Positions 1-64,000 are shown, numbered from the stretch's first letter. The stretch is 64,000 bases of DNA from Holosporales bacterium (GCA_947449005.1 CANFPP010000008.1:3884-67883); one strand, 5' to 3'. A program made the numbers and translations. Notes: generated from the sequence alone by a model not told the origin.

Positions 1-2
1 GC

Positions 3-30
3 ACCAGGATGACAAATGGATGGGCAGGAT
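3..30. repeat. Partial CGTC-type REP palindrome cut by the window edge
   Basis: CCAGGATGACAAA matches the right arm of the REP at 3596-3622. Confidence 0.5.
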
Positions 31-80
31 CTAAAAAATGCTGAGTAGTTACTATTATTAAGAGCTGCCAGGATAAAATT

Positions 81-2489
81 TTGATTTCATCTATAAAAAC
101 CTTTGGTATTTTTTTTGTTACCTTCGTCTGGAGCGGATCATTTATTCTTCTCAGTTGGTTTGCAACTCACCCCCTACAATGGTTAAGTTTAGCGGGCATT
201 GGATTAGTTACAGTTGCTTGCTTGGCTTTTTGGGTGCAATCGGTGCGCGAGAATCAATTGGTTGTGCAAAGAGTAAAATTTCTTAATGCTTCGTTAGCGG
301 CCTTAGGAAGTTATGTAGAAATTGCTATTTTTGATGAAAATCAAAAAACTGTTTTTACAACCCACCCTCACATTTATCCACATCGCCACGAATTCTTGCG
401 TAAGGTTTTTTTGAAAGTTAAGCCATCTCCTGAGGCATCTTCCTTTTCACAGTGGGTAGAACAACGTCAATCTGGTGAAACGTTATTGTCGGGTGGAGAA
501 GATGGTCTGGGGCAGCAGCAACGTTGGTGGATTGCTAACGTAACGCCAATTGACTCTCTACTCGTTGCCGGGAGACAGTACACCCTTGTCACAATGATCG
601 AATCGACACTTTATTTTGAAAACTTTAATCAGCTCAAAAGCAATTATTCTAACTTAGAAGCTTTCCTGGATCGCGCTCCTTTTGGCTTATTTTATGCAAG
701 CCAAACCAAGCATTTCATTGGAGCTAACGCAACGCTAACTGAATGGCTTGGGATAGAAAGAGATCAAATCTTAGGTCATTCAATGGAACAATTTATTGAA
801 ATGCCAGAGGATGGTAAGAGCGTTGGTTTTGTTACGGTTCGCCCCCCTAAGCAACCTGAATTCAAAGCGCTATTATTTACACCTTCCTCTTCGAGTGCAA
901 AGAATCAAGCTTCAATAATTTGTCGTTTGACTCCTGAGCAAAGAGATGGGAAACAATGGTTAAATGATAGCTCTCTCAATGAAATGACTTTTTCAGAGGC
1001 TCCAATACCAGCGGCCATGGTTGATGTGAATGGGGTGATTTCTTGTTTTAATCCTGCCTTTTCTTCTATGATTAGTGAAGCGGTTTTGATGAACAAAAGA
1101 ACACTGTGTGTTGGTGATAGTTTGTATGACTTGGTTCAACCAGGTGTTCGTTCAGAAGTTGCAACAAAAGTTCGTCGAACCTTAGAAGCAAGCGCTCTTC
1201 CTGTACCTTTCGAAATTCATTTCGAAGGCGGAAAAATTCACACAACTGTCTACATGAGCTGTCTCCATCAACCATTCGGAGAGCATGAAAACACACAATT
1301 GATGATGCAGTTCATTGATATTTCTGAACAAAAACGGCTTGAGCAACAATTCATTCAGTCTCAAAAGATGCAAGCAGTTGGTCAATTGGCTGGCGGTATT
1401 GCGCACGATTTCAACAATCTTTTAACGGCGATTATTGGTTTTTGCGATCTGCTTTTACAGCGCTATATGCCGAGTGATCCGTCTTATATTGATGTTATAC
1501 AAATCAAGCAAAACTCAACACGTGCCGCCAATTTAGTACGTCAATTATTGGCTTTTTCTCGTCAACAAAACTTGCAGCCAAAAATTATTAACATCACAGA
1601 TTATATCGCTGAGCTTTCTGCTTTGCTGCGTCGTTTAATTGGAGCTGGAATTGATTTGCAGATGGATCATGGGCGAGATCTTTGGCCTGTTAAGGTTGAC
1701 GTGAGTCAGCTGGAGCAAGTCATTATCAATCTAGCAGTGAATGCTCGTGATGCGATGCATAGCGGCGGAGCGCTGATTATTCGCACTGGCAACTATGAGT
1801 GCAAACGTCAACAAAGAATCGGTCACGAATTAATGCCTGCTGGCGATTATGTTTTGATTGAGGTTACTGACACGGGGCACGGAATTTCCCAAGAAAATCT
1901 TGAGCGTATTTTCGAACCCTTCTTTTCAACGAAAGAAGTTGGATCTGGAACTGGCCTTGGTTTATCAACCGTTTATGGAATCGTTCAACAAACGGGTGGT
2001 TTTGTTCTCGTTGAAAGTGTCATAGACAAAGGAAGTACATTTAAGATATTCTTGCCTAGATACCAAGGTGAGGAGCAAATCTATGTTAACCAAGCTGAGC
2101 TTCCTTCTGGCGATCTTACGGGAGGTGGAACAATTCTTCTTGTTGAGGATGAAAGTGCTGTTCGTCTCTTTAGTTCAAGAGCCCTCAGAGAAAAAGGATA
2201 TACTGTCTTAGAAGCAGAAAGTGGTGAAGAAGCTTTGGAAATAATTCGTAGCGGCGAGAAATTTGACTTGCTTGTTACAGACGTTGTGATGCCAAAAATG
2301 GATGGCCCAACATTGAGTAAACATGTTCGAGATTTACTGCCAGATACTAAAACTATCTTTATTTCTGGATACACTGAAGACACGTTTCGCAAAAACTTAG
2401 GACACGATGCGCAGATTCACTTTTTGCCAAAACCTTTCACACTAAAGGACCTAGCATCAAAAGTTAAAGAAGTGCTAAATGTAACCTAA
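81..2489 (+). CDS. cckA: Hybrid sensor histidine kinase CckA (2 TM, PAS, HisKA, HATPase, REC)
   Basis: SQKMQAVGQLAGGIAHDFNNLL H-box, NLAVNARDAM, GTGLGLSTV, C-terminal receiver; directly upstream of recA as in other alphaproteobacteria. Confidence 0.92.
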   Translation: MISSIKTFGIFFVTFVWSGSFILLSWFATHPLQWLSLAGIGLVTVACLAFWVQSVRENQLVVQRVKFLNASLAALGSYVEIAIFDENQKTVFTTHPHIYPHRHEFLRKVFLKVKPSPEASSFSQWVEQRQSGETLLSGGEDGLGQQQRWWIANVTPIDSLLVAGRQYTLVTMIESTLYFENFNQLKSNYSNLEAFLDRAPFGLFYASQTKHFIGANATLTEWLGIERDQILGHSMEQFIEMPEDGKSVGFVTVRPPKQPEFKALLFTPSSSSAKNQASIICRLTPEQRDGKQWLNDSSLNEMTFSEAPIPAAMVDVNGVISCFNPAFSSMISEAVLMNKRTLCVGDSLYDLVQPGVRSEVATKVRRTLEASALPVPFEIHFEGGKIHTTVYMSCLHQPFGEHENTQLMMQFIDISEQKRLEQQFIQSQKMQAVGQLAGGIAHDFNNLLTAIIGFCDLLLQRYMPSDPSYIDVIQIKQNSTRAANLVRQLLAFSRQQNLQPKIINITDYIAELSALLRRLIGAGIDLQMDHGRDLWPVKVDVSQLEQVIINLAVNARDAMHSGGALIIRTGNYECKRQQRIGHELMPAGDYVLIEVTDTGHGISQENLERIFEPFFSTKEVGSGTGLGLSTVYGIVQQTGGFVLVESVIDKGSTFKIFLPRYQGEEQIYVNQAELPSGDLTGGGTILLVEDESAVRLFSSRALREKGYTVLEAESGEEALEIIRSGEKFDLLVTDVVMPKMDGPTLSKHVRDLLPDTKTIFISGYTEDTFRKNLGHDAQIHFLPKPFTLKDLASKVKEVLNVT

Positions 2490-2523
2490 AAGATAAATAC
2501 TTTAAAATATAAGGAAAAAGTAA

Positions 2524-3573
2524 ATGAGTACAAATGACCGCGGAGATAAAACTAAGGCTCTCGATATAGCGCTTGCGCAGATAGATCGTGCCTTTGGCAA
2601 GGGGTCAGTCATGCGTTTGGGCCAAAGAGAAAATGCAGTTGATGCAGATGTTGTTTCAACTGGATCTCTGGGGCTAGATATTGCACTTGGGATTGGCGGG
2701 CTTCCAAAGGGGCGCGTTATTGAAGTTTATGGCCCTGAATCTTCTGGTAAAACGACTCTGGCTCTGCACGTTGTGGCAGAAGCTCAAAAAACAGGTGGAA
2801 CGTGTGCATTCGTTGATGCTGAGCATGCTTTGGATCCTAGCTATGCAAAGAAACTTGGCGTTAATTTAGACGAGCTGTTGATTTCACAACCAGATACAGG
2901 TGAGCAAGCTTTAGAAATTGCTGACACATTGGTTCGAAGCGGTGCAATTGATGTTTTGGTAATAGACAGTGTGGCAGCGTTGGTACCAAAGGCTGAGTTA
3001 GAAGGCGATATGGGCGATTCTCATATGGGATTGCAAGCCAGACTTATGAGCCAAGCTTTGCGTAAATTAACAGGGTCAATTTCCAAAACCGGTTGTATGG
3101 TTATTTTCATTAACCAAATTCGTCAGAAAATTGGCGTTATGTTTGGCAATCCTGAAACGACAACGGGCGGAAATGCGTTAAAGTTCTATGCTTCAATTCG
3201 TCTTGATATTCGTCGTATTGGCGCAATTAAAGATAAAGACCAAGTTGTTGGAAACCAAACACGCGTTAAAGTCGTTAAAAATAAAATGGCTCCTCCTTTT
3301 AAGGTTGTTGAATTTGATATTATGTACGGTGAAGGCGTTTCTAAAACTGGAGAGCTTATTGATCTTGGCGTTAAAGCGAACGTTATCGACAAATCAGGAT
3401 CTTGGTATTCTTTTGGAACTCTGCGCATTGGTCAAGGCCGTGAAGCAACGAGAACTTACCTAAAAGAAAATCCAGAAACTGCTGATCAGATTGAGAAGCT
3501 CGTTCGAGATAATTCCGGTCTTGTTGCTGAAGCGATGATTGGCGGCGGCGGAGATTCAAGCGCGGCTGAGTAA
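2524..3573 (+). CDS. recA: Recombinase RecA
   Basis: [38 protein letters not shown]. Confidence 0.99.
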
Positions 3574-3595
3574 GAGATAACCTATGTTTCTTTGA

Positions 3596-3622
3596 GATCC
3601 TGGGGTTAAGCCCCAGGATGAC
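3596..3622. repeat. REP-like palindrome GATCCTGGGG-TTAA-GCCCCAGGATGAC
   Basis: Hairpin ending in ATGAC like the other REP copies; lies just after the recA stop. Confidence 0.7.
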
Positions 3623-3673
3623 AAAATAGGGAGAAAAATAATCACTGGTTAAATTTATTTTTAGGAAAGTTAA

Positions 3674-6259
3674 ATGCGCACCTTAACAGATATTCGTGGC
3701 ACTTTTATTCAATATTTCAGTGATCAAGATCATCAGGTTGTAAGTTCAAGCCCGTTGGTCCCTCAAAATGATCCAACCTTGCTTTTTACGAATGCAGGAA
3801 TGGTTCAGTTTAAGGATGTCTTTACGGGGCTTGAAAAAAGACCTTATCAACGAGCCGTTACATCGCAAAAATGTTTGAGAGCTGGCGGTAAACACAACGA
3901 TCTTGATAACGTTGGGTATACGGCGCGCCATCATACTTTTTTTGAGATGTTGGGTAACTTTTCATTTGGTGATTATTTTAAAGAGCAAGCAATTTTTAAT
4001 GCCTGGACTTTGATTACTAAAGATTTTGGACTTCCTAAAGATAAACTGCTGGTTACCGTTTATGCAGACGATAATGAAGCTGCAAAATTGTGGGCTAAGA
4101 TTGCTGGATTACCTGAAGACAGAATTATCAGAATTGCGACCTCGGATAATTTTTGGTCGATGGGTGACACGGGCCCTTGTGGTCCTTGTTCTGAAATCTT
4201 TTATGATCATGGCGAGGGAATTGCCGGTGGTCCTCCAGGTTCGCCTGAACAGGATGGCGATCGCTTTATTGAGATCTGGAATCTGGTCTTTATGCAATTT
4301 GAACAGATGGCTGATGGTCGCCGTATTGAATTGCCAAATCCTTCAATTGATACAGGTATGGGGCTGGAGAGAATTGCAGCGGTGCTGCAAGGCGAGCACA
4401 ACAATTATAACGTTGATCTTTTTAAGACATTGATCGCTAATTCTGTTGAATTGACAGGGGCTGGCGCCTCGAACCAACGTCAATCGCACAACGTTATTGC
4501 AGACCATTTACGAGCGTGCTCATTTTTAATTGCTGATGGTGTGCTTCCGTCAAATGAGGGAAGAGGGTATGTCTTAAGACGGATCATGCGTCGTGCTATG
4601 CGTCATGCTCATATTCTTGGAGCGAAAGAGCCGCTGATGTGGCGCTTGGTTGCAACGTTGAGCCAATTGATGGGGCAGGCCTATCCTGAGCTTATTCGAG
4701 CACAGCCTCTTATTGAGCAAACTTTGAAAACAGAAGAAGAAAAATTCCGTCAAACGCTTGATCGTGGATTGAAGCTTTTGAACGAGCAGATATCTACGCT
4801 GCCAGCGGCCAAAGGTTTGCCTGGTGATGTTGCGTTTAAACTTTATGATACGTATGGATTCCCGTTAGATTTAACTCAAGATGTTTTGAGGGAATCCGGG
4901 CGAGTTGTCGATACTGATGGATTCAATGCGGCGATGGAAGTGCAGCGCGCTGCAGCAAGATCTGCCTGGTCAGGCTCAGGAGAGGCAGCGAATGAACAGG
5001 TTTGGTTTGATATTAAAGATAAAGAGGGAAGCACAGAATTTTTAGGGTACCAGACGACAACTGCTGAGGCTGTGATTGTTGAGCTAGTTGATGCTCAAAA
5101 TGCAATTATCACAGAAGCTAACGTTGGTGATAAAGTTCAGATCTTAACGAATCAGACACCTTTCTATGCTGAATCTGGCGGACAGATGGGAGACAGTGGT
5201 CTTTTATTCAGCTCTAATGGAGCAAAAGCTCGCATTACGGACACGGCAAAAAAACTTGGTGCGCTTCATGTTCATGGCGCTGAAGTTCTAGAAGGAGTGA
5301 TACATCAAGGAGATGCAGTTAAGTTATGTGTTGATAAAAATCGCCGTTTACGGATTGCGGCAAATCATTCAGCAACTCACCTTTTGCATGCGGCTTTGCG
5401 GCAGTGTTTAGGAGAGCATGTAACTCAAAAAGGGTCTTTGGTCTCCTCTGATCGCCTCCGGTTTGACTTTACGCACGGAAAAGCTTTAGCGCCAAATGAG
5501 CTTGAGATGATTGAGCGTCTAATCAATCAGCAAATTCAAAATAATAACTTTGTACAGACTCAAGTCATGCCGCCTGAGCAGGCCGTAGGGGCGCTTGCTT
5601 TATTTGGTGAGCGTTATGGTGATGAGGTTCGAGTTGTGAGCATGGGGACCGATGAAAAGGCTTTCTCCAAAGAGCTGTGCGGAGGGACTCACGTTAATCG
5701 TACAGGCGACATTGGATTTCTCAAAATTATTGGGGAGAGCAGTATTGCGTCTGGCGTGCGCCGAATCGAGGCTATAACGGGAGTAGCTGTTTTAGAGTAT
5801 ATTTATCAACTCGAATCAGCGATGGATTTAGAACGCGCAGCTGCTAAGAAGCAAATCCTTGATCTTAATAAACAGGTTAACGACATTCGCAAAAAAGCAA
5901 TGTCTGGCAGTGATGATTTTAACATAGAAAAAGCAGGTGAATATTCTATCGTCTTTAAGAATTTTCAAGATGTTGCCCCTAAAGATCTGAAGCCTTTGGT
6001 GGATCAATTTAAGGAAAAACTTGGCTCTGGCATTATTGTCTTAACCAGCGCAATGGAAGAAAAAATCTCTATAGTTGTTGGGGTTACTAAGGATCTTGAG
6101 CAGAAGATTAGTGCTGTTGATTTGGTTCAAATTGGCGCTGAAATTTTGGGCGGAAAAGGCGGAGGTGGCAGACCAGATTTAGCCCAGGCTGGCGGTGTTA
6201 TCCCTCAAAACGTCGATAAACTTAACGCAGCATTTACTGGTTATTTAAAAGACATTTAG
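3674..6259 (+). CDS. alaS: Alanine--tRNA ligase
   Basis: [28 protein letters not shown], editing HSATH...ELCGGTH, C-terminal [14 protein letters not shown]. Confidence 0.99.
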
Positions 6260-6329
6260 AAAACAGAAAAACACTTGGTTTATCAAGAGTTAACTCTTAT
6301 GTAGTACATTAAGTATTTGATGTTTTATC

Positions 6330-7817
6330 TTGGAGATTACTGTGGGCAGTATCTTTTCTTTTTTCTTTCGTATAGCAATTGCGCTTTTTATTACACTTTC
6401 AGTTACGTTCGCTAGCGATTTAAGAAGTTTGTGGAAAGCTGGATTTTACAAAAGTCACGAGCAACTTGCTGAGGTTTTTAGAAAAGGTGAGCTTACTAAA
6501 GATGCAATATACAGCCTGCATGATAGTAGCGGCAATAATTTAGCGCACAAGATTTTTTACTATCTTAAACAAGCTACCAAAAAAAATCTCAATGATCCCC
6601 GGAGAATCATAGGTAATTATTTGTATGCTATAGAAAAACTACACGAATTATGCGGTGATGGTGTTTTTGAGATCAAAAATGATGAAGGAAAAACTCCTTT
6701 TGCTGCCTCTCCAATAGTATTTAGCAAAGTGTTCGTGGACGCTGGTTTCCTACCCCATCCTAATCTGGTGCATTTACTAATAAGAAATTATGAAGTTTTG
6801 CTAAATACAGATCCCGATTTTTTTCTAATGCCATTTCCAAACAATGTGACCCCTTTAATGGAGTTGGCGTTAAACAATCCAGAGATATATCCGGATGTAG
6901 AAAGAAAATTAACAACATTAGGAAAATCCGTTGATCAAATAGATCGCTGGGGATATACAGCAAAAAAATGGATAGGAAAAAAAGATTTGGGAGCTAATTA
7001 TCTTTTTGCCCTGGACAATTTGAATCATGATCTAAGTTCTGAACCTTTAGATATTAGCTTTTGGGACAAGGTAGAAAGAGAGTCTACCTATGACTTTACA
7101 GATCATCATAATAATAGATATTTTTTTGATGAACTTGCGTTCAATGAAGTCTTGCTGAATCAAGATCGAACGGGTCTTAAAGAAAGCTTCTTGCAACGCA
7201 ATATTACAACACGACAAAATGAAGCCAACCAATTATGGGAAGCTTTTTTCAAAGTTCATGATGACTTAGTGGTGAAGCGTATATCGCGAGTTCATGGCGG
7301 TGATAATGGGTATATAGACAGAATCAAAGGAACTCCTAATGCGATTCGAGTTTTAGGACGCATAAACTCGATTGAAGATTATTTATGTTATCCTGAGGGA
7401 AGAGAAACGGCACAAATTATTAGATCAAAAATTTTATCAACTGGCGGTACGTTTGGCATCAATTTCAAACGCACAGCGACGTCTAATGAAGCTAAAATCA
7501 TGAAAGATAGTGTTGAATCTTTTGTACGCAATGTCGAATCAAATATATGGCTTGATATTGCACAAGAAATTATGAATGCTTTTTTTGTTGCATACTCATT
7601 GCCATTAGAAAAAACACAGCAAGATGCTTTGAATAGTCATCAAGTGAATTGTGTTATTCTTGGTCTTTATTCTGTGTTTAATATCCATCAACGATACTCC
7701 CCAGAAGATCCCTTTTCAGAGATTGATAGATTAGTAGCTGCAAAGAAGGGATGCTCTGCGTCAGCCATAAGATCAAAAGATCGATATGATGGAATCGCTG
7801 AGCACATTGACTCATAA
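6330..7817 (+). CDS. Hypothetical secreted protein with degenerate ankyrin-like repeats (start may be GTG 6342)
   Basis: Signal-like N-terminus (ITLSVTFA-SD); DSSGNNLAH, NDEGKTPF, NNVTPLMELA, DRWGYTA resemble ankyrin G-x-T-P-L-H turns. Confidence 0.55.
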   Translation: MEITVGSIFSFFFRIAIALFITLSVTFASDLRSLWKAGFYKSHEQLAEVFRKGELTKDAIYSLHDSSGNNLAHKIFYYLKQATKKNLNDPRRIIGNYLYAIEKLHELCGDGVFEIKNDEGKTPFAASPIVFSKVFVDAGFLPHPNLVHLLIRNYEVLLNTDPDFFLMPFPNNVTPLMELALNNPEIYPDVERKLTTLGKSVDQIDRWGYTAKKWIGKKDLGANYLFALDNLNHDLSSEPLDISFWDKVERESTYDFTDHHNNRYFFDELAFNEVLLNQDRTGLKESFLQRNITTRQNEANQLWEAFFKVHDDLVVKRISRVHGGDNGYIDRIKGTPNAIRVLGRINSIEDYLCYPEGRETAQIIRSKILSTGGTFGINFKRTATSNEAKIMKDSVESFVRNVESNIWLDIAQEIMNAFFVAYSLPLEKTQQDALNSHQVNCVILGLYSVFNIHQRYSPEDPFSEIDRLVAAKKGCSASAIRSKDRYDGIAEHIDS

Positions 7818-7836
7818 CAGTGATATTTATGAAAAA

Positions 7837-7913
<77 letters not shown>

Positions 7914-8183
7914 AACGAAAGGTGAAAGTGCAAACATATGAATGTGTACACAAGGTAAACGTTTAGCTGAATCTGGTGGTGTCTGTCAAGAACACATCTT
8001 AAAGAACTTAGAATAAATTACTAAAGTTGCTATTTTTCTTACAATGTGATTAAAATTAGAGCGAGATTGTGAAAATAACATGATGGGTGTCAATAAACGG
8101 TTTGACAATCGCTCCGTTATATGGCACTTCATTAATACTTAATTTATTATAGTTTGATATTTCTATTAGAATAGGCTTAGTTT

Positions 8184-8798
8184 ATGACAAAGCGAGTTAC
8201 TGCAAAACACAAGATTGATCGCCGTTTAGGTGTGAACCTTTGGGGCCGTGCAAAGAGCCCTTTTAATATCCGTAATTATGGACCTGGTCAGCATGGCCAA
8301 GGACGCTCCAAGCCTTCTGACTATGGTGTTCAGCTTCGTGCTAAACAAAAGCTAAAAGGTTATTATGGCAATATCAGCGAACGTCAGTTCCGCCGTATTT
8401 ACCAAGAGGCTGTCCGTCGTCGTGGAGATACGTCTGAGAATATGGTAGAGTTGCTAGAGCGTCGTTTGGATGCAGTTATTTACCGTATGAAATTTGTTTC
8501 GACGGTTTTTGCTGCGCGTCAGTTTGTTAACCACGGACACGTTAAAGTTAATGGCCAACGTGTAAACATTCCTTCATACAAGCTTAGCGATGGCGATGAA
8601 ATCACTGTTGCATCAGGCATGAAAGAAAACGTAAACGTGATTTTGGCAATACAGTCTAGCGAACGCGATGTTCCAGACTATATTGAAGTTGATCATGGTA
8701 AGATGGAAGGCAAGTTCATTCGTGGACCTAAGCTTTCAGACATTCCTTACCCAGTTCAGATGGAACCAAACCTCGTAATCGAGTTTTACTCGCGTTAG
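8184..8798 (+). CDS. rpsD: 30S ribosomal protein S4
   Basis: [45 protein letters not shown]. Confidence 0.99.
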
Positions 8799-8822
8799 TT
8801 TCTTCAAGAACTTTCTAGATTT

Positions 8823-8856
8823 AAGCCCCTTAATTTTATTATTAAGGGGTTTTTTG
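8823..8856 (+). terminator. Intrinsic terminator after rpsD
   Basis: AAGCCCCTTAAT...ATTAAGGGGTT stem followed by a T tract. Confidence 0.8.
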
Positions 8857-8911
8857 TTTTTGATGAGGAAAATACAAGACTATTACTTTAATCAAGAAAG
8901 AAAAGCAGCCT

Positions 8912-9040
8912 GGATCCCTGTCTTCGCGAGGATGACGAGGTGGAGAAAATGGAGATGAGGCGGAAAGAGTAGCGATGCAGCAGAGAATAGCAAAGATGAT
9001 AAGCTCCCTTCCATTGTCATTCCCGCGTAGGCGGGAATCC
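8912..9040. repeat. Two CGTC-type REP palindromes (8912-8936 and 9016-9040) in opposite orientation
   Basis: GGATCCCTGTCTTCGCGAGGATGAC and GTCATTCCCGCGTAGGCGGGAATCC. Confidence 0.8.
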
Positions 9041-9077
9041 ATGTTTATAACATTATGAAAAAACGTAATTGAATGAC

Positions 9078-9242
9078 TATACCTGTCATGAATGAAGATA
9101 CCTGTTTTTAAGTTGATCTTTCGATCATTAATTATCGCTTTTAAAATCTTAGGTAGAATGAGCTATCTGCGATTTTAAAAACTCTATTTCTGCTCAAAAT
9201 TTCTGCCTTAAATTCCAGGCATCTTCATTCATAACAGGTATA
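9078..9242. mobile_element. ~165-bp MITE-like palindromic element, copy 1
   Basis: 22-bp terminal inverted repeats TATACCTGTCATGAATGAAGAT / ATCTTCATTCATAACAGGTATA; near-identical copy at 24905-25069. Confidence 0.85.
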
Positions 9243-9260
9243 AATAAAGGGACACATAAA

Positions 9261-9953
9261 TTGTTGGATGCAAAATATAAAGGTCTTTTGATAGACTTAG
9301 ATGATACTTTGTTAGATTTTACGAAATCTGAATCTTTGAGTCTAATCGCAACTCACAGACAATTTTATCAAGAGATAATTTCGGAAGCGGATTTTTTGAG
9401 CACCTTTCACGCGATTAATGGCCGGCTCTGGCAAGAACTAGAAATTGGAAAAGTAACTCCTCAAGATGTTTGTTCGCAGAGATTTGCATTGCTTAACAAG
9501 TCAGCTGGATCATCAATTGCTTCTCAAGATGTTGTCGCATTTTATGCAGATCAACTTATCAAAAATTCATTCTGGTTACCGGGAGCAGAAGATGCCATTA
9601 AAATCTTAAAAGAGAGATTTCAGATTTGCGTTGTGACAAATGGATTTTCTAATGTTCAAAGAGGAAAGCATAAGCTTTATAATATGGAAGACTGGGCAGA
9701 ATCCTTTATCGTTTCTGAGGAGGTTGGCGTCTCGAAGCCACATAAAGACATTTTTGATATTGCCCTAAAATCTTGTGGTTTATTGTCTCACCAAGCGCTT
9801 ATGATCGGGAATTCTTTAACCAGTGACTATCAGGGAGCAATCAATGCTGGTCTTGATTTTTGCTGGGTAAAGATTCCAGATATTGATCTTCCGAAAAGCA
9901 TGCCATCTCCAGAATATTCAGTGATGTCAATTGCAGAGCTTAACCTTATCTAA
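9261..9953 (+). CDS. YjjG-family HAD pyrimidine nucleotidase
   Basis: IDLDDTLLDF, VTNGF, VSEEVGVSKP, MIGNSLTSD. Confidence 0.85.
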   Translation: MLDAKYKGLLIDLDDTLLDFTKSESLSLIATHRQFYQEIISEADFLSTFHAINGRLWQELEIGKVTPQDVCSQRFALLNKSAGSSIASQDVVAFYADQLIKNSFWLPGAEDAIKILKERFQICVVTNGFSNVQRGKHKLYNMEDWAESFIVSEEVGVSKPHKDIFDIALKSCGLLSHQALMIGNSLTSDYQGAINAGLDFCWVKIPDIDLPKSMPSPEYSVMSIAELNLI

Positions 9954-11075
9954 AAGCTCAATGATAATCAGGGACATCCCACCAAAGAGTAGTGTTAAAA
10001 CAAGGCCTTTATTTAAGAAGAATGACTTTTTCTTTTCCCGAAATGCGATACAACTTGGCAAAACAATTGCCAGAACACTGAGGAAGATAGCGGCAAAGCC
10101 TAGAACAAAAATAAATCCTTTTGGATAAAAAAGTGCGAATACTAAGGGAAAGCTAAAGGTTAAAAAAGCTGCTTGGAGACGTGTCTTAAAACTCTCTTTT
10201 TCGCGAAACCACTCAGATATATAATCAAAAAGCCCTAAAGCAACGCCCAAGAACGATGTGGCTATTCCTAAGAAAGTAAAAGCATTAATTAATATATTCA
10301 AGAATGGGTGTTGTGTAATTTCTGTTAATTTTCCGATAAAAAGACCTACATCCTCGCTGCCTGTTAGTTGAGAGCCTAAAGACCCAATGGTGATGCCTAG
10401 CCAGCAGATATAAACAATTAGCGGGATAAAACTTCCTGCTATAAGGCTAATGTAAATACTTCTTTTGTCCCCATCAAGGTAGGAGATAAGACTTGGAATG
10501 CTGCCGTGAAACCCAAAAGATGTAAAGAAAATTGGAATCGCTGCGTACCAAGGCAAGAAAGATACACTCTCAGAGCAGATAAAATTTTCTGCCCTAATAA
10601 ACGGATAAAGCCCGGCCACCATAATTAGAAAAACAACAATTTTTATAATAAATAAAAAGCGATTTGCGTAGTCTACGGCCTGTGTGCAGGCTAGAACAAA
10701 AATTCCAAGCGCAAGCGTAAAAAGAATGGATAGCATAGGTAGAGGAAAGTTGACTTCCTGATGCAAAATGGAACTGCCGCCCGCAATATAAGCTGAAAGA
10801 AGCGCCCAAAACAAACCAAGAAGACTAAGAGCGGCAACACGTTTTCCCCAAATACCGAGCTTTTCTTCGGCAATGGCTGCGATACTTCTACCTTGGCCTT
10901 GGCTAATTTCAACCATAACGCCGGCTGAAAACAACATATAAATCCACATACCAATTAAAAGACTAGTACCTTTCCAAAAGCCTAAGCTGGCTGATGTCAT
11001 CGGTAGTGCGAGCATTCCAGCGCCGATAGTGGTACCAGAGATCAAAAAAGTTGCCCCTAGAATACGATTCTTCAT
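9927..11075 (-). CDS. tyrP: Aromatic amino acid (Tyr/Trp) permease, HAAAP family
   Basis: GTTIGAGMLALP, TSFGFHGSIPS, TSFLGVALGLFD; about 11 TM segments. Confidence 0.85.
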   Translation of the reverse strand: MKNRILGATFLISGTTIGAGMLALPMTSASLGFWKGTSLLIGMWIYMLFSAGVMVEISQGQGRSIAAIAEEKLGIWGKRVAALSLLGLFWALLSAYIAGGSSILHQEVNFPLPMLSILFTLALGIFVLACTQAVDYANRFLFIIKIVVFLIMVAGLYPFIRAENFICSESVSFLPWYAAIPIFFTSFGFHGSIPSLISYLDGDKRSIYISLIAGSFIPLIVYICWLGITIGSLGSQLTGSEDVGLFIGKLTEITQHPFLNILINAFTFLGIATSFLGVALGLFDYISEWFREKESFKTRLQAAFLTFSFPLVFALFYPKGFIFVLGFAAIFLSVLAIVLPSCIAFREKKKSFFLNKGLVLTLLFGGMSLIIIELLDKVKLCN

Positions 11076-11239
11076 GGTATAGCCTTCATTCTATATTTAG
11101 ATAAGGGAGTATGGCTAAAATCCCAGACAAAAAGAATAGTTTTTATTCCATAATCATGATAATTTTTTAAAATAGAAAAGATACGATCTATGCTCTTTTA
11201 GACTCTGAGGTGAAGCACCGGGATCGTACTTCCTCTCGG

Positions 11240-11335
11240 CGTCATCTCCGCGAAGGCGGAGATCCATAAAAACACTAATAAAACAGTGATATATGAACTT
11301 AAACAGCCTGGATTCCCGCTTACACGGGAATGACG
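11240..11335. repeat. Inverted REP doublet (REPIN-like)
   Basis: CGTCATCTCCGCGAAGGCGGAGATCC ... GGATTCCCGCTTACACGGGAATGACG. Confidence 0.8.
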
Positions 11336-11410
11336 GCGGAGTGACGGGTGGGTAGGAGAGAGTGATATGACGATGAAAAAAACATAATTGATAGTGGTGA
11401 ATAGGATAGC

Positions 11411-11755
11411 ATGATTGATCCAATAATTCTTTTATACACATGGTTTCGAGGTGAATTAGTTGGGACTGATGAGTATGAAAACCGTTATTTCGAAGAAAGA
11501 AAAGCACGAAAAAATTGCAAAAAGCGTCGTTGGGTTTTGTACAATGGAACGCCTGAAGCTTCAAAAGTTCCAGCAATTTGGCATGCTTGGTTGCATTATA
11601 CGGTTGAGAAGTTACAACCTGCTAAAAAGAACTATGGTTGGGAAAAGCCTCACTTACCAAATTTGACGGGAACAGCGCTTGCGTATAAACCGCAAGGGCT
11701 AATTGATGGTGGTAAAATTCATTCAAAAGACTATCAATCTTGGGATCCTAATTAA
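11411..11755 (+). CDS. NADH:ubiquinone oxidoreductase accessory subunit, NDUFA12 family
   Basis: GELVGTDEYENRYF, RRWV.Y, EASKVPAIWHAWLH, WEKPHLPNLTGT. Confidence 0.9.
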   Translation: MIDPIILLYTWFRGELVGTDEYENRYFEERKARKNCKKRRWVLYNGTPEASKVPAIWHAWLHYTVEKLQPAKKNYGWEKPHLPNLTGTALAYKPQGLIDGGKIHSKDYQSWDPN

Positions 11756-11789
11756 CGTCAGTTCGGGATTAGATTCTTACCCAACCAGC

Positions 11790-11872
11790 CGTCATCACGA
11801 GTAAGCGACGCTTCAGTGTAATCCACAGGCTATTTTCAGGATGGCCACGCACCTGCGGTGCTTGCCATGACG
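11790..11872. repeat. Inverted REP doublet, second subtype
   Basis: Right arm GGATGGCCACGCACCTGCGGTGCTTGCCATGACG differs by 1 nt from 21804-21837. Confidence 0.75.
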
Positions 11873-11964
11873 GTGGTGAGAACGATATGACAACAGAAAG
11901 AGCCTAATGATGACGATGCTGAGGAATGATAATGGCGAATAGAGCATATATGATGTCAGGGAAC

Positions 11965-12018
11965 TATACCCGCTCTCTCCATTGTCATCACACTGCGCAG
12001 GCGTGGATCCAGGCTGTT
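11965..12018. repeat. Degenerate REP with conserved flanks
   Basis: TATACCCGCTCTCTCCATTGTCATC...GGATCCAGGCTGTTT; the flank is the reverse complement of AAACAGCCTGGAT at 11301. Confidence 0.6.
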
Positions 12019-12070
12019 TTCTTACAAAAATCTGCACACTGCGTTTTAAAATAAAAAGAGAAATACAATA

Positions 12071-13606
12071 ATGAAAATAGTCCGTGCCGTTGCTACTGTT
12101 GGGGGGTTTACAAGTCTTAGCCGAATATTTGGCTTGGTACGTGAAATTCTTATGTCTCATGTTTTGGGGGCGGGGATCGTTGCAGACGCTTTTGTTGTTG
12201 CCTTTAAATTCCCTAATTTTTTCCGGCGTTTTTTTGCTGAAGGTGCTTTTAATGCGGCGTTTGTTCCCTTCTTTGCTGGAAAGCTTGAAAAAGAAGGAAA
12301 GCAACCCGCAATTTTAACAGCAGAACGCGTATTTTCATTTCTTGGCGCTTGTTTAATTCTGTTGGTCCTCGCCATAGAAATTTTTACACCAGAAATTATG
12401 CATCTTCTTGCCCCAGGATTTTCAACAACCCCTGAACGGCTTGATATTGCTGTTACTTTTACGCGTATTACATTTCCCTATATTTTATTTATGTCTCTTT
12501 CAGCTCTCTTGGCTGGGATTTTAAATTCGTTTGATCGCTTTGCAACAGCTGCTGCTGCTCCAATACTTTTAAATATTCTGATGATTCTAGCTTTGCTCGC
12601 TTATCCTGTTATTAATCTTTCAGCAGGATTAACGCTTGTTTGGTCAGTTTTTATTGCCGGGATTGTTCAGTTAGTTTGGCTCTATTGGGCATGTAGGCGT
12701 ATCGGTGTCTCATTAAGATTACTGGTTCCTAAAGCAACTCAAGACGTGAAGCATGTCATGAGAAAAATGATTCCGGGAGCCATTGGCGCTGGGGTTATGC
12801 AAATTAATTTGCTGATTGATATGGTGCTTGCTTCATTACTCACAACAGGTTCAATCTCCTATCTTTATTATGCAGATCGTTTAAATCAGCTGCCTCTCTC
12901 AATTTTTGGCGTTGCAATTGGAACTGTTCTTTTGCCCAGGCTCTCTCGCCAACTTCGTAAAGGAGATATTGAGAACGCAATGGAAAGTCAAAATCTGGCT
13001 TTAGAACTTGCGCTTCAGCTCAGTATTCCCTCAGCGGTGGGACTTATTATTTTATCTTTTCCTCTTATTAACTTAATCTATGGACATGGTTCTTTTAACG
13101 TTAACGATGTTAGTGCAACAGCGCCTGCTTTGGCTGCCTTTGCTTGCGGTTTGCCAGCCTATGTTACAGGGAAAGTTTTCTCTACTAGTTTTTTTGCCCG
13201 TTTGGATACGAAAACTCCGGTTAAAATTGCCATCGTTTGTATTATAGTTAATCTTATTTTGAACTTAATCTTAATGCGAACATTGCAGCATATAGGGCTT
13301 GCTTTAGCGACATCAATCTCAGCATGGCTCAATACAATCTTATTACTTATTTTCCTGAAGAAAAAAGAACTCTTCAAAACATCGCCTAATCTTATTAAGA
13401 TGATTGGAAAAGTGGTTTTATGCTCCTTATTGATGGGAGGAGTGGTATTTTTTATTCATGGTTATTTTAATGATTTAACCGATAAACTATATTTAAAAAT
13501 AGTGTCTCTTTTATTTTGCACCTGTTTTGGGATAGGTTTCTATGGAATTTTTGGGTACTGGTTGGGTATCTTTAAAACTCTCAATTTTAGTTCTTTAAGG
13601 CGATAA
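12071..13606 (+). CDS. murJ: Lipid II flippase MurJ (MviN)
   Basis: SRIFGLVRE, FRRFFAEGAF, YYADRLNQLPL; about 14 TM segments. Confidence 0.96.
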   Translation: MKIVRAVATVGGFTSLSRIFGLVREILMSHVLGAGIVADAFVVAFKFPNFFRRFFAEGAFNAAFVPFFAGKLEKEGKQPAILTAERVFSFLGACLILLVLAIEIFTPEIMHLLAPGFSTTPERLDIAVTFTRITFPYILFMSLSALLAGILNSFDRFATAAAAPILLNILMILALLAYPVINLSAGLTLVWSVFIAGIVQLVWLYWACRRIGVSLRLLVPKATQDVKHVMRKMIPGAIGAGVMQINLLIDMVLASLLTTGSISYLYYADRLNQLPLSIFGVAIGTVLLPRLSRQLRKGDIENAMESQNLALELALQLSIPSAVGLIILSFPLINLIYGHGSFNVNDVSATAPALAAFACGLPAYVTGKVFSTSFFARLDTKTPVKIAIVCIIVNLILNLILMRTLQHIGLALATSISAWLNTILLLIFLKKKELFKTSPNLIKMIGKVVLCSLLMGGVVFFIHGYFNDLTDKLYLKIVSLLFCTCFGIGFYGIFGYWLGIFKTLNFSSLRR

Positions 13607-13609
13607 AAA

Positions 13610-14614
13610 ATGCAAACAATACAGCGTATTCTCTCTGGCGTTAGGCCTACAGGAGATATTCATTTAGGCAATTACTTGGGTGCCATTCGCAATTGGGTGA
13701 AATTGCAGGAAATCTCGCGTGAGAGACTATTTTGTATTGTGGATATGCATGCCTTAACCACCAGTGATGATGCGCATAATCTGGCCAATAATACGCGGAC
13801 TGTAGCGGCAGCCTATATTGCCTGCGGAATTAATCCAGATACCAGTGCTATATTTGCACAAAGTCAAGTTCCAGCACATTTAGAACTAGCTTGGATTCTT
13901 AGCTGCATTACGCCTCTTGGGTGGTTAAATCGCATGACACAGTTCAAAGATAAAGCAGGTTCAGATAGAGAAAAAGCATTCTTGGGATTGTATTCGTATC
14001 CGGTGCTGATGGCGGCTGATATTTTAATTTATAATGCAACACATGTGCCGGTTGGCGATGATCAAAAGCAACACGTTGAGCTCGCTCGAGATATCGCAGG
14101 TGCATTCAATCGTCATTATCAAACAGAAACCTTTATCCTGCCAGAGCCGCATATTATAGGAACGGCAACGAGAGTGATGAGCCTTCGCGATGGTTCAAAA
14201 AAAATGAGTAAGTCTGATCTTTCTGATTATTCACGAATTAACTTGATGGACGATCCAGATGCGATTGTTTTAAAAATCAAAAAATCAAAAACAGATAGTG
14301 ATCCAATTCCAGAGAAATTCGAGGATTTAGGAAGTCGAGTTGAGGCAAAAAATCTTATAACGATTTATGCGACGCTTACGGATCAATCCTGTGATGCGGC
14401 TTGTGCGCAATTTTCTGGACAAACATTTTCAACATTAAAGAATCAGTTAGCTGATGCCTTGGTTAACGTATTGTCTCCAATTCGTGAAAAAATGCATTTT
14501 CTGTTAAATGAAAAAAGTGAGCTGGATAAAATATTAAAAGTAGGGGCAGAGAAAGCGAATGATCTTGCGGTTCCTCACCTTAAAGAAATTCGCAAAATTA
14601 TAGGAATCTTGTAG
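13610..14614 (+). CDS. trpS: Tryptophan--tRNA ligase
   Basis: HLGNYLG, VPVGDDQKQH, KKMSKS. Confidence 0.98.
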   Translation: MQTIQRILSGVRPTGDIHLGNYLGAIRNWVKLQEISRERLFCIVDMHALTTSDDAHNLANNTRTVAAAYIACGINPDTSAIFAQSQVPAHLELAWILSCITPLGWLNRMTQFKDKAGSDREKAFLGLYSYPVLMAADILIYNATHVPVGDDQKQHVELARDIAGAFNRHYQTETFILPEPHIIGTATRVMSLRDGSKKMSKSDLSDYSRINLMDDPDAIVLKIKKSKTDSDPIPEKFEDLGSRVEAKNLITIYATLTDQSCDAACAQFSGQTFSTLKNQLADALVNVLSPIREKMHFLLNEKSELDKILKVGAEKANDLAVPHLKEIRKIIGIL

Positions 14615-14617
14615 AAA

Positions 14618-15487
14618 ATGTCTCGCATTGTTTATGTAAATGGTCGTTACCTTCCTTATGATTATGCTCAGATTCCTGTAGAAGACAGAGGGTATCAACT
14701 TGCCGATGGTGTTTATGAAGTTGTGGCTGTCATGAACGGTAAGATGGCGGATTTGTACCCACATCTGGATCGGCTGCAGCGATCTCTTGCTGCGATTGAT
14801 ATAGAGTTTGATCTGTCACATCAAAGTTTTGAAATTATTATGAGAGAATTGCTAAGACGCAATCGTATAAGCAACGGCGTTCTTTATTTGCAGATAACAC
14901 GCGGAACGTTAGCTCGGCAATTTCATTATCCAAACCCACCGATTCAGCCGCACCTTGTTATCATTGCGAGGCATTTTGATTACCAGAAATTCATTGCTAG
15001 TAAAGCGGGGGGTGTAAAGGTTATTACACATTCTGATATTCGCTGGCCCAGACCCTATATTAAATCAGTTTCTTTGTTGCCAAATGTTTTGATGAAACAA
15101 ACTGCTGTTGCACAGGGAGCTCATGAAGCTGTGCTAATTAATAGTCAAGGATATGTAACGGAAGGTGCTGCTAGTAATCTTTGGATTATTAATGAGAAAA
15201 ATGAGTTGCAAACCCATCCTACAGATTCATCTATTTTAAATGGGATTACTCGTGCTAAGCTTATAGAAATTGCAGATAATCTTGGTATTACGTTGGCAGA
15301 AAAACCTTACAAGCTTCCAGAGTTATTGTCTGCAAAAGAGGCGTTTTTGAGTGGTGCAACCACATGGGCTGTTGGCGTTATTCAAGTTGATGATCACATC
15401 ATTAATGACGGCAAACCAGGTCCTATTACTCAAAAGCTACATAAAAAATATTTGGCCTATGTGCGAGGAAAAGAAGACGTTGAATAA
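14618..15487 (+). CDS. dat: D-amino-acid aminotransferase (class IV PLP)
   Basis: EDRGYQLADGVYE, IKSVSLLPN, TEGAASN, ILNGITR. Confidence 0.85.
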   Translation: MSRIVYVNGRYLPYDYAQIPVEDRGYQLADGVYEVVAVMNGKMADLYPHLDRLQRSLAAIDIEFDLSHQSFEIIMRELLRRNRISNGVLYLQITRGTLARQFHYPNPPIQPHLVIIARHFDYQKFIASKAGGVKVITHSDIRWPRPYIKSVSLLPNVLMKQTAVAQGAHEAVLINSQGYVTEGAASNLWIINEKNELQTHPTDSSILNGITRAKLIEIADNLGITLAEKPYKLPELLSAKEAFLSGATTWAVGVIQVDDHIINDGKPGPITQKLHKKYLAYVRGKEDVE

Positions 15488-16130
15488 AGTAATTATCCCT
15501 TCAAAACCTATCGCGTTTTTGTTTGATTGGGATAATACTCTCGTTGAAAGTTGGCAGGTTATTTTTCTTGCCTTTAACAGAACATTAGCTGATTTCGGCA
15601 AAGAACCATTTACCTTTGATGAGGTCAAAAGCAGAGGTTACAATTCTTCACGCAATGTGTTTCCTGAAATATTTGGTGATGATTGGGTGGCTGCTCAAAA
15701 ATTAATGTATCACTATTTTGATGAGTACGCTGGTGAAGTAAGACTCTTAGAAGGGGCGAGAGAACTTATAGAATGGCTGTATTTGAATAAATATCCAATG
15801 GCGATTATCAGTAATCGGCAAGCAGATGTCCTTCGTGATGAGGTCGAGCGTCTTGGAATCAGTCATTTTTTTGCAAGTGTGGTTGGGTCAGGGGATACTG
15901 TGCGCGACAAACCAGATCCAGCATTGGCAAGGCTAAGTTTAAAAAGACTTGGTCTCGTGGGATCTAATCAAGTATGGTTTGTTGGTGATACTCCCGTGGA
16001 CTGGCAATGTGCCATAAACTCTGGCTGTCAACCGGTTGGCATTAGTGAAGAGCATCTAGATTTTGAAATGCCAGGCCTTATTCGTGTTGCAGATTGTCAT
16101 GAGTTAAAAAAAATCTTATCAGATTTCTAA
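15480..16130 (+). CDS. HAD hydrolase, phosphoglycolate-phosphatase-like (probable TTG start 15480)
   Basis: FDWDNTLV, DKPDP, FVGDTPVD. Confidence 0.85.
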   Translation: MNKVIIPSKPIAFLFDWDNTLVESWQVIFLAFNRTLADFGKEPFTFDEVKSRGYNSSRNVFPEIFGDDWVAAQKLMYHYFDEYAGEVRLLEGARELIEWLYLNKYPMAIISNRQADVLRDEVERLGISHFFASVVGSGDTVRDKPDPALARLSLKRLGLVGSNQVWFVGDTPVDWQCAINSGCQPVGISEEHLDFEMPGLIRVADCHELKKILSDF

Positions 16131-16217
16131 TTTCTGCCCTTGGTCTTTGCGCAAAATCATACTACATCTATAATTATAAAAAATTTTAATAAAATATTAA
16201 ATAAGGAGAGTTTAGCT

Positions 16218-16523
16218 GTGGCAGCTGATAAACCTGTAAACGTTCAAGATGTATTCCTAAATCATATCCGCAAAAACAAAACACCTCTTACGGTGTTTCT
16301 CATTAATGGGGTTAAGCTGCAAGGTATTGTTACTTGGTTTGATAGTAGTTCTATGTTGTTACGCCGTGATGGTCATTCCCAACTTGTTTATAAACATGCT
16401 ATATCAACTCTAATGCCTCAAGGAACAATCCAGTTGTTTGATGGCGCCCACAGTACAACTGTTGAGGGTTCTCATGAAGAAACGCACGCAGGATTTGATG
16501 ATGAGTTTGATGAAGAACATTAA
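16218..16523 (+). CDS. hfq: RNA chaperone Hfq with acidic tail (GTG start after AAGGAG)
   Basis: [29 protein letters not shown]. Confidence 0.97.
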
Positions 16524-16558
16524 AGATTTTGTAAACCTAACCCCCCTTAACCACTCAA

Positions 16559-17890
16559 ATGGTTAAAGAAACATCGATAGAGCCGACCAAAGCTTGCGTG
16601 TTAGATGTCGTGATACGCAAAAAACCCGCAAGCATCTCAGTCCTGCCTCTCCATGCAGAAACAAAACGAAGCGGCAGACTTGAAGAAGCTGTTGGTCTTG
16701 CATTGGCAATTAATCTTGATGTTGTTCATCAACAACTTATCAATCTAAACAGACCTTCTCCTTCTACGTTAATTGGAAAGGGGAATGTGGATGAGCTTAA
16801 AGGCATTATCGCTTTTCAAAATATTTCTTTGGTTGTTGTAAATACGGTCATTACGCCGATTCAACAACGCAACCTCGAGAAAGTCTGGAAATGTAAGGTT
16901 ATTGATCGCAATGGCTTAATCTTAGAAATTTTTGGCGCTAGAGCGCGTACAGCCGAAGGTAAGGTGCAGGTTGAGCTTGCAGCTCTTAAGCATCAAAGAA
17001 GTCGACTGGTTAGATCCTGGACACATCTTGAAAGGCAACGAGGCGGCTTTGGTTTTATTGGTGGCCCTGGAGAATCGCAATTAGAGTTAGACAGGCGACT
17101 GATCGATGAGCGAATTCTAAAGCTTCAAAAACAATTGGATCAAGTTAAGCGAACACGGGGCTTGCACAGGCAGTCACGAAAAAGAAGTGCGCTGCCGATT
17201 GTTGCACTGGTTGGATATACCAATGCTGGCAAATCAACACTCTTTAATTCATTGGCAAAAGCAGATGTCTTTGCGAAGGATCTTTTGTTTGCAACCCTTG
17301 ATCCAGCAATGCGCCGCGTAAAGCTTTCTAGTGGCCGTGAAATTATTTTATCAGATACAGTTGGTTTTATATCAGAATTACCAACTCAATTAATTGCAGC
17401 ATTTCGGGCAACCTTGGAAGAGGTGTGTGCAGCAGATGTAATCATTCATGTTCGAGATTGCGCACACGTCGATAGCGAGCATCAGGTTCAAGATGTGTAT
17501 AAGGTTCTGGGAGATTTAGGCCTTATGGAGGATGGACATAATCCTTCGATGATTGAGGTTTATAATAAAGTGGATCTGCTTGATGACGAACAACAGCAAG
17601 TTCTTTCCAATCGTTTAGAGCGGACGCACAGCAGAGTTGCTTTGTCAGCCCTGAGCGGCGAGGGGACAGATAAGCTTTTAAAATTGATCGACAAATTTTT
17701 AAATCGAGATAAAAAAGTTGTAGATATAACTTTATCAAGTAGTGATGGTGACTTGTTGGCCTGGTGCTATCGCCGCGGGACTGTTATTAAGCGAAACGAT
17801 AAAGATGATGAGATTCAGCTAACTCTTTGGCTAAGTCCTGAGGATTCAAAAGACATGCTAGAAAAAATTAATAAAACTTCACTTTCTTAA
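16559..17890 (+). CDS. hflX: GTPase HflX
   Basis: GPGESQLELDRR, VGYTNAGKST, LFATLD, SDTVGFI, NKVD; follows hfq. Confidence 0.97.
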   Translation: MVKETSIEPTKACVLDVVIRKKPASISVLPLHAETKRSGRLEEAVGLALAINLDVVHQQLINLNRPSPSTLIGKGNVDELKGIIAFQNISLVVVNTVITPIQQRNLEKVWKCKVIDRNGLILEIFGARARTAEGKVQVELAALKHQRSRLVRSWTHLERQRGGFGFIGGPGESQLELDRRLIDERILKLQKQLDQVKRTRGLHRQSRKRSALPIVALVGYTNAGKSTLFNSLAKADVFAKDLLFATLDPAMRRVKLSSGREIILSDTVGFISELPTQLIAAFRATLEEVCAADVIIHVRDCAHVDSEHQVQDVYKVLGDLGLMEDGHNPSMIEVYNKVDLLDDEQQQVLSNRLERTHSRVALSALSGEGTDKLLKLIDKFLNRDKKVVDITLSSSDGDLLAWCYRRGTVIKRNDKDDEIQLTLWLSPEDSKDMLEKINKTSLS

Positions 17891-17956
17891 TGATTTATTA
17901 ATTTTCTTTGCATAATCTTTATAAAGATCAATGATTATTTTTGAAGGAATTTCCCT

Positions 17957-18442
17957 ATGAAAAAGACCAGTATTCTGTGGCTTGCAGCTTTGTTTTTAGT
18001 TAGCGGCTATGAGGCTAGTGCGAATCCAAAAACTCCTGGTGATGACGATTATGAGCACATTAATATTGGAAAAACGACAAAGCATTGCGAAATTGTTGTG
18101 TCAAAATTTTGTGCGTCTTCTAAGGGAACATGTAGTCGCTATTGCGTTACAGCAAATAAAGGAAAAGCTGAAAAACAAGCTAGTTGTAAAACTCATTGTA
18201 AAGTTGATGCGTATTGTAGCACTACCAAGCCATCTAAAGAAAAGACTATTGAACCCTTGGTGAAACAAAACAAAGAACAAGTTATTGCTTGTATTGCTCA
18301 ATTACGTGATCCTTCAGGAGAAAACTCTGGTCGGAGAATGGAAGACTGGAAAGTGATTCAAACTCCTTCTTTCACTAAAATTGTCGGAGAGCCAGTAGCT
18401 GAAGAAGATGCTCCAGCAGCTGAAGAGGTTGAAGCACAATAA
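17957..18442 (+). CDS. Hypothetical secreted Cys-rich protein
   Basis: AAGGA RBS, signal peptide (EASA-N), 8 Cys, acidic tail. Confidence 0.7.
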   Translation: MKKTSILWLAALFLVSGYEASANPKTPGDDDYEHINIGKTTKHCEIVVSKFCASSKGTCSRYCVTANKGKAEKQASCKTHCKVDAYCSTTKPSKEKTIEPLVKQNKEQVIACIAQLRDPSGENSGRRMEDWKVIQTPSFTKIVGEPVAEEDAPAAEEVEAQ

Positions 18443-18461
18443 GCTTTAACAATTAAAACAA

Positions 18462-18497
18462 CAAAACTGGCAAGGAGAAATCTTTGCCAGTTTTTTT
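18462..18497. terminator. Bidirectional intrinsic terminator
   Basis: AAAACTGGCAAGG...CTTTGCCAGTTTTTTT between convergent genes. Confidence 0.8.
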
Positions 18498-18502
18498 ATG
18501 TC

Positions 18503-19261
18503 CTATAAAGCGATGTTAGCTTCTTTCGCAATGGAAAGAAGGTCACGCCAAACCATCGCTTTTTGACCAGGCGAGCGCATTAAGTATGCTGGGTGCAACG
18601 TGGCCATTGTTTTAATTGGTTGCGAAAGTCCGGCTGATTGGTATGAACGCCATGTCCCTCTGAGGCGGACAATGCCTTCAGTTGTATTCAGTAAAGTCTT
18701 TGCTGCAACTCCGCCAATTAAGATAAGAATTTTGGGATTAATAAGCTCAATATGTCGTTCAACAAAGGGCTGACACGCAGCAATTTCTGCCGTAGTCGGT
18801 GGACGATTTCCAGGCGGGCGCCAAGGAATGATGTTCGTAATATAAATATTTTCTTTACGACTCAGCTTTACAGTCGCTAGCATTCGATCAAGCAGTTGTC
18901 CACTAAGCCCGACAAAAGGTAATCCTTGCTTATCCTCATCCGCTCCAGGCGCTTCGCCAACAAGCATAATCGAAGCCTTGGGATTGCCGTCGGAAAAAAC
19001 CATATTCATGGCTGTCGTTTTTAAGGAGCATTGATTGAAGTTGGCCATAGCGTCTTTGAGTTCATCTAACGTTTGACAAGCGGAAGCTGGGTGTGTGGAT
19101 CCATGCTGTGCCGGCATTGAGCTTATCACAGGCTTTACAGTCGTTACCACAGGTGGTGCTGCTGGTTTCATGCGATTGTTTGGCTCATTCATTACAATAG
19201 CATCGACACCAATTTCTTGATGCCAACGAAGTAAATCTGTAAGATCTTTTCTTGTAACCAC
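18503..19261 (-). CDS. Uracil-DNA glycosylase family 4
   Basis: [31 protein letters not shown]. Confidence 0.93.
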
Positions 19262-19293
19262 TCTGTTGTACTACCTTAGAAAGAAGCATTTTT

Positions 19294-20172
19294 TTGTCTA
19301 CTATATATCATGCTGCAGCAAAAATTAACCTGATGTTACACGTTACTGATCGATACGATAACGGGTATCATCATCTGCAATCAATATTTGTTTTTGCGTC
19401 GTGTGGTGATGAAGTTAGCGTTTCATCTGATTCAGAGTTAAAATTGACGGTTGATGGGCCTTTTGCGCATCAACTACCAACAGATCAATCTCAGAATTTA
19501 GTGATCAAGGCAATTGAGTGGTTAGGTGATTATCAAGGTATAGCGTTGACAGGTACGATTCATCTTCGAAAAAATCTTCCAATTGCGTCTGGTATTGGTG
19601 GTGGTTCTAGTGATGCTGCGGCAGCAATTGCTGCATTTTTGCCAAAAGATATAACGTTCCAGAAAAAGCGAGAGATCGTTAAGGCTTCGGGTGTATTGGG
19701 GGCTGACGTTCCTATTTGTTTGGCATACCAATTAGGTTTTGGAACAGCATTTTGGCTTGATGGTAGTGGAACAGAAGGAGACATAAAAAATCTGACTTTA
19801 CCCTCAGCGCTTGAGATTGTCCTGGTTAACCCAGGTAAATCTGTTTTGACATCTGAAATATTTAAAAGTTTGAAACGGCCTTATAGCGATCTCCTTGAGG
19901 CACCTGAGCCATTCATAACCAAAGAAGGTTTATTGGGGTTTCTGTCAAAGCAGCGCAATGACTTTGAAGTTCCCTTGCAAACATTGACGCCAAGTACAAA
20001 AGATGTTTTAGAGGCAATTTCTAACTCAAAAAATAATCTGCTTGCAAGAGTTTCTGGTAGCGGAGCAACTTGCTTTGGTTTGTATTCTGACAAAATGGAT
20101 GCAGCGGCTGCTGCGCAGAAAATCCAAGAACGCCACCCCGATTGGTGGGTGAGCCAGGGGTATCTTGTGTAG
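19294..20172 (+). CDS. ispE: 4-diphosphocytidyl-2-C-methyl-D-erythritol kinase
   Basis: AKINLMLHV, GYHHLQS, KNLPIASGIGGGSSDAA, GADVP, SGSGATCF. Confidence 0.93.
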   Translation: MSTIYHAAAKINLMLHVTDRYDNGYHHLQSIFVFASCGDEVSVSSDSELKLTVDGPFAHQLPTDQSQNLVIKAIEWLGDYQGIALTGTIHLRKNLPIASGIGGGSSDAAAAIAAFLPKDITFQKKREIVKASGVLGADVPICLAYQLGFGTAFWLDGSGTEGDIKNLTLPSALEIVLVNPGKSVLTSEIFKSLKRPYSDLLEAPEPFITKEGLLGFLSKQRNDFEVPLQTLTPSTKDVLEAISNSKNNLLARVSGSGATCFGLYSDKMDAAAAAQKIQERHPDWWVSQGYLV

Positions 20173-20290
20173 GCTCGTCATGAATAAAAAAATACGGGTG
20201 ATTTGTCTCAAATTTTATATTGACGGCTTTGTTGGCTTATAATAAGTTGCGATAACTATTAAATATATCTAATGAATAGAGGGTGGGGTA

Positions 20291-21445
20291 ATGAAAAAAT
20301 ATATGGGGTATGTCTCTGTAGTTCTAGCAGTGCTAGTTGCTGGTTGTTCAGGGATTAATGAAAATTTAGAAGTACGGAAAATAGAGCCACCAAAGCTTGA
20401 TGCGGCTTATCTTGGTAAGAAAATCTTATGTCATCGTCCGATGCGCCATGGGTCTCCATCAATGAATGTGATCGAGCAGGATGGTAAGGTTATTGCTAAT
20501 AACTATGGACATGGGGGAAGTGGTTGGACGTTAGGCCCAGGATCTGCAAGTTACGTTAATGGATTGCTTGAAGAGTCAGCAGGAAAGAAGTTAAAAAAAC
20601 ACTCGAAGATTACAATCGTTGGAGCAGGAGCAATTGGTCTCTTTACAGCTTTAGATCTTGTTCAGCGTGGATATAAAAATATCACTGTTGTTGCCGAGAA
20701 GTTTGATGATTTAACGTCGCATAATGCTGGTGGTTTATTAGCGCCAGTCTCAATGGACAATGATCCAGAAATGCAAAAAGTTGTCAATAAAATCGGTGTT
20801 GATGCCTATAAATTCTATGAAAAAATTGCCAAAGGACAAGATGCCATCTTTAAAGAAGGCGCTGTTATTGTTCCAACATATTTCCGGACACGTGAAGACT
20901 CAGGGCTTGAGCCATATGTTGGCGTTGTGATGAAGCCTGCAAAAGATGTTCTGTTAGATTTTGGCACTGGCACACAGCAACGTCTGGTAAGTTATGATGA
21001 TGGAATTTTCATCGACACGAGCGTGTTTATGAAAAATTTGAAAAAATTCCTAACCGGCAAAGTCAAGTTTAAACAACAAAAAATTAACTCATTTAGTGAG
21101 ATTAAGGCGCGCTTTATTATTAACTGTATCGGTCTTGGGGCAAAGCAACTGTTAGGTGATAAAGAAATGGCCTCGGTTCAAGGGCATCTCATTATGTTAA
21201 AGAATCAGAAGCCAGCTAACTTGCAACATATGATTTTAGTTTACTTTGGTGAAGCAAAAACAAAAGAAGGATTTAAAGCAAAAAGATCATTCTATATGTT
21301 CCCTAAGCACTTGCCAGAGACTGGACCAAATGATGTGGGAGTTATTGGTGGTACCTTTATTGAAGGGGCTGACGCTGATCATCCAAACACAGAAGAGTTT
21401 GATATTATGCTTCAGGGTGCAAAAGACTTTTACGGTCTTCGTTAA
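20291..21445 (+). CDS. FAD-dependent D-amino-acid-oxidase-family lipoprotein, circularly permuted
   Basis: Lipobox LVAG-C; NNYGHGGSGWTL precedes the Rossmann motif VGAGAIG; TSHNAGG; ends after GGTF. Confidence 0.8.
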   Translation: MKKYMGYVSVVLAVLVAGCSGINENLEVRKIEPPKLDAAYLGKKILCHRPMRHGSPSMNVIEQDGKVIANNYGHGGSGWTLGPGSASYVNGLLEESAGKKLKKHSKITIVGAGAIGLFTALDLVQRGYKNITVVAEKFDDLTSHNAGGLLAPVSMDNDPEMQKVVNKIGVDAYKFYEKIAKGQDAIFKEGAVIVPTYFRTREDSGLEPYVGVVMKPAKDVLLDFGTGTQQRLVSYDDGIFIDTSVFMKNLKKFLTGKVKFKQQKINSFSEIKARFIINCIGLGAKQLLGDKEMASVQGHLIMLKNQKPANLQHMILVYFGEAKTKEGFKAKRSFYMFPKHLPETGPNDVGVIGGTFIEGADADHPNTEEFDIMLQGAKDFYGLR

Positions 21446-21461
21446 GAGTTGTTATCTAAAA

Positions 21462-21493
21462 AGCTCACGGGTGATAGGCCCGTGAGTGCTTTA
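21462..21493 (+). terminator. Probable terminator hairpin
   Basis: CTCACGGG-tgatagg-CCCGTGAG followed by TGCTTT. Confidence 0.55.
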
Positions 21494-21515
21494 TGTGAGT
21501 TAACGTAGTGTACAA

Positions 21516-21620
21516 GTTTTTTTTAGCTGATCTTTTGCCTCTAACTTCTGGCTTTAAAATCTTAGAAGAGTGAGCTATCCGCAGTTTCAAACTCATTAGC
21601 GCACTCAATTCATGGGGATA
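21516..21620. repeat. Diverged internal core of the 165-bp MITE family
   Basis: TTTTTAGCTGATCTTTTG and CTTTAAAATCTTAGAAGAGTGAGCTATCCGC align with the MITE interior; TIRs absent. Confidence 0.6.
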
Positions 21621-21680
21621 ACTAACCAAAATCTTTTCATTACAAATCAACATCTTCAGTAAATTACAAATAACCGCTGC

Positions 21681-21837
21681 CGTCATGGCGAGCCACGAAG
21701 TGGTGTGGCCATCCAGAAAAATTAACACCTATGAAACAGCCACCCATTTACATTATGACAAATCAATGAAATGAAAAACTTTAATAGCAGATATTGTTTA
21801 ACTGGATGGCCACGCACCTGCGGTGCTCGCCATGACG
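21681..21837. repeat. Inverted REP doublet with ~85-bp spacer
   Basis: CGTCATGGCGAGCCACGAAGTGGTGTGGCCATCCAG ... CTGGATGGCCACGCACCTGCGGTGCTCGCCATGACG. Confidence 0.8.
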
Positions 21838-21861
21838 GCGATGGGTGTGTATTTAATGCAT

Positions 21862-22074
21862 TTATAACTCATCCACTTTAAATTCTAAGATATCGCCAGG
21901 CTGGCAACCTAGATGCCGACAGATGTTCTCCAAAGTTGAAAATCGTATGGCTTTTGCTTTGCCCGTCTTTAAAATAGATAAGTTTTGAGCAGTAATGCCA
22001 ACCGCTTCTGCTAAATCTTGAAGCTTCATTTTTCTTTTGGCGAGAGCAACGTCAAGATTCACTATAATTCCCAT
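21862..22074 (-). CDS. YozG-like Cro/C1 HTH transcriptional regulator
   Basis: NLSILKTGKAKAIRFSTL...LGCQPGDIL signature. Confidence 0.92.
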   Translation of the reverse strand: MGIIVNLDVALAKRKMKLQDLAEAVGITAQNLSILKTGKAKAIRFSTLENICRHLGCQPGDILEFKVDEL

Positions 22075-22086
22075 GATATACTCTTC

Positions 22087-22653
22087 CTAAATGGTAAGTT
22101 GTTGTTCTTCATGAAGCTTGCTGGCTTCTAGCATTACCCAAGAGATAACCATTACAAGAATACCACAAAAGAGTGCTTCTATGTTTGGTGTCCCGAAGCT
22201 TAGGCTGATATAACGATGTCCTGGTGGGTTGGACAAGGTGGTGGCCAGAATCATAAGCATATCACCAATTGGTGTTGCAAGAAGAGCATCAAGAAAGAAG
22301 AATATTCCCAGGCGTCTATAGTGTTGCGCATTCGTGATCGTAAAGATTTTACCTTTTTGATAGTTCTGAAAAATAGATTTGAGTGAGAATAAGCTTAAAA
22401 AAATTGGTAATGCCCCTAAAATGCAGGCGATAAAACCAATAATTTTTGAAGTTGATGTCCACTTGATTTGCGATAAACTTACAAATCCTTCTGGCGTTTG
22501 TATTTGCTTAAACAAGAAACTATTTGAAATTAGATTTTTCATAAACTCTGTTTCTATGAAAAGCCATGTCAGCACGGCGATGAGGGGTAGTGCTAGTATG
22601 AGCACATTAAAAACCATTAACAGATATGAGCTGATTTTTTGAATTCTATGCAT
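22087..22653 (-). CDS. DUF2975-family membrane protein
   Basis: 4 TM, IFT..N, ending L.EEQQLTI; directly upstream of a YozG HTH gene, the usual pairing. Confidence 0.85.
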   Translation of the reverse strand: MHRIQKISSYLLMVFNVLILALPLIAVLTWLFIETEFMKNLISNSFLFKQIQTPEGFVSLSQIKWTSTSKIIGFIACILGALPIFLSLFSLKSIFQNYQKGKIFTITNAQHYRRLGIFFFLDALLATPIGDMLMILATTLSNPPGHRYISLSFGTPNIEALFCGILVMVISWVMLEASKLHEEQQLTI

Positions 22654-22840
22654 GGGGTTGTTCCTTGTGGTTTCTTGATCATAATGTCTTAATCTAAAAA
22701 CAACATATATCTTCTTGATTCGAAAAACAACTATTTTTTATTGTTTATCGATGAAAAAATCACGAAAAATAAAAACTTTGGTACTTTAGTAAAAACTTGA
22801 TTGATTTTAAGTCAGTAAAACAGTACACATTATAAATCCA

Positions 22841-22916
22841 GTCCCCATCGTCTAGAGGCCTAGGACACCGCCCTTTCAAGGCGGCAGCACGGGTTCGAAT
22901 CCCGTTGGGGACGCCA
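22841..22916 (+). tRNA. tRNA-Glu (UUC)
   Basis: GTCCCCATCGTCTAGAGGCCTAGGACACCGCCCT-TTC-AAGGCGG...GGTTCGAATCCCGTTGGGGACGCCA. Confidence 0.97.
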
Positions 22917-23019
22917 AATGTATTTTTTTTGTAAAATACAGCATCTTAAGGCTTTTAAGTTTTTGTTTGTGTGTTAGTCTTAAGATAATAAAAACTTATT
23001 CATTCTGAGACTTATTTTT

Positions 23020-24036
23020 ATGAACAACCTTCTCGATGTCGTGGCAATTGGGAACGCTATTGTTGATTTATTGTGTTTTGTTGACAATGATTTCTTAGCT
23101 GTAAATGGCCTAAAGAAAGGCACAATGCAGCAAATTACAGAACAAGAATCTACGCGGCTTTTGAGTTTGGTTACGCCAAGTTTTTGCTGCGCAGGTGGTT
23201 CTGCAGCAAATTCTATAGCTGGCATTGCTTCTCTTGGTGGTCAATCTGCTTTCATTGGCTGTGTTAACAATGATGACTTTGGCCAAATCTTTATTAAATC
23301 AATCTGTGAAAATGGTATCAGATTCGCAACACCTCCTACAGAAAATGGTCCCAAAACAGGTGTTTGTATTGTTTTTATTACGCCTGATGCGGAACGCACA
23401 ATGGCAACATATCTTGGAGCTTCGATAGAGCTGGGCGTTGATAATATTTCTTCTGAGATTGTTGCAAACTCAAGAATTACTTATTTAGAGGGCTACCTCT
23501 TCGATCCACCAACAGCACAACAGGCCAATATTAAAGCGGCTAAAATTGCAAAAGAAGCAGGCCAAATCGTAGCGATGGGCTTATGTGATGTTATTTGTAT
23601 TGAGCGTCACCGCAGCACATTTGTTGATTTCATAAAGCATAATGTTGATATTCTGATTGCGAACAACATAGAGGCTCTTTCATTCATGGAAACTCAAGAT
23701 TTGAATGTTGCTATTGGTGAGCTCTCTAAGCTTGCTGACCATGTTGTTATTACCACAGGTTCTGAAGGTTCACTAATTGTGACAAATCAAGAAACACATC
23801 AAATTGATCCTTTGAATGTGGAAAATATTATTGATACGACCGGGGCGGGTGATCTTTATGCTGGAGGATTTCTATATGGAATTTCTCAAGGATTTGACCC
23901 TATAACTGCTGGGAAAATTGCAACTTTAGCAGCAAGTGAAGTTATTACTCATTCAGGAGCACGGCCTCAAACTGTTCTTCAGCATCTTGTTGATCAAGGA
24001 AGTCATACAAAAATTTCATCGAGAAAGTTATCTTGA
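23020..24036 (+). CDS. PfkB-family carbohydrate kinase (adenosine-kinase-like)
   Basis: GNAIVD, GGSAAN, ERTMATYLGA, YLEGYLFD, DTTGAGD. Confidence 0.9.
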   Translation: MNNLLDVVAIGNAIVDLLCFVDNDFLAVNGLKKGTMQQITEQESTRLLSLVTPSFCCAGGSAANSIAGIASLGGQSAFIGCVNNDDFGQIFIKSICENGIRFATPPTENGPKTGVCIVFITPDAERTMATYLGASIELGVDNISSEIVANSRITYLEGYLFDPPTAQQANIKAAKIAKEAGQIVAMGLCDVICIERHRSTFVDFIKHNVDILIANNIEALSFMETQDLNVAIGELSKLADHVVITTGSEGSLIVTNQETHQIDPLNVENIIDTTGAGDLYAGGFLYGISQGFDPITAGKIATLAASEVITHSGARPQTVLQHLVDQGSHTKISSRKLS

Positions 24037-24659
24037 GAAGAGTAAAGCTTCCAGGATTTACCTTAATTGAGCTAGCAATGGTGTTAATGATTATTGGTAT
24101 CATTGCGGGTGCTGTTTTTAAGGGTCAAGATCTGTTGGAGTCAGCAAAAGTGCGTGCAACTCTTAGTGATTTTAATCGTTATAAAATGGCTGTGATGTTT
24201 TATCAAGAAACTTATGGAGCATTGCCTGGAGATGATAATGAAGCTCAATCTCGGTTTGGTAATGGTGTTCCTGGTGGAAATGGCAATGGTTTAATCCAAG
24301 GAAATGAAACTGCATATTTCTGGGTTCATTTATTTAAAGCTGGTCAAGTTTCAAGCGATAAATCTCCTGCTTCAAAAATGGGTGGAAAGTTTAGTGTTGT
24401 TTCTGGGCCAACAAGTCAATTTCCTGGTAATTGGTTAATGCTAGGCAAAGAAAATGGCGAGAGTGCAGATGGCGCACTTTTGACGCCAAAGCAAGCTCAG
24501 ATGTTGAAAATAAAAGGAGACGAAGGGAATACAAAACCTGATGAAGGTATTTTCCGAGTTACTGAAGGAAAAGGTGTTGCTGCGGGTCAATGTATTCGGG
24601 ATCATCAATTTAATTTATCAAACTCAGCGCCGGCTTGTATTGTACTATTACAGCTTTAA
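24033..24659 (+). CDS. Prepilin-type N-methylation domain protein (pilin/pseudopilin-like)
   Basis: G-FTLIELAMVLMIIGII class III signal; LPGD, GNGNG. Confidence 0.85.
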   Translation: MRRVKLPGFTLIELAMVLMIIGIIAGAVFKGQDLLESAKVRATLSDFNRYKMAVMFYQETYGALPGDDNEAQSRFGNGVPGGNGNGLIQGNETAYFWVHLFKAGQVSSDKSPASKMGGKFSVVSGPTSQFPGNWLMLGKENGESADGALLTPKQAQMLKIKGDEGNTKPDEGIFRVTEGKGVAAGQCIRDHQFNLSNSAPACIVLLQL

Positions 24660-24845
24660 CCACGTAATTAGCAAAACTGTAATCAAGAAAAACATAACCA
24701 TAGATACTAAAAAGCGTTCTGGCCATGAAGGGTTTTTAGGGATTTCTTCCTGAGTTTTTTCAATATCAATTTCTCCCCATTCGTTGGTTTTTAAGGCACG
24801 TTTTTTCTTGTAGTTTGATAAATTAATTACTTTTTTAGAGTCCAT
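24648..24845 (-). CDS. Small hypothetical membrane protein
   Basis: GGAG RBS upstream, KVINL.NY N-terminus, single C-terminal TM. Confidence 0.5.
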   Translation of the reverse strand: MDSKKVINLSNYKKKRALKTNEWGEIDIEKTQEEIPKNPSWPERFLVSMVMFFLITVLLITWLKL

Positions 24846-24904
24846 ACATTCTTCTCCAGAGGGAAATTCATTGTATTATAACCATGATTTAGGGTGTTAG
24901 GGTA

Positions 24905-25069
24905 TATACCTTTTATGAACGAAGATACCTGTTTTTAAGTTGATCTTTTGATCATTAATTATCGCTTTTAAAATCTTAGGTAGAATGAGCTATCTGCGAT
25001 TTTATAAACTCTATTTCTGCTCAAAATCTCTGCCTTAAATTCCAGGCATCTTCATTCATAAAAGGTATG
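24905..25069. mobile_element. ~165-bp MITE-like palindromic element, copy 2
   Basis: TATACCTTTTATGAACGAAGAT ... ATCTTCATTCATAAAAGGTAT; interior nearly identical to 9078-9242. Confidence 0.85.
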
Positions 25070-25096
25070 TTTTTAAGTTCGTGTGGAGTGAGAAAA

Positions 25097-25687
25097 TTGG
25101 ATAAAGAAAATTTACTAAAATTGCTTGGCGCGGCACAAGCATTTGATGCGGTAGAAAAAGGTCACATCCAATCTACTGTTGAGTTTGTTTTGAATAACCC
25201 TGATCCCTTTAATTCTGAGAATTGTGTGGGGCATGTGACAGCGTCAGCCTGGATCTTAGATGCGAGTTTGCAGAATGCTTTGCTGACCCATCACGCAAAG
25301 CTTCAGCGCTGGTTTCAATTAGGCGGTCACGTAGAGCCTTCTGATAAAACAATTATGTCAGCAGCCTTGCGTGAGGCAGCTGAAGAGTCTGGACTAAAGG
25401 ACCTGAAGTTTAAAGATGAAATGGGTATCTTTGATGTGGATGTACACTTAATTCCGGCCAATAAAAAAGGCATGCCTGATCATTTTCATTATGACATACG
25501 ATTCCTTTTTACGACAGATTTTCCTGACGATATGGTTGTTAGTGAAGAATCTTTAGATTTGGCATGGGTGTCATTATCACATGCAATTGAAATCTCTACT
25601 AATGCATCGATAGTTCGAATGGTTAATAAAACGCTTAAAATGACATCAGTTAAATATGGTGGTGAGCTGGATGCGAAAGGGTTTTAA
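25097..25687 (+). CDS. NUDIX hydrolase (probable TTG start; the ORF-track ATG 25067 lies in the MITE end)
   Basis: GHVTASAW, WFQLGGH...AALREAAEESGL Nudix box, HFHYDIRF. Confidence 0.9.
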   Translation: MDKENLLKLLGAAQAFDAVEKGHIQSTVEFVLNNPDPFNSENCVGHVTASAWILDASLQNALLTHHAKLQRWFQLGGHVEPSDKTIMSAALREAAEESGLKDLKFKDEMGIFDVDVHLIPANKKGMPDHFHYDIRFLFTTDFPDDMVVSEESLDLAWVSLSHAIEISTNASIVRMVNKTLKMTSVKYGGELDAKGF

Positions 25688-26528
25688 TTGTTTTGTGAAG
25701 TTTTTCGAAAGCCTTTACTTCGATTTGCCTGACGCGCTCACGTGATATTTTGTATTTATCACTTAATGCTTCGAGGGTGTGCGGCGGCTCTGTTAATCGG
25801 CGATCAACGAGAATTAAGTGCTCACGCTCGTTTAGGCAAGAAATTGCTTTATTAAACAAATCTTGGCGTTTTGTGACTTCATCTTTATGAGCAAGCTGAA
25901 TTTCTTGATTATCGCTTTCGTCGGAAATCCATTCAATCCATTCCATCGTACTGTCACTGTCTGTGCTAACAGGTGTATTAAGAGAATAGTCTTTGCCTGA
26001 AAGACGATTGTCCATTTGTATAACTTCTTCTTCTTTTACATCTAGTTTTTTTGCAATGTAGGTGATGTGTTCTTGGGTTAAGTAATTATCATCAGAACGA
26101 TTGAGGTTGTGTTTTGTTTTTCGCAGATTAAAAAATAATTTTTTTTGGGCTGAGGTTGTTCCTATTTTTACCAGAGACCAGCTCTTTAGGATGTATTCTT
26201 GCATGCTAGCCCTGATCCACCACATGGCGTAGGTTGAAAAGCGAAAGCCTTTTTCATGATCATAATGATTCATTGCTTGCATCATCCCCAGATTACCTTC
26301 AGCGATAAGATCTGTGACGGGGAGGCCATAGCCTCTGTATCCATCTGCAATTTTGGCGACTAATCGCAAATGGCTTGAAATTAGGCGGTCGACGGCCTTT
26401 GAATCTCCAGATTCCCGCCATTTTTTTGCAAGCTGCGATTCTTCCTCAACTGTTAATAGAGGAATGCCCCTAATTTTTTTAATATAGTGGTGGTGAGAAT
26501 CAGTATCATAAGTGCCTGTGTTTGCCAT
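25650..26528 (-). CDS. rpoH: RNA polymerase sigma factor RpoH (sigma-32)
   Basis: SHLRLVAKIA, YRGYGLP, WSLVKIGTT, RpoH box QKKLFFNLR, SRERVRQIE. Confidence 0.95.
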   Translation of the reverse strand: MANTGTYDTDSHHHYIKKIRGIPLLTVEEESQLAKKWRESGDSKAVDRLISSHLRLVAKIADGYRGYGLPVTDLIAEGNLGMMQAMNHYDHEKGFRFSTYAMWWIRASMQEYILKSWSLVKIGTTSAQKKLFFNLRKTKHNLNRSDDNYLTQEHITYIAKKLDVKEEEVIQMDNRLSGKDYSLNTPVSTDSDSTMEWIEWISDESDNQEIQLAHKDEVTKRQDLFNKAISCLNEREHLILVDRRLTEPPHTLEALSDKYKISRERVRQIEVKAFEKLHKTIKTLSHPAHHHI

Positions 26529-26593
26529 AAATACCTGCTTTGACTACAAAACCAAACCTTATGGTATGAAAGATTTATCCTTCTTGCAAATTT

Positions 26594-27598
26594 TTAATTA
26601 AATTCTTGTATAATTTCTAATAAATTTTCTAAATCTTCAGGTAGCTCAGTGGTGAAATACATTTGCTCTTCTGATCGAGGGTGGATAAATCTTAAGGTAA
26701 CTGCGTGTAAGGCCTGTCTTGGAAATTCTAACACTTCTTTAGGCCAAACTTTTTCTAGAGATTTAGGAAATGATTTTCGGCCGTAAGTCGGATCGCCAAC
26801 AACAGGAAAGCCTAGGAAATTAAGGTGTACTCGAATTTGGTGAGTTCGCCCTGTTCCTAAAACACATTTCACAAGGCTGATTGCATCTTTTGGTCTGTCT
26901 TCTGGAACAAAAGATTGCTTACATTTGTAATGTGTTACAGCAGTTTTTCCTGAGATCGCTTTGACAACGGCCATTTTCTGACGATTGCGTTGATCTCGCC
27001 CAATCAAAGTTGTGATGGTGCCTGTAAGCGGTTGAGGAACGCCCCAAACTAAAGCTACATAGGTACGCTCTAGTGTTTTTTTGTCGCCCTGCTTAGAGAA
27101 CTGCTCGGATAAAAAACGATGCGCATAATCATTTTTGGCAACAACCATTAGTCCGCTTGTTTGTTTATCTAGACGGTGGACAATGCCTGGACGGATCACG
27201 CCGCCTATGCCTGATAAACGATCGCCACAATGCGCGAGTAATGCATTCACCAAAGTTTGATCATAATTCCCAGGCGCAGGATGAACAACCATGCCTGCCG
27301 CTTTATTAATGACAATAACATCATCGTCTTCATGGAGAATTTCAATGGGAATTAATTGTGGTTCCGGTATTGCGGCAATTGCGGCAGGAACAGAAATTGT
27401 GTAAATCTCTCCAGTCTTTACCTTAGCGGAAGCGTCGTCAAAAGGAGTGCCATTCTTGCAAACTAAGTTTTGCTTGATTAGATCCTGAAGCCGTTTACGG
27501 CTCATTTCCGGTGCTTTGCTTACAAGGAATTTATCAAGACGTGTTCCTTCGTCTTCTAATGTTACTTCAAGAGTAATTAATGAGCTAGTAATGGTCAA
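26594..27598 (-). CDS. rluD: RluA-family pseudouridine synthase RluD
   Basis: S4 domain, RPGIVHRLDKQTSG, TGRTHQIRVH, RQALHA; upstream of rpoH. Confidence 0.92.
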   Translation of the reverse strand: MTITSSLITLEVTLEDEGTRLDKFLVSKAPEMSRKRLQDLIKQNLVCKNGTPFDDASAKVKTGEIYTISVPAAIAAIPEPQLIPIEILHEDDDVIVINKAAGMVVHPAPGNYDQTLVNALLAHCGDRLSGIGGVIRPGIVHRLDKQTSGLMVVAKNDYAHRFLSEQFSKQGDKKTLERTYVALVWGVPQPLTGTITTLIGRDQRNRQKMAVVKAISGKTAVTHYKCKQSFVPEDRPKDAISLVKCVLGTGRTHQIRVHLNFLGFPVVGDPTYGRKSFPKSLEKVWPKEVLEFPRQALHAVTLRFIHPRSEEQMYFTTELPEDLENLLEIIQEFN

Positions 27599-27751
27599 AC
27601 CTGTACGTATTTTAAGTTAGTTATATTTTGTATAGCTTATTTTTGTAGAAAAGCCTTGCAAATTAGGAGGCGCACTGCTCAATTTACCAGATTTTACTGT
27701 GCAAACTACTGTGCAGAAGCTGTGAGGTCAATATTTGCACAGTAAAACTTT

Positions 27752-27799
27752 AAAAAACCATGCAGAATTAGTATGTGAAACTAATCTTGCATGGTTTTT
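27752..27799 (-). terminator. Terminator hairpin at the end of tssG
   Basis: AAAAACCATGCAGAATTAG...CTAATCTTGCATGGTTTTT. Confidence 0.65.
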
Positions 27800-28829
27800 A
27801 GCTTAGCAAGTTTATGTGCATAGAAACCCGCAAGTCTTTAGGAGGGGTTTTTGTGGTTTTCAGCCAAGTGTTTTGGCCGAGTGAGAGCTCGCGATTCAGG
27901 CGGACTGGCACCATTGTGCGTTTGTTTAGAATTAAGCAGAGAGTGATGTTGGCGTGAAAGCCAACGTAGAAATAGCATAAATCACGGAGCTCTTGATAAT
28001 GTTTTCCATCATTGTTGGGAAGAAAGTCGCAAAACTTCTCCCAATTTAAGGGGCCGATATTTATGGTGATGCCTGAGGTCTGGTCCCAAGTTTTGCTGCC
28101 GAGAATCATGGACTGGCCGAGTCTTTGGTGTTGGCCGCTTATGCCGATAACGCTTAAATCTTCGGGAATGCCCTGACGCCATTTTCCTTGAAATTGATCA
28201 ATTTTAATTGGAACATTAAAATGAGAATTCAGTATTTTCCCAAGGCCACTGACGGAACGCAGCCGCTGCCAGAATAAGGTGTGGTAGGACATAAGAGTTT
28301 GATCAGGAACAGCTAAAAGATTCCGAGATTTATCAAGTCCAATGAGGTTCAGCAGAACTTCGCCCAAGGGATTTTCTTGGGGGGGGATTTGTGCGACACC
28401 TACACTAATCTTTTTGCGCAGGCGATACCAAAGAGAAGCTAAACGATGATTAAAAATATCGAGAAAATCACGAAGAGCCATATCTTTGCTGCGGATACGA
28501 TCAATCAGCATTTCGGTATAAGGGGTTGGTAGAGGCCCTTGAATTCCAGCCAAACCTAGAAAATTAATCCATAAGATCGGTTTGCCACTATGACTGTGGT
28601 CCATCTGAACTTGATGAATATCGCTAGAGGATACGGCTAGAGTTACTCTCGATTTAATTTCAAAAGCTTCCTTACTCGGATCGCTACCTTCACCAATAGG
28701 GGTGCTGTTCGGAGCGAATCTTTCAAGAATATTGATAGCTTGATGAAAATCAAACTCATGCGCTTGATCGATTAAAGCGGACCTTAAAGGAGTGTCTGCT
28801 CGCCCGACAATGGTTTCCATTTCATCCAA
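27798..28829 (-). CDS. tssG: Type VI secretion baseplate subunit TssG
   Basis: FDFHQA, FLGLAGIQGPLP..YTE, DFLDIFNHRL; overlaps the end of tssF. Confidence 0.93.
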   Translation of the reverse strand: MDEMETIVGRADTPLRSALIDQAHEFDFHQAINILERFAPNSTPIGEGSDPSKEAFEIKSRVTLAVSSSDIHQVQMDHSHSGKPILWINFLGLAGIQGPLPTPYTEMLIDRIRSKDMALRDFLDIFNHRLASLWYRLRKKISVGVAQIPPQENPLGEVLLNLIGLDKSRNLLAVPDQTLMSYHTLFWQRLRSVSGLGKILNSHFNVPIKIDQFQGKWRQGIPEDLSVIGISGQHQRLGQSMILGSKTWDQTSGITINIGPLNWEKFCDFLPNNDGKHYQELRDLCYFYVGFHANITLCLILNKRTMVPVRLNRELSLGQNTWLKTTKTPPKDLRVSMHINLLS

Positions 28830-30610
28830 TCGCCTTTCTCCTCAGTGCTTTGAAGTTTTAATTCAATAAATGAATTAATTGAAACCTGCAGGGCAAAATA
28901 ATGGCGCAAAACTGCTGCCAATAAAAAGGGACTGCCTCCAGATTGTGATCGATCTTTTAAGGTTAATGTAAGCTCAAGTCCATTAACAAAACCGCGCCAC
29001 GCTTGATTGCCAATGCGTCTAACAATCGGTTTTATTGTTAAACTATGAATGGACTCAATTTCATGATGCCTGTGGCTAGAGCCAGGTCCTGCATAAAGAT
29101 TAAGTGTTTCTTTTAGGGCCGTAACAGAAGATTCTCCAGCTGTTAAAGAGAGATGATTAATTGATAATTGAGAAATTAAGCGCCATAAAGTTTCGCCGTC
29201 CGTTGGGGAATAAACTTGCGGAACAGGCTTATCTAAACAAATGATTTGAGTAATCGGAATTGAATCTTCTGTTTGCAAATGAGTTCCCTCAGGTATTTGT
29301 TCTGGTAGAAATCGATTCGTGCAGAGGGTTTGGGCGTAGATAATTTGGTTGGGCGGTAAGGCCGGATTAAATTTCAAATCAACGAACGATAAAAACATAT
29401 CTGTGCCTTGAACGTCACGTGCCTCGGCTGATGTTCGGCGCGATAGCCAGTACATAGAATCTTCATCGACGATTGATTTGTGATTAAATGAGAAATAGGG
29501 GCTGACGACATCAGGTGTGTTTTTTCCATCTGTTGCTGAAATCACATCTAGAATTGTATGAATCTCTGTGGTGCGGTCACGCCTTTGATCAGGAATAAGA
29601 CGATATTCACTTTTACGATGATCAAGTCGAAACGGATCCGTTGTCTTTGGAAATAAATTTACAATAGGACTGCAGCCGAGCAAAAAATTTTCAGGGCCAA
29701 TTTTTTTATGAATGAAATCTTCAACGTCTTTTAACGGAATTAAGAGAGTGATTTCTTTCTGTTCTTCATCGATTCTTTTTTGTATTGCATCTAAATGGTC
29801 TATTTTAAAAAATAAAAATTTTTCAGGAAAATGAAAATACTCTTGTAACAATTGATATGCAGGTGTGGTGTGTTTTGGGGAGGGCATTGTTAATTCAGAC
29901 TCAGAAAAGCCTATTGGTGTAATTGTGCTCTCTGGTAAGTGCGCAGCATTTTTTCCATCATTTACGCAAAAAAGCTTTGGATTAAGGGTTGAGAAAAGAC
30001 TTTCATAGATCAAAAAGCTCAAGGCTCGGTCTGCCTTAATATGGAATGTTAATTCATTAATTTTAAGATCAATGAATTTTTCCTTAGAGTGTAGAACCAA
30101 GCGTAAATACCAAGGGTTTTCGCCGCTAGCTGTATTAAAATTGTAAGTGTCGCTTGGAATTAAATCTGCGGTCTTAACTTCAATAGGCCAAAGGGTGATA
30201 GGATAAACGGTTTGAAAACGGCACGTAACATTTTCTTGGGCATTGGCAAATAGAGAAGTTGATTTGGGAATTTCAAACCCGGAAGTGAGTGTCCCCTTAT
30301 TGGGATCGGCCTGAAACTGTGCAATTGCCATAGCGGGAATGGGGGCAATTAAATGAGGATACAAAACACTTAAGAGGGCTGCTGCTGTTTGAGGATGACG
30401 ATCATCAATTTCCTTGCTGAGTCTGGCTGATAAAAAGGCGAAAGATTCAAGCAGGCGTTCTAGGTGAGGATCGGGTGATTCTCCGCCTGTTAGCTCTAAG
30501 CGTCTGGCAATTTTAGGATGATTCTTTGCGAAGATAGCGCCAGAATTGCGTAAGTAATCTAACTCACGATTATAGTAACTTAGAAATTGATCTTCATAGT
30601 TTTGAGACAC
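28784..30610 (-). CDS. tssF: Type VI secretion baseplate subunit TssF
   Basis: YYNREL.YLR, DPHLERLLESFAFLSAR, LLQEYFHFPEKF, WRLISQLSINHLSL, SINSF. Confidence 0.95.
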   Translation of the reverse strand: MSQNYEDQFLSYYNRELDYLRNSGAIFAKNHPKIARRLELTGGESPDPHLERLLESFAFLSARLSKEIDDRHPQTAAALLSVLYPHLIAPIPAMAIAQFQADPNKGTLTSGFEIPKSTSLFANAQENVTCRFQTVYPITLWPIEVKTADLIPSDTYNFNTASGENPWYLRLVLHSKEKFIDLKINELTFHIKADRALSFLIYESLFSTLNPKLFCVNDGKNAAHLPESTITPIGFSESELTMPSPKHTTPAYQLLQEYFHFPEKFLFFKIDHLDAIQKRIDEEQKEITLLIPLKDVEDFIHKKIGPENFLLGCSPIVNLFPKTTDPFRLDHRKSEYRLIPDQRRDRTTEIHTILDVISATDGKNTPDVVSPYFSFNHKSIVDEDSMYWLSRRTSAEARDVQGTDMFLSFVDLKFNPALPPNQIIYAQTLCTNRFLPEQIPEGTHLQTEDSIPITQIICLDKPVPQVYSPTDGETLWRLISQLSINHLSLTAGESSVTALKETLNLYAGPGSSHRHHEIESIHSLTIKPIVRRIGNQAWRGFVNGLELTLTLKDRSQSGGSPFLLAAVLRHYFALQVSINSFIELKLQSTEEKGDWMKWKPLSGEQTLL

Positions 30611-30819
30611 AAGCTATCCGCAATTTAATTCATTTTATTTAAAATTATATCTTTTTTGTCTGAATAATCAAAATGAATTCGAGAGAATAGTTTAAAGATC
30701 GAGCGGTACGTAGAAAACAGCAAGGGATACTGTTGGTTACTTGGAGTGTATCTGAATAATTGGTGTAATGTTAAATGAGGTTCATATTAGCTAAATTGTA
30801 CAGATATCAATATCTATTG

Positions 30820-30848
30820 TTGACATTATTGCTACCCATTACTATATA
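30820..30848 (+). promoter_or_regulatory. Putative sigma70 promoter
   Basis: TTGACA-17 nt-TATATA upstream of the AAGGA RBS of ORF 30875. Confidence 0.4.
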
Positions 30849-30874
30849 CAGCTTATGATCATTTAAGGATTTTT

Positions 30875-32752
30875 ATGGGGAATAAATTGGCTATTAAACT
30901 TTATTTACGATTAGTAGCTTCTGTGTTTGTTCTGTCATCAAGTGTGTTTGCGTTACCCTTAATTGATATTCTAGAAGGTAATCACACCAACAGAGCTAAA
31001 GTTTACAGAGGTGAAACTTTCGAGGAACAGAGGGATGCGAATGAATACACTGATGAAAACAATAGTATTCTAGGTGATGAAGGTAAACTCGTAAAACGCA
31101 TCGCAACACCAGATGAAAAGGCAAAAACTGCAAAAGCTGTTTTCGGGGCGGCTTGGACAGATTTGACTGTTGATGGAGCTGGTGCGATATCGTCTACGCA
31201 AAGCATAGATAGCCGTGCTCATAAAAATCCATATAAGCTGTGTGATGATGTTATCGATCGCTATTTTTTGGCCCATTACATAGTGCTACGTGGTTTGGAT
31301 GATCTTGCAAGAAATGTTGTGGGTAATATTTTATCATCAGAAGATTTGTCCATTAATAGATCATTATTGACAGGCTATGAGTGGCTTTTTGCTGTTGATG
31401 GTTTTGATGAAGATACAATTTTTGGATGGCTCAATGAGGTTCATGTGCAGCACTTTGATGGACTGAAGGAACGCTTCGATGCGTCAAAGCGTGTCATTCA
31501 ACAATTAGCAGAAGTAGAAGAAAAACGCCAAAGAGCAGAAGTGGCGAGAGCAGCTAAAGTTGCTGCTGAGGAAACAGTCAGACTCGCAGCAACACGTACG
31601 CAAGTTGCAAGATTTTTTGCAGGCAAGCTGGCTGATATTGATTCTACGTTAATTACACCTGATGTGTGTGCAGTTTTAGCTGAGATAGCCGCAGATGCCG
31701 GTCATGATAATCGATTTGATGCGGCGGTTATGTTGATGGATTACTCATTTGTGAGTGAAGAAGATGTTCACAGAAAAGAAATTGCGTTAGCTGCTTTGCG
31801 TGATCTCTCTGGGCGTGCGGATGCAGGTGATTATAACCCAAACACTAATTTGAATCCAATTTTTGCAAAATATATTGTGAATGCGATGCGGGAAAAAGGC
31901 GCTGAAGCTGGAATTATTGGAGCTGCGGCAAGTGCAGCAGCTGCTGAAGATGAAGAAACATTAGGCCTGGTCACAATGAAAGCTGTTCCCTTTAATATTC
32001 TTAAGTTTAGGGATGAGAAAAAGAAGTTGTTTGAGCGCGACGGTTGCCTTGATATTCAGCCGGTGCTTCGTGCTGCTGATGCCAATACAGAGCTGTATGA
32101 ATGTCTTAAAGTAATAGCGTCTAGTGAGCATAATAAGAGCGATAGAGCAGCAGCTGAGTTGCTTTATTGTTTGTGTGATTCGAACCCAGCAATATATCGT
32201 GCATTTGGTAAGCAGTATTTAGAGAATATGGATAGAAATAGCCGCGGGAACTCTGGGGCTATTCTTAAGCACTTATCAGCATTGGAGGGGCTTGTTAAAC
32301 TTTCTCCTGAAGAAGATATAGAGGGCAATATGCCTTTTTACGATGCCATTCGTATAATTGTAGAGACTCCTCAACTTACACCTGTGCTGTTTGATGGGCT
32401 CGTTGCAATCTCATATTTTCCACAGCACCCTAAATGGCAAGCATTGTTTAACACTCAAAATGGATTTAGATCTTGGGGATATGGAGAGCGTTTGAACTGC
32501 TCACCGAGGCTAAGAGGAAGAATGTCTATCTTAAAAGAAATGGTGCGAGAAAATCTAAGCAAAAATAATGTGCCAACTCGAAGAATTACTTCTTTTTTGG
32601 GCGGTGAGACTCAATGGAACGAGGATGCTGATATTTCCAAAACTCATCCAGAAATTTATGATGCAATTATAGGTCAGATTTTAGCGGGTCCGGTTGGACG
32701 TATACCGGATGCTGCTGATAAGGTTCGTGCATTGTTGGGGGCTATGTCCTGA
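30875..32752 (+). CDS. Hypothetical secreted protein with coiled coil and helical repeats
   Basis: Signal peptide SSSVFA-L; 625-aa ORF with RBS; no recognisable family. Confidence 0.7.
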   Translation: MGNKLAIKLYLRLVASVFVLSSSVFALPLIDILEGNHTNRAKVYRGETFEEQRDANEYTDENNSILGDEGKLVKRIATPDEKAKTAKAVFGAAWTDLTVDGAGAISSTQSIDSRAHKNPYKLCDDVIDRYFLAHYIVLRGLDDLARNVVGNILSSEDLSINRSLLTGYEWLFAVDGFDEDTIFGWLNEVHVQHFDGLKERFDASKRVIQQLAEVEEKRQRAEVARAAKVAAEETVRLAATRTQVARFFAGKLADIDSTLITPDVCAVLAEIAADAGHDNRFDAAVMLMDYSFVSEEDVHRKEIALAALRDLSGRADAGDYNPNTNLNPIFAKYIVNAMREKGAEAGIIGAAASAAAAEDEETLGLVTMKAVPFNILKFRDEKKKLFERDGCLDIQPVLRAADANTELYECLKVIASSEHNKSDRAAAELLYCLCDSNPAIYRAFGKQYLENMDRNSRGNSGAILKHLSALEGLVKLSPEEDIEGNMPFYDAIRIIVETPQLTPVLFDGLVAISYFPQHPKWQALFNTQNGFRSWGYGERLNCSPRLRGRMSILKEMVRENLSKNNVPTRRITSFLGGETQWNEDADISKTHPEIYDAIIGQILAGPVGRIPDAADKVRALLGAMS

Positions 32753-32857
32753 AATAAAAGATTCTGCTTTCTTAAATAAGCTGCGATAGGAAAGTTTTTG
32801 CAGGTACAATTGTTGGGGTGTAGGTAGAAATCAGCTTTGGTGTAGTCTCTATAACAA

Positions 32858-32923
32858 CTAGATTATTCCGAACCTGATCTCGAAATAATCTAGAGTAATC
32901 CGAAATCGACTTCGGATTACTCT
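32858..32923. repeat. Two abutting related hairpins
   Basis: CTAGATTATTCCGA...TCGAAATAATCTAG and AGAGTAATCCGAA...TTCGGATTACTCT. Confidence 0.6.
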
Positions 32924-32931
32924 GATGAATT

Positions 32932-33134
32932 TCACAAATATTTGCGAAGGAGAAAGAAGATGGAGCTTTTTAAGTACTCGCTACTTTTAAATTCAACTTG
33001 ATAGCCGAGTTTGGATAGAAGCTTAAGGCTTCAAAGTTTATCGTGTTGACAGTTAAAAACAGGCAATCTTTTCCTCTGCCTAAATCTTCAGCGGCTTTCA
33101 TAGTTTTTGTGCCATATCCATGGCCTCTTGTGGG
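32932..33134 (-). pseudogene. GNAT acetyltransferase C-terminal remnant with frameshift
   Basis: Minus strand reads TRGHGYGTKTMKAAEDLGRGKDCLFLTVNTINFEALSFY (frameshift) LGYQVEFKSSEYLKSSIFFLLRKYL*; acetyl-CoA motif R-G-x-G-x-G and A-x-x-FY-x-x-LGY. Confidence 0.7.
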
Positions 33135-33191
33135 TTTTTCTACTCAAAATCTCCGCCTTAAATTCCAGGCATCTTCATTCGTAACAGGGAT
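33135..33191. mobile_element. Right-end fragment of the 165-bp MITE (copy 3)
   Basis: CTCAAAATCTCCGCCTTAAATTCCAGGCATCTTCATTCGTAACAGG matches the right end of copies 1 and 2. Confidence 0.8.
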
Positions 33192-33294
33192 GGCTAAAAC
33201 AGATAATCTCGATTCTCATTATAAGAGAAAACGTCATGTTATTGCTGTAAAAGAGTCTAGATTGCTAAGTAACATAATCGTTTTGACAAAATGC

Positions 33295-33825
33295 TTAATC
33301 AAGCTCATTGATAGTGATGCCAGGGAAAAATGTAGAATGAAGAGGGCTATTGTCGCACGGTGATGAGTTCGTATCTTGTGGAAAAATAAAGTCTTCTAGG
33401 CTGCGCAGAATAGCAGCGCCGCGATTCTCAATTGTAATGCTGCTATCCTTAGAGGAAGAATCATCATGTTCCATCAGGGCGGTAAGTTCGTGTTCTGTAA
33501 GACAACCGTAATAGAGCTTACCATTAACGTGCCTAACCTTACTGTTAATGCTATCAATATTGCTAGGATTAGGAGGAAGAAACATACTGCCGCCCATCAT
33601 AATAGGGAATAAGGGTCTGCTCGGAATAGAGCTTCTTATGTCACATATAGCTATAATGCGATCCTCATCAGGAGAGAATAAAACATCATTCGGATTCAGA
33701 GGTGAGTTAGTGAGGCTTTTATCAACGTGGAGATCGAGATCTTCGTCTTTATTGGCATCAACAGACTGGCTTATAAGGCAAAAAGTCATAATCATTAAAT
33801 AATAGGATATTATTTTTTTAGACAT
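33295..33825 (-). CDS. Hypothetical secreted protein
   Basis: GAGG RBS, signal-like N-terminus (SVDA-N), no recognisable domain. Confidence 0.6.
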   Translation of the reverse strand: MSKKIISYYLMIMTFCLISQSVDANKDEDLDLHVDKSLTNSPLNPNDVLFSPDEDRIIAICDIRSSIPSRPLFPIMMGGSMFLPPNPSNIDSINSKVRHVNGKLYYGCLTEHELTALMEHDDSSSKDSSITIENRGAAILRSLEDFIFPQDTNSSPCDNSPLHSTFFPGITINELD

Positions 33826-33973
33826 TTTTACCTCTTAGGTCAATTTTAATACTTAGCTGCATATTGCATTCTTACAAACTTTAAATGAAGAATTAAAGAA
33901 AATCTTCCTTCAAAAGTTAAATTTTAAAAATATTTTCCTGCTGGCTAGTTCAATTTAACTGATTTTTTGCAAT

Positions 33974-34015
33974 AAAAAACCCTCCAAACCATTCGAAAAC
34001 AGTTGGAGGGTTTTT
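33974..34015 (-). terminator. Intrinsic terminator after the PPIase gene
   Basis: AAAAAACCCTCCAA...TTGGAGGGTTTTT. Confidence 0.8.
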
Positions 34016-34030
34016 GTAGCTTTTAGAAAG

Positions 34031-34987
34031 TTATTTTACAGCAGGAGCAGGAACAGCGGCTGGAACTGCAGGAGCATCAGCTTTCTTTTCCTCAACTTTT
34101 TCAACAAGTGGCTTGCCTTCTGTGTCAAACTTTTCAACTTTAGCTTCTGTGCGAAGACCTTTTATGAAATCAGCAGCATACTGTGGTGTAACTGCCTTAT
34201 AGATTTCGCCTTTGATTTCTTCAAACTTCGGAGGCTCAATTGGTCTCTTGTCTTCAACGCGAACAACGCTAAATCCAAGTTCGCCGAGATTCACAGGCTC
34301 TGGAACCAAAGTTGCTTTTGCAGCTTTAAACACAGCATCACCAAATTCTTTTGGTAGATCGCTACGACGAACGTAACCTAGGTCACCGCCTTGTTCTTTT
34401 GTCTGTTCATCAATTGATTTTTCTTTAGCAAGCTCGTCAAATTTTTTGCCGTCTTTGATCTCTCTGATAATTTTTTCAGCTTCAGCTTTCGTTTTAACAA
34501 GAATATGCTTCAAACGAATCTCAAATTGATCCTTTGGCATCATTTTTAGAACTTCTTGGTATTTTTCTTTTAAAGCTTCAACTGTAATAAGTTTTGCAAT
34601 TTCTTTATCCAAGTATGCTTTTTGGATCATAGCTTCCTTAGCATCTTCGATTTTTTTCAAAACTTCTGCGTCTTTATCAACGCCAGCTTTTCTTGCAGCA
34701 TTTGAGATAAGCTTCATGTCGATAATACGATTCAAAAGAGCTTCATAAATTTTTTCAAATGGCGCTTCCTTTAACTGTGGAGGAAGTGTTTCAATACTTT
34801 TTAGCAATTCTTTCATCAAAATGGTTGTGCCATCAGGGAATTTTGCTATGACTTTTTCGCCATCTAATTTTGCAGGATCAATTTTCGCTGTATCTGCTTT
34901 TGGCGCTTCTGCATTTGTGCTTGTCGCAAACGTCATACATGATAGAACCAAGACAGCTGTAAGGCTGTGAACTATTTTGTGGACCAT
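34031..34987 (-). CDS. Parvulin-type peptidyl-prolyl isomerase (PrsA/PpiC-like), exported
   Basis: HILVK, FDELAKEKSID, GGDLGY, EFGDAVF; divergent from secA as in other alphaproteobacteria. Confidence 0.9.
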   Translation of the reverse strand: MVHKIVHSLTAVLVLSCMTFATSTNAEAPKADTAKIDPAKLDGEKVIAKFPDGTTILMKELLKSIETLPPQLKEAPFEKIYEALLNRIIDMKLISNAARKAGVDKDAEVLKKIEDAKEAMIQKAYLDKEIAKLITVEALKEKYQEVLKMMPKDQFEIRLKHILVKTKAEAEKIIREIKDGKKFDELAKEKSIDEQTKEQGGDLGYVRRSDLPKEFGDAVFKAAKATLVPEPVNLGELGFSVVRVEDKRPIEPPKFEEIKGEIYKAVTPQYAADFIKGLRTEAKVEKFDTEGKPLVEKVEEKKADAPAVPAAVPAPAVK

Positions 34988-35220
34988 AAAAGTATTTCCT
35001 TATCTTATAAATTAACCAATTGGAAGAATTTTATATATTAATATAGCTTTAGGTACGACATAATAGGGAAATTAGCAAGTTAAACATCAATATCTCCCAT
35101 TCTCTAAATGGCGTAGATAAGATATTGCTACCAATAGGTGGCGAAAAGGCTACAGACATGCTATGTCTATAAACTATGGTAACTTGCTATAAAAGTTTTA
35201 TTTAATTTTTTGAGGGATAA

Positions 35221-37989
35221 ATGTTTTCAGCAACAATAAGAAAGTTGTTTGGTTCAGCGAACGATCGGATTGTAAAAAAATACGATAAATTGGCAAAGCA
35301 AATTAACAAAATTGAAGCAAGTGTGGTTGATTTATCGGATCAGGAACTACAAGCCAGAACGGCTTGGTTTAAAGAGCGCCTTCAAAAAGGTGAAACTCTA
35401 GATGATATTATGGTCGAAGCATTTGCAACAGTTCGCGAAGCCTCAAAGCGTGTTTTAGGAATGCGCCCGTTTGATGTGCAGCTTATTGGGGGAACAGTTC
35501 TTCATCAAGGTATGATTGCAGAAATGAAAACCGGTGAAGGTAAAACTTTGGTTGCAACTCTGCCAGTTTATCTTAATGCGTTAACTGGTAAAGGCGTTCA
35601 CGTTATTACGGTGAATGATTACCTTGCGCAACGTGATGCTAATTGGATGGGCCAGCTCTATCAATTTTTAGGATTAAGCATCGGCTGCATTGTGCATGGA
35701 CTTACCGACAGTGAACGTCAAGATGCTTATAATGCTGATATTACTTATGGAACCAATCACGAGTTTGGCTTTGATTATTTAAGAGATAATATGAAGTTCC
35801 GCCTCGGTGAAATGGTTCAGCGTCCCTTTAATTATGCGATTGTGGACGAAGTTGATAACATTTTAATTGATGAAGCAAGAACGCCTTTAATTATTTCAGG
35901 TCCAGCGGAAGACTCATCCGAGCTTTATGGGGCTATTGATGTCTTGATTCCTCATTTAGTTGAGCAAGATTACGAGAAAGATGAAAAACAACGTTCTGTG
36001 ACTTTGACGGATTCTGGTGTTGAAAAAATAGAAAAACTATTATTCGAACATGGGATCATTAAAGGAAACAATCTTTATGAAATTCAAAATATTGGTGTTG
36101 TTCATCATGTGAACTCGGCTTTGCGTGCACACAAACTTTATACACGCGATGTTGATTACATTGTGAAAGATGAAAAAGTTATCATTATTGATGAGTTTAC
36201 AGGGCGAATGATGGATGGTCGTCGTTACTCTGAAGGGCTTCATCAGGCACTTGAAGCTAAAGAGAGGGTTCCAGTTGAAATGGAAAACCAAACTCTAGCA
36301 TCAATTACTTATCAGAATTTTTTCCGTCTTTATCCTAAATTATCAGGTATGGCAGGAACGGCTATGACTGAGGCGTCAGAGCTTGAAGAAATCTACAAGC
36401 TTCGCACAGTAGAAATTCCAACAAACGTTTCTGTGGCACGTAAAGATTACGATGATGAAGTTTACTTGACAGAGACTGAAAAATTTAATGCTGTCATTGA
36501 AGTGATTAAAGGGTGCCGGGAACGTCAACAACCTGTTTTGGTTGGCACAACCAGCATTGAAAAGTCAGAGCGCCTATCATCAATTTTGAAGAAAGATAAT
36601 ATTCCTCATCAGGTATTAAATGCGCGTTATCATGATCAAGAAGCTTTGATTATTTCAGAGGCAGGTAAATCTGGTGCGGTTACAATTGCAACCAACATGG
36701 CTGGACGTGGTACAGACATTAAGCTTGGTGGTAACTTTGAAATGAGAGTTGCTAGAGAAACTTCAGCAATGGAAGATGGAGCGAAAAAGCAAAGCATAAT
36801 CGCGACTATCAAAGAAGAAATTCTACGTGATGAAGAAAATGTTAAAAAAGCTGGCGGTCTTTACGTAATCGGAACCGAACGCCACGAAAGCCGACGGATT
36901 GATAACCAGTTACGTGGTAGATCTGGTCGCCAAGGAGACCCAGGCGCTTCAAAATTCTTTATCTCACTCGAAGACGACTTGATGAGAATTTTTGGATCTG
37001 AACGTTTAGATAGTATGCTGCGTAAGCTCGGCGTTAAAGAGGGCGAAGCAATCTCGCATACATGGATTAGTAAAGCTTTAGAGCGTGCGCAAAGTAAAGT
37101 TGAGGCGCGAAACTTTGATATTCGCAAACACTTGCTTCGTTATGACGATGTTATGAGTGATCAACGTAAAATTATCTACGAACAACGTCGTGACCTTATG
37201 AGAGCGGATGATATCAGCGACATGATCACAGATATACGGGATGAAGTTATTTCTGGTACAGTTAGTTCTCATATTCCTGAAAATGTAATTGCTGAACAGT
37301 GGAATTTACAGGGCTTACATAGCGAATGTATGCGTTTGTTCGCGCTTGATTTGCCAATTATGGATTGGGGTAATGAAGATGGAATTTCAGAACCAGAGTT
37401 ACGTCAGCGTATCTATAAGGCTGTAGAAGAAAAAATTGCAGCTAAAGAAGAAAAATATGGCGCAGCTCTTTTGCGAAGTGCTGAAAAGACTTTATTATTA
37501 CGTCTTTTGGATCAATTCTGGAAAGATCACCTTTTAACTCTAGATCACTTGCGCCAGGGTATTAACCTTAGAGCTTATGCACAGGGGAATCCTCTCAATG
37601 AATACAAGCGAGAGGCATTTAATTTATTCCAAGGAATGTTAGATCGTTTACGTGAGGAAATTATTAGTGTTCTTTGTCATTTTGAATTTAACTTGCCTGA
37701 AAATGGATCGATAGAAAGCGCTCTGGGGAACGAGATAGATTTCTCATCTCTAAATGAACTTCTTCCAGATTGGACAAATGAGGAAGGAAATACTACTGGT
37801 GCTCCTCCTGTTTCTGGAGAAGAAGTGTCTAAAACACGTATAAATCGTTCTGCTCGAGCGTTCGATCAAAATGATCCAACGACTTGGGGGAAAACCTTAC
37901 GCAATTCATTGTGTCCGTGTAATTCAGGGAAGAAATATAAGCATTGTCATGGAGAGTTTGACAGCGTCACTAAAAAAGCTGGAGCTTAA
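35221..37989 (+). CDS. secA: Preprotein translocase ATPase SecA
   Basis: [59 protein letters not shown]. Confidence 0.99.
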
Positions 37990-37994
37990 GATTA

Positions 37995-39248
37995 TCACGA
38001 CGATATTTGTAGGGTGCGAGCTTTAATCACACTGCAAATATCGTCAAAAATGGTTGATTGAATCCCATCGCTTTTTAGACTAAATTTCAGTTCAGATGCT
38101 TTTTTAAGGCATTCGTTCGACATGTAAGCTAGGCGTTTCTCTAAATTCATCTTGGCAGAAGCTGTATCTGGAACAAGAGAATGCCAGTGGCGTAAAAACA
38201 CATAGTTATGCTCATACTTTCCACCAATTTTCATTGCCATTTTTGATGATAGAGTTGGATATGCTGCTGTGCAGAGCATGTCATAAGCGGGCGCTAAAAC
38301 TGGCGTGCGACCCTTATAAAGTAGAGAGAAATTTTTGCCGTGTGCATCGGCATTACCGATCAAATAGTTGAATATTACGCGGTTTAAAAAAGAAAAATAA
38401 TCTACTGCAGGCTTGCTTGAGTGTTTCTGTAAAATATCTAAGCATTTCGCAATACTTGGTCCGCCCTCGCGTTCATATTTTAGTTCAGGCACAATACTTA
38501 GAGCCTGGCAAAAATCTTCCTGATGTAATCGTTTGATCGTTCCTGTTTTATCACGTATACGATCGTATCGTTCGATTAAAAAATACGGCGTTTCATTAAG
38601 CCAACGTATTTCTGTATGTGGTGCTTCGATACCTAGTCGAATGGCAAGCTGCATACAAAAAAATTCATTATGGACACTGCCTTTTATGCCATCCATATCT
38701 GCGATTAACGGCTTCAAAATATGTGACGTTGGGGTTGTGCCTTTGATTAAGGCAATTTTCCCCCCCTTTATCCCTACTGCAATTTTATTCTGTGCTCCTG
38801 CTAAAGATAAGCGCAGATCATCAGTCCCTGCCAAGAGAGGCCGTCGTTTAAGCAATTCAAAAATTTCTCGTAACTTATGATCATCTAGAACTTCAGTATC
38901 TAATGTTTGTTCTTCTGATGGAATTTGTCCTTCGGGATATAGTGATACAGCTCCGGCACATTCTCCGCCAATCTGCTCGAGTAACGCAAAAGGGTTTTTT
39001 TCTGAAATGCCTAAATAGCGTGCTAAGCGTTCTCGCACGATATCATCGGGGAGAAATCCAGAGAAAAATGCTTTTGCTTGATTGTTTTCATAGGCTTCAG
39101 ATCGAATTGGCATAGATACTGATAAAGGAGATGAGTTTTTATCACTGCAATAATTCAAGTCATACTGAAATGATAAATTTCCAGAGTCATTCTGGACTAG
39201 TTTTCCAGCAAAGACATTATGAAAATAAACGTCGAGAATACGGCTCAT
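37995..39248 (-). CDS. hipA: HipA-family Ser/Thr kinase toxin
   Basis: N-terminal couple domain PLSVSMP, G.ECAGAV, SLAGAQNK, HQEDFCQAL, GNADAHGKNFS, LAPAYD. Confidence 0.93.
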   Translation of the reverse strand: MSRILDVYFHNVFAGKLVQNDSGNLSFQYDLNYCSDKNSSPLSVSMPIRSEAYENNQAKAFFSGFLPDDIVRERLARYLGISEKNPFALLEQIGGECAGAVSLYPEGQIPSEEQTLDTEVLDDHKLREIFELLKRRPLLAGTDDLRLSLAGAQNKIAVGIKGGKIALIKGTTPTSHILKPLIADMDGIKGSVHNEFFCMQLAIRLGIEAPHTEIRWLNETPYFLIERYDRIRDKTGTIKRLHQEDFCQALSIVPELKYEREGGPSIAKCLDILQKHSSKPAVDYFSFLNRVIFNYLIGNADAHGKNFSLLYKGRTPVLAPAYDMLCTAAYPTLSSKMAMKIGGKYEHNYVFLRHWHSLVPDTASAKMNLEKRLAYMSNECLKKASELKFSLKSDGIQSTIFDDICSVIKARTLQISS

Positions 39249-39466
39249 AACTCACCATCTTTTGATGAGGCGAAAACAGTGATTCCAAGCATTCTCATGA
39301 CTTGTAGGACCTTGCTAATTTGACAGGACTGCTTTCCTTGCTCTAGTTCACGGATAAAACGTATGCCAACCCCTGATGCAGCAGAAAGCTGCTCTTGCGT
39401 TAATCCTTGAGATTTTCGTGTGTCGTGAATTAAGCTTCCCAAGCTTCTAATGTCCGTTATCTGCAT
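39245..39466 (-). CDS. hipB: HipB-like HTH antitoxin (y4mF family)
   Basis: RKSQGLTQEQL..ASGVGIRFIRELEQGK; 4-nt overlap with hipA. Confidence 0.88.
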   Translation of the reverse strand: MQITDIRSLGSLIHDTRKSQGLTQEQLSAASGVGIRFIRELEQGKQSCQISKVLQVMRMLGITVFASSKDGEL

Positions 39467-39472
39467 AAAATC

Positions 39473-39588
39473 AACCCCTTCGGGATTATCTTAACACAAT
39501 AAAAGCTAAAAGCAACAGAATAAACCCGAACGGGTTGATGTTGATGTTTTTGCCTAAGAATAAGAGAAAATACTCCTGATCGGGAGTA
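39473..39588. promoter_or_regulatory. Three putative HipB operator palindromes (CCCG-NN-CGGG type)
   Basis: CCCCTTCGGG (39475), CCCGAACGGG (39525), CCTGATCGGG (39575) in the hipB upstream region. Confidence 0.65.
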
Positions 39589-39593
39589 TTTTC

Positions 39594-40304
39594 TTAATAC
39601 TTATTGGTAAGCTTTAAGAGCCAAATGGGGCAATGGTCGACGAGAAAAGATTCAATATGCTTTTCAAAGCCAGTGACCATGAGAAGACCAATAATAATAA
39701 GGACAACACCGAGTATTCTTTTGCTTGCTTTGCCAAACTCTAGCCAATTCTTTCTTTTGAATATGCCATGGCTTAGATAAGAAAGGGCAATAAGGGGTGT
39801 ACTAACGCCAAGGCTATAACACATCATAATTAAGGCTGCGTAATAGAGGTCCTGTTTGTGACTTGCAAGACTGATGGCAAGACCAAGAGTTGGTCCAGTG
39901 CACGGCAACCAAGCCCCACCAAGCAAGAGTCCTAAAACAAACTGCCCACCTAGCCCCTCAAGCTTTACTTTGTGAGAAGCGCTGCTAAAAAGATTGGTTA
40001 TTGGGGATATCAGAGATTGGAGAATTTTGTTTAGCCCATCGCTAAAAAACACGAGGCCCACACCAATTAACATCGACGCAAAGAGCGTATGAAGAGTAGG
40101 GGCATCGAAGCCAAAGGCAGAGTTACTTGCGGCTAAGGTCATCCCAATGACTGTAAAAGTTACAGCCAATCCTGAAATCAAAGCAATAGGACCAAAGCGA
40201 TGTTTCTGCCATGCACTTAATAAGAGTACAGGGGCAATCGGTAGGACGCAGGGGCTAAATATGGCGAGAACGCCAGAGAAAAAACTGGTAAAGAGTACGA
40301 TCAC
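39594..40304 (-). CDS. ccdA: Cytochrome c biogenesis protein CcdA / DsbD-TM family
   Basis: FSPCVLP and WLPCTGPTLG redox Cys motifs; 6 TM. Confidence 0.88.
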   Translation of the reverse strand: MIVLFTSFFSGVLAIFSPCVLPIAPVLLLSAWQKHRFGPIALISGLAVTFTVIGMTLAASNSAFGFDAPTLHTLFASMLIGVGLVFFSDGLNKILQSLISPITNLFSSASHKVKLEGLGGQFVLGLLLGGAWLPCTGPTLGLAISLASHKQDLYYAALIMMCYSLGVSTPLIALSYLSHGIFKRKNWLEFGKASKRILGVVLIIIGLLMVTGFEKHIESFLVDHCPIWLLKLTNKY

Positions 40305-40347
40305 TTGTATGTTCTCCTGAATAGATTATGACTACTTTACCATGATT

Positions 40348-41826
40348 TTAATCTAAGTAAAATAATGAGGTTGCAGCGGTTCTGGTCCAGTTTATAAATA
40401 TTGCAGGTTTAACGAAAAATAGAACCATGATAATGACGATGCCTCCGAGAACAAGTTCCATCGAGCGATCATGCTTTTTATGGGGTCTTGCGAAAGTAAC
40501 GACTGCCTCTTCCATAAGCATTGCTTTGATAAGAAAGAGATAATAGGCGGCGGCAATGACGCTGACAACAGCACCAATGATTGCAATTGCATAAGCATCA
40601 ACAAAAATTACGGCTTGTAGAACGGAGAGCTTTGCAAAAAAGCCCGGTAAGGGGGGAATTCCTGCCATTGAGAATAGCATAAAGCTTAGAATAAAGGCAG
40701 TTCCAGGGTAGATGCGGCCGATACCATTTAAATCCTTTAGGGTGGTTATTTCTTGTCCGCGTTGACTCATGTTTAAGAGACAGGCAAAAATTCCGAGCGT
40801 CATTAGCATATAAAGAAAAAGATAAATAAGGCTTGATCTAAGGCCATTTTCATTGCCTGCAGAAAGACCCATTAAAGCATATCCCATGTTCGAAATAGCG
40901 CTGTAAGCAATAAGGCGTTTAATGTTTTGTTGGTATAATGCGGAAAAAGTTCCAAGAACCATAGAGGCGATAGAAAGACCGGCAAGAATATAGCTCCACT
41001 GAGGCGTTAATTCATAAAAAGGATCCGTGAGCAGTCGTGCTAAAAGTGCGAAAGCTGCAATCTTTGGAACGGTTGCTAGGAATGTTGTTATGGATGTCGG
41101 CGTTCCTTCATAAACATCTGGAGTCCACATATGAAAGGGAGCTAGTGAAATTTTAAAGGCCATGCCAGCTATGATAAAGACAACGCCAACAAGAGCTCCG
41201 ATTGAGTTTGTTTGGTTGTTTAAATCCTGACTACCTTTAAAAATTCTCTCAAGAATGGAAAAATTTGTTGTGCCGGTGAATCCATAAACTAAACTGCAAC
41301 CATAGAGTAAAAGCCCGGTTGCAAGGGCGCCTAAAATAAAGTATTTAAGACCAGATTCTGAGGATTTTAGGTTATCTCTCTGTAATGTAACGATAATGTA
41401 AAGGCTCAGACTTTGCAGTTCTAGTCCAACAAACAAGGTTAATAAATCATAGGCAGATGCCATAATCATCATGCCTAAAATGGAGAAAAGAATGAGTATT
41501 GGGTACTCAAACTGTTTTATTCCTTCTTGCGGTAAAGATTTTTTGGAAATCGTTAGAACAATAGATCCGCCTGTTAAGATTAAAATCTTTATGAAAACAG
41601 AGAAAGCATCGCTAATAAACAACCCATAAAATGTTATGTGTCTTGTTTTGGGCGAGAATAAAATGATGGCTAAGATAAGAAGTAGCGTTAGCTGGGCTAA
41701 TGAAACAATAAGATTCATTGCTGGTTTTTTTGACATAACTCCAAAAACCAAAAGACCAAGACTGATGATCAATAAAACGATTTCTGGAAGTGCAGGTAAG
41801 AATTCAGGAAGAGGAGCCGTAATCAT
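40348..41826 (-). CDS. nuoN: NADH-quinone oxidoreductase subunit N
   Basis: LELQSLSLY, ESGLKYFILG, FK...PFHMWTPDVYEG. Confidence 0.96.
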   Translation of the reverse strand: MITAPLPEFLPALPEIVLLIISLGLLVFGVMSKKPAMNLIVSLAQLTLLLILAIILFSPKTRHITFYGLFISDAFSVFIKILILTGGSIVLTISKKSLPQEGIKQFEYPILILFSILGMMIMASAYDLLTLFVGLELQSLSLYIIVTLQRDNLKSSESGLKYFILGALATGLLLYGCSLVYGFTGTTNFSILERIFKGSQDLNNQTNSIGALVGVVFIIAGMAFKISLAPFHMWTPDVYEGTPTSITTFLATVPKIAAFALLARLLTDPFYELTPQWSYILAGLSIASMVLGTFSALYQQNIKRLIAYSAISNMGYALMGLSAGNENGLRSSLIYLFLYMLMTLGIFACLLNMSQRGQEITTLKDLNGIGRIYPGTAFILSFMLFSMAGIPPLPGFFAKLSVLQAVIFVDAYAIAIIGAVVSVIAAAYYLFLIKAMLMEEAVVTFARPHKKHDRSMELVLGGIVIIMVLFFVKPAIFINWTRTAATSLFYLD

Positions 41827-43382
41827 GAGGTTTTGCTCGATTTCTTAGCTAAAGTTTTTAGAGGTATTTTTTCTACTGGCTTTGTTGGAGGGGCTGTGAC
41901 TTTTACTATGTTATGACGTATGAGTAGTTTTTCGACAGATGGGTTAATCACAGATAAAAGAATAGGAGGATAGATTCCAATAACAAGAATGGGAATGGTG
42001 ATTGCCGATAAACAAGTAATTTCTCTAATGTTTAGATCAAGAACAGGTTTAACATCTGAAGCTGTTACATTTAGTTTACCAAAAATTATCCGGCGATAAA
42101 GCCACAGCATGTAGGCTGCACCTAGAACCAAGCCACTTGATGCGAGAAGGGCAAACCCTGTGTTAATTTGGTAAATACCAAGCAGAACAAAAAACTCTCC
42201 AATAAAGCCGCTCGTCCCAGGGAGGCCAATTGAGGCTAGAGTTAGAATCATGAAAAACGCACTAAAGACAGGCATTAAAGTGGCAAGGCCTACATAAGCG
42301 CTGATGTCGCGCGTATGAAAGCGTTCATAAAGGAATCCAACACAAAGAAATAAACCAGCTGATATAAGGCCATGACTAATCATTTGAACAATTGATCCGG
42401 CAATGCCTTCATGCGTTAAGCTAAAAATTCCTAAAGTTACAAATCCCATGTGAGCTATGGACGAATAAGCGATTAATTTTTTTAAGTCTTTTTGCACAAG
42501 AGTGACTAGAGAAATATAAATGATCGCAATAACACTGAGCGTAAAAATGAAAGGGGCAAAATATTCTGATGCGTGAGGGAGAATCGGGAGAGTGAGACGC
42601 AAAAAACCATAGCCACCCATTTTAATGAGAACACCTGCTAGAATAACAGATCCTGCTGTTGGAGCTTCAACGTGCGCATCAGGCAGCCAAGTATGGAATG
42701 GCCACATCGGTATTTTTACGGCGAAAGAGACGAAAAATGCAAGCCACAACCATTTTTGAGTTTCAAAAGATATTGTCAAATCAATAGCTGCTTGTAAGTC
42801 GGAGGTACCCGTTTCTGAAAATAATTTAATCAGAGCAAGTAACATAAGGACAGACCCTAAAAGAGTATAGAGAAAGAACTTAAAGCAAGCATAGATTCGA
42901 CGCTCTCCTCCCCAAATACCAATAATTAGAAACATTGGAATTAGTGTGCCTTCAAAGAAAACATAAAACAGCAAAAGATCAAGGGAGCAAAACATACCTA
43001 TCAGGAGAGTTTCCAAAAATAAAAACGCCATCATATATTCTCGGATTCGGTTTTGAATGGAATCCCAACTAATCAAAATACAGAGAGGCGTTAAGAGCGT
43101 TGTTAGCAGGATAAAGAACAAAGAGATTCCATCAACACCAACGTAGTAATAGATGTTGCTGCGAGTAATCCATTCGCGTTTTTCAATGAATTGATATTCA
43201 GGATTGAAGGGATCAAAATTAAACCACAGCACTAAAGATAGCGCGAACATGACAATAGATATCCACAACGCAACATTGCGTGCGTTGCGAGCAAGAGATG
43301 TCTTTTCTCCATTGATGAGGCTAATAAATATCACACCAGTAAGGGGTAGAAAAATCAAAAGAGAGAGTAAGGGGAGTTTCAT
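41823..43382 (-). CDS. nuoM: NADH-quinone oxidoreductase subunit M
   Basis: GVDGISL, KIPMWPFHTWLPDAHVEAPTAGS, YSSIAHMG. Confidence 0.97.
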   Translation of the reverse strand: MKLPLLSLLIFLPLTGVIFISLINGEKTSLARNARNVALWISIVMFALSLVLWFNFDPFNPEYQFIEKREWITRSNIYYYVGVDGISLFFILLTTLLTPLCILISWDSIQNRIREYMMAFLFLETLLIGMFCSLDLLLFYVFFEGTLIPMFLIIGIWGGERRIYACFKFFLYTLLGSVLMLLALIKLFSETGTSDLQAAIDLTISFETQKWLWLAFFVSFAVKIPMWPFHTWLPDAHVEAPTAGSVILAGVLIKMGGYGFLRLTLPILPHASEYFAPFIFTLSVIAIIYISLVTLVQKDLKKLIAYSSIAHMGFVTLGIFSLTHEGIAGSIVQMISHGLISAGLFLCVGFLYERFHTRDISAYVGLATLMPVFSAFFMILTLASIGLPGTSGFIGEFFVLLGIYQINTGFALLASSGLVLGAAYMLWLYRRIIFGKLNVTASDVKPVLDLNIREITCLSAITIPILVIGIYPPILLSVINPSVEKLLIRHNIVKVTAPPTKPVEKIPLKTLAKKSSKTS

Positions 43383-43389
43383 GAGTTTT

Positions 43390-45348
43390 TCACTTCACGT
43401 AGGTGTACAAGGCAGGATTATATATAATTATAAAATAAATGGTAACAAGCCCAAAAATTCCAAGCAACATAGCAAAGGCATAATGGTATATATAGCCCGT
43501 TTGAAAGCGGCTAAAAAAGCGAGATGTTTTTAAGGTTAATGCCGTAAGACCGTCTGGACCTAATCTATCAATGATTTGACGATCAGCGAATTTCCACAGG
43601 ATGTCACCTAAGATTAACAATGGTCTAACAAGTGCTTTTTGATAAAGATCATCGATATACCATTTGTTGAGAAAGAACCGATATACAGGGGTGAATTTAT
43701 CTACCATCAATTGTGGAATATGGGGGTAATGAATATAGAACAAGTAAGCAAGAACGATGCCTGATAAACTGTACATAAATGGAACGTATTCAACCCAAGT
43801 TGGAACCTCTTGAAATGTCATTGTGATAATTGATTTATTCCAAGAAAATCCCCACTCTTGCTTCAAGAACCAGTGAGATCCAATAAGACCACTAAAGATA
43901 GATCCCAGGCTTAAAAATAGTAATGGCAATCTCATAACCCAAGGTATTTCGTGCACATGGGCCATCACTTGGTCATCTGCTTTCGGTTCGCCGTGGAACA
44001 CCAACATTAGTAACCTCAAAGAATATAAAGCTGTTAATGCAGCGACAATTAATCCGCACATAAAAGCAAAAAAACCAGTAATAGTGCCTGAGGCGTAAGC
44101 TGCTTCAATGATTGCATCTTTTGAAAAATAGCCCGCAAAGAAAGGAACACCTGCAAGAGCTAAAGTACCAATCCACATCATGGTGTACGTGAACGGAATC
44201 AAACGGTATATGCCTCCCATTTTCTCCATATTTTGCTCATCAGACATTGCATGAATAACAGAGCCGGCGCTTAAGAAAAGCAGTGCCTTAAAAAAAGCAT
44301 GCGTAACAAGATGGAAAAAAGCAGCAGAGTAAGCAGAGCATCCACAAGCGAACATCATATAGCCAAGCTGACTACAAGTTGAGTAAGCAATGACTCGTTT
44401 AATATCAGTTTGAGTGAGAGCAACTGTTGCAGCAAAAATGGCTGTTATGCCGCCGATGACGCACATACACTCTCGAGCAAAAGGAGCAAGCTCATAGATT
44501 GGCGACAATCTAACTACCATAAATACACCTGCTGTTACCATCGTCGCTGCGTGAATTAAGGCAGAGACTGGTGTTGGTCCCTCCATTGCATCGGGGAGCC
44601 AAACATGTAAGCCGATTTGTGCAGATTTTCCCATTGCTCCAATAAAGAACAAACAAGCAATCAAATTGAAAGAATCAAAAGACCACCCTAAAAAAGAGTA
44701 ATGAAGTTTGGGTGATTGTAAAATCGTTGGAATTTCAGTGAAAATAGTATCAAAATCAAAGGTGTGAAATATAGAAAAGACAGTACAGATTCCAAGAATA
44801 AAGCCAACATCTCCAACTCGGTTAACAATGAAAGCTTTCATTGCTGCATTACTAGCCTTGGGACGTTCGTACCAAAAGCCAATCAATAAATATGAGGCGA
44901 ATCCAACGCCTTCCCAGCCGGCAAACATTTGAAGTAAATTGGGGGCAGTTACGAGAATGAGCATGGTAAAAGTGAAGAAACTTAAGTACGCCATAAATCT
45001 TGCCAAAGATGTGTCGTGCTTCATATATCCGAGCGAATAAACATGTACAAGGAATGAAACAAACGTGACGACAAGCGTCATAACGGCGCTGAGTGAATCA
45101 ATTTTCAAGCCCCAATATGCCCTCATATGATTAATCTTAAACCACATAAACAAATTGATGGTAACGTTAATATTATCGCTTAAAACTGCCCAACACAGTG
45201 ATATTGCAGCGACGAGTGATATTGTCATCATAAGGCATGTTATAGCCTGAGCTAAGCGAGGACAGTTAACTCTTCCATAAGGAACAGAGATCAAAAACCC
45301 AACTAATGGACAAAAAACAGCGAGGATACAAGTGTGGCTTAAAAGCAA
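43390..45348 (-). CDS. nuoL: NADH-quinone oxidoreductase subunit L
   Basis: GKSAQIGLHVWLPDAMEGPTPVSALIHAATMV, HAFFKALLF. Confidence 0.97.
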   Translation of the reverse strand: MLLSHTCILAVFCPLVGFLISVPYGRVNCPRLAQAITCLMMTISLVAAISLCWAVLSDNINVTINLFMWFKINHMRAYWGLKIDSLSAVMTLVVTFVSFLVHVYSLGYMKHDTSLARFMAYLSFFTFTMLILVTAPNLLQMFAGWEGVGFASYLLIGFWYERPKASNAAMKAFIVNRVGDVGFILGICTVFSIFHTFDFDTIFTEIPTILQSPKLHYSFLGWSFDSFNLIACLFFIGAMGKSAQIGLHVWLPDAMEGPTPVSALIHAATMVTAGVFMVVRLSPIYELAPFARECMCVIGGITAIFAATVALTQTDIKRVIAYSTCSQLGYMMFACGCSAYSAAFFHLVTHAFFKALLFLSAGSVIHAMSDEQNMEKMGGIYRLIPFTYTMMWIGTLALAGVPFFAGYFSKDAIIEAAYASGTITGFFAFMCGLIVAALTALYSLRLLMLVFHGEPKADDQVMAHVHEIPWVMRLPLLFLSLGSIFSGLIGSHWFLKQEWGFSWNKSIITMTFQEVPTWVEYVPFMYSLSGIVLAYLFYIHYPHIPQLMVDKFTPVYRFFLNKWYIDDLYQKALVRPLLILGDILWKFADRQIIDRLGPDGLTALTLKTSRFFSRFQTGYIYHYAFAMLLGIFGLVTIYFIIIYNPALYTYVK

Positions 45349-45352
45349 TTCT

Positions 45353-45664
45353 TTATCCCTTCATGACACTGGCATCGTCCACTTTTATGGTGTCGCGATT
45401 GCGGAAATAAACAACTAAAATTGCTAAGCCAATTGCAGCCTCAGCGGCGGCTACTGTTAAAACAAAAATTGAAAAAATTTGGCCAACAAGATCTTTAAGA
45501 TACCAAGAAAAGGCAACAAAATTAAGATTAACCGATAGAAGAATGAGTTCGATTGACATCAGTATAACAATTACGTTACGTCGATTGAGCAAAATCCCCC
45601 AGATACCTAATGTGAAAACAAGAGCCGCAACAACAAGGTAATGATGAAGTGTAATCGGGCTCAT
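45353..45664 (-). CDS. nuoK: NADH-quinone oxidoreductase subunit K
   Basis: [20 protein letters not shown]. Confidence 0.97.
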
Positions 45665-46272
45665 AATTTGATTCCTGTTTTAAATGGAACTTTTACGATT
45701 TCCAATGTGTTCTCTTTATTGCGCCTCATTTGCTCTTCATAATTTTGTTTTTTTGCGGTTGAAGTGCCTCGAATTGTTAGAACAATTGTGCCGATCATGG
45801 CAACCAGTAAGATCACGCCAGAAATTTGGAAAATATAAAAATAATGCGTATAAATTTGTTCGCCAATTGCATGGGTGTTTGTGGGGACTGTTGTGATTGG
45901 CAGAGAGATAACGTCATGCGCTCTTAAAGAGGGAGACCAATTCCATCCAATAGTTACTAATTCTATGGCAAGAATGATGCCGATAAAACAACCAACCGTA
46001 AAATACTTAGCCATAGTGCGTCGTAATTTTTGTGTATCGACATCTAGCATCATCACCATAAAAAGAAAGAGAACGGCAACGGATCCTACATATACAATGA
46101 TAAGAATCATGGCGAGCAATTCAGCGCCAGCAAGTAGGAATAGTCCAGCGGCATTAAAAAAAGCTAGAATCAAAAATAAAACCGAATGAACAGGGTTGCG
46201 GCCACCAACAACCATAGCAGACGCAAAAATTAAGACAGTTGAAAATAGATAAAATAAAATGCTTTGTGCCAC
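45661..46272 (-). CDS. nuoJ: NADH-quinone oxidoreductase subunit J
   Basis: [26 protein letters not shown]. Confidence 0.96.
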
Positions 46273-46287
46273 GTCTTAAATTCGCTC

Positions 46288-46788
46288 CTATCGATGTTTA
46301 GAGTCAACTGCTAAATTATGAGCAATTTCATGTTCCCATCGATCTCCATTGTCCAATAGTCTTTGTTTATTGTATAGCAGTTCTTCATGCGTATAGGTTG
46401 AAAATTCAAAGTTTGGACCTTCAACGATGGCATCGACTGGGCAAGCTTCTTCGCAAAGGCCGCAGTAAATACATTTTGTCATATCTAGGTCAAAGCGTGT
46501 GGTCCGGCGGCTGCCATCATCCCGTTCATCTGTTTCGATTACAATCGCTTGGGCGGGGCAAATAGCTTCGCAGAGCTTACAACCAATGCATCTTTCTTCA
46601 CCGCTAGGATAGCGACGCAAGGCGTGTTCTCCTCGGAACCTTGGGCTTATGGCACCTTTCTCAAAGGGGTATTTAATCGTGACTTTTGGTTTGAACATAT
46701 AGGTTAGCGTTAGCCACATGCCATGCAGAATATCAAGCAGGAGCCACGAGCGTAACCACAAAAATAAAGAGGAAAAAAAAGGATTCAT
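46288..46788 (-). CDS. nuoI: NADH-quinone oxidoreductase subunit I
   Basis: RFRGEHAL, two CxxCxxCxxxCP ferredoxin motifs. Confidence 0.97.
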
Positions 46789-46802
46789 ATTCTATTAATA
46801 CC

Positions 46803-47804
46803 TTAAGGTAGCCAGTCCATGTAGAGCAATACGCCAGCTGTTAAGACGAGCCAAGCTAGAGAAAATGGTAAAAATACTTTCCAACCAAGTCGCATTAACT
46901 GATCGTAACGATAGCGTGGTAAGGTTGCTCGAATCCACAGAAATAAGAATAAAAAGAATGAAATTTTGCAAATAAACCAAAAAGGCCCAGGAATCCAAGA
47001 TAAAAATTGAGCCGGTGGCAACCATCCCCCAAAAAAGAGAATGGTGGTAATGCCGCTGAGTAGAATCATATTGGCGTACTCCCCTAGAAAGAAGAGTGCA
47101 AAAGGAAGGGATGAGTATTCCACATGATACCCACCAGCTAATTCTGCCTCTGCTTCTGGAAGATCAAAGGGGGAGCGATTTGCTTCGGCCAAACAAGAAA
47201 TAAAGAAAACCACAAACATTGGAAATAGTGGAATAAAAAACCAATGCTTTTGTTGAGCAAGGACGATGTCGGTCAAATTAAGAGAGCCAGAACAAAGAAG
47301 GACAGAAACGATGGTAAGGCCAATGGAAACTTCATAAGAAATCATCTGGGCTGCTGAACGTAAAGCCCCTAAAAATGCATATTTAGAATTACTCGCCCAT
47401 CCTGCAATTATGATTCCATAGACGCTTAGCGAGGAAATCGCAAATAAATACAAAACACCAACGTTAATGTTGGCTAGCACAGTCCCTTGATCAAAGGGAA
47501 TGACAGCCCACGCTGCTAGGCTGAGACTAAAGGTTAAAATAGGGGCAAAAATGAATAATATTTTGTTGGCGGCATAGGGGATAATTGTTTCTTTGTGGAG
47601 AAGTTTTAGGCCATCTGCAATGGGCTGTAGTAACCCAAAAGGGCCAACGACATTTGGCCCGACGCGAAGTTGCATTGCGGCAATAACTTTTCTTTCTACA
47701 AAAGTTAAATAAGCAACGGCGAGAATTAAGGGAACGACAAGAAGTAAGATTTTTCCAGCAATGAGAAGCACGGTTAATGCGTGGATTAGGAGTGCACTAC
47801 CCAT
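46803..47804 (-). CDS. nuoH: NADH-quinone oxidoreductase subunit H
   Basis: [39 protein letters not shown]. Confidence 0.97.
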
Positions 47805-49848
47805 GATTGATCGCCATTGCTTCAGCTGAACAATTTGCCATTGTTTCAGAATGACGACTAATGGGGTCCGTCATATAAAAATTATTGATAGATGATTTAA
47901 AGGGCATTGCGCTTAATCTTTCTGATGTCTTGCCTTCAAAGTGCTGCCAAGGAGCTGGAATTGTTTCATCTATGTGCGAAAAGGTTGAGCTGATTTTTCC
48001 TAATCGTTCTCTGAGTTGCTCGATTGTGTCAAAAGCCAAAGGGTGACCTAGAACGTCAGAAAGAGCTCTGATAATTTTCCAATCTTCTTTTGCTTGACCG
48101 GGAGGATTTACGGCAAGAACAGCACGCTGTGGTCTGCCTTCAGTATTGACATAAGTGGCATTTTTCTCTGTATAGGCGGCCCCTGGTAAAACAACATCTG
48201 CACGATGTGCACCAGCATCACCATGATGCCCTTGATAGATAACAAATGTATCTGCCAATTGATTCATAGGAATTTCGTCTGCCCCTAAAAGATAAACAAC
48301 TTTTATGTCGCCATTTCTGCAAGCAGATAGAATGTTTGTAATATTAAACCCTTCCGTCTTCGGAACAAATCCAATATCTAAACCACCAACGCGTGCCGCA
48401 GCTGTGTGTAATATATTATATCCATTCCACTCATTGGTAATGAGTCCATATTTTTCTGCAATCCCTTGGCAAAGCTGTATGATATTTATGCTGTCGCGGC
48501 GGTTAAGACCCGCTTGGCCTAAAATCATCATAGGAGATTTTGCAGCCTTTAGATTTTTAACAAAAGGATGTGTGCCGTCATGAATTTCTTTAAGCGTGCG
48601 AGCTTGATCACCAAGAAGATAGTAGGGGTAGTTTAAATCAATTTGTGACCCAATAAGACCAACTGTAAATCCACCCATTAAATAGCGTTTACGCAAACGT
48701 GCATTAATTAAAGGAGCTTCAACACGAGGATTTGAGGCTACAATCAAAGCAAGATCAGCAGATTCAATGCCGGCAATTGTTGTGTTGAAGAGATAATGAC
48801 AACGCGAATGAGTGGGGAGATAAGATCCATCTTGACGACACTCTAAATGAGGAATTCCAAGTGATTCCATTAATTCTTTTAAGGCGAGCATAGCTTCGCA
48901 ATCGATAAGATCGCCTGCAATGGCAGCGATTTCTTGAGGAGAAACAGATTGAATTTTATCGCGGATTGCTACAAAAGCTTCATCCCAACTGCAAGGCTCT
49001 AATTTTCCATTGCGACGCAAATAAGGAGAATCGAGGCGTTGTTTTTTGAGGCCGTCACAGGCAAATCGAGTGCGATCACTGATCCATTCTTCATTGATGT
49101 CTTCATGAAGGCGAGGCAGGATTCGCATCACTTCACGGCCACGACTATCAATGCGTATGTTCGAGCCAACAGCATCCATAACATCAATGCTCTCGGTTTT
49201 TGTTAATTCCCAGCTACGGCCATGAAACGCATAAGGTTTGCTGGTTAAGGCGCCAACAGGGCAAATATCAATCATATTTCCTGAGAGTTCTGATGTGATT
49301 GCCTTTTGCAAATAACTGGTGATCTCAAGATTTTCACCGCGCCCTAAGGTTCCTATTTCTGGCGCACCAGCAATTTCATCAGCAAAGCGAATGCAGCGCG
49401 TACAATGAATACAACGCGTCATGATAGGCTTAATCAAAGGCCCCATATGTTTTTCTTTAACAGCGCGTTTATTCAAATCAAAACGACTTTTGTCAGATCC
49501 ATAGTTGAGCGTAATATCTTGTAAATCGCATTCCCCTGCCTGATCGCAGATAGGGCAATCTAATGGGTGATTAATGAGCAGAAACTCCAAATTTCCTTTA
49601 CGCGCTTTTTCAACCATTGGGGTGTTGGTATGAACAATCATTCCCTCGATTGCAGGCATAGCGCAACTGGCTACGGGCTTTGAACTGTGATCAACTTCAA
49701 CTAAACACATGCGGCAATTTCCGGCAATTGAAAGTCGAGAGTGATAGCAAAACACAGGAACTTCAATATTTAACTGTTCACAGGCTTGTAATATTGTTGT
49801 TCCAGGTTCAACTGTGACAGATGTGTTGTTGATGACGAGTGTAACCAT
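47797..49848 (-). CDS. nuoG: NADH-quinone oxidoreductase subunit G
   Basis: [37 protein letters not shown]. Confidence 0.97.
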
Positions 49849-49863
49849 AATCGCTGTCTTTAC

Positions 49864-51141
49864 TTATAAAATTGTTGCTTTTGATGCAAGGCGAATTCGA
49901 TTCTCAATTTCCCCTCGAAAGTGGCGTATTAACCCTTGAACTGGCCATGCGGCAGCATCTCCTAAGGCACAAATTGTATGGCCTTCAATTTGATGGGTTA
50001 CTTCTTCCAAAAGGTCTATATCGCTTTCTTTCGCGCTACCTTTACTAAGTCTCACCATCATACGCCATATCCAACCAGTTCCTTCTCTGCAGGGCGAGCA
50101 TTGGCCGCAGCTTTCATCCATATAAAACTTACTTAAGCGAGCGATGGCTTTAATGATGTCGGTTGATTTGTCCATGACAATAACACCCGCTGTTCCAAGA
50201 CCTGAGTGTACCTGCTTTAAGCTATCAAAATCCATAAGAACCGTATCACAGATGTTTTTCGGAATTAAAGCCACAGAAGACCCTCCCGGAATGACGGCTT
50301 TCAAATTTTGCCACCCGCCGCGCACACCGCCGGCATATCTATCGATTAATTCACGTAAAGGAATGCCCATCGCTTCTTCAACATTGCAGGGCTTATTAAC
50401 GTGGCCTGAGATACAAAATATTTTTGTACCTGTGTTGTGAGGCGTTCCAATTTTCGTAAACCAAGAAGCGCCACGCCGTAAAATCGTTGGAACGACAGCG
50501 ATGGTTTCAACATTATTGACAGTTGTAGGGCAGCCATATAATCCAATTTGCGCAGGAAATGGTGGTTTTAGACGCGGCATTCCTTTTCGACCCTCTAGGC
50601 TTTCGAGAAGAGCAGATTCTTCACCGCATATATAGGCTCCGGCACCACGGTGAATATAAAGATCAAAATCCCATCCTGATTTCGCGGCATTCTTCCCAAG
50701 CAGTTTCGCCGCATAAGCTTCATCAATTGCAGCTTGTAGGCGTTCTGCTTCTCTGTAGTATTCACCTCGAACATAAATATATCCGACGTGTGCACCAATG
50801 GCAGCGCCTGCAATAAGGCAGCCCTCAATTAGCTTATGGGGCTCATTTCTTAAGATATCGCGATCTTTACAAGTTCCGGGCTCACTTTCGTCTGCATTAA
50901 CAACAAGATACGAGGGTTTATCGCTTTCTTGTGGCATGAATGACCACTTTACACCGGTAGAAAATCCAGCCCCACCGCGACCTCTTAATTCAGATTTTGT
51001 GATCTCTTGAACAATCCATGCTCTGCCTTTGGCGATGATTTCTTTTGTTTTGTCCCAATCTCCACGGGCTTTAGCTTCCTTAAGGGAGTCAGGATTTTCT
51101 CCGTAAAGATTGGTGAAAATGCGATCTCGATTATGAAGCAT
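49864..51141 (-). CDS. nuoF: NADH-quinone oxidoreductase subunit F
   Basis: [37 protein letters not shown]. Confidence 0.98.
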
Positions 51142-51748
51142 TGGATTTTTTTGATTTAGAGTTGAATAATTCTAATTGAGTTATTGGGGGAGTTACTATC
51201 GGTTCTGACCCATGGCGGCCAATTGTTGATCCAGGTGTTGTTGGGGTGCCGCTTGCTAAATTCTCCAGTAAATAGGTTACTGTTTGAGGGGTTAGATCTT
51301 CATAAAAATCATCATTGATTTGAACGACAGGTGCGTTAACGCAGGCTCCTAAACACTCAACCTCTATAAGGCTGAACTGTGCATCGTTGGTGACTTGTCC
51401 TTTGCAGATGTCTAATTGCCGCTCGCAAGCAGAAAGAATTTCCTCTGCTCCTCTGAGAGCGCAGGGAGTTGTTCCGCAAACTTGTACGTGATATTTCCCG
51501 ACCGGCTTTAGATTAAACATGGTGTAAAATGAGGCAACTTCAAGAGCGCGAATTGTCGGCATTCCCAGCATAAGAGCAACGTATTCAATAGCCTGATGCG
51601 GAAGCCATCCTCCGCATTGGCGCTGAGCTAGATCAAGTAAAGGCAATATTGCGCTTTGCTGCCGTCCTTTCGGATAGCGCTCAATAAATATTTTAGCTTT
51701 TTCCTGGTTTTCAGGTGTAAAAATAAAAGTGTGTGGCAAAGCTAGCAA
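51131..51748 (-). CDS. nuoE: NADH-quinone oxidoreductase subunit E
   Basis: ASFYTMF, CGTTPC, ECLGAC.NAP 2Fe-2S motifs. Confidence 0.96.
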
Positions 51749-51798
51749 TGTTTTAAATTCTACCCGTCAATCAAAACTTATATTTTTCATCATAATCA

Positions 51799-51822
51799 TT
51801 AGACCTGCGATCGCAAGTCTAA
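51799..51822. promoter_or_regulatory. 24-bp palindrome, candidate LuxR-type operator
   Basis: TTAGACCTGCGATCGCAAGTCTAA, one mismatched pair; lies between divergent nuoE and luxR. Confidence 0.5.
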
Positions 51823-51916
51823 AGTTTAAAAATCAAAAGTTTCTGCTTGTGAAAGCTTTGTCATTATGGGATATGTCTCTCAAGGTTAAGACTTCATAAA
51901 CCTACGAGAAATGTAG

Positions 51917-52753
51917 ATGTCGACATTTGAAGAAAGTGAAAACCTCTCGGCTTTAAATTATAGCCTGGATACAAAAGAGAAGCTTAACTCTATCTCTGAG
52001 GTCTTTCTTACCCCATTTGGCTTAACAACTTTTGGATATAAAAGAGTTTATAATGATGGGCACTATATGTTTCTGTCAACCAACGACCAGTGGGCTCAAT
52101 ATCACTATCAAAATATCCATGACCATGGAGCTTTCTTTCAAACGGCTATGAACAACACCTGTACTCAAGATTTTTATAGAGTACAGTGGCCAATTAATCC
52201 AAATGACCATTTCTTAGAGTCTTTAAATCACTTTGGAATGTGGCATGGGATAAATTTTTATAGAAGAGGGCCAGATTATTTAGAGTTATGGACATTTTCC
52301 ACGAGCGTGGATCAAGCAAATGTTTCTCCTAATTATATCAATACATTAAAATATTTCGAAGAGTTCATTGCTTATTTCAACAGCAAAGCTCAAGAAATTA
52401 TTAATACTAGAGAGTCTGGCAAGCTTGCTAAATTTAAAGATACTGTAATTTTTGGCACGAATGACGCCTTATTAAATAATGGCAATACTTATAAGTTTTT
52501 AAATATTTGCGATAAAATGAAAATCGATAAGCTTATCATCAAAGGCATAACGGAAAATGTGTCTTTGACAAAGCGAGAAACTGACTGTGGAAAATTGTTG
52601 AGTGCTGGTAGAGGCACGAAAGAGATTGCTAAAGCTTTGGACCTTTCTCCAAGAACAGTGGAGTTCTACATCAATTCAATTAAGGAAAAAACGGGATTGC
52701 ATTCAAGATCTCAAATTAGAGATGCGATTCAAAATGCAGTTAAGATGTTCTAG
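51917..52753 (+). CDS. LuxR-family transcriptional regulator (N-terminal ligand-binding-like domain, C-terminal HTH)
   Basis: LTKRETDC..L..GRGTKEIAKALDLSPRTVEFYINSIKEK. Confidence 0.88.
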   Translation: MSTFEESENLSALNYSLDTKEKLNSISEVFLTPFGLTTFGYKRVYNDGHYMFLSTNDQWAQYHYQNIHDHGAFFQTAMNNTCTQDFYRVQWPINPNDHFLESLNHFGMWHGINFYRRGPDYLELWTFSTSVDQANVSPNYINTLKYFEEFIAYFNSKAQEIINTRESGKLAKFKDTVIFGTNDALLNNGNTYKFLNICDKMKIDKLIIKGITENVSLTKRETDCGKLLSAGRGTKEIAKALDLSPRTVEFYINSIKEKTGLHSRSQIRDAIQNAVKMF

Positions 52754-52782
52754 CTTATATCAAATAGGATAAGGGGTTTTCT

Positions 52783-54051
52783 ATGAAAAGAATTTTAACA
52801 GCCTGCGCAATTGGCAATATTATAGAATGGTATGAATTTATGATTTTTGGCTATTTTGCCACGATCATTGGTCAGCTATTCTTTCCAGCGTCATCATCTC
52901 TCGGTTCTCTATTTAAAGCATTTGGTGTATTTGCCGTAGGTATTTTGGTAAGGCCTTTAGGGGGAATATTATTTGGCCATATTGGCGATAAATATGGCAG
53001 AAAAAAAGCATTGCTTCTATCGCTGTACTTAATGTCGATCCCAACTGTAATGATTGGTTTCTTGCCAGGTTATGACAGTATTGGAATGGCAGCCCCTATA
53101 GCGCTTATTTTAATTCGTATTTTGCAAGGCCTATCTATGGGCGGTGAGTATGCGGGGACAATGATCTACTTAATTGAAGATACAAATCCTAAAAAGCGAG
53201 GGTTTTATGGAAGCGTTGCGGCCCTAAGCTTAGTTTTGGGTATGGCTTTGGGTTCATTGGTTTCAACAGTGCTGCACGTCACTTTGATGCCTGAACAGCT
53301 GGCGAGCTGGGGCTGGAGAATCCCTTTTATTATTAGTATTGGAGGGTTTCTTTGGGGGCTTTACATCAGGTCCAAATTAGAAGATTCAGACGTCTTTACT
53401 GAATTAAAATTAAAAAATAATTTATCCAAATTGCCAATAAAAGAAACGTTTCAAAAGCATTCAAAACAAATTTTTTCTACAGTTTTTATGCAGTGTTTTC
53501 TTGGTGTTGGCATGTACACTATGACAATATTTTATGCAAATTTTGCAAAAGAACACTTTGGATCTTCTGATCCTCTGGTCTGCCTTATGCTCAATACACC
53601 TGGCGTTATTGCGATTGGAATCGCTGCTGTAATATCTGGTAAATTATCAGATATTTATGGTCGAAAAAACGTCTTACTTATCTCATCTATTTGTACCTGT
53701 GTTGCAGCTTATTTCTTAATACCTTTGATACACGATAAGCAGGCTGGTTCATTTTTTGTGCATCATATAATTTTATCACTTTTGACGGGTAGCTTTTTAG
53801 GCCCGATACCGTCCTTTTTGGCGGAGTGTTTCCCAGCAAAAATAAGATATACCTGCGTTGCCTTGAGTAATAACTTAAGCATGGGGATTTTTGGGGGGAC
53901 AGCACCGATGATGATTACCTACCTAATCAGCCGATTCCAAGATAGTGCGATGCCGAATTACTACTTAATGGCAAGTGCCTTAATCAGTGCTTTTGGTCTC
54001 TATTTTATGAGTGATAAAAACTTTGGAGAAAGAGATGAAGATGCTAATTAA
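52783..54051 (+). CDS. MFS transporter, metabolite:H+ symporter (ProP-like)
   Basis: GNIIEWYEF, RPLGG..FGHIGDKYGRK, QGLSMGGE, WGWRIPF, FGGTAP. Confidence 0.92.
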   Translation: MKRILTACAIGNIIEWYEFMIFGYFATIIGQLFFPASSSLGSLFKAFGVFAVGILVRPLGGILFGHIGDKYGRKKALLLSLYLMSIPTVMIGFLPGYDSIGMAAPIALILIRILQGLSMGGEYAGTMIYLIEDTNPKKRGFYGSVAALSLVLGMALGSLVSTVLHVTLMPEQLASWGWRIPFIISIGGFLWGLYIRSKLEDSDVFTELKLKNNLSKLPIKETFQKHSKQIFSTVFMQCFLGVGMYTMTIFYANFAKEHFGSSDPLVCLMLNTPGVIAIGIAAVISGKLSDIYGRKNVLLISSICTCVAAYFLIPLIHDKQAGSFFVHHIILSLLTGSFLGPIPSFLAECFPAKIRYTCVALSNNLSMGIFGGTAPMMITYLISRFQDSAMPNYYLMASALISAFGLYFMSDKNFGERDEDAN

Positions 54052-54436
54052 TAATGAAAATATTGCTGATCAAATGATTGTGGCGAGAGACCTTTTGAAA
54101 GCAGAAATAGCTGAAAGACAGCTTTCAAATCAGTATCAAAATGCATTAATCAAAAACTTTTCTTCGCATCCTTTGCTAAGCAATTTTCTGAGTAAAAATG
54201 TGGGATCTCTTGATATTCAGTGGGTTGGACTAAAACAAAGGGAGAGTGTTGCAATTCATGAGCATGCTGTTGATACAATGATGGTTGCGTGTAAGGGAAA
54301 TTGCAGATTAACTGGTGAAATAGAGTCTATTTTCTCTGAGGGAGATGCTATCATTGTTCCAAAATATGTGAAGCATGGATTAACACAAGATAATGATGAA
54401 TTATTCTGGGGCCTTGCTTTTAGATTTCACTCTTAA
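54035..54436 (+). CDS. Cupin-domain protein
   Basis: IHEHAVD metal motif 1 and GDAIIVP...HG motif 2; GGAG RBS before ATG 54035. Confidence 0.8.
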   Translation: MKMLINNENIADQMIVARDLLKAEIAERQLSNQYQNALIKNFSSHPLLSNFLSKNVGSLDIQWVGLKQRESVAIHEHAVDTMMVACKGNCRLTGEIESIFSEGDAIIVPKYVKHGLTQDNDELFWGLAFRFHS

Positions 54437-54448
54437 AGGGTTATGTGA

Positions 54449-55720
54449 ATGCTTTCAATTGGACTTATGAGTGGCACCTCAATGGATGGTATTGATGCGG
54501 CACTTCTTGAAACAGATGGATCGTCTAACAGCATTCATGATCTTGGTCACACAACGATTGATTATGATTCTGAGTCAAAGATGCTGTTTAAATCGGCGGA
54601 ATATTCAATTCGAAAATTCCAAGGAAATATGCAGGAAGCACAAGTTGCATATCTAGAATCTTTCCGTGAATATCTTCAGAATGAGCTTAAATTCTCGAAT
54701 CCAGATAATACAATTAAATCTCTTACAGCTTATCTTCATGGAGATGAGGGGGCGCCCTTGCGTCTTGATGATGTGATTTTGCATTCCACAAAACTTCATG
54801 TTGCAAGCGTTAAAAAACTTTTGTCAGAAACTGGTCGTAAGTCTTCTGATATTGATGTTGTTGGCTATCATGGGCAGACAATGTATCACCAGCCATCACG
54901 TAAAATTTCGATAATTGTTGGAGATGGACAAGTCTTGGCAGATCAAGTCGGAATCGTCGTTGTGAATGATTTTCGCAGCCAAGATGTCGCGGCAGGTGGT
55001 CAAGGGGCACCATTTGCTCCCCTATATCATCATGCTTTAGCGGTGAGAGATAATAAAATACCAACAGCCATTGTTAATTGCGGTGGTATTGCAAACGTTA
55101 CCTTTGTTCCAAGTGCAAATGAAAATGATCTCATCGCCTTTGATACAGGGGCAGGAAATGGCCTTATTGATCGCCTTGTAAGGCAGCGCACAAGCGGTCA
55201 AGAGTTCATGGACAAAGATGGACAGTATGGAGAAAAAGGCAAAATTCATCAGGGTGCGCTAAAGGCACTATATGAAAAATCTATCACCAAAGAGGGTGAG
55301 AATTATTTATTAATGCCACCGCCAAAATCTCTGGATATTGGTGATATGTGCCTTGTGCCAGAGCTTGATTCTTTAAATTTAGAGGACGCTTGCGCAACCC
55401 TTGAAGAATTTACAGCCGCAACCATTGTGGATAGCTTGAACTGGTTTAAGGGAGATTTGCCACAGCAATGGATTCTTGCAGGTGGGGGGTGGAAAAACCC
55501 GGTAATCCGCCAAAGTCTTGAGAGAAATCTTCAGATAAGACTTAACAAAAAGGTAGCTATCCAAACTGCCGATGAGGCGGGATGGAATGGTCAAGCGATG
55601 GAGGCACAAATCTTTGCCTACCTAGCGGTAAGAAGTTTGCAGGGCAAGCCTTTAAGCATGCCCAATACGACGCGCGTTCCGAGACCTATGTCTGGGGGGA
55701 CAGTTTACCGTCCTGTTTGA
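54449..55720 (+). CDS. anmK: Anhydro-N-acetylmuramic acid kinase
   Basis: GLMSGTSMDGID, GYHGQT, DFR..DVAAGGQGAP, N.GGIAN, PPPKSLD, EAQIFAYLA. Confidence 0.95.
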   Translation: MLSIGLMSGTSMDGIDAALLETDGSSNSIHDLGHTTIDYDSESKMLFKSAEYSIRKFQGNMQEAQVAYLESFREYLQNELKFSNPDNTIKSLTAYLHGDEGAPLRLDDVILHSTKLHVASVKKLLSETGRKSSDIDVVGYHGQTMYHQPSRKISIIVGDGQVLADQVGIVVVNDFRSQDVAAGGQGAPFAPLYHHALAVRDNKIPTAIVNCGGIANVTFVPSANENDLIAFDTGAGNGLIDRLVRQRTSGQEFMDKDGQYGEKGKIHQGALKALYEKSITKEGENYLLMPPPKSLDIGDMCLVPELDSLNLEDACATLEEFTAATIVDSLNWFKGDLPQQWILAGGGWKNPVIRQSLERNLQIRLNKKVAIQTADEAGWNGQAMEAQIFAYLAVRSLQGKPLSMPNTTRVPRPMSGGTVYRPV

Positions 55721-55797
55721 TGAAATATATTACGCAAAACTTAACAACCATGAAAAACCTGACCACGATTTTCTTTTTTTGTGCCTAAGTAGCTCAT

Positions 55798-56715
55798 CTA
55801 TATCTTCTTGGTAGAGGCTGCTCTGTACACGTTGGCGGAAGTCATTTGAGAGTACATTTTTGCTTTCAGCCTAGCGCTATTATAGCATACTATGCCTCCT
55901 GTATTATCTGGCCTTACGCCTATATGAACTCCAAATAATGTATTGTTGTTAATGAAAATAGGCGCTCCACTGGAACCTGGAAATGTTGCAGCATCGTGTT
56001 CGTTTGCCTTTAAAATTTTACCTGTATTCTGCCGTTGATCTGCAGTTCCTCCAGGGTAATGCCACAGTGTAAAATTTTGGTTTATTGCACTTAGCTGATC
56101 ATCTCTTCTTAAAAAACTTAGCCTGTGTTTAAACAATTCACTAACATAAAACTCGTTATGTGTTTCATATGTTCCTTCAAATATACAGACATCTTTTGAA
56201 TCCAAGTAATATACAGCATCAATAGTAATTTTTGCACAGAAAGAAACACTGCTTTCAGTTTCTGATAATCTTGCATTTGCTAAAAAAAACTCGCCGTACT
56301 TTACGTTGTTGTCTCGTGTTATAAAATTATGCCTGGCAGCAATTCCCCTCATTCTATTCCCTATTTTTTCAAAGATAGTGCCTGTGCCAACACCAATCTC
56401 GTTTGTTAGTCTACCAACCAAGCTATTAACTGTGCTTTGTGCAAAAGAACAAGGCGGGAAAATATTGTCAAAACTTTCATCGTCACATTCATAATCAACC
56501 TTAACTCTTCCAAGCGAGCCTAATGCATTAAAAACTTTTACACTGGACGAACTGGTAGATTTAAACTTTATTACATCATGTGAAAAATCTACCCGTTCTA
56601 AGGTTCTATAAACAGGAACGTAAGAAGGGCCAAATTCTCGAAACTCTCTCACTGCAGCCTGCCCATCGGATTGTATACACAAGCACGATAGGGATAGTAA
56701 TAATAGAGTTCGCAT
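55798..56715 (-). CDS. Secreted trypsin-like serine protease
   Basis: Signal peptide; GTG, AARHN (His), DVCI (Asp), TFPGSSGAPI (Ser), GVH. Confidence 0.7.
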   Translation of the reverse strand: MRTLLLLSLSCLCIQSDGQAAVREFREFGPSYVPVYRTLERVDFSHDVIKFKSTSSSSVKVFNALGSLGRVKVDYECDDESFDNIFPPCSFAQSTVNSLVGRLTNEIGVGTGTIFEKIGNRMRGIAARHNFITRDNNVKYGEFFLANARLSETESSVSFCAKITIDAVYYLDSKDVCIFEGTYETHNEFYVSELFKHRLSFLRRDDQLSAINQNFTLWHYPGGTADQRQNTGKILKANEHDAATFPGSSGAPIFINNNTLFGVHIGVRPDNTGGIVCYNSARLKAKMYSQMTSANVYRAASTKKI

Positions 56716-56730
56716 TTTTGATCTCCTTAA
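56630..56730 (-). repeat. Shared leader (RBS plus first 29 codons), copy 1; partner at 58823-58923
   Basis: 101-nt ungapped match with 11 mismatches (hand count). Confidence 0.9.
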
Positions 56731-56836
56731 TCTTTCTCAATAATATGCCAAAGATACAAAAATTAAACAAAATGTAAGTTGATTTTCATCAAGACTTTTA
56801 GATTGATAGGACTACAGAAAATCTACTATTCACATA

Positions 56837-57003
56837 GCCGATGCTGCAGTGTGGAATGGCCAGGCGATGGAGGCGCAAATCTTTGCTTACTTAGCGGGGT
56901 GCGAAGCTTGCAGGGCAAATCCTTAAGCATGCCGAATACCACGCGTGTTCCAAGGGCGTTGTCAGGGGGAACGGTTTATCGGCTTTTTCAATCTTTAAAA
57001 TAA
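56837..57003 (+). pseudogene. Second, diverged copy of the anmK 3' end with a 2-nt insertion
   Basis: ADAAVWNGQAMEAQIFAYLA(fs)VRSLQGKSLSMPNTTRVPRALSGGTVYR versus anmK ADEAGWNGQAMEAQIFAYLAVRSLQGKPLSMPNTTRVPRPMSGGTVYR. Confidence 0.9.
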
Positions 57004-57035
57004 ACTACTCGGATCTTTGTTAAATTTCTGCTTCC

Positions 57036-57061
57036 TCCATTGTCATTTCAAGTGGGAATCC
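57036..57061. repeat. Internally deleted REP remnant
   Basis: TCCATTGTCATTTCAAGTGGGAATCC versus TCCATTGTCATTCCCGCGTAGGCGGGAATCC at 9010. Confidence 0.55.
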
Positions 57062-57226
57062 AAAAAACTAACAATATTGTGTTAAAAATTTGAGAAGAAA
57101 CAGTACGGATTTTTATAATGTTTTATTCTTTTCTAAAATCTCTTTAATTCGCTTATATTCTGCGTCAGAATAATATTCTTTTGATGTTGCTGTGTTGTGC
57201 AATTCTCGAAGAACTTCGTTAATTAC

Positions 57227-58237
57227 TTAGAATTCATGGTCGTATAAATACCCTTCTTTCCATAGAAGCTTATGTATATTAATTTCTGCGAGATTGTGTT
57301 GAGCATCAAGTAAGTGACAGGGCTGTTGGGGATAATAACCCCAACCGCGAGGTGCTTTGTTCTTTAGTTGATATTCAGGCAAAGGTTTTCCATGCTCATC
57401 TAACATGGAGCCTAAATCACTAATGGAATGGCTTTGTGTTGTAGGATCAATGTACGGAATATAGTATTGAGTTCCACTTCCTGGTAAATACTCGTAAAAA
57501 TCGCTCCTAGCTTTATTTAGTTGTATTGCTGAATTTTCTAAAGTTCTACGATCTTGCGGTTCTATTAATCTTGGAAAAACATGATTGGGTAAATTAAACT
57601 GTGTATCAAATGCAATTTTTGGAGCTACAAGACCATAGCTACAAACCCACTCCTGATCTTTGTCAATAGCTACTACAGCTATGCCACTATATGCATGCCA
57701 TAAATTTAAAATCGCCAATTTTTTTCGTGCAGAAGATAGAGTAGGGCATAACATAAATTCAATAATAGGAGAAAACCATTGCAAAGAAAAATGTCCATTC
57801 TGGCTAGCTAAATCTCTAACAGTATTGCCTGGATAAAGTGAGACTAGAATCTTTCTAGTTTCAGTTTTTGCGTCAAGTAAAACTTTATGGCCATTGGCAA
57901 AACTGTGCCTTAGTTCAGAAACTAACAAAGGAGGAGGGTTTTTTTTACCAACTTTTAAAGAGTGTTTTTTTGCATTCGTTGATCTATTAATTCTTTCGAA
58001 TAACTCATCGTCGAATTGAGTATAAGATGAGCTAATAGAGCTTAATTTATAACCATTTCCCAAGTCTCTTAGTCTGTGATCTGAATGTAACTTTGTGTGC
58101 ATTTGTAAGTATTCATAGCTTATTCTTTTTGATGGAAATACGATATCCCTAAAAAGTTCGCCGAGATGACGGGTGCTTGCGTAGCTAAAATTAATATTGC
58201 AAAATATAAAAACAAATAAAAATAGAACTATGTTCAC
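57227..58237 (-). CDS. Hypothetical secreted protein
   Basis: GAGGA RBS, GTG start, signal peptide FSYA-STRHLGEL; no recognisable domain. Confidence 0.7.
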   Translation of the reverse strand: MNIVLFLFVFIFCNINFSYASTRHLGELFRDIVFPSKRISYEYLQMHTKLHSDHRLRDLGNGYKLSSISSSYTQFDDELFERINRSTNAKKHSLKVGKKNPPPLLVSELRHSFANGHKVLLDAKTETRKILVSLYPGNTVRDLASQNGHFSLQWFSPIIEFMLCPTLSSARKKLAILNLWHAYSGIAVVAIDKDQEWVCSYGLVAPKIAFDTQFNLPNHVFPRLIEPQDRRTLENSAIQLNKARSDFYEYLPGSGTQYYIPYIDPTTQSHSISDLGSMLDEHGKPLPEYQLKNKAPRGWGYYPQQPCHLLDAQHNLAEINIHKLLWKEGYLYDHEF

Positions 58238-58266
58238 AAAACTATCCTCTGATTTATTGTTGTGGA

Positions 58267-58908
58267 TTAATATTCTGTTGTTATGTTGTGACTATAAAGA
58301 CCTGATGAAATGTTTTTTTCTTGCTCAAATCTTTCAAGTATGAAAGCTAGCTTTTTTATGGGGGTTTCTAGTTTTTTTAATACAGCTGCGTTTTCTGTTT
58401 TTTTCAATTCATCTAATTTCCAGCTCCAAGAGCCCAATAAACTATCGAGATCTGATAGGTAGCCTATTTCTGGAATATCATGTAAGCCTTTTATTGTTTC
58501 GCAAACTTGGCCACTTAGATACGCTAAGCTTGAATTGACGCTATAAATCTCTGTATTGCAGTTATTCAAAAACATGTTTATTTCATCATCTAAAGAAGGA
58601 GATATTGTTGAAAATCTTCTTATTTGTTGTTGAGGTAACTGATGTCTTGCACAATGACGATTTAATAAGATTTTTATAGGTAAGTAAGATTGTATATTTG
58701 TTTTAACTGGACTAGTTAACATTGCGTTTGATCGAAGTTGTTGTTCGAAGTTTTGAAAGGTAGAAAGAGTAGCAGAAACTGGTTTATTCATGCGGTGGAC
58801 TATACGCTTGGTTGTGGAAAATCCTAATTCTCCAAGCTCTCTCATTGCAGCCTGTCCCTCTGATTGTATGCACAAGCATGATAGGGAAAGTAATAATAGT
58901 GTTCGCAT
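58267..58908 (-). CDS. Hypothetical secreted protein sharing its leader with the protease
   Basis: MRTLLLLSLSCLCIQSEGQAAMRELGELG, then a basic/hydroxylated segment and an acidic helical C-terminus. Confidence 0.75.
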   Translation of the reverse strand: MRTLLLLSLSCLCIQSEGQAAMRELGELGFSTTKRIVHRMNKPVSATLSTFQNFEQQLRSNAMLTSPVKTNIQSYLPIKILLNRHCARHQLPQQQIRRFSTISPSLDDEINMFLNNCNTEIYSVNSSLAYLSGQVCETIKGLHDIPEIGYLSDLDSLLGSWSWKLDELKKTENAAVLKKLETPIKKLAFILERFEQEKNISSGLYSHNITTEY

Positions 58909-58923
58909 TTTTGATCTCCTTAA
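58823..58923 (-). repeat. Shared leader, copy 2
   Basis: About 89% identical to 56630-56730. Confidence 0.9.
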
Positions 58924-59300
58924 AAATGTTAATGGTTTATTCTTTTGTAAATCTCGAATTTCATGCTCTTTTAGATAAAGTTGGACTGTCAGGAATAAGT
59001 CTGTCTTTTAATCCAAAAACGCACTACTAGCATAAACTCATCGTAAAATAAATTTTAAAGAAGAAGCGTAAAAAAAACATTAATCCAAACTCCGTTAACA
59101 TTGTGGGCTCTTAGCAGCACATCCATGATTTTAAAATTTGAGAACCATACTCAACTAGCTCCGGCTCTAGTAACAATATCGGTCGTTGATCGAAAATTGT
59201 ATGGTGTTAAATCAAATTCTAAAATCGTGTAACGTTGATCGCATGATGATCTAGGTCGCGCTAATAAGCCAGAACAAAGCTCTCTGGGGCGAGTGCAAAA

Positions 59301-59333
59301 TTTACGGAATCAACCCCGTAAAAAATACGGAAT
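59301..59333. promoter_or_regulatory. Candidate operator (inverted plus direct repeat)
   Basis: TTTACGG-N8-CCGTAAA, with TACGGAAT repeated 23 bp apart. Confidence 0.4.
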
Positions 59334-59529
59334 ATGATAAGAAAATGCTCTTTTTGATTGAAAAATTTGCCAACTTTCGCATTATCTTTATCAAAAAAAC
59401 ACTGTATTAAGGTGTATGTGTTTTATTCAAAACTCATAAAACGTGAGCTTTTAGAAAACTACTTTATAGGTCCAGGCTTGTTCTCTTGCACATTTGATGC
59501 TGAAAACTAAACCATAATAAAGAATCTGA

Positions 59530-64000: not shown

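Follow-up and report, generated by a model that had tools for sequence, protein, structure and literature searches.

The 64,000-nucleotide stretch of DNA analyzed here (the window; Holosporales bacterium, GCA_947449005.1 CANFPP010000008.1:3884-67883) contains, in this order, an intact anmK, a convergent gene for a putative V8-like serine protease, a frameshifted orphan anmK tail, and two further convergent genes for secreted proteins. The host is an uncultured lake bacterium with a small genome. The anmK gene, which functions in cell-wall recycling (anhydro-N-acetylmuramic acid kinase; 54449-55720, plus strand), encodes 423 amino acids and belongs to PF03702 (E 2.3e-67), with profile positions 36-365 of 367 matched. 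Its final ~54 codons (55557-55717, plus strand) form the first tail copy, as delimited by direct repeat families D2 and D3 and by alignment. The first cargo gene behind it (55798-56715, minus strand) encodes a secreted protein of 305 amino acids and starts with the first copy of a leader repeat (56630-56730, minus strand), which spans the ribosome-binding site and codons 1-29 (MRTLLLLSLSCLCIQSDGQAA...). The upstream region of this gene is separated from the orphan tail by a unique 95-nt junction (56731-56825, no strand assigned), which shows no similarity to the region upstream of the second leader and may represent an illegitimate joint.

The orphan tail (56826-57003, plus strand) is a pseudogene fragment corresponding to about codons 370-423 of anmK, as based on repeat alignment and dN/dS. 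Positions 56826-56988 align to 55557-55717 without gaps in two blocks, which are 81% and 77% identical (~78% overall), and the frameshift between the blocks is caused by a 2-nt insertion in a G run (56896-56899). The second anmK 3' end with a 2-nt insertion described in the first-pass annotation is therefore real. It is followed by cargo 2a, a secreted protein of 336 amino acids (57227-58237) whose frame reaches 57113 beyond an in-frame stop (57113-58237, minus strand), and by cargo 2b, a secreted protein of 213 amino acids that belongs to the leader family (58267-58908, minus strand) and carries the second copy of the 101-nt leader repeat (58823-58923, minus strand). A divergent LuxR-HTH/NB-ARC regulator-like gene (59530-62010, plus strand; PF00196, E 8.8e-12; PF00931, E 7.4e-13) adjoins this second cassette.

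A truncated same-strand copy of the anmK 3' region thus lies downstream of the working gene, and different content stands behind each tail, namely the protease gene behind the working one and the genes for the 336- and 213-aa proteins behind the orphan, both as expected of a displacement array. The cargos of the two units lack similarity to each other outside the 29-codon leader. The tandem cassette layout proposed earlier holds, but its extent is small, with two units only, and copies of the anmK tail occur at just these two places in the whole 1.9-Mb assembly. Also borne out is the absence of an integrase or transposase, as no such family was detected by Pfam in the eight neighboring ORFs tested between 47797 and 63941 (nuoE/F/G, LuxR-type, MFS, cupin, NB-ARC/TPR, PfkB).

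In principle, two co-occurring strains that differ in the cargo behind anmK could have been assembled into a chimeric array. The 1.9-Mb genome was binned from a metagenome, several of its contig sets are ~90% identical to each other, and low-depth relatives are present in other runs. However, a single 39-kb Logan contig from run X1, the probable source sample, covers 53000-60500, including the junction at 56731-56825, with 0 differences and no joints; this contig is the product of a second assembler (k=31) working on the same reads, not on independent ones, and a single sample probably supplied all reads of the assembly. Runs of identity between the tails do not exceed 11 bases, which is not enough for linking graph paths, and joining through the 22-nt identical run of the leader would bypass the orphan rather than place it. 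The contig sets of ~90% identity are conjugative elements, with a conjugative type IV secretion system (T4SS) and a MobA/MobL relaxase on at least three contigs that are 88-91% mutually identical, and the estimated contamination of the bin is 0.2%. We thus regard a chimera as very improbable. In X3, from another study, a 191-nt contig links the anmK stop to the protease gene and carries 8 differences.

The two tails have diverged mostly at synonymous positions. Over 51 codons they differ at 33 nucleotides, with 20 codons showing synonymous changes only and 8 residue changes (Sd 24.5, Nd 8.5, dS ~1.66, dN 0.077, dN/dS 0.046). A preceding hand count over 48 codons had given the same 20 synonymous-only codons, with ~29 nucleotide differences and 5 residue changes. 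An automatic alignment of 54 codons yielded a dN/dS of 0.068 (binomial P 7e-9 against neutrality and 1e-4 against a dN/dS of 0.5), and across both counts dS is ~1.3-1.7 and dN 0.077-0.09. The dominance of synonymous divergence, at a dN/dS of ~0.05, rejects a local duplication followed by neutral decay and upholds the proposal that each tail evolved within a functional anmK. For most of the time since they separated, the tails were probably part of working anmK genes, and the low dN suggests that the time of the orphan as a pseudogene is limited to a few per cent of the path. Identity between the tails is nowhere continuous over more than 11 nt, which makes a crossover within the tail unlikely and points to homologous exchange elsewhere. 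A diversity-generating retroelement was also considered and rejected, as mismatches are of all types (C>T 10, A>G 7, G>A 6, T>C 5) and not confined to adenines, and the neighboring ORFs tested yielded no reverse transcriptase family.

The motifs WNGQ and LSMPNTTRVP are present in both tails and in the five closest AnmK proteins in public protein data, which are 83-98% identical, and absent from more distant AnmK; an origin of both tails in the same genus-level clade is supported by these sequences. Comparison of AnmK with the five closest relatives at the residue level revealed no clear mosaic breakpoint; none of the relatives compared at the DNA level exceeds 63% AnmK identity. Two selected copies of anmK would likewise yield a low dN/dS, and the orphan might accordingly be the remnant of an old tandem paralog that lost its first 87% upon arrival of the protease gene. 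Yet a second full copy is absent from all 36 relatives that gave an anmK match, additional matches being pieces of the same gene, the genome is small (1.9 Mb), and the same history would have to recur at uvrA, tmk, and other loci. There is little likelihood that this scenario applies.

The leader was originally viewed as a conserved right-hand anchor of the array, a role that the comparisons do not bear out. The two leaders are 89% identical over 101 nt, comprising 15 nt with the ribosome-binding site and then the first 29 codons, and are less diverged (dS ~0.42-0.45, dN/dS 0.19 over the 29 codons) than the anmK tails. The leader is found only in its own four paralogs in this genome, and a second repeat is absent from all seven further loci described below. 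Judging from these comparisons, the "shared leader" is the conserved N-terminal part of a paralog family that has four members and is restricted to this genome. The N-terminal 56 amino acids of cargo 2b are 59% identical to a 208-aa paralog on another contig (C7), where LuxR-type genes adjoin both paralogous cassettes.

Cargo 1 has a single homolog in 5.8 billion proteins (P0122, 36% identical, with precomputed PF13365/PF05579 assignments), and His129, Asp175, and Ser248 are invariant in the alignment of these two sequences. Its C-terminal half, and only this half, has a profile match to 1wcz_A (E 6.6e-6), while the match to Pfam Trypsin_2 (E 0.02) stays under the cut-off; the AF2 model is unusable (pLDDT 30). 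Based on homolog, triad, and profile, cargo 1 is a probable V8/glutamyl-endopeptidase-like serine protease. Cargo 2a has an ortholog (P0124, 72% identical) that extends past the cargo 2a stop, and the 37 further codons down to 57113 still match this ortholog, which indicates that cargo 2a was cut short by the in-frame stop. The AF2 model of cargo 2a (pLDDT 62) retrieved Tne2 in Foldseek (6b12_A, E 5.5e-3, prob 0.98), and VIA-align gave Z-scores of 8.5 for Tne2, 6.8 for Rhs1-CT, and 5.4 for Tse6, with the next unrelated row at ~4. The superposition on Tne2, given the model pLDDT of 62, has an rmsd of 3.3 over 116 of the 119 Tne2 residues. No match of cargo 2a to the Tne2, Rhs1-CT, or Tse6 structures was obtained at the sequence level, and its modeled fold resembles Tne2/Tse6-type NAD(P)+ glycohydrolase domains. 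Cargo 2b has no family in Pfam or NCBIfam. Some of the stacked cargo, i.e., the V8-like protease and proteins with an NADase-like fold, looks toxin- or effector-like.

The first-pass annotation had also suggested searching for other duplicated housekeeping 3' ends beside orphan secreted genes, and this search was positive. Orphan tails lie 0.7-3.2 kb downstream of at least seven more housekeeping genes, a genome-wide footprint that is new here. Among 1474 ORFs of at least 120 amino acids, orphan direct copies of the last 300 nt were located downstream in 16 cases and upstream in one, while copies of the first 300 nt were upstream in seven cases and downstream in three. The eight clear loci involve an SDF symporter, UvrA, a beta-lactamase-fold protein, MutS, Tmk, a thiolase, a PPTase, and AnmK. 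Signal-peptide ORFans stand between the gene and its orphan tail at six of the seven further loci. In a crude home-made test, 7 of 10 cargo ORFs were signal-peptide-like as compared to 294 of 1474 genome-wide (P 8e-4), and the first ORF past the orphan was signal-peptide-like at five of the eight clear loci but not at a ninth, weaker locus on C19. All but one of the ten cargo ORFs lack a Pfam family at the curated cut-off. Divergence under purifying selection is also evident for the tails of uvrA (dN/dS 0.056; P 2e-5 against 0.5) and tmk (dN/dS 0.108; P 8e-4). A sample of 800 kb from G028, a relative in another family, contains four tail-downstream orphans, two of them convincing, so this genome is not alone in having the footprint, nor is the rate in it demonstrably unusual.

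An intact gene end, followed by cargo and a displaced end, is the classic attL/attR geometry, and would be expected of small site-specific integrative cassettes that use a replacement gene end as attachment site and depend on a recombinase encoded elsewhere. Homology stopping at or near the stop codon at six of the seven non-anmK loci, or seven of all eight (at the thiolase gene it ends ~19 codons earlier), is in accordance with such cassettes. Against this stands that the ten cargo ORFs, just like the eight anmK neighbors tested, yielded no integrase or transposase family, which leaves room for a recombinase acting in trans. The eight targets all differ, their repeats range from 75 to 240 nt, and the inserts share no DNA motif (the sole match is 15 nt long, E 0.042); their proteins have no mutual similarity either. 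An identical core is missing as well, given the 11-nt limit between the anmK tails. Integrative cassettes are hence an improbable source of the array.

Two loci have near-identical repeats, with 2 differences in 145 nt on contig C3 and 1 in 84 nt at the beta-lactamase-fold gene on C5. These would fit in-situ long target duplications or Campbell-type insertions equally well, and the loci need not have one mechanism. For anmK, such an in-situ insertion with long target duplication would have to be followed by overwriting of the working gene with a diverged allele through ordinary homologous recombination. Duplications of 46-423 bp without mobility genes have been described for several bacteria (PMC2853133), and direct repeats of more than 30 bp likewise flank an insert without a mobility gene at anmK. 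The copies there are, however, not near-identical (~78% identity, dN/dS 0.05), and the orphan has barely decayed (dN 0.077-0.09) while the alleles differ by a dS above 1. The overwriting donor would thus have to be distant and yet carry the same recent protease insertion, and a matching coincidence would be required at uvrA and tmk. We consider this sequence of events unlikely.

The orphan anmK tail is, in our view, probably a recombination scar, left when DNA from a related lineage was joined by homology at one end and illegitimately at the other. Incoming DNA from the same genus-level clade would have brought its own anmK 3' end plus the content behind it. In the favored version, homologous exchange took place in or upstream of anmK, and the far end of the imported DNA, just beyond the protease gene with its promoter, would have joined inside the resident anmK ~55 codons before the stop. 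The outcome would be a full anmK with a foreign tail, the protease gene, the stranded resident tail, and the older two-gene cassette. A mirror version, in which the orphan tail and the genes for the 336- and 213-aa proteins arrived and were anchored on the far side, would fit equally well. Such an event would require no element-encoded enzyme, and selection would retain only products with a whole anmK. Conjugation or transformation might have served as vehicle; candidates for both exist in the genome, as indicated by the conjugative contigs and by intact ComEC and DprA.

The same process may have operated behind at least seven other housekeeping genes, mostly adding signal-peptide ORFans, which would make gene ends landing pads where accessory secreted-protein genes accumulate. 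Tentatively, and at somewhat below an even chance, we propose that the last 25-80 codons of housekeeping genes are general landing pads, where exchange between lineages, possibly via conjugative elements, stacks secreted-protein genes without a dedicated recombinase, and where stranded tails keep a record of former alleles and of the order in which cassettes arrived. Accessory genes that come with neither transposase nor integrase are difficult to spot, and how they arrived can usually not be seen. Stranded tails are readable within one genome: synonymous-only divergence proves exchange between diverged lineages, little decay of the orphan limits how old the event can be, and the tails also give the stacking order of the cassettes. 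Recurrence of the footprint behind anmK, uvrA, mutS, tmk, and other core genes, bracketing signal-peptide ORFans, suggests tail displacement as the way in which this bacterium assembled much of its secreted repertoire. In practice, orphan tails with low dN/dS are a cheap flag for recently gained genes in metagenome-assembled genomes. If the footprint is widespread, tail displacement would be a general route by which accessory genes are gained, and one that is under-described.

Genomic islands integrate into the 3' ends of tRNA, tmRNA, and protein genes via tyrosine recombinases, whereby they duplicate the gene end, supply a replacement end, and leave the displaced end at the far side of the insert. 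The anmK locus has a duplicated gene end and a displaced end beyond the insert as well, but differs from such islands in that no integrase and no common core were found, the targets are many, and the inserts measure only 0.7-3.2 kb.

Furuta, Abe, and Kobayashi (2010; PMC2853133) described restriction-modification units flanked by long direct repeats without mobility genes, some of the repeats overlapping a gene 3' end, with the described cases mostly in naturally competent species. As in those cases, the inserts studied here lack mobility genes and have repeats far longer than transposon target duplications. The repeats described there are near-identical, and the target is known from an empty-site genome, whereas three loci here diverged under purifying selection (dN/dS 0.05-0.11); the cargo consists of restriction-modification genes there and of secreted ORFans here.

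In homology-facilitated illegitimate recombination during transformation or conjugation, a homologous anchor and an illegitimate joint together integrate foreign DNA, a process named in PMC5361080 (see also PMC3240628). Homologous exchange upstream and a joint at 56826 would fit this process, which is defined in the laboratory and here suggested by a footprint. The 3'-end displacement arrays of Rhs, CDI, and T6SS loci (Jackson et al. 2009, PMC2935791; Kirchberger et al. 2017, PMC5361080) arise when an incoming conserved portion with new downstream content captures the working gene and the old 3' portion is orphaned downstream. These accounts name no known recombinase and propose either homology-facilitated illegitimate recombination or homologous recombination of a circular intermediate into the locus. 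The displaced tip in those arrays is a variable toxin domain with its immunity gene, whereas at anmK it is the constant AnmK C-terminus, with 43 of 51 residues the same as in the working copy, and the variable content consists of separate convergent or co-oriented secreted-protein genes in two units only. In both, the working gene is followed by its own displaced 3' portion with companions, and the analogy with orphan-module arrays of polymorphic toxins drawn in the first-pass annotation is apt for the mode of working. The displacement model, which has been put forward mostly for loci of polymorphic toxins and T6SS, would thereby be extended to the ends of housekeeping genes.

The locus behind anmK was re-found with the coordinates and the description given in the first-pass annotation, both of which were correct. 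The gene itself (54449-55720, plus strand; PF03702, E 2.3e-67) faces a convergent 305-aa open reading frame (ORF) that lies 77 nt behind it on the minus strand (55798-56715). From 56826 follows, on the plus strand, an orphan copy of the last ~54 codons of anmK, which aligns with the working tail without gaps over one block at 81% identity and a second at 77%; between the two, the G run at 56896-56899 carries a 2-nt insertion that breaks the reading frame. Two further convergent ORFs on the minus strand encode proteins of 336 aa (57227-58237) and 213 aa (58267-58908), and a leader repeat stands at the starts of the 305-aa and 213-aa ORFs. No further copy of the anmK tail was found elsewhere in the whole assembly. 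Promoter-like and terminator-like sites occur at chance level (13 versus 12.6 and 2 versus 2.3 expected, respectively), and Rfam gave no match within 54000-60000. LuxR-HTH genes at 51917-52753 and 59530-62010 flank the locus on both sides and may be regulators of secreted-protein cassettes. One encodes a 278-aa protein whose N-terminal domain is unassigned and which has paralogs beside related cassettes on contig C7 of the same assembly; the other is a fusion with an NB-ARC NTPase, and a TPR ORF comes next.

The bin that holds this contig was assembled from a metagenome (1.9 Mb, 74 contigs, 91% complete, 0.2% contamination). An assembly artefact was checked as the origin of the array. The DNA of the window is complete in one lake-water run, X1, probably its source, and the Logan assembly of this run covers 53000-60500 by a single 39-kb contig with 0 differences and without a joint. 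As the reads probably come from the source sample, this contig represents a second assembler and not independent data. The longest identical run between the two anmK tails is 11 nt, too short for linking de Bruijn paths, and a path joined through the 22-nt run that the leaders share would skip the orphan tail, not place it. In run X3, from a different study, a 191-nt contig with 8 differences joins the anmK stop to the protease-like 305-aa gene. From runs X2 and X4 come a few pieces of 151-252 nt; those of X2 (depth 2) show 0-1 differences in the cargo genes and are ~9% different in the 5' part of anmK, and could come from two organisms, hence they carry no inference. The orphan-tail array at anmK is a real feature. 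As a separate observation, a ~500-nt repeat of 80-95% identity ends many contigs of the assembly (C1, C3, C4, C13, C19, C27, C33, C42, C43, and C62) and occupies 1-292 of the present contig, C8; a multi-copy element at which assembly broke is the probable explanation.

The two tails differ at 33 nt over 51 codons, with 20 codons changed synonymously only and 8 residue changes. The Nei-Gojobori method gives Sd 24.5, Nd 8.5, dS ~1.66, dN 0.077, and dN/dS 0.046; in an automatic alignment of 54 codons, dN/dS is 0.068. The probability of so few non-synonymous changes is 7e-9 under neutrality and 1e-4 at a dN/dS of 0.5, the expectation for a local duplication with one copy selected and the other drifting. 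The low ratio thus indicates that the tails spent nearly their whole separation as working anmK, which upholds the first-pass annotation's view that both evolved as functional alleles. From the small dN it also follows that the orphan has probably been a pseudogene for a short time only, relative to the age of the alleles. The motifs WNGQ and LSMPNTTRVP occur in both tails and in the five nearest public AnmK proteins (83-98% identical), and are missing from relatives at ≤67% identity. Donor and recipient therefore belonged to the same genus-level clade. A residue-level, segment-wise comparison of AnmK with these five proteins (P0001-P0005) gave no clear mosaic; P0001 has 8 differences in the first 210 residues and 1 in the last 207, which is a hint only.

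The same footprint recurs across the genome. A comparison of the whole bin with itself found further long ORFs whose end recurs close behind them, in the same orientation and outside any ORF. We then scanned all 1474 ORFs of ≥120 aa, with their first and last 300 nt set against 6 kb on each side. Orphan direct copies of tails lay downstream in 16 cases and upstream in 1, those of heads downstream in 3 and upstream in 7, an asymmetry that is what gene-preserving insertions would leave. Besides anmK, seven loci stand out: an SDF symporter (C3 30957-34560; orphan tail 98.6% identical over 145 nt), UvrA (C5 13498-17264; 87.7%, 235 nt), a beta-lactamase-fold protein (C5 39154-42649; 98.8%, 84 nt), MutS (C9 7348-11588; 94.7%, 75 nt), thymidylate kinase (Tmk; C11 40617-42327; 85.8%, 240 nt), a thiolase (C26 22043-25594; 88%, 110 nt), and a phosphopantetheinyl transferase (C47 5997-9963; 83.8%, 80 nt). 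In six of the seven, the repeats lose homology at the stop codon or close to it, and at the thiolase locus ~19 codons before it; the working and orphan tails lie 0.7-3.2 kb apart. The tails of uvrA (dN/dS 0.056, P 2e-5 versus 0.5) and tmk (0.108, P 8e-4 versus 0.5) are likewise constrained; at the remaining loci, differences are too few for dN/dS. The eight inserts have no common DNA motif (sole match 15 nt, E 0.042), and their proteins show no mutual similarity. Mirror footprints, i.e., 5'-end orphans upstream of the intact gene, occur at C11 7134-7199, C16 27779-27841, C16 37158-37204, and C1 10348-10438.

The first-pass annotation had proposed to look for other duplicated housekeeping 3' ends beside orphan secreted genes, and signal-peptide ORFan genes indeed lie between the working and the orphan tail at six of these seven loci, the insert at C47 being ambiguous. 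Seven of ten cargo ORFs pass a crude signal-peptide test as compared to 294 of 1474 genome ORFs (P 8e-4), and the remaining three have a hydrophobic start by eye. At the curated Pfam cut-off, nine of the ten have no family and the tenth matches TraB/PrgY/gumN. The first ORF past the orphan is signal-peptide-like, too, at five of the eight clear loci, so the cassettes there are stacked as they are at anmK; at a ninth, weaker locus (C19) it is not. The same scan of G028, a relative from another family of the order (800 kb, 586 ORFs), yielded four tail-downstream orphans, two of them convincing, and one orphan in each of the three other direct-orientation classes, so the footprint is not peculiar to this genome. 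At about 204040-209362 and 572127-574500 of contig C1 of G028, an orphan tail stands 1-2 kb behind its intact gene. One insert contains a 639-aa ORF, and the ORF next to this insert looks IS110-like by eye.

The cargo at anmK looks in part toxin-like. Of 5.8 billion proteins, only P0122 (36% identity; precomputed Trypsin_2/Peptidase_S32) is a homolog of the 305-aa protein, and in the two-sequence alignment both keep His129, Asp175, and Ser248. A profile of the pair matches the C-terminal half of the V8/glutamyl endopeptidase 1wcz_A (E 6.6e-6), and the 305-aa protein is a probable secreted serine protease; its AF2 model (pLDDT 30) is too low for use. The family of the 336-aa protein comprises 21 representatives at E ≤1e-3 among 1.84 billion and includes two paralogs on C7; the alignment has 13 invariant columns, and His117, Tyr183, and Gln257 are invariant across the aligned family. 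The AF2 model of this protein (pLDDT 62) matches Tne2 in Foldseek (E 5.5e-3, prob 0.98) and in VIA-align (Z 8.5, 116/119 residues), ahead of Rhs1-CT (Z 6.8), Tse6 (Z 5.4), and fungal NADases (Z 4.3-4.4), with unrelated structures at ~4 or less. A PDB profile search with the family found nothing below E 0.2 and no sequence-level link to NADase structures, and matches of an atlas search (scores ≤0.81) serve as leads only. We read the 336-aa protein as a predicted NADase-like toxin fold. Its gene ends at an in-frame stop, and the next 37 codons in frame (57113-57229) still match P0124, an ortholog 72% identical to the protein; the gene has thus been truncated here and may be decaying. No known family was found for the 213-aa protein.

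The leader is a 101-nt repeat, 89% identical, that spans the ribosome-binding site and the first 29 codons of the 305-aa and 213-aa ORFs. It belongs to a family of four in this genome, with two further copies on C7 at the starts of a 149-aa and a 208-aa ORF, each with a 331/332-aa paralog of the 336-aa protein behind it and a LuxR-type gene beside it. These two-gene cassettes, of a leader protein and a 336-aa relative, occupy C7 1002-2556 and 5032-6712; downstream of both lies a 46-nt exact repeat (3588-3633 and 6773-6818). Residues 1-45 of the 213-aa protein, used as a query, retrieved among four candidates only the 213-aa and 305-aa proteins. The two leaders at anmK have diverged less than the tails (dS ~0.42-0.50, dN/dS 0.04-0.19), and are selected, not freshly converted. 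A second repeat is absent from all seven other loci. The leader, then, is a family trait of the cargo. Its use as a recombination anchor is possible but found no support.

The 41 genomes of the same order that we compared include none from the same family or genus, and their best AnmK identity is 60-61%; scans for anmK in metagenomes (11 loci) and genome contigs (13 loci) reached at best 63% and 58%, respectively. Of the 31 loci examined, C7 of the same genome is the only one with cargo homologs. In the simplest account, DNA of a related lineage entered through one homologous exchange and one illegitimate joint, a model that has been proposed for arrays of T6SS effector-immunity genes and for Rhs tips (PMC5361080, PMC2935791). 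A crossover inside the 78%-identical anmK tail is unlikely, and the homologous exchange therefore presumably lay elsewhere. If it took place in or upstream of anmK, the protease cassette would be the newcomer; if it lay beyond the 213-aa gene, the orphan tail would have arrived with the older-looking cassette. The truncated 336-aa gene, a single mutation, weakly favors the former version, in which the displaced cassette would be decaying.

Possible vehicles are conjugative elements or uptake linked to ComEC and DprA. At least three contigs, 88-91% mutually identical, carry VirB4/6/9/10/11-type conjugation genes and a MobA/MobL relaxase. The contig sets concerned (C25, C35, C31, and C65; also C50/C51/C70 and C68/C69) are 88-94% identical over 1.6-10 kb, and C25 encodes VirB4, VirB6, VirB9, VirB10, and VirB11-type proteins and a 1505-aa MobA/MobL relaxase-helicase. 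It follows that the bin contains a conjugative element in several diverged copies. Both ComEC and DprA are intact here and in 10 of 14 control genomes. A diversity-generating retroelement (no adenine bias, no reverse transcriptase) and an integron (no integrase) were rejected.

The loci with near-identical repeats, at the SDF symporter (98.6%) and the beta-lactamase-fold gene (98.8%), could instead have arisen by Campbell-type insertion or by long target duplication, the latter described for restriction-modification genes (PMC2853133). The anmK locus differs from such duplications because its repeats are diverged alleles. A narrow literature search found no report of housekeeping genes with a displaced, truncated 3' end, which does not prove that none exists. 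The weight of the finding lies mainly in the genome-wide recurrence and in the secreted, partly toxin-like cargo. The analogy with polymorphic-toxin arrays drawn in the first-pass annotation holds in part: the anmK locus works like the 3'-end displacement arrays of Rhs and CDI systems, whereas the displaced tip is a variable toxin domain there and a constant housekeeping end at anmK.
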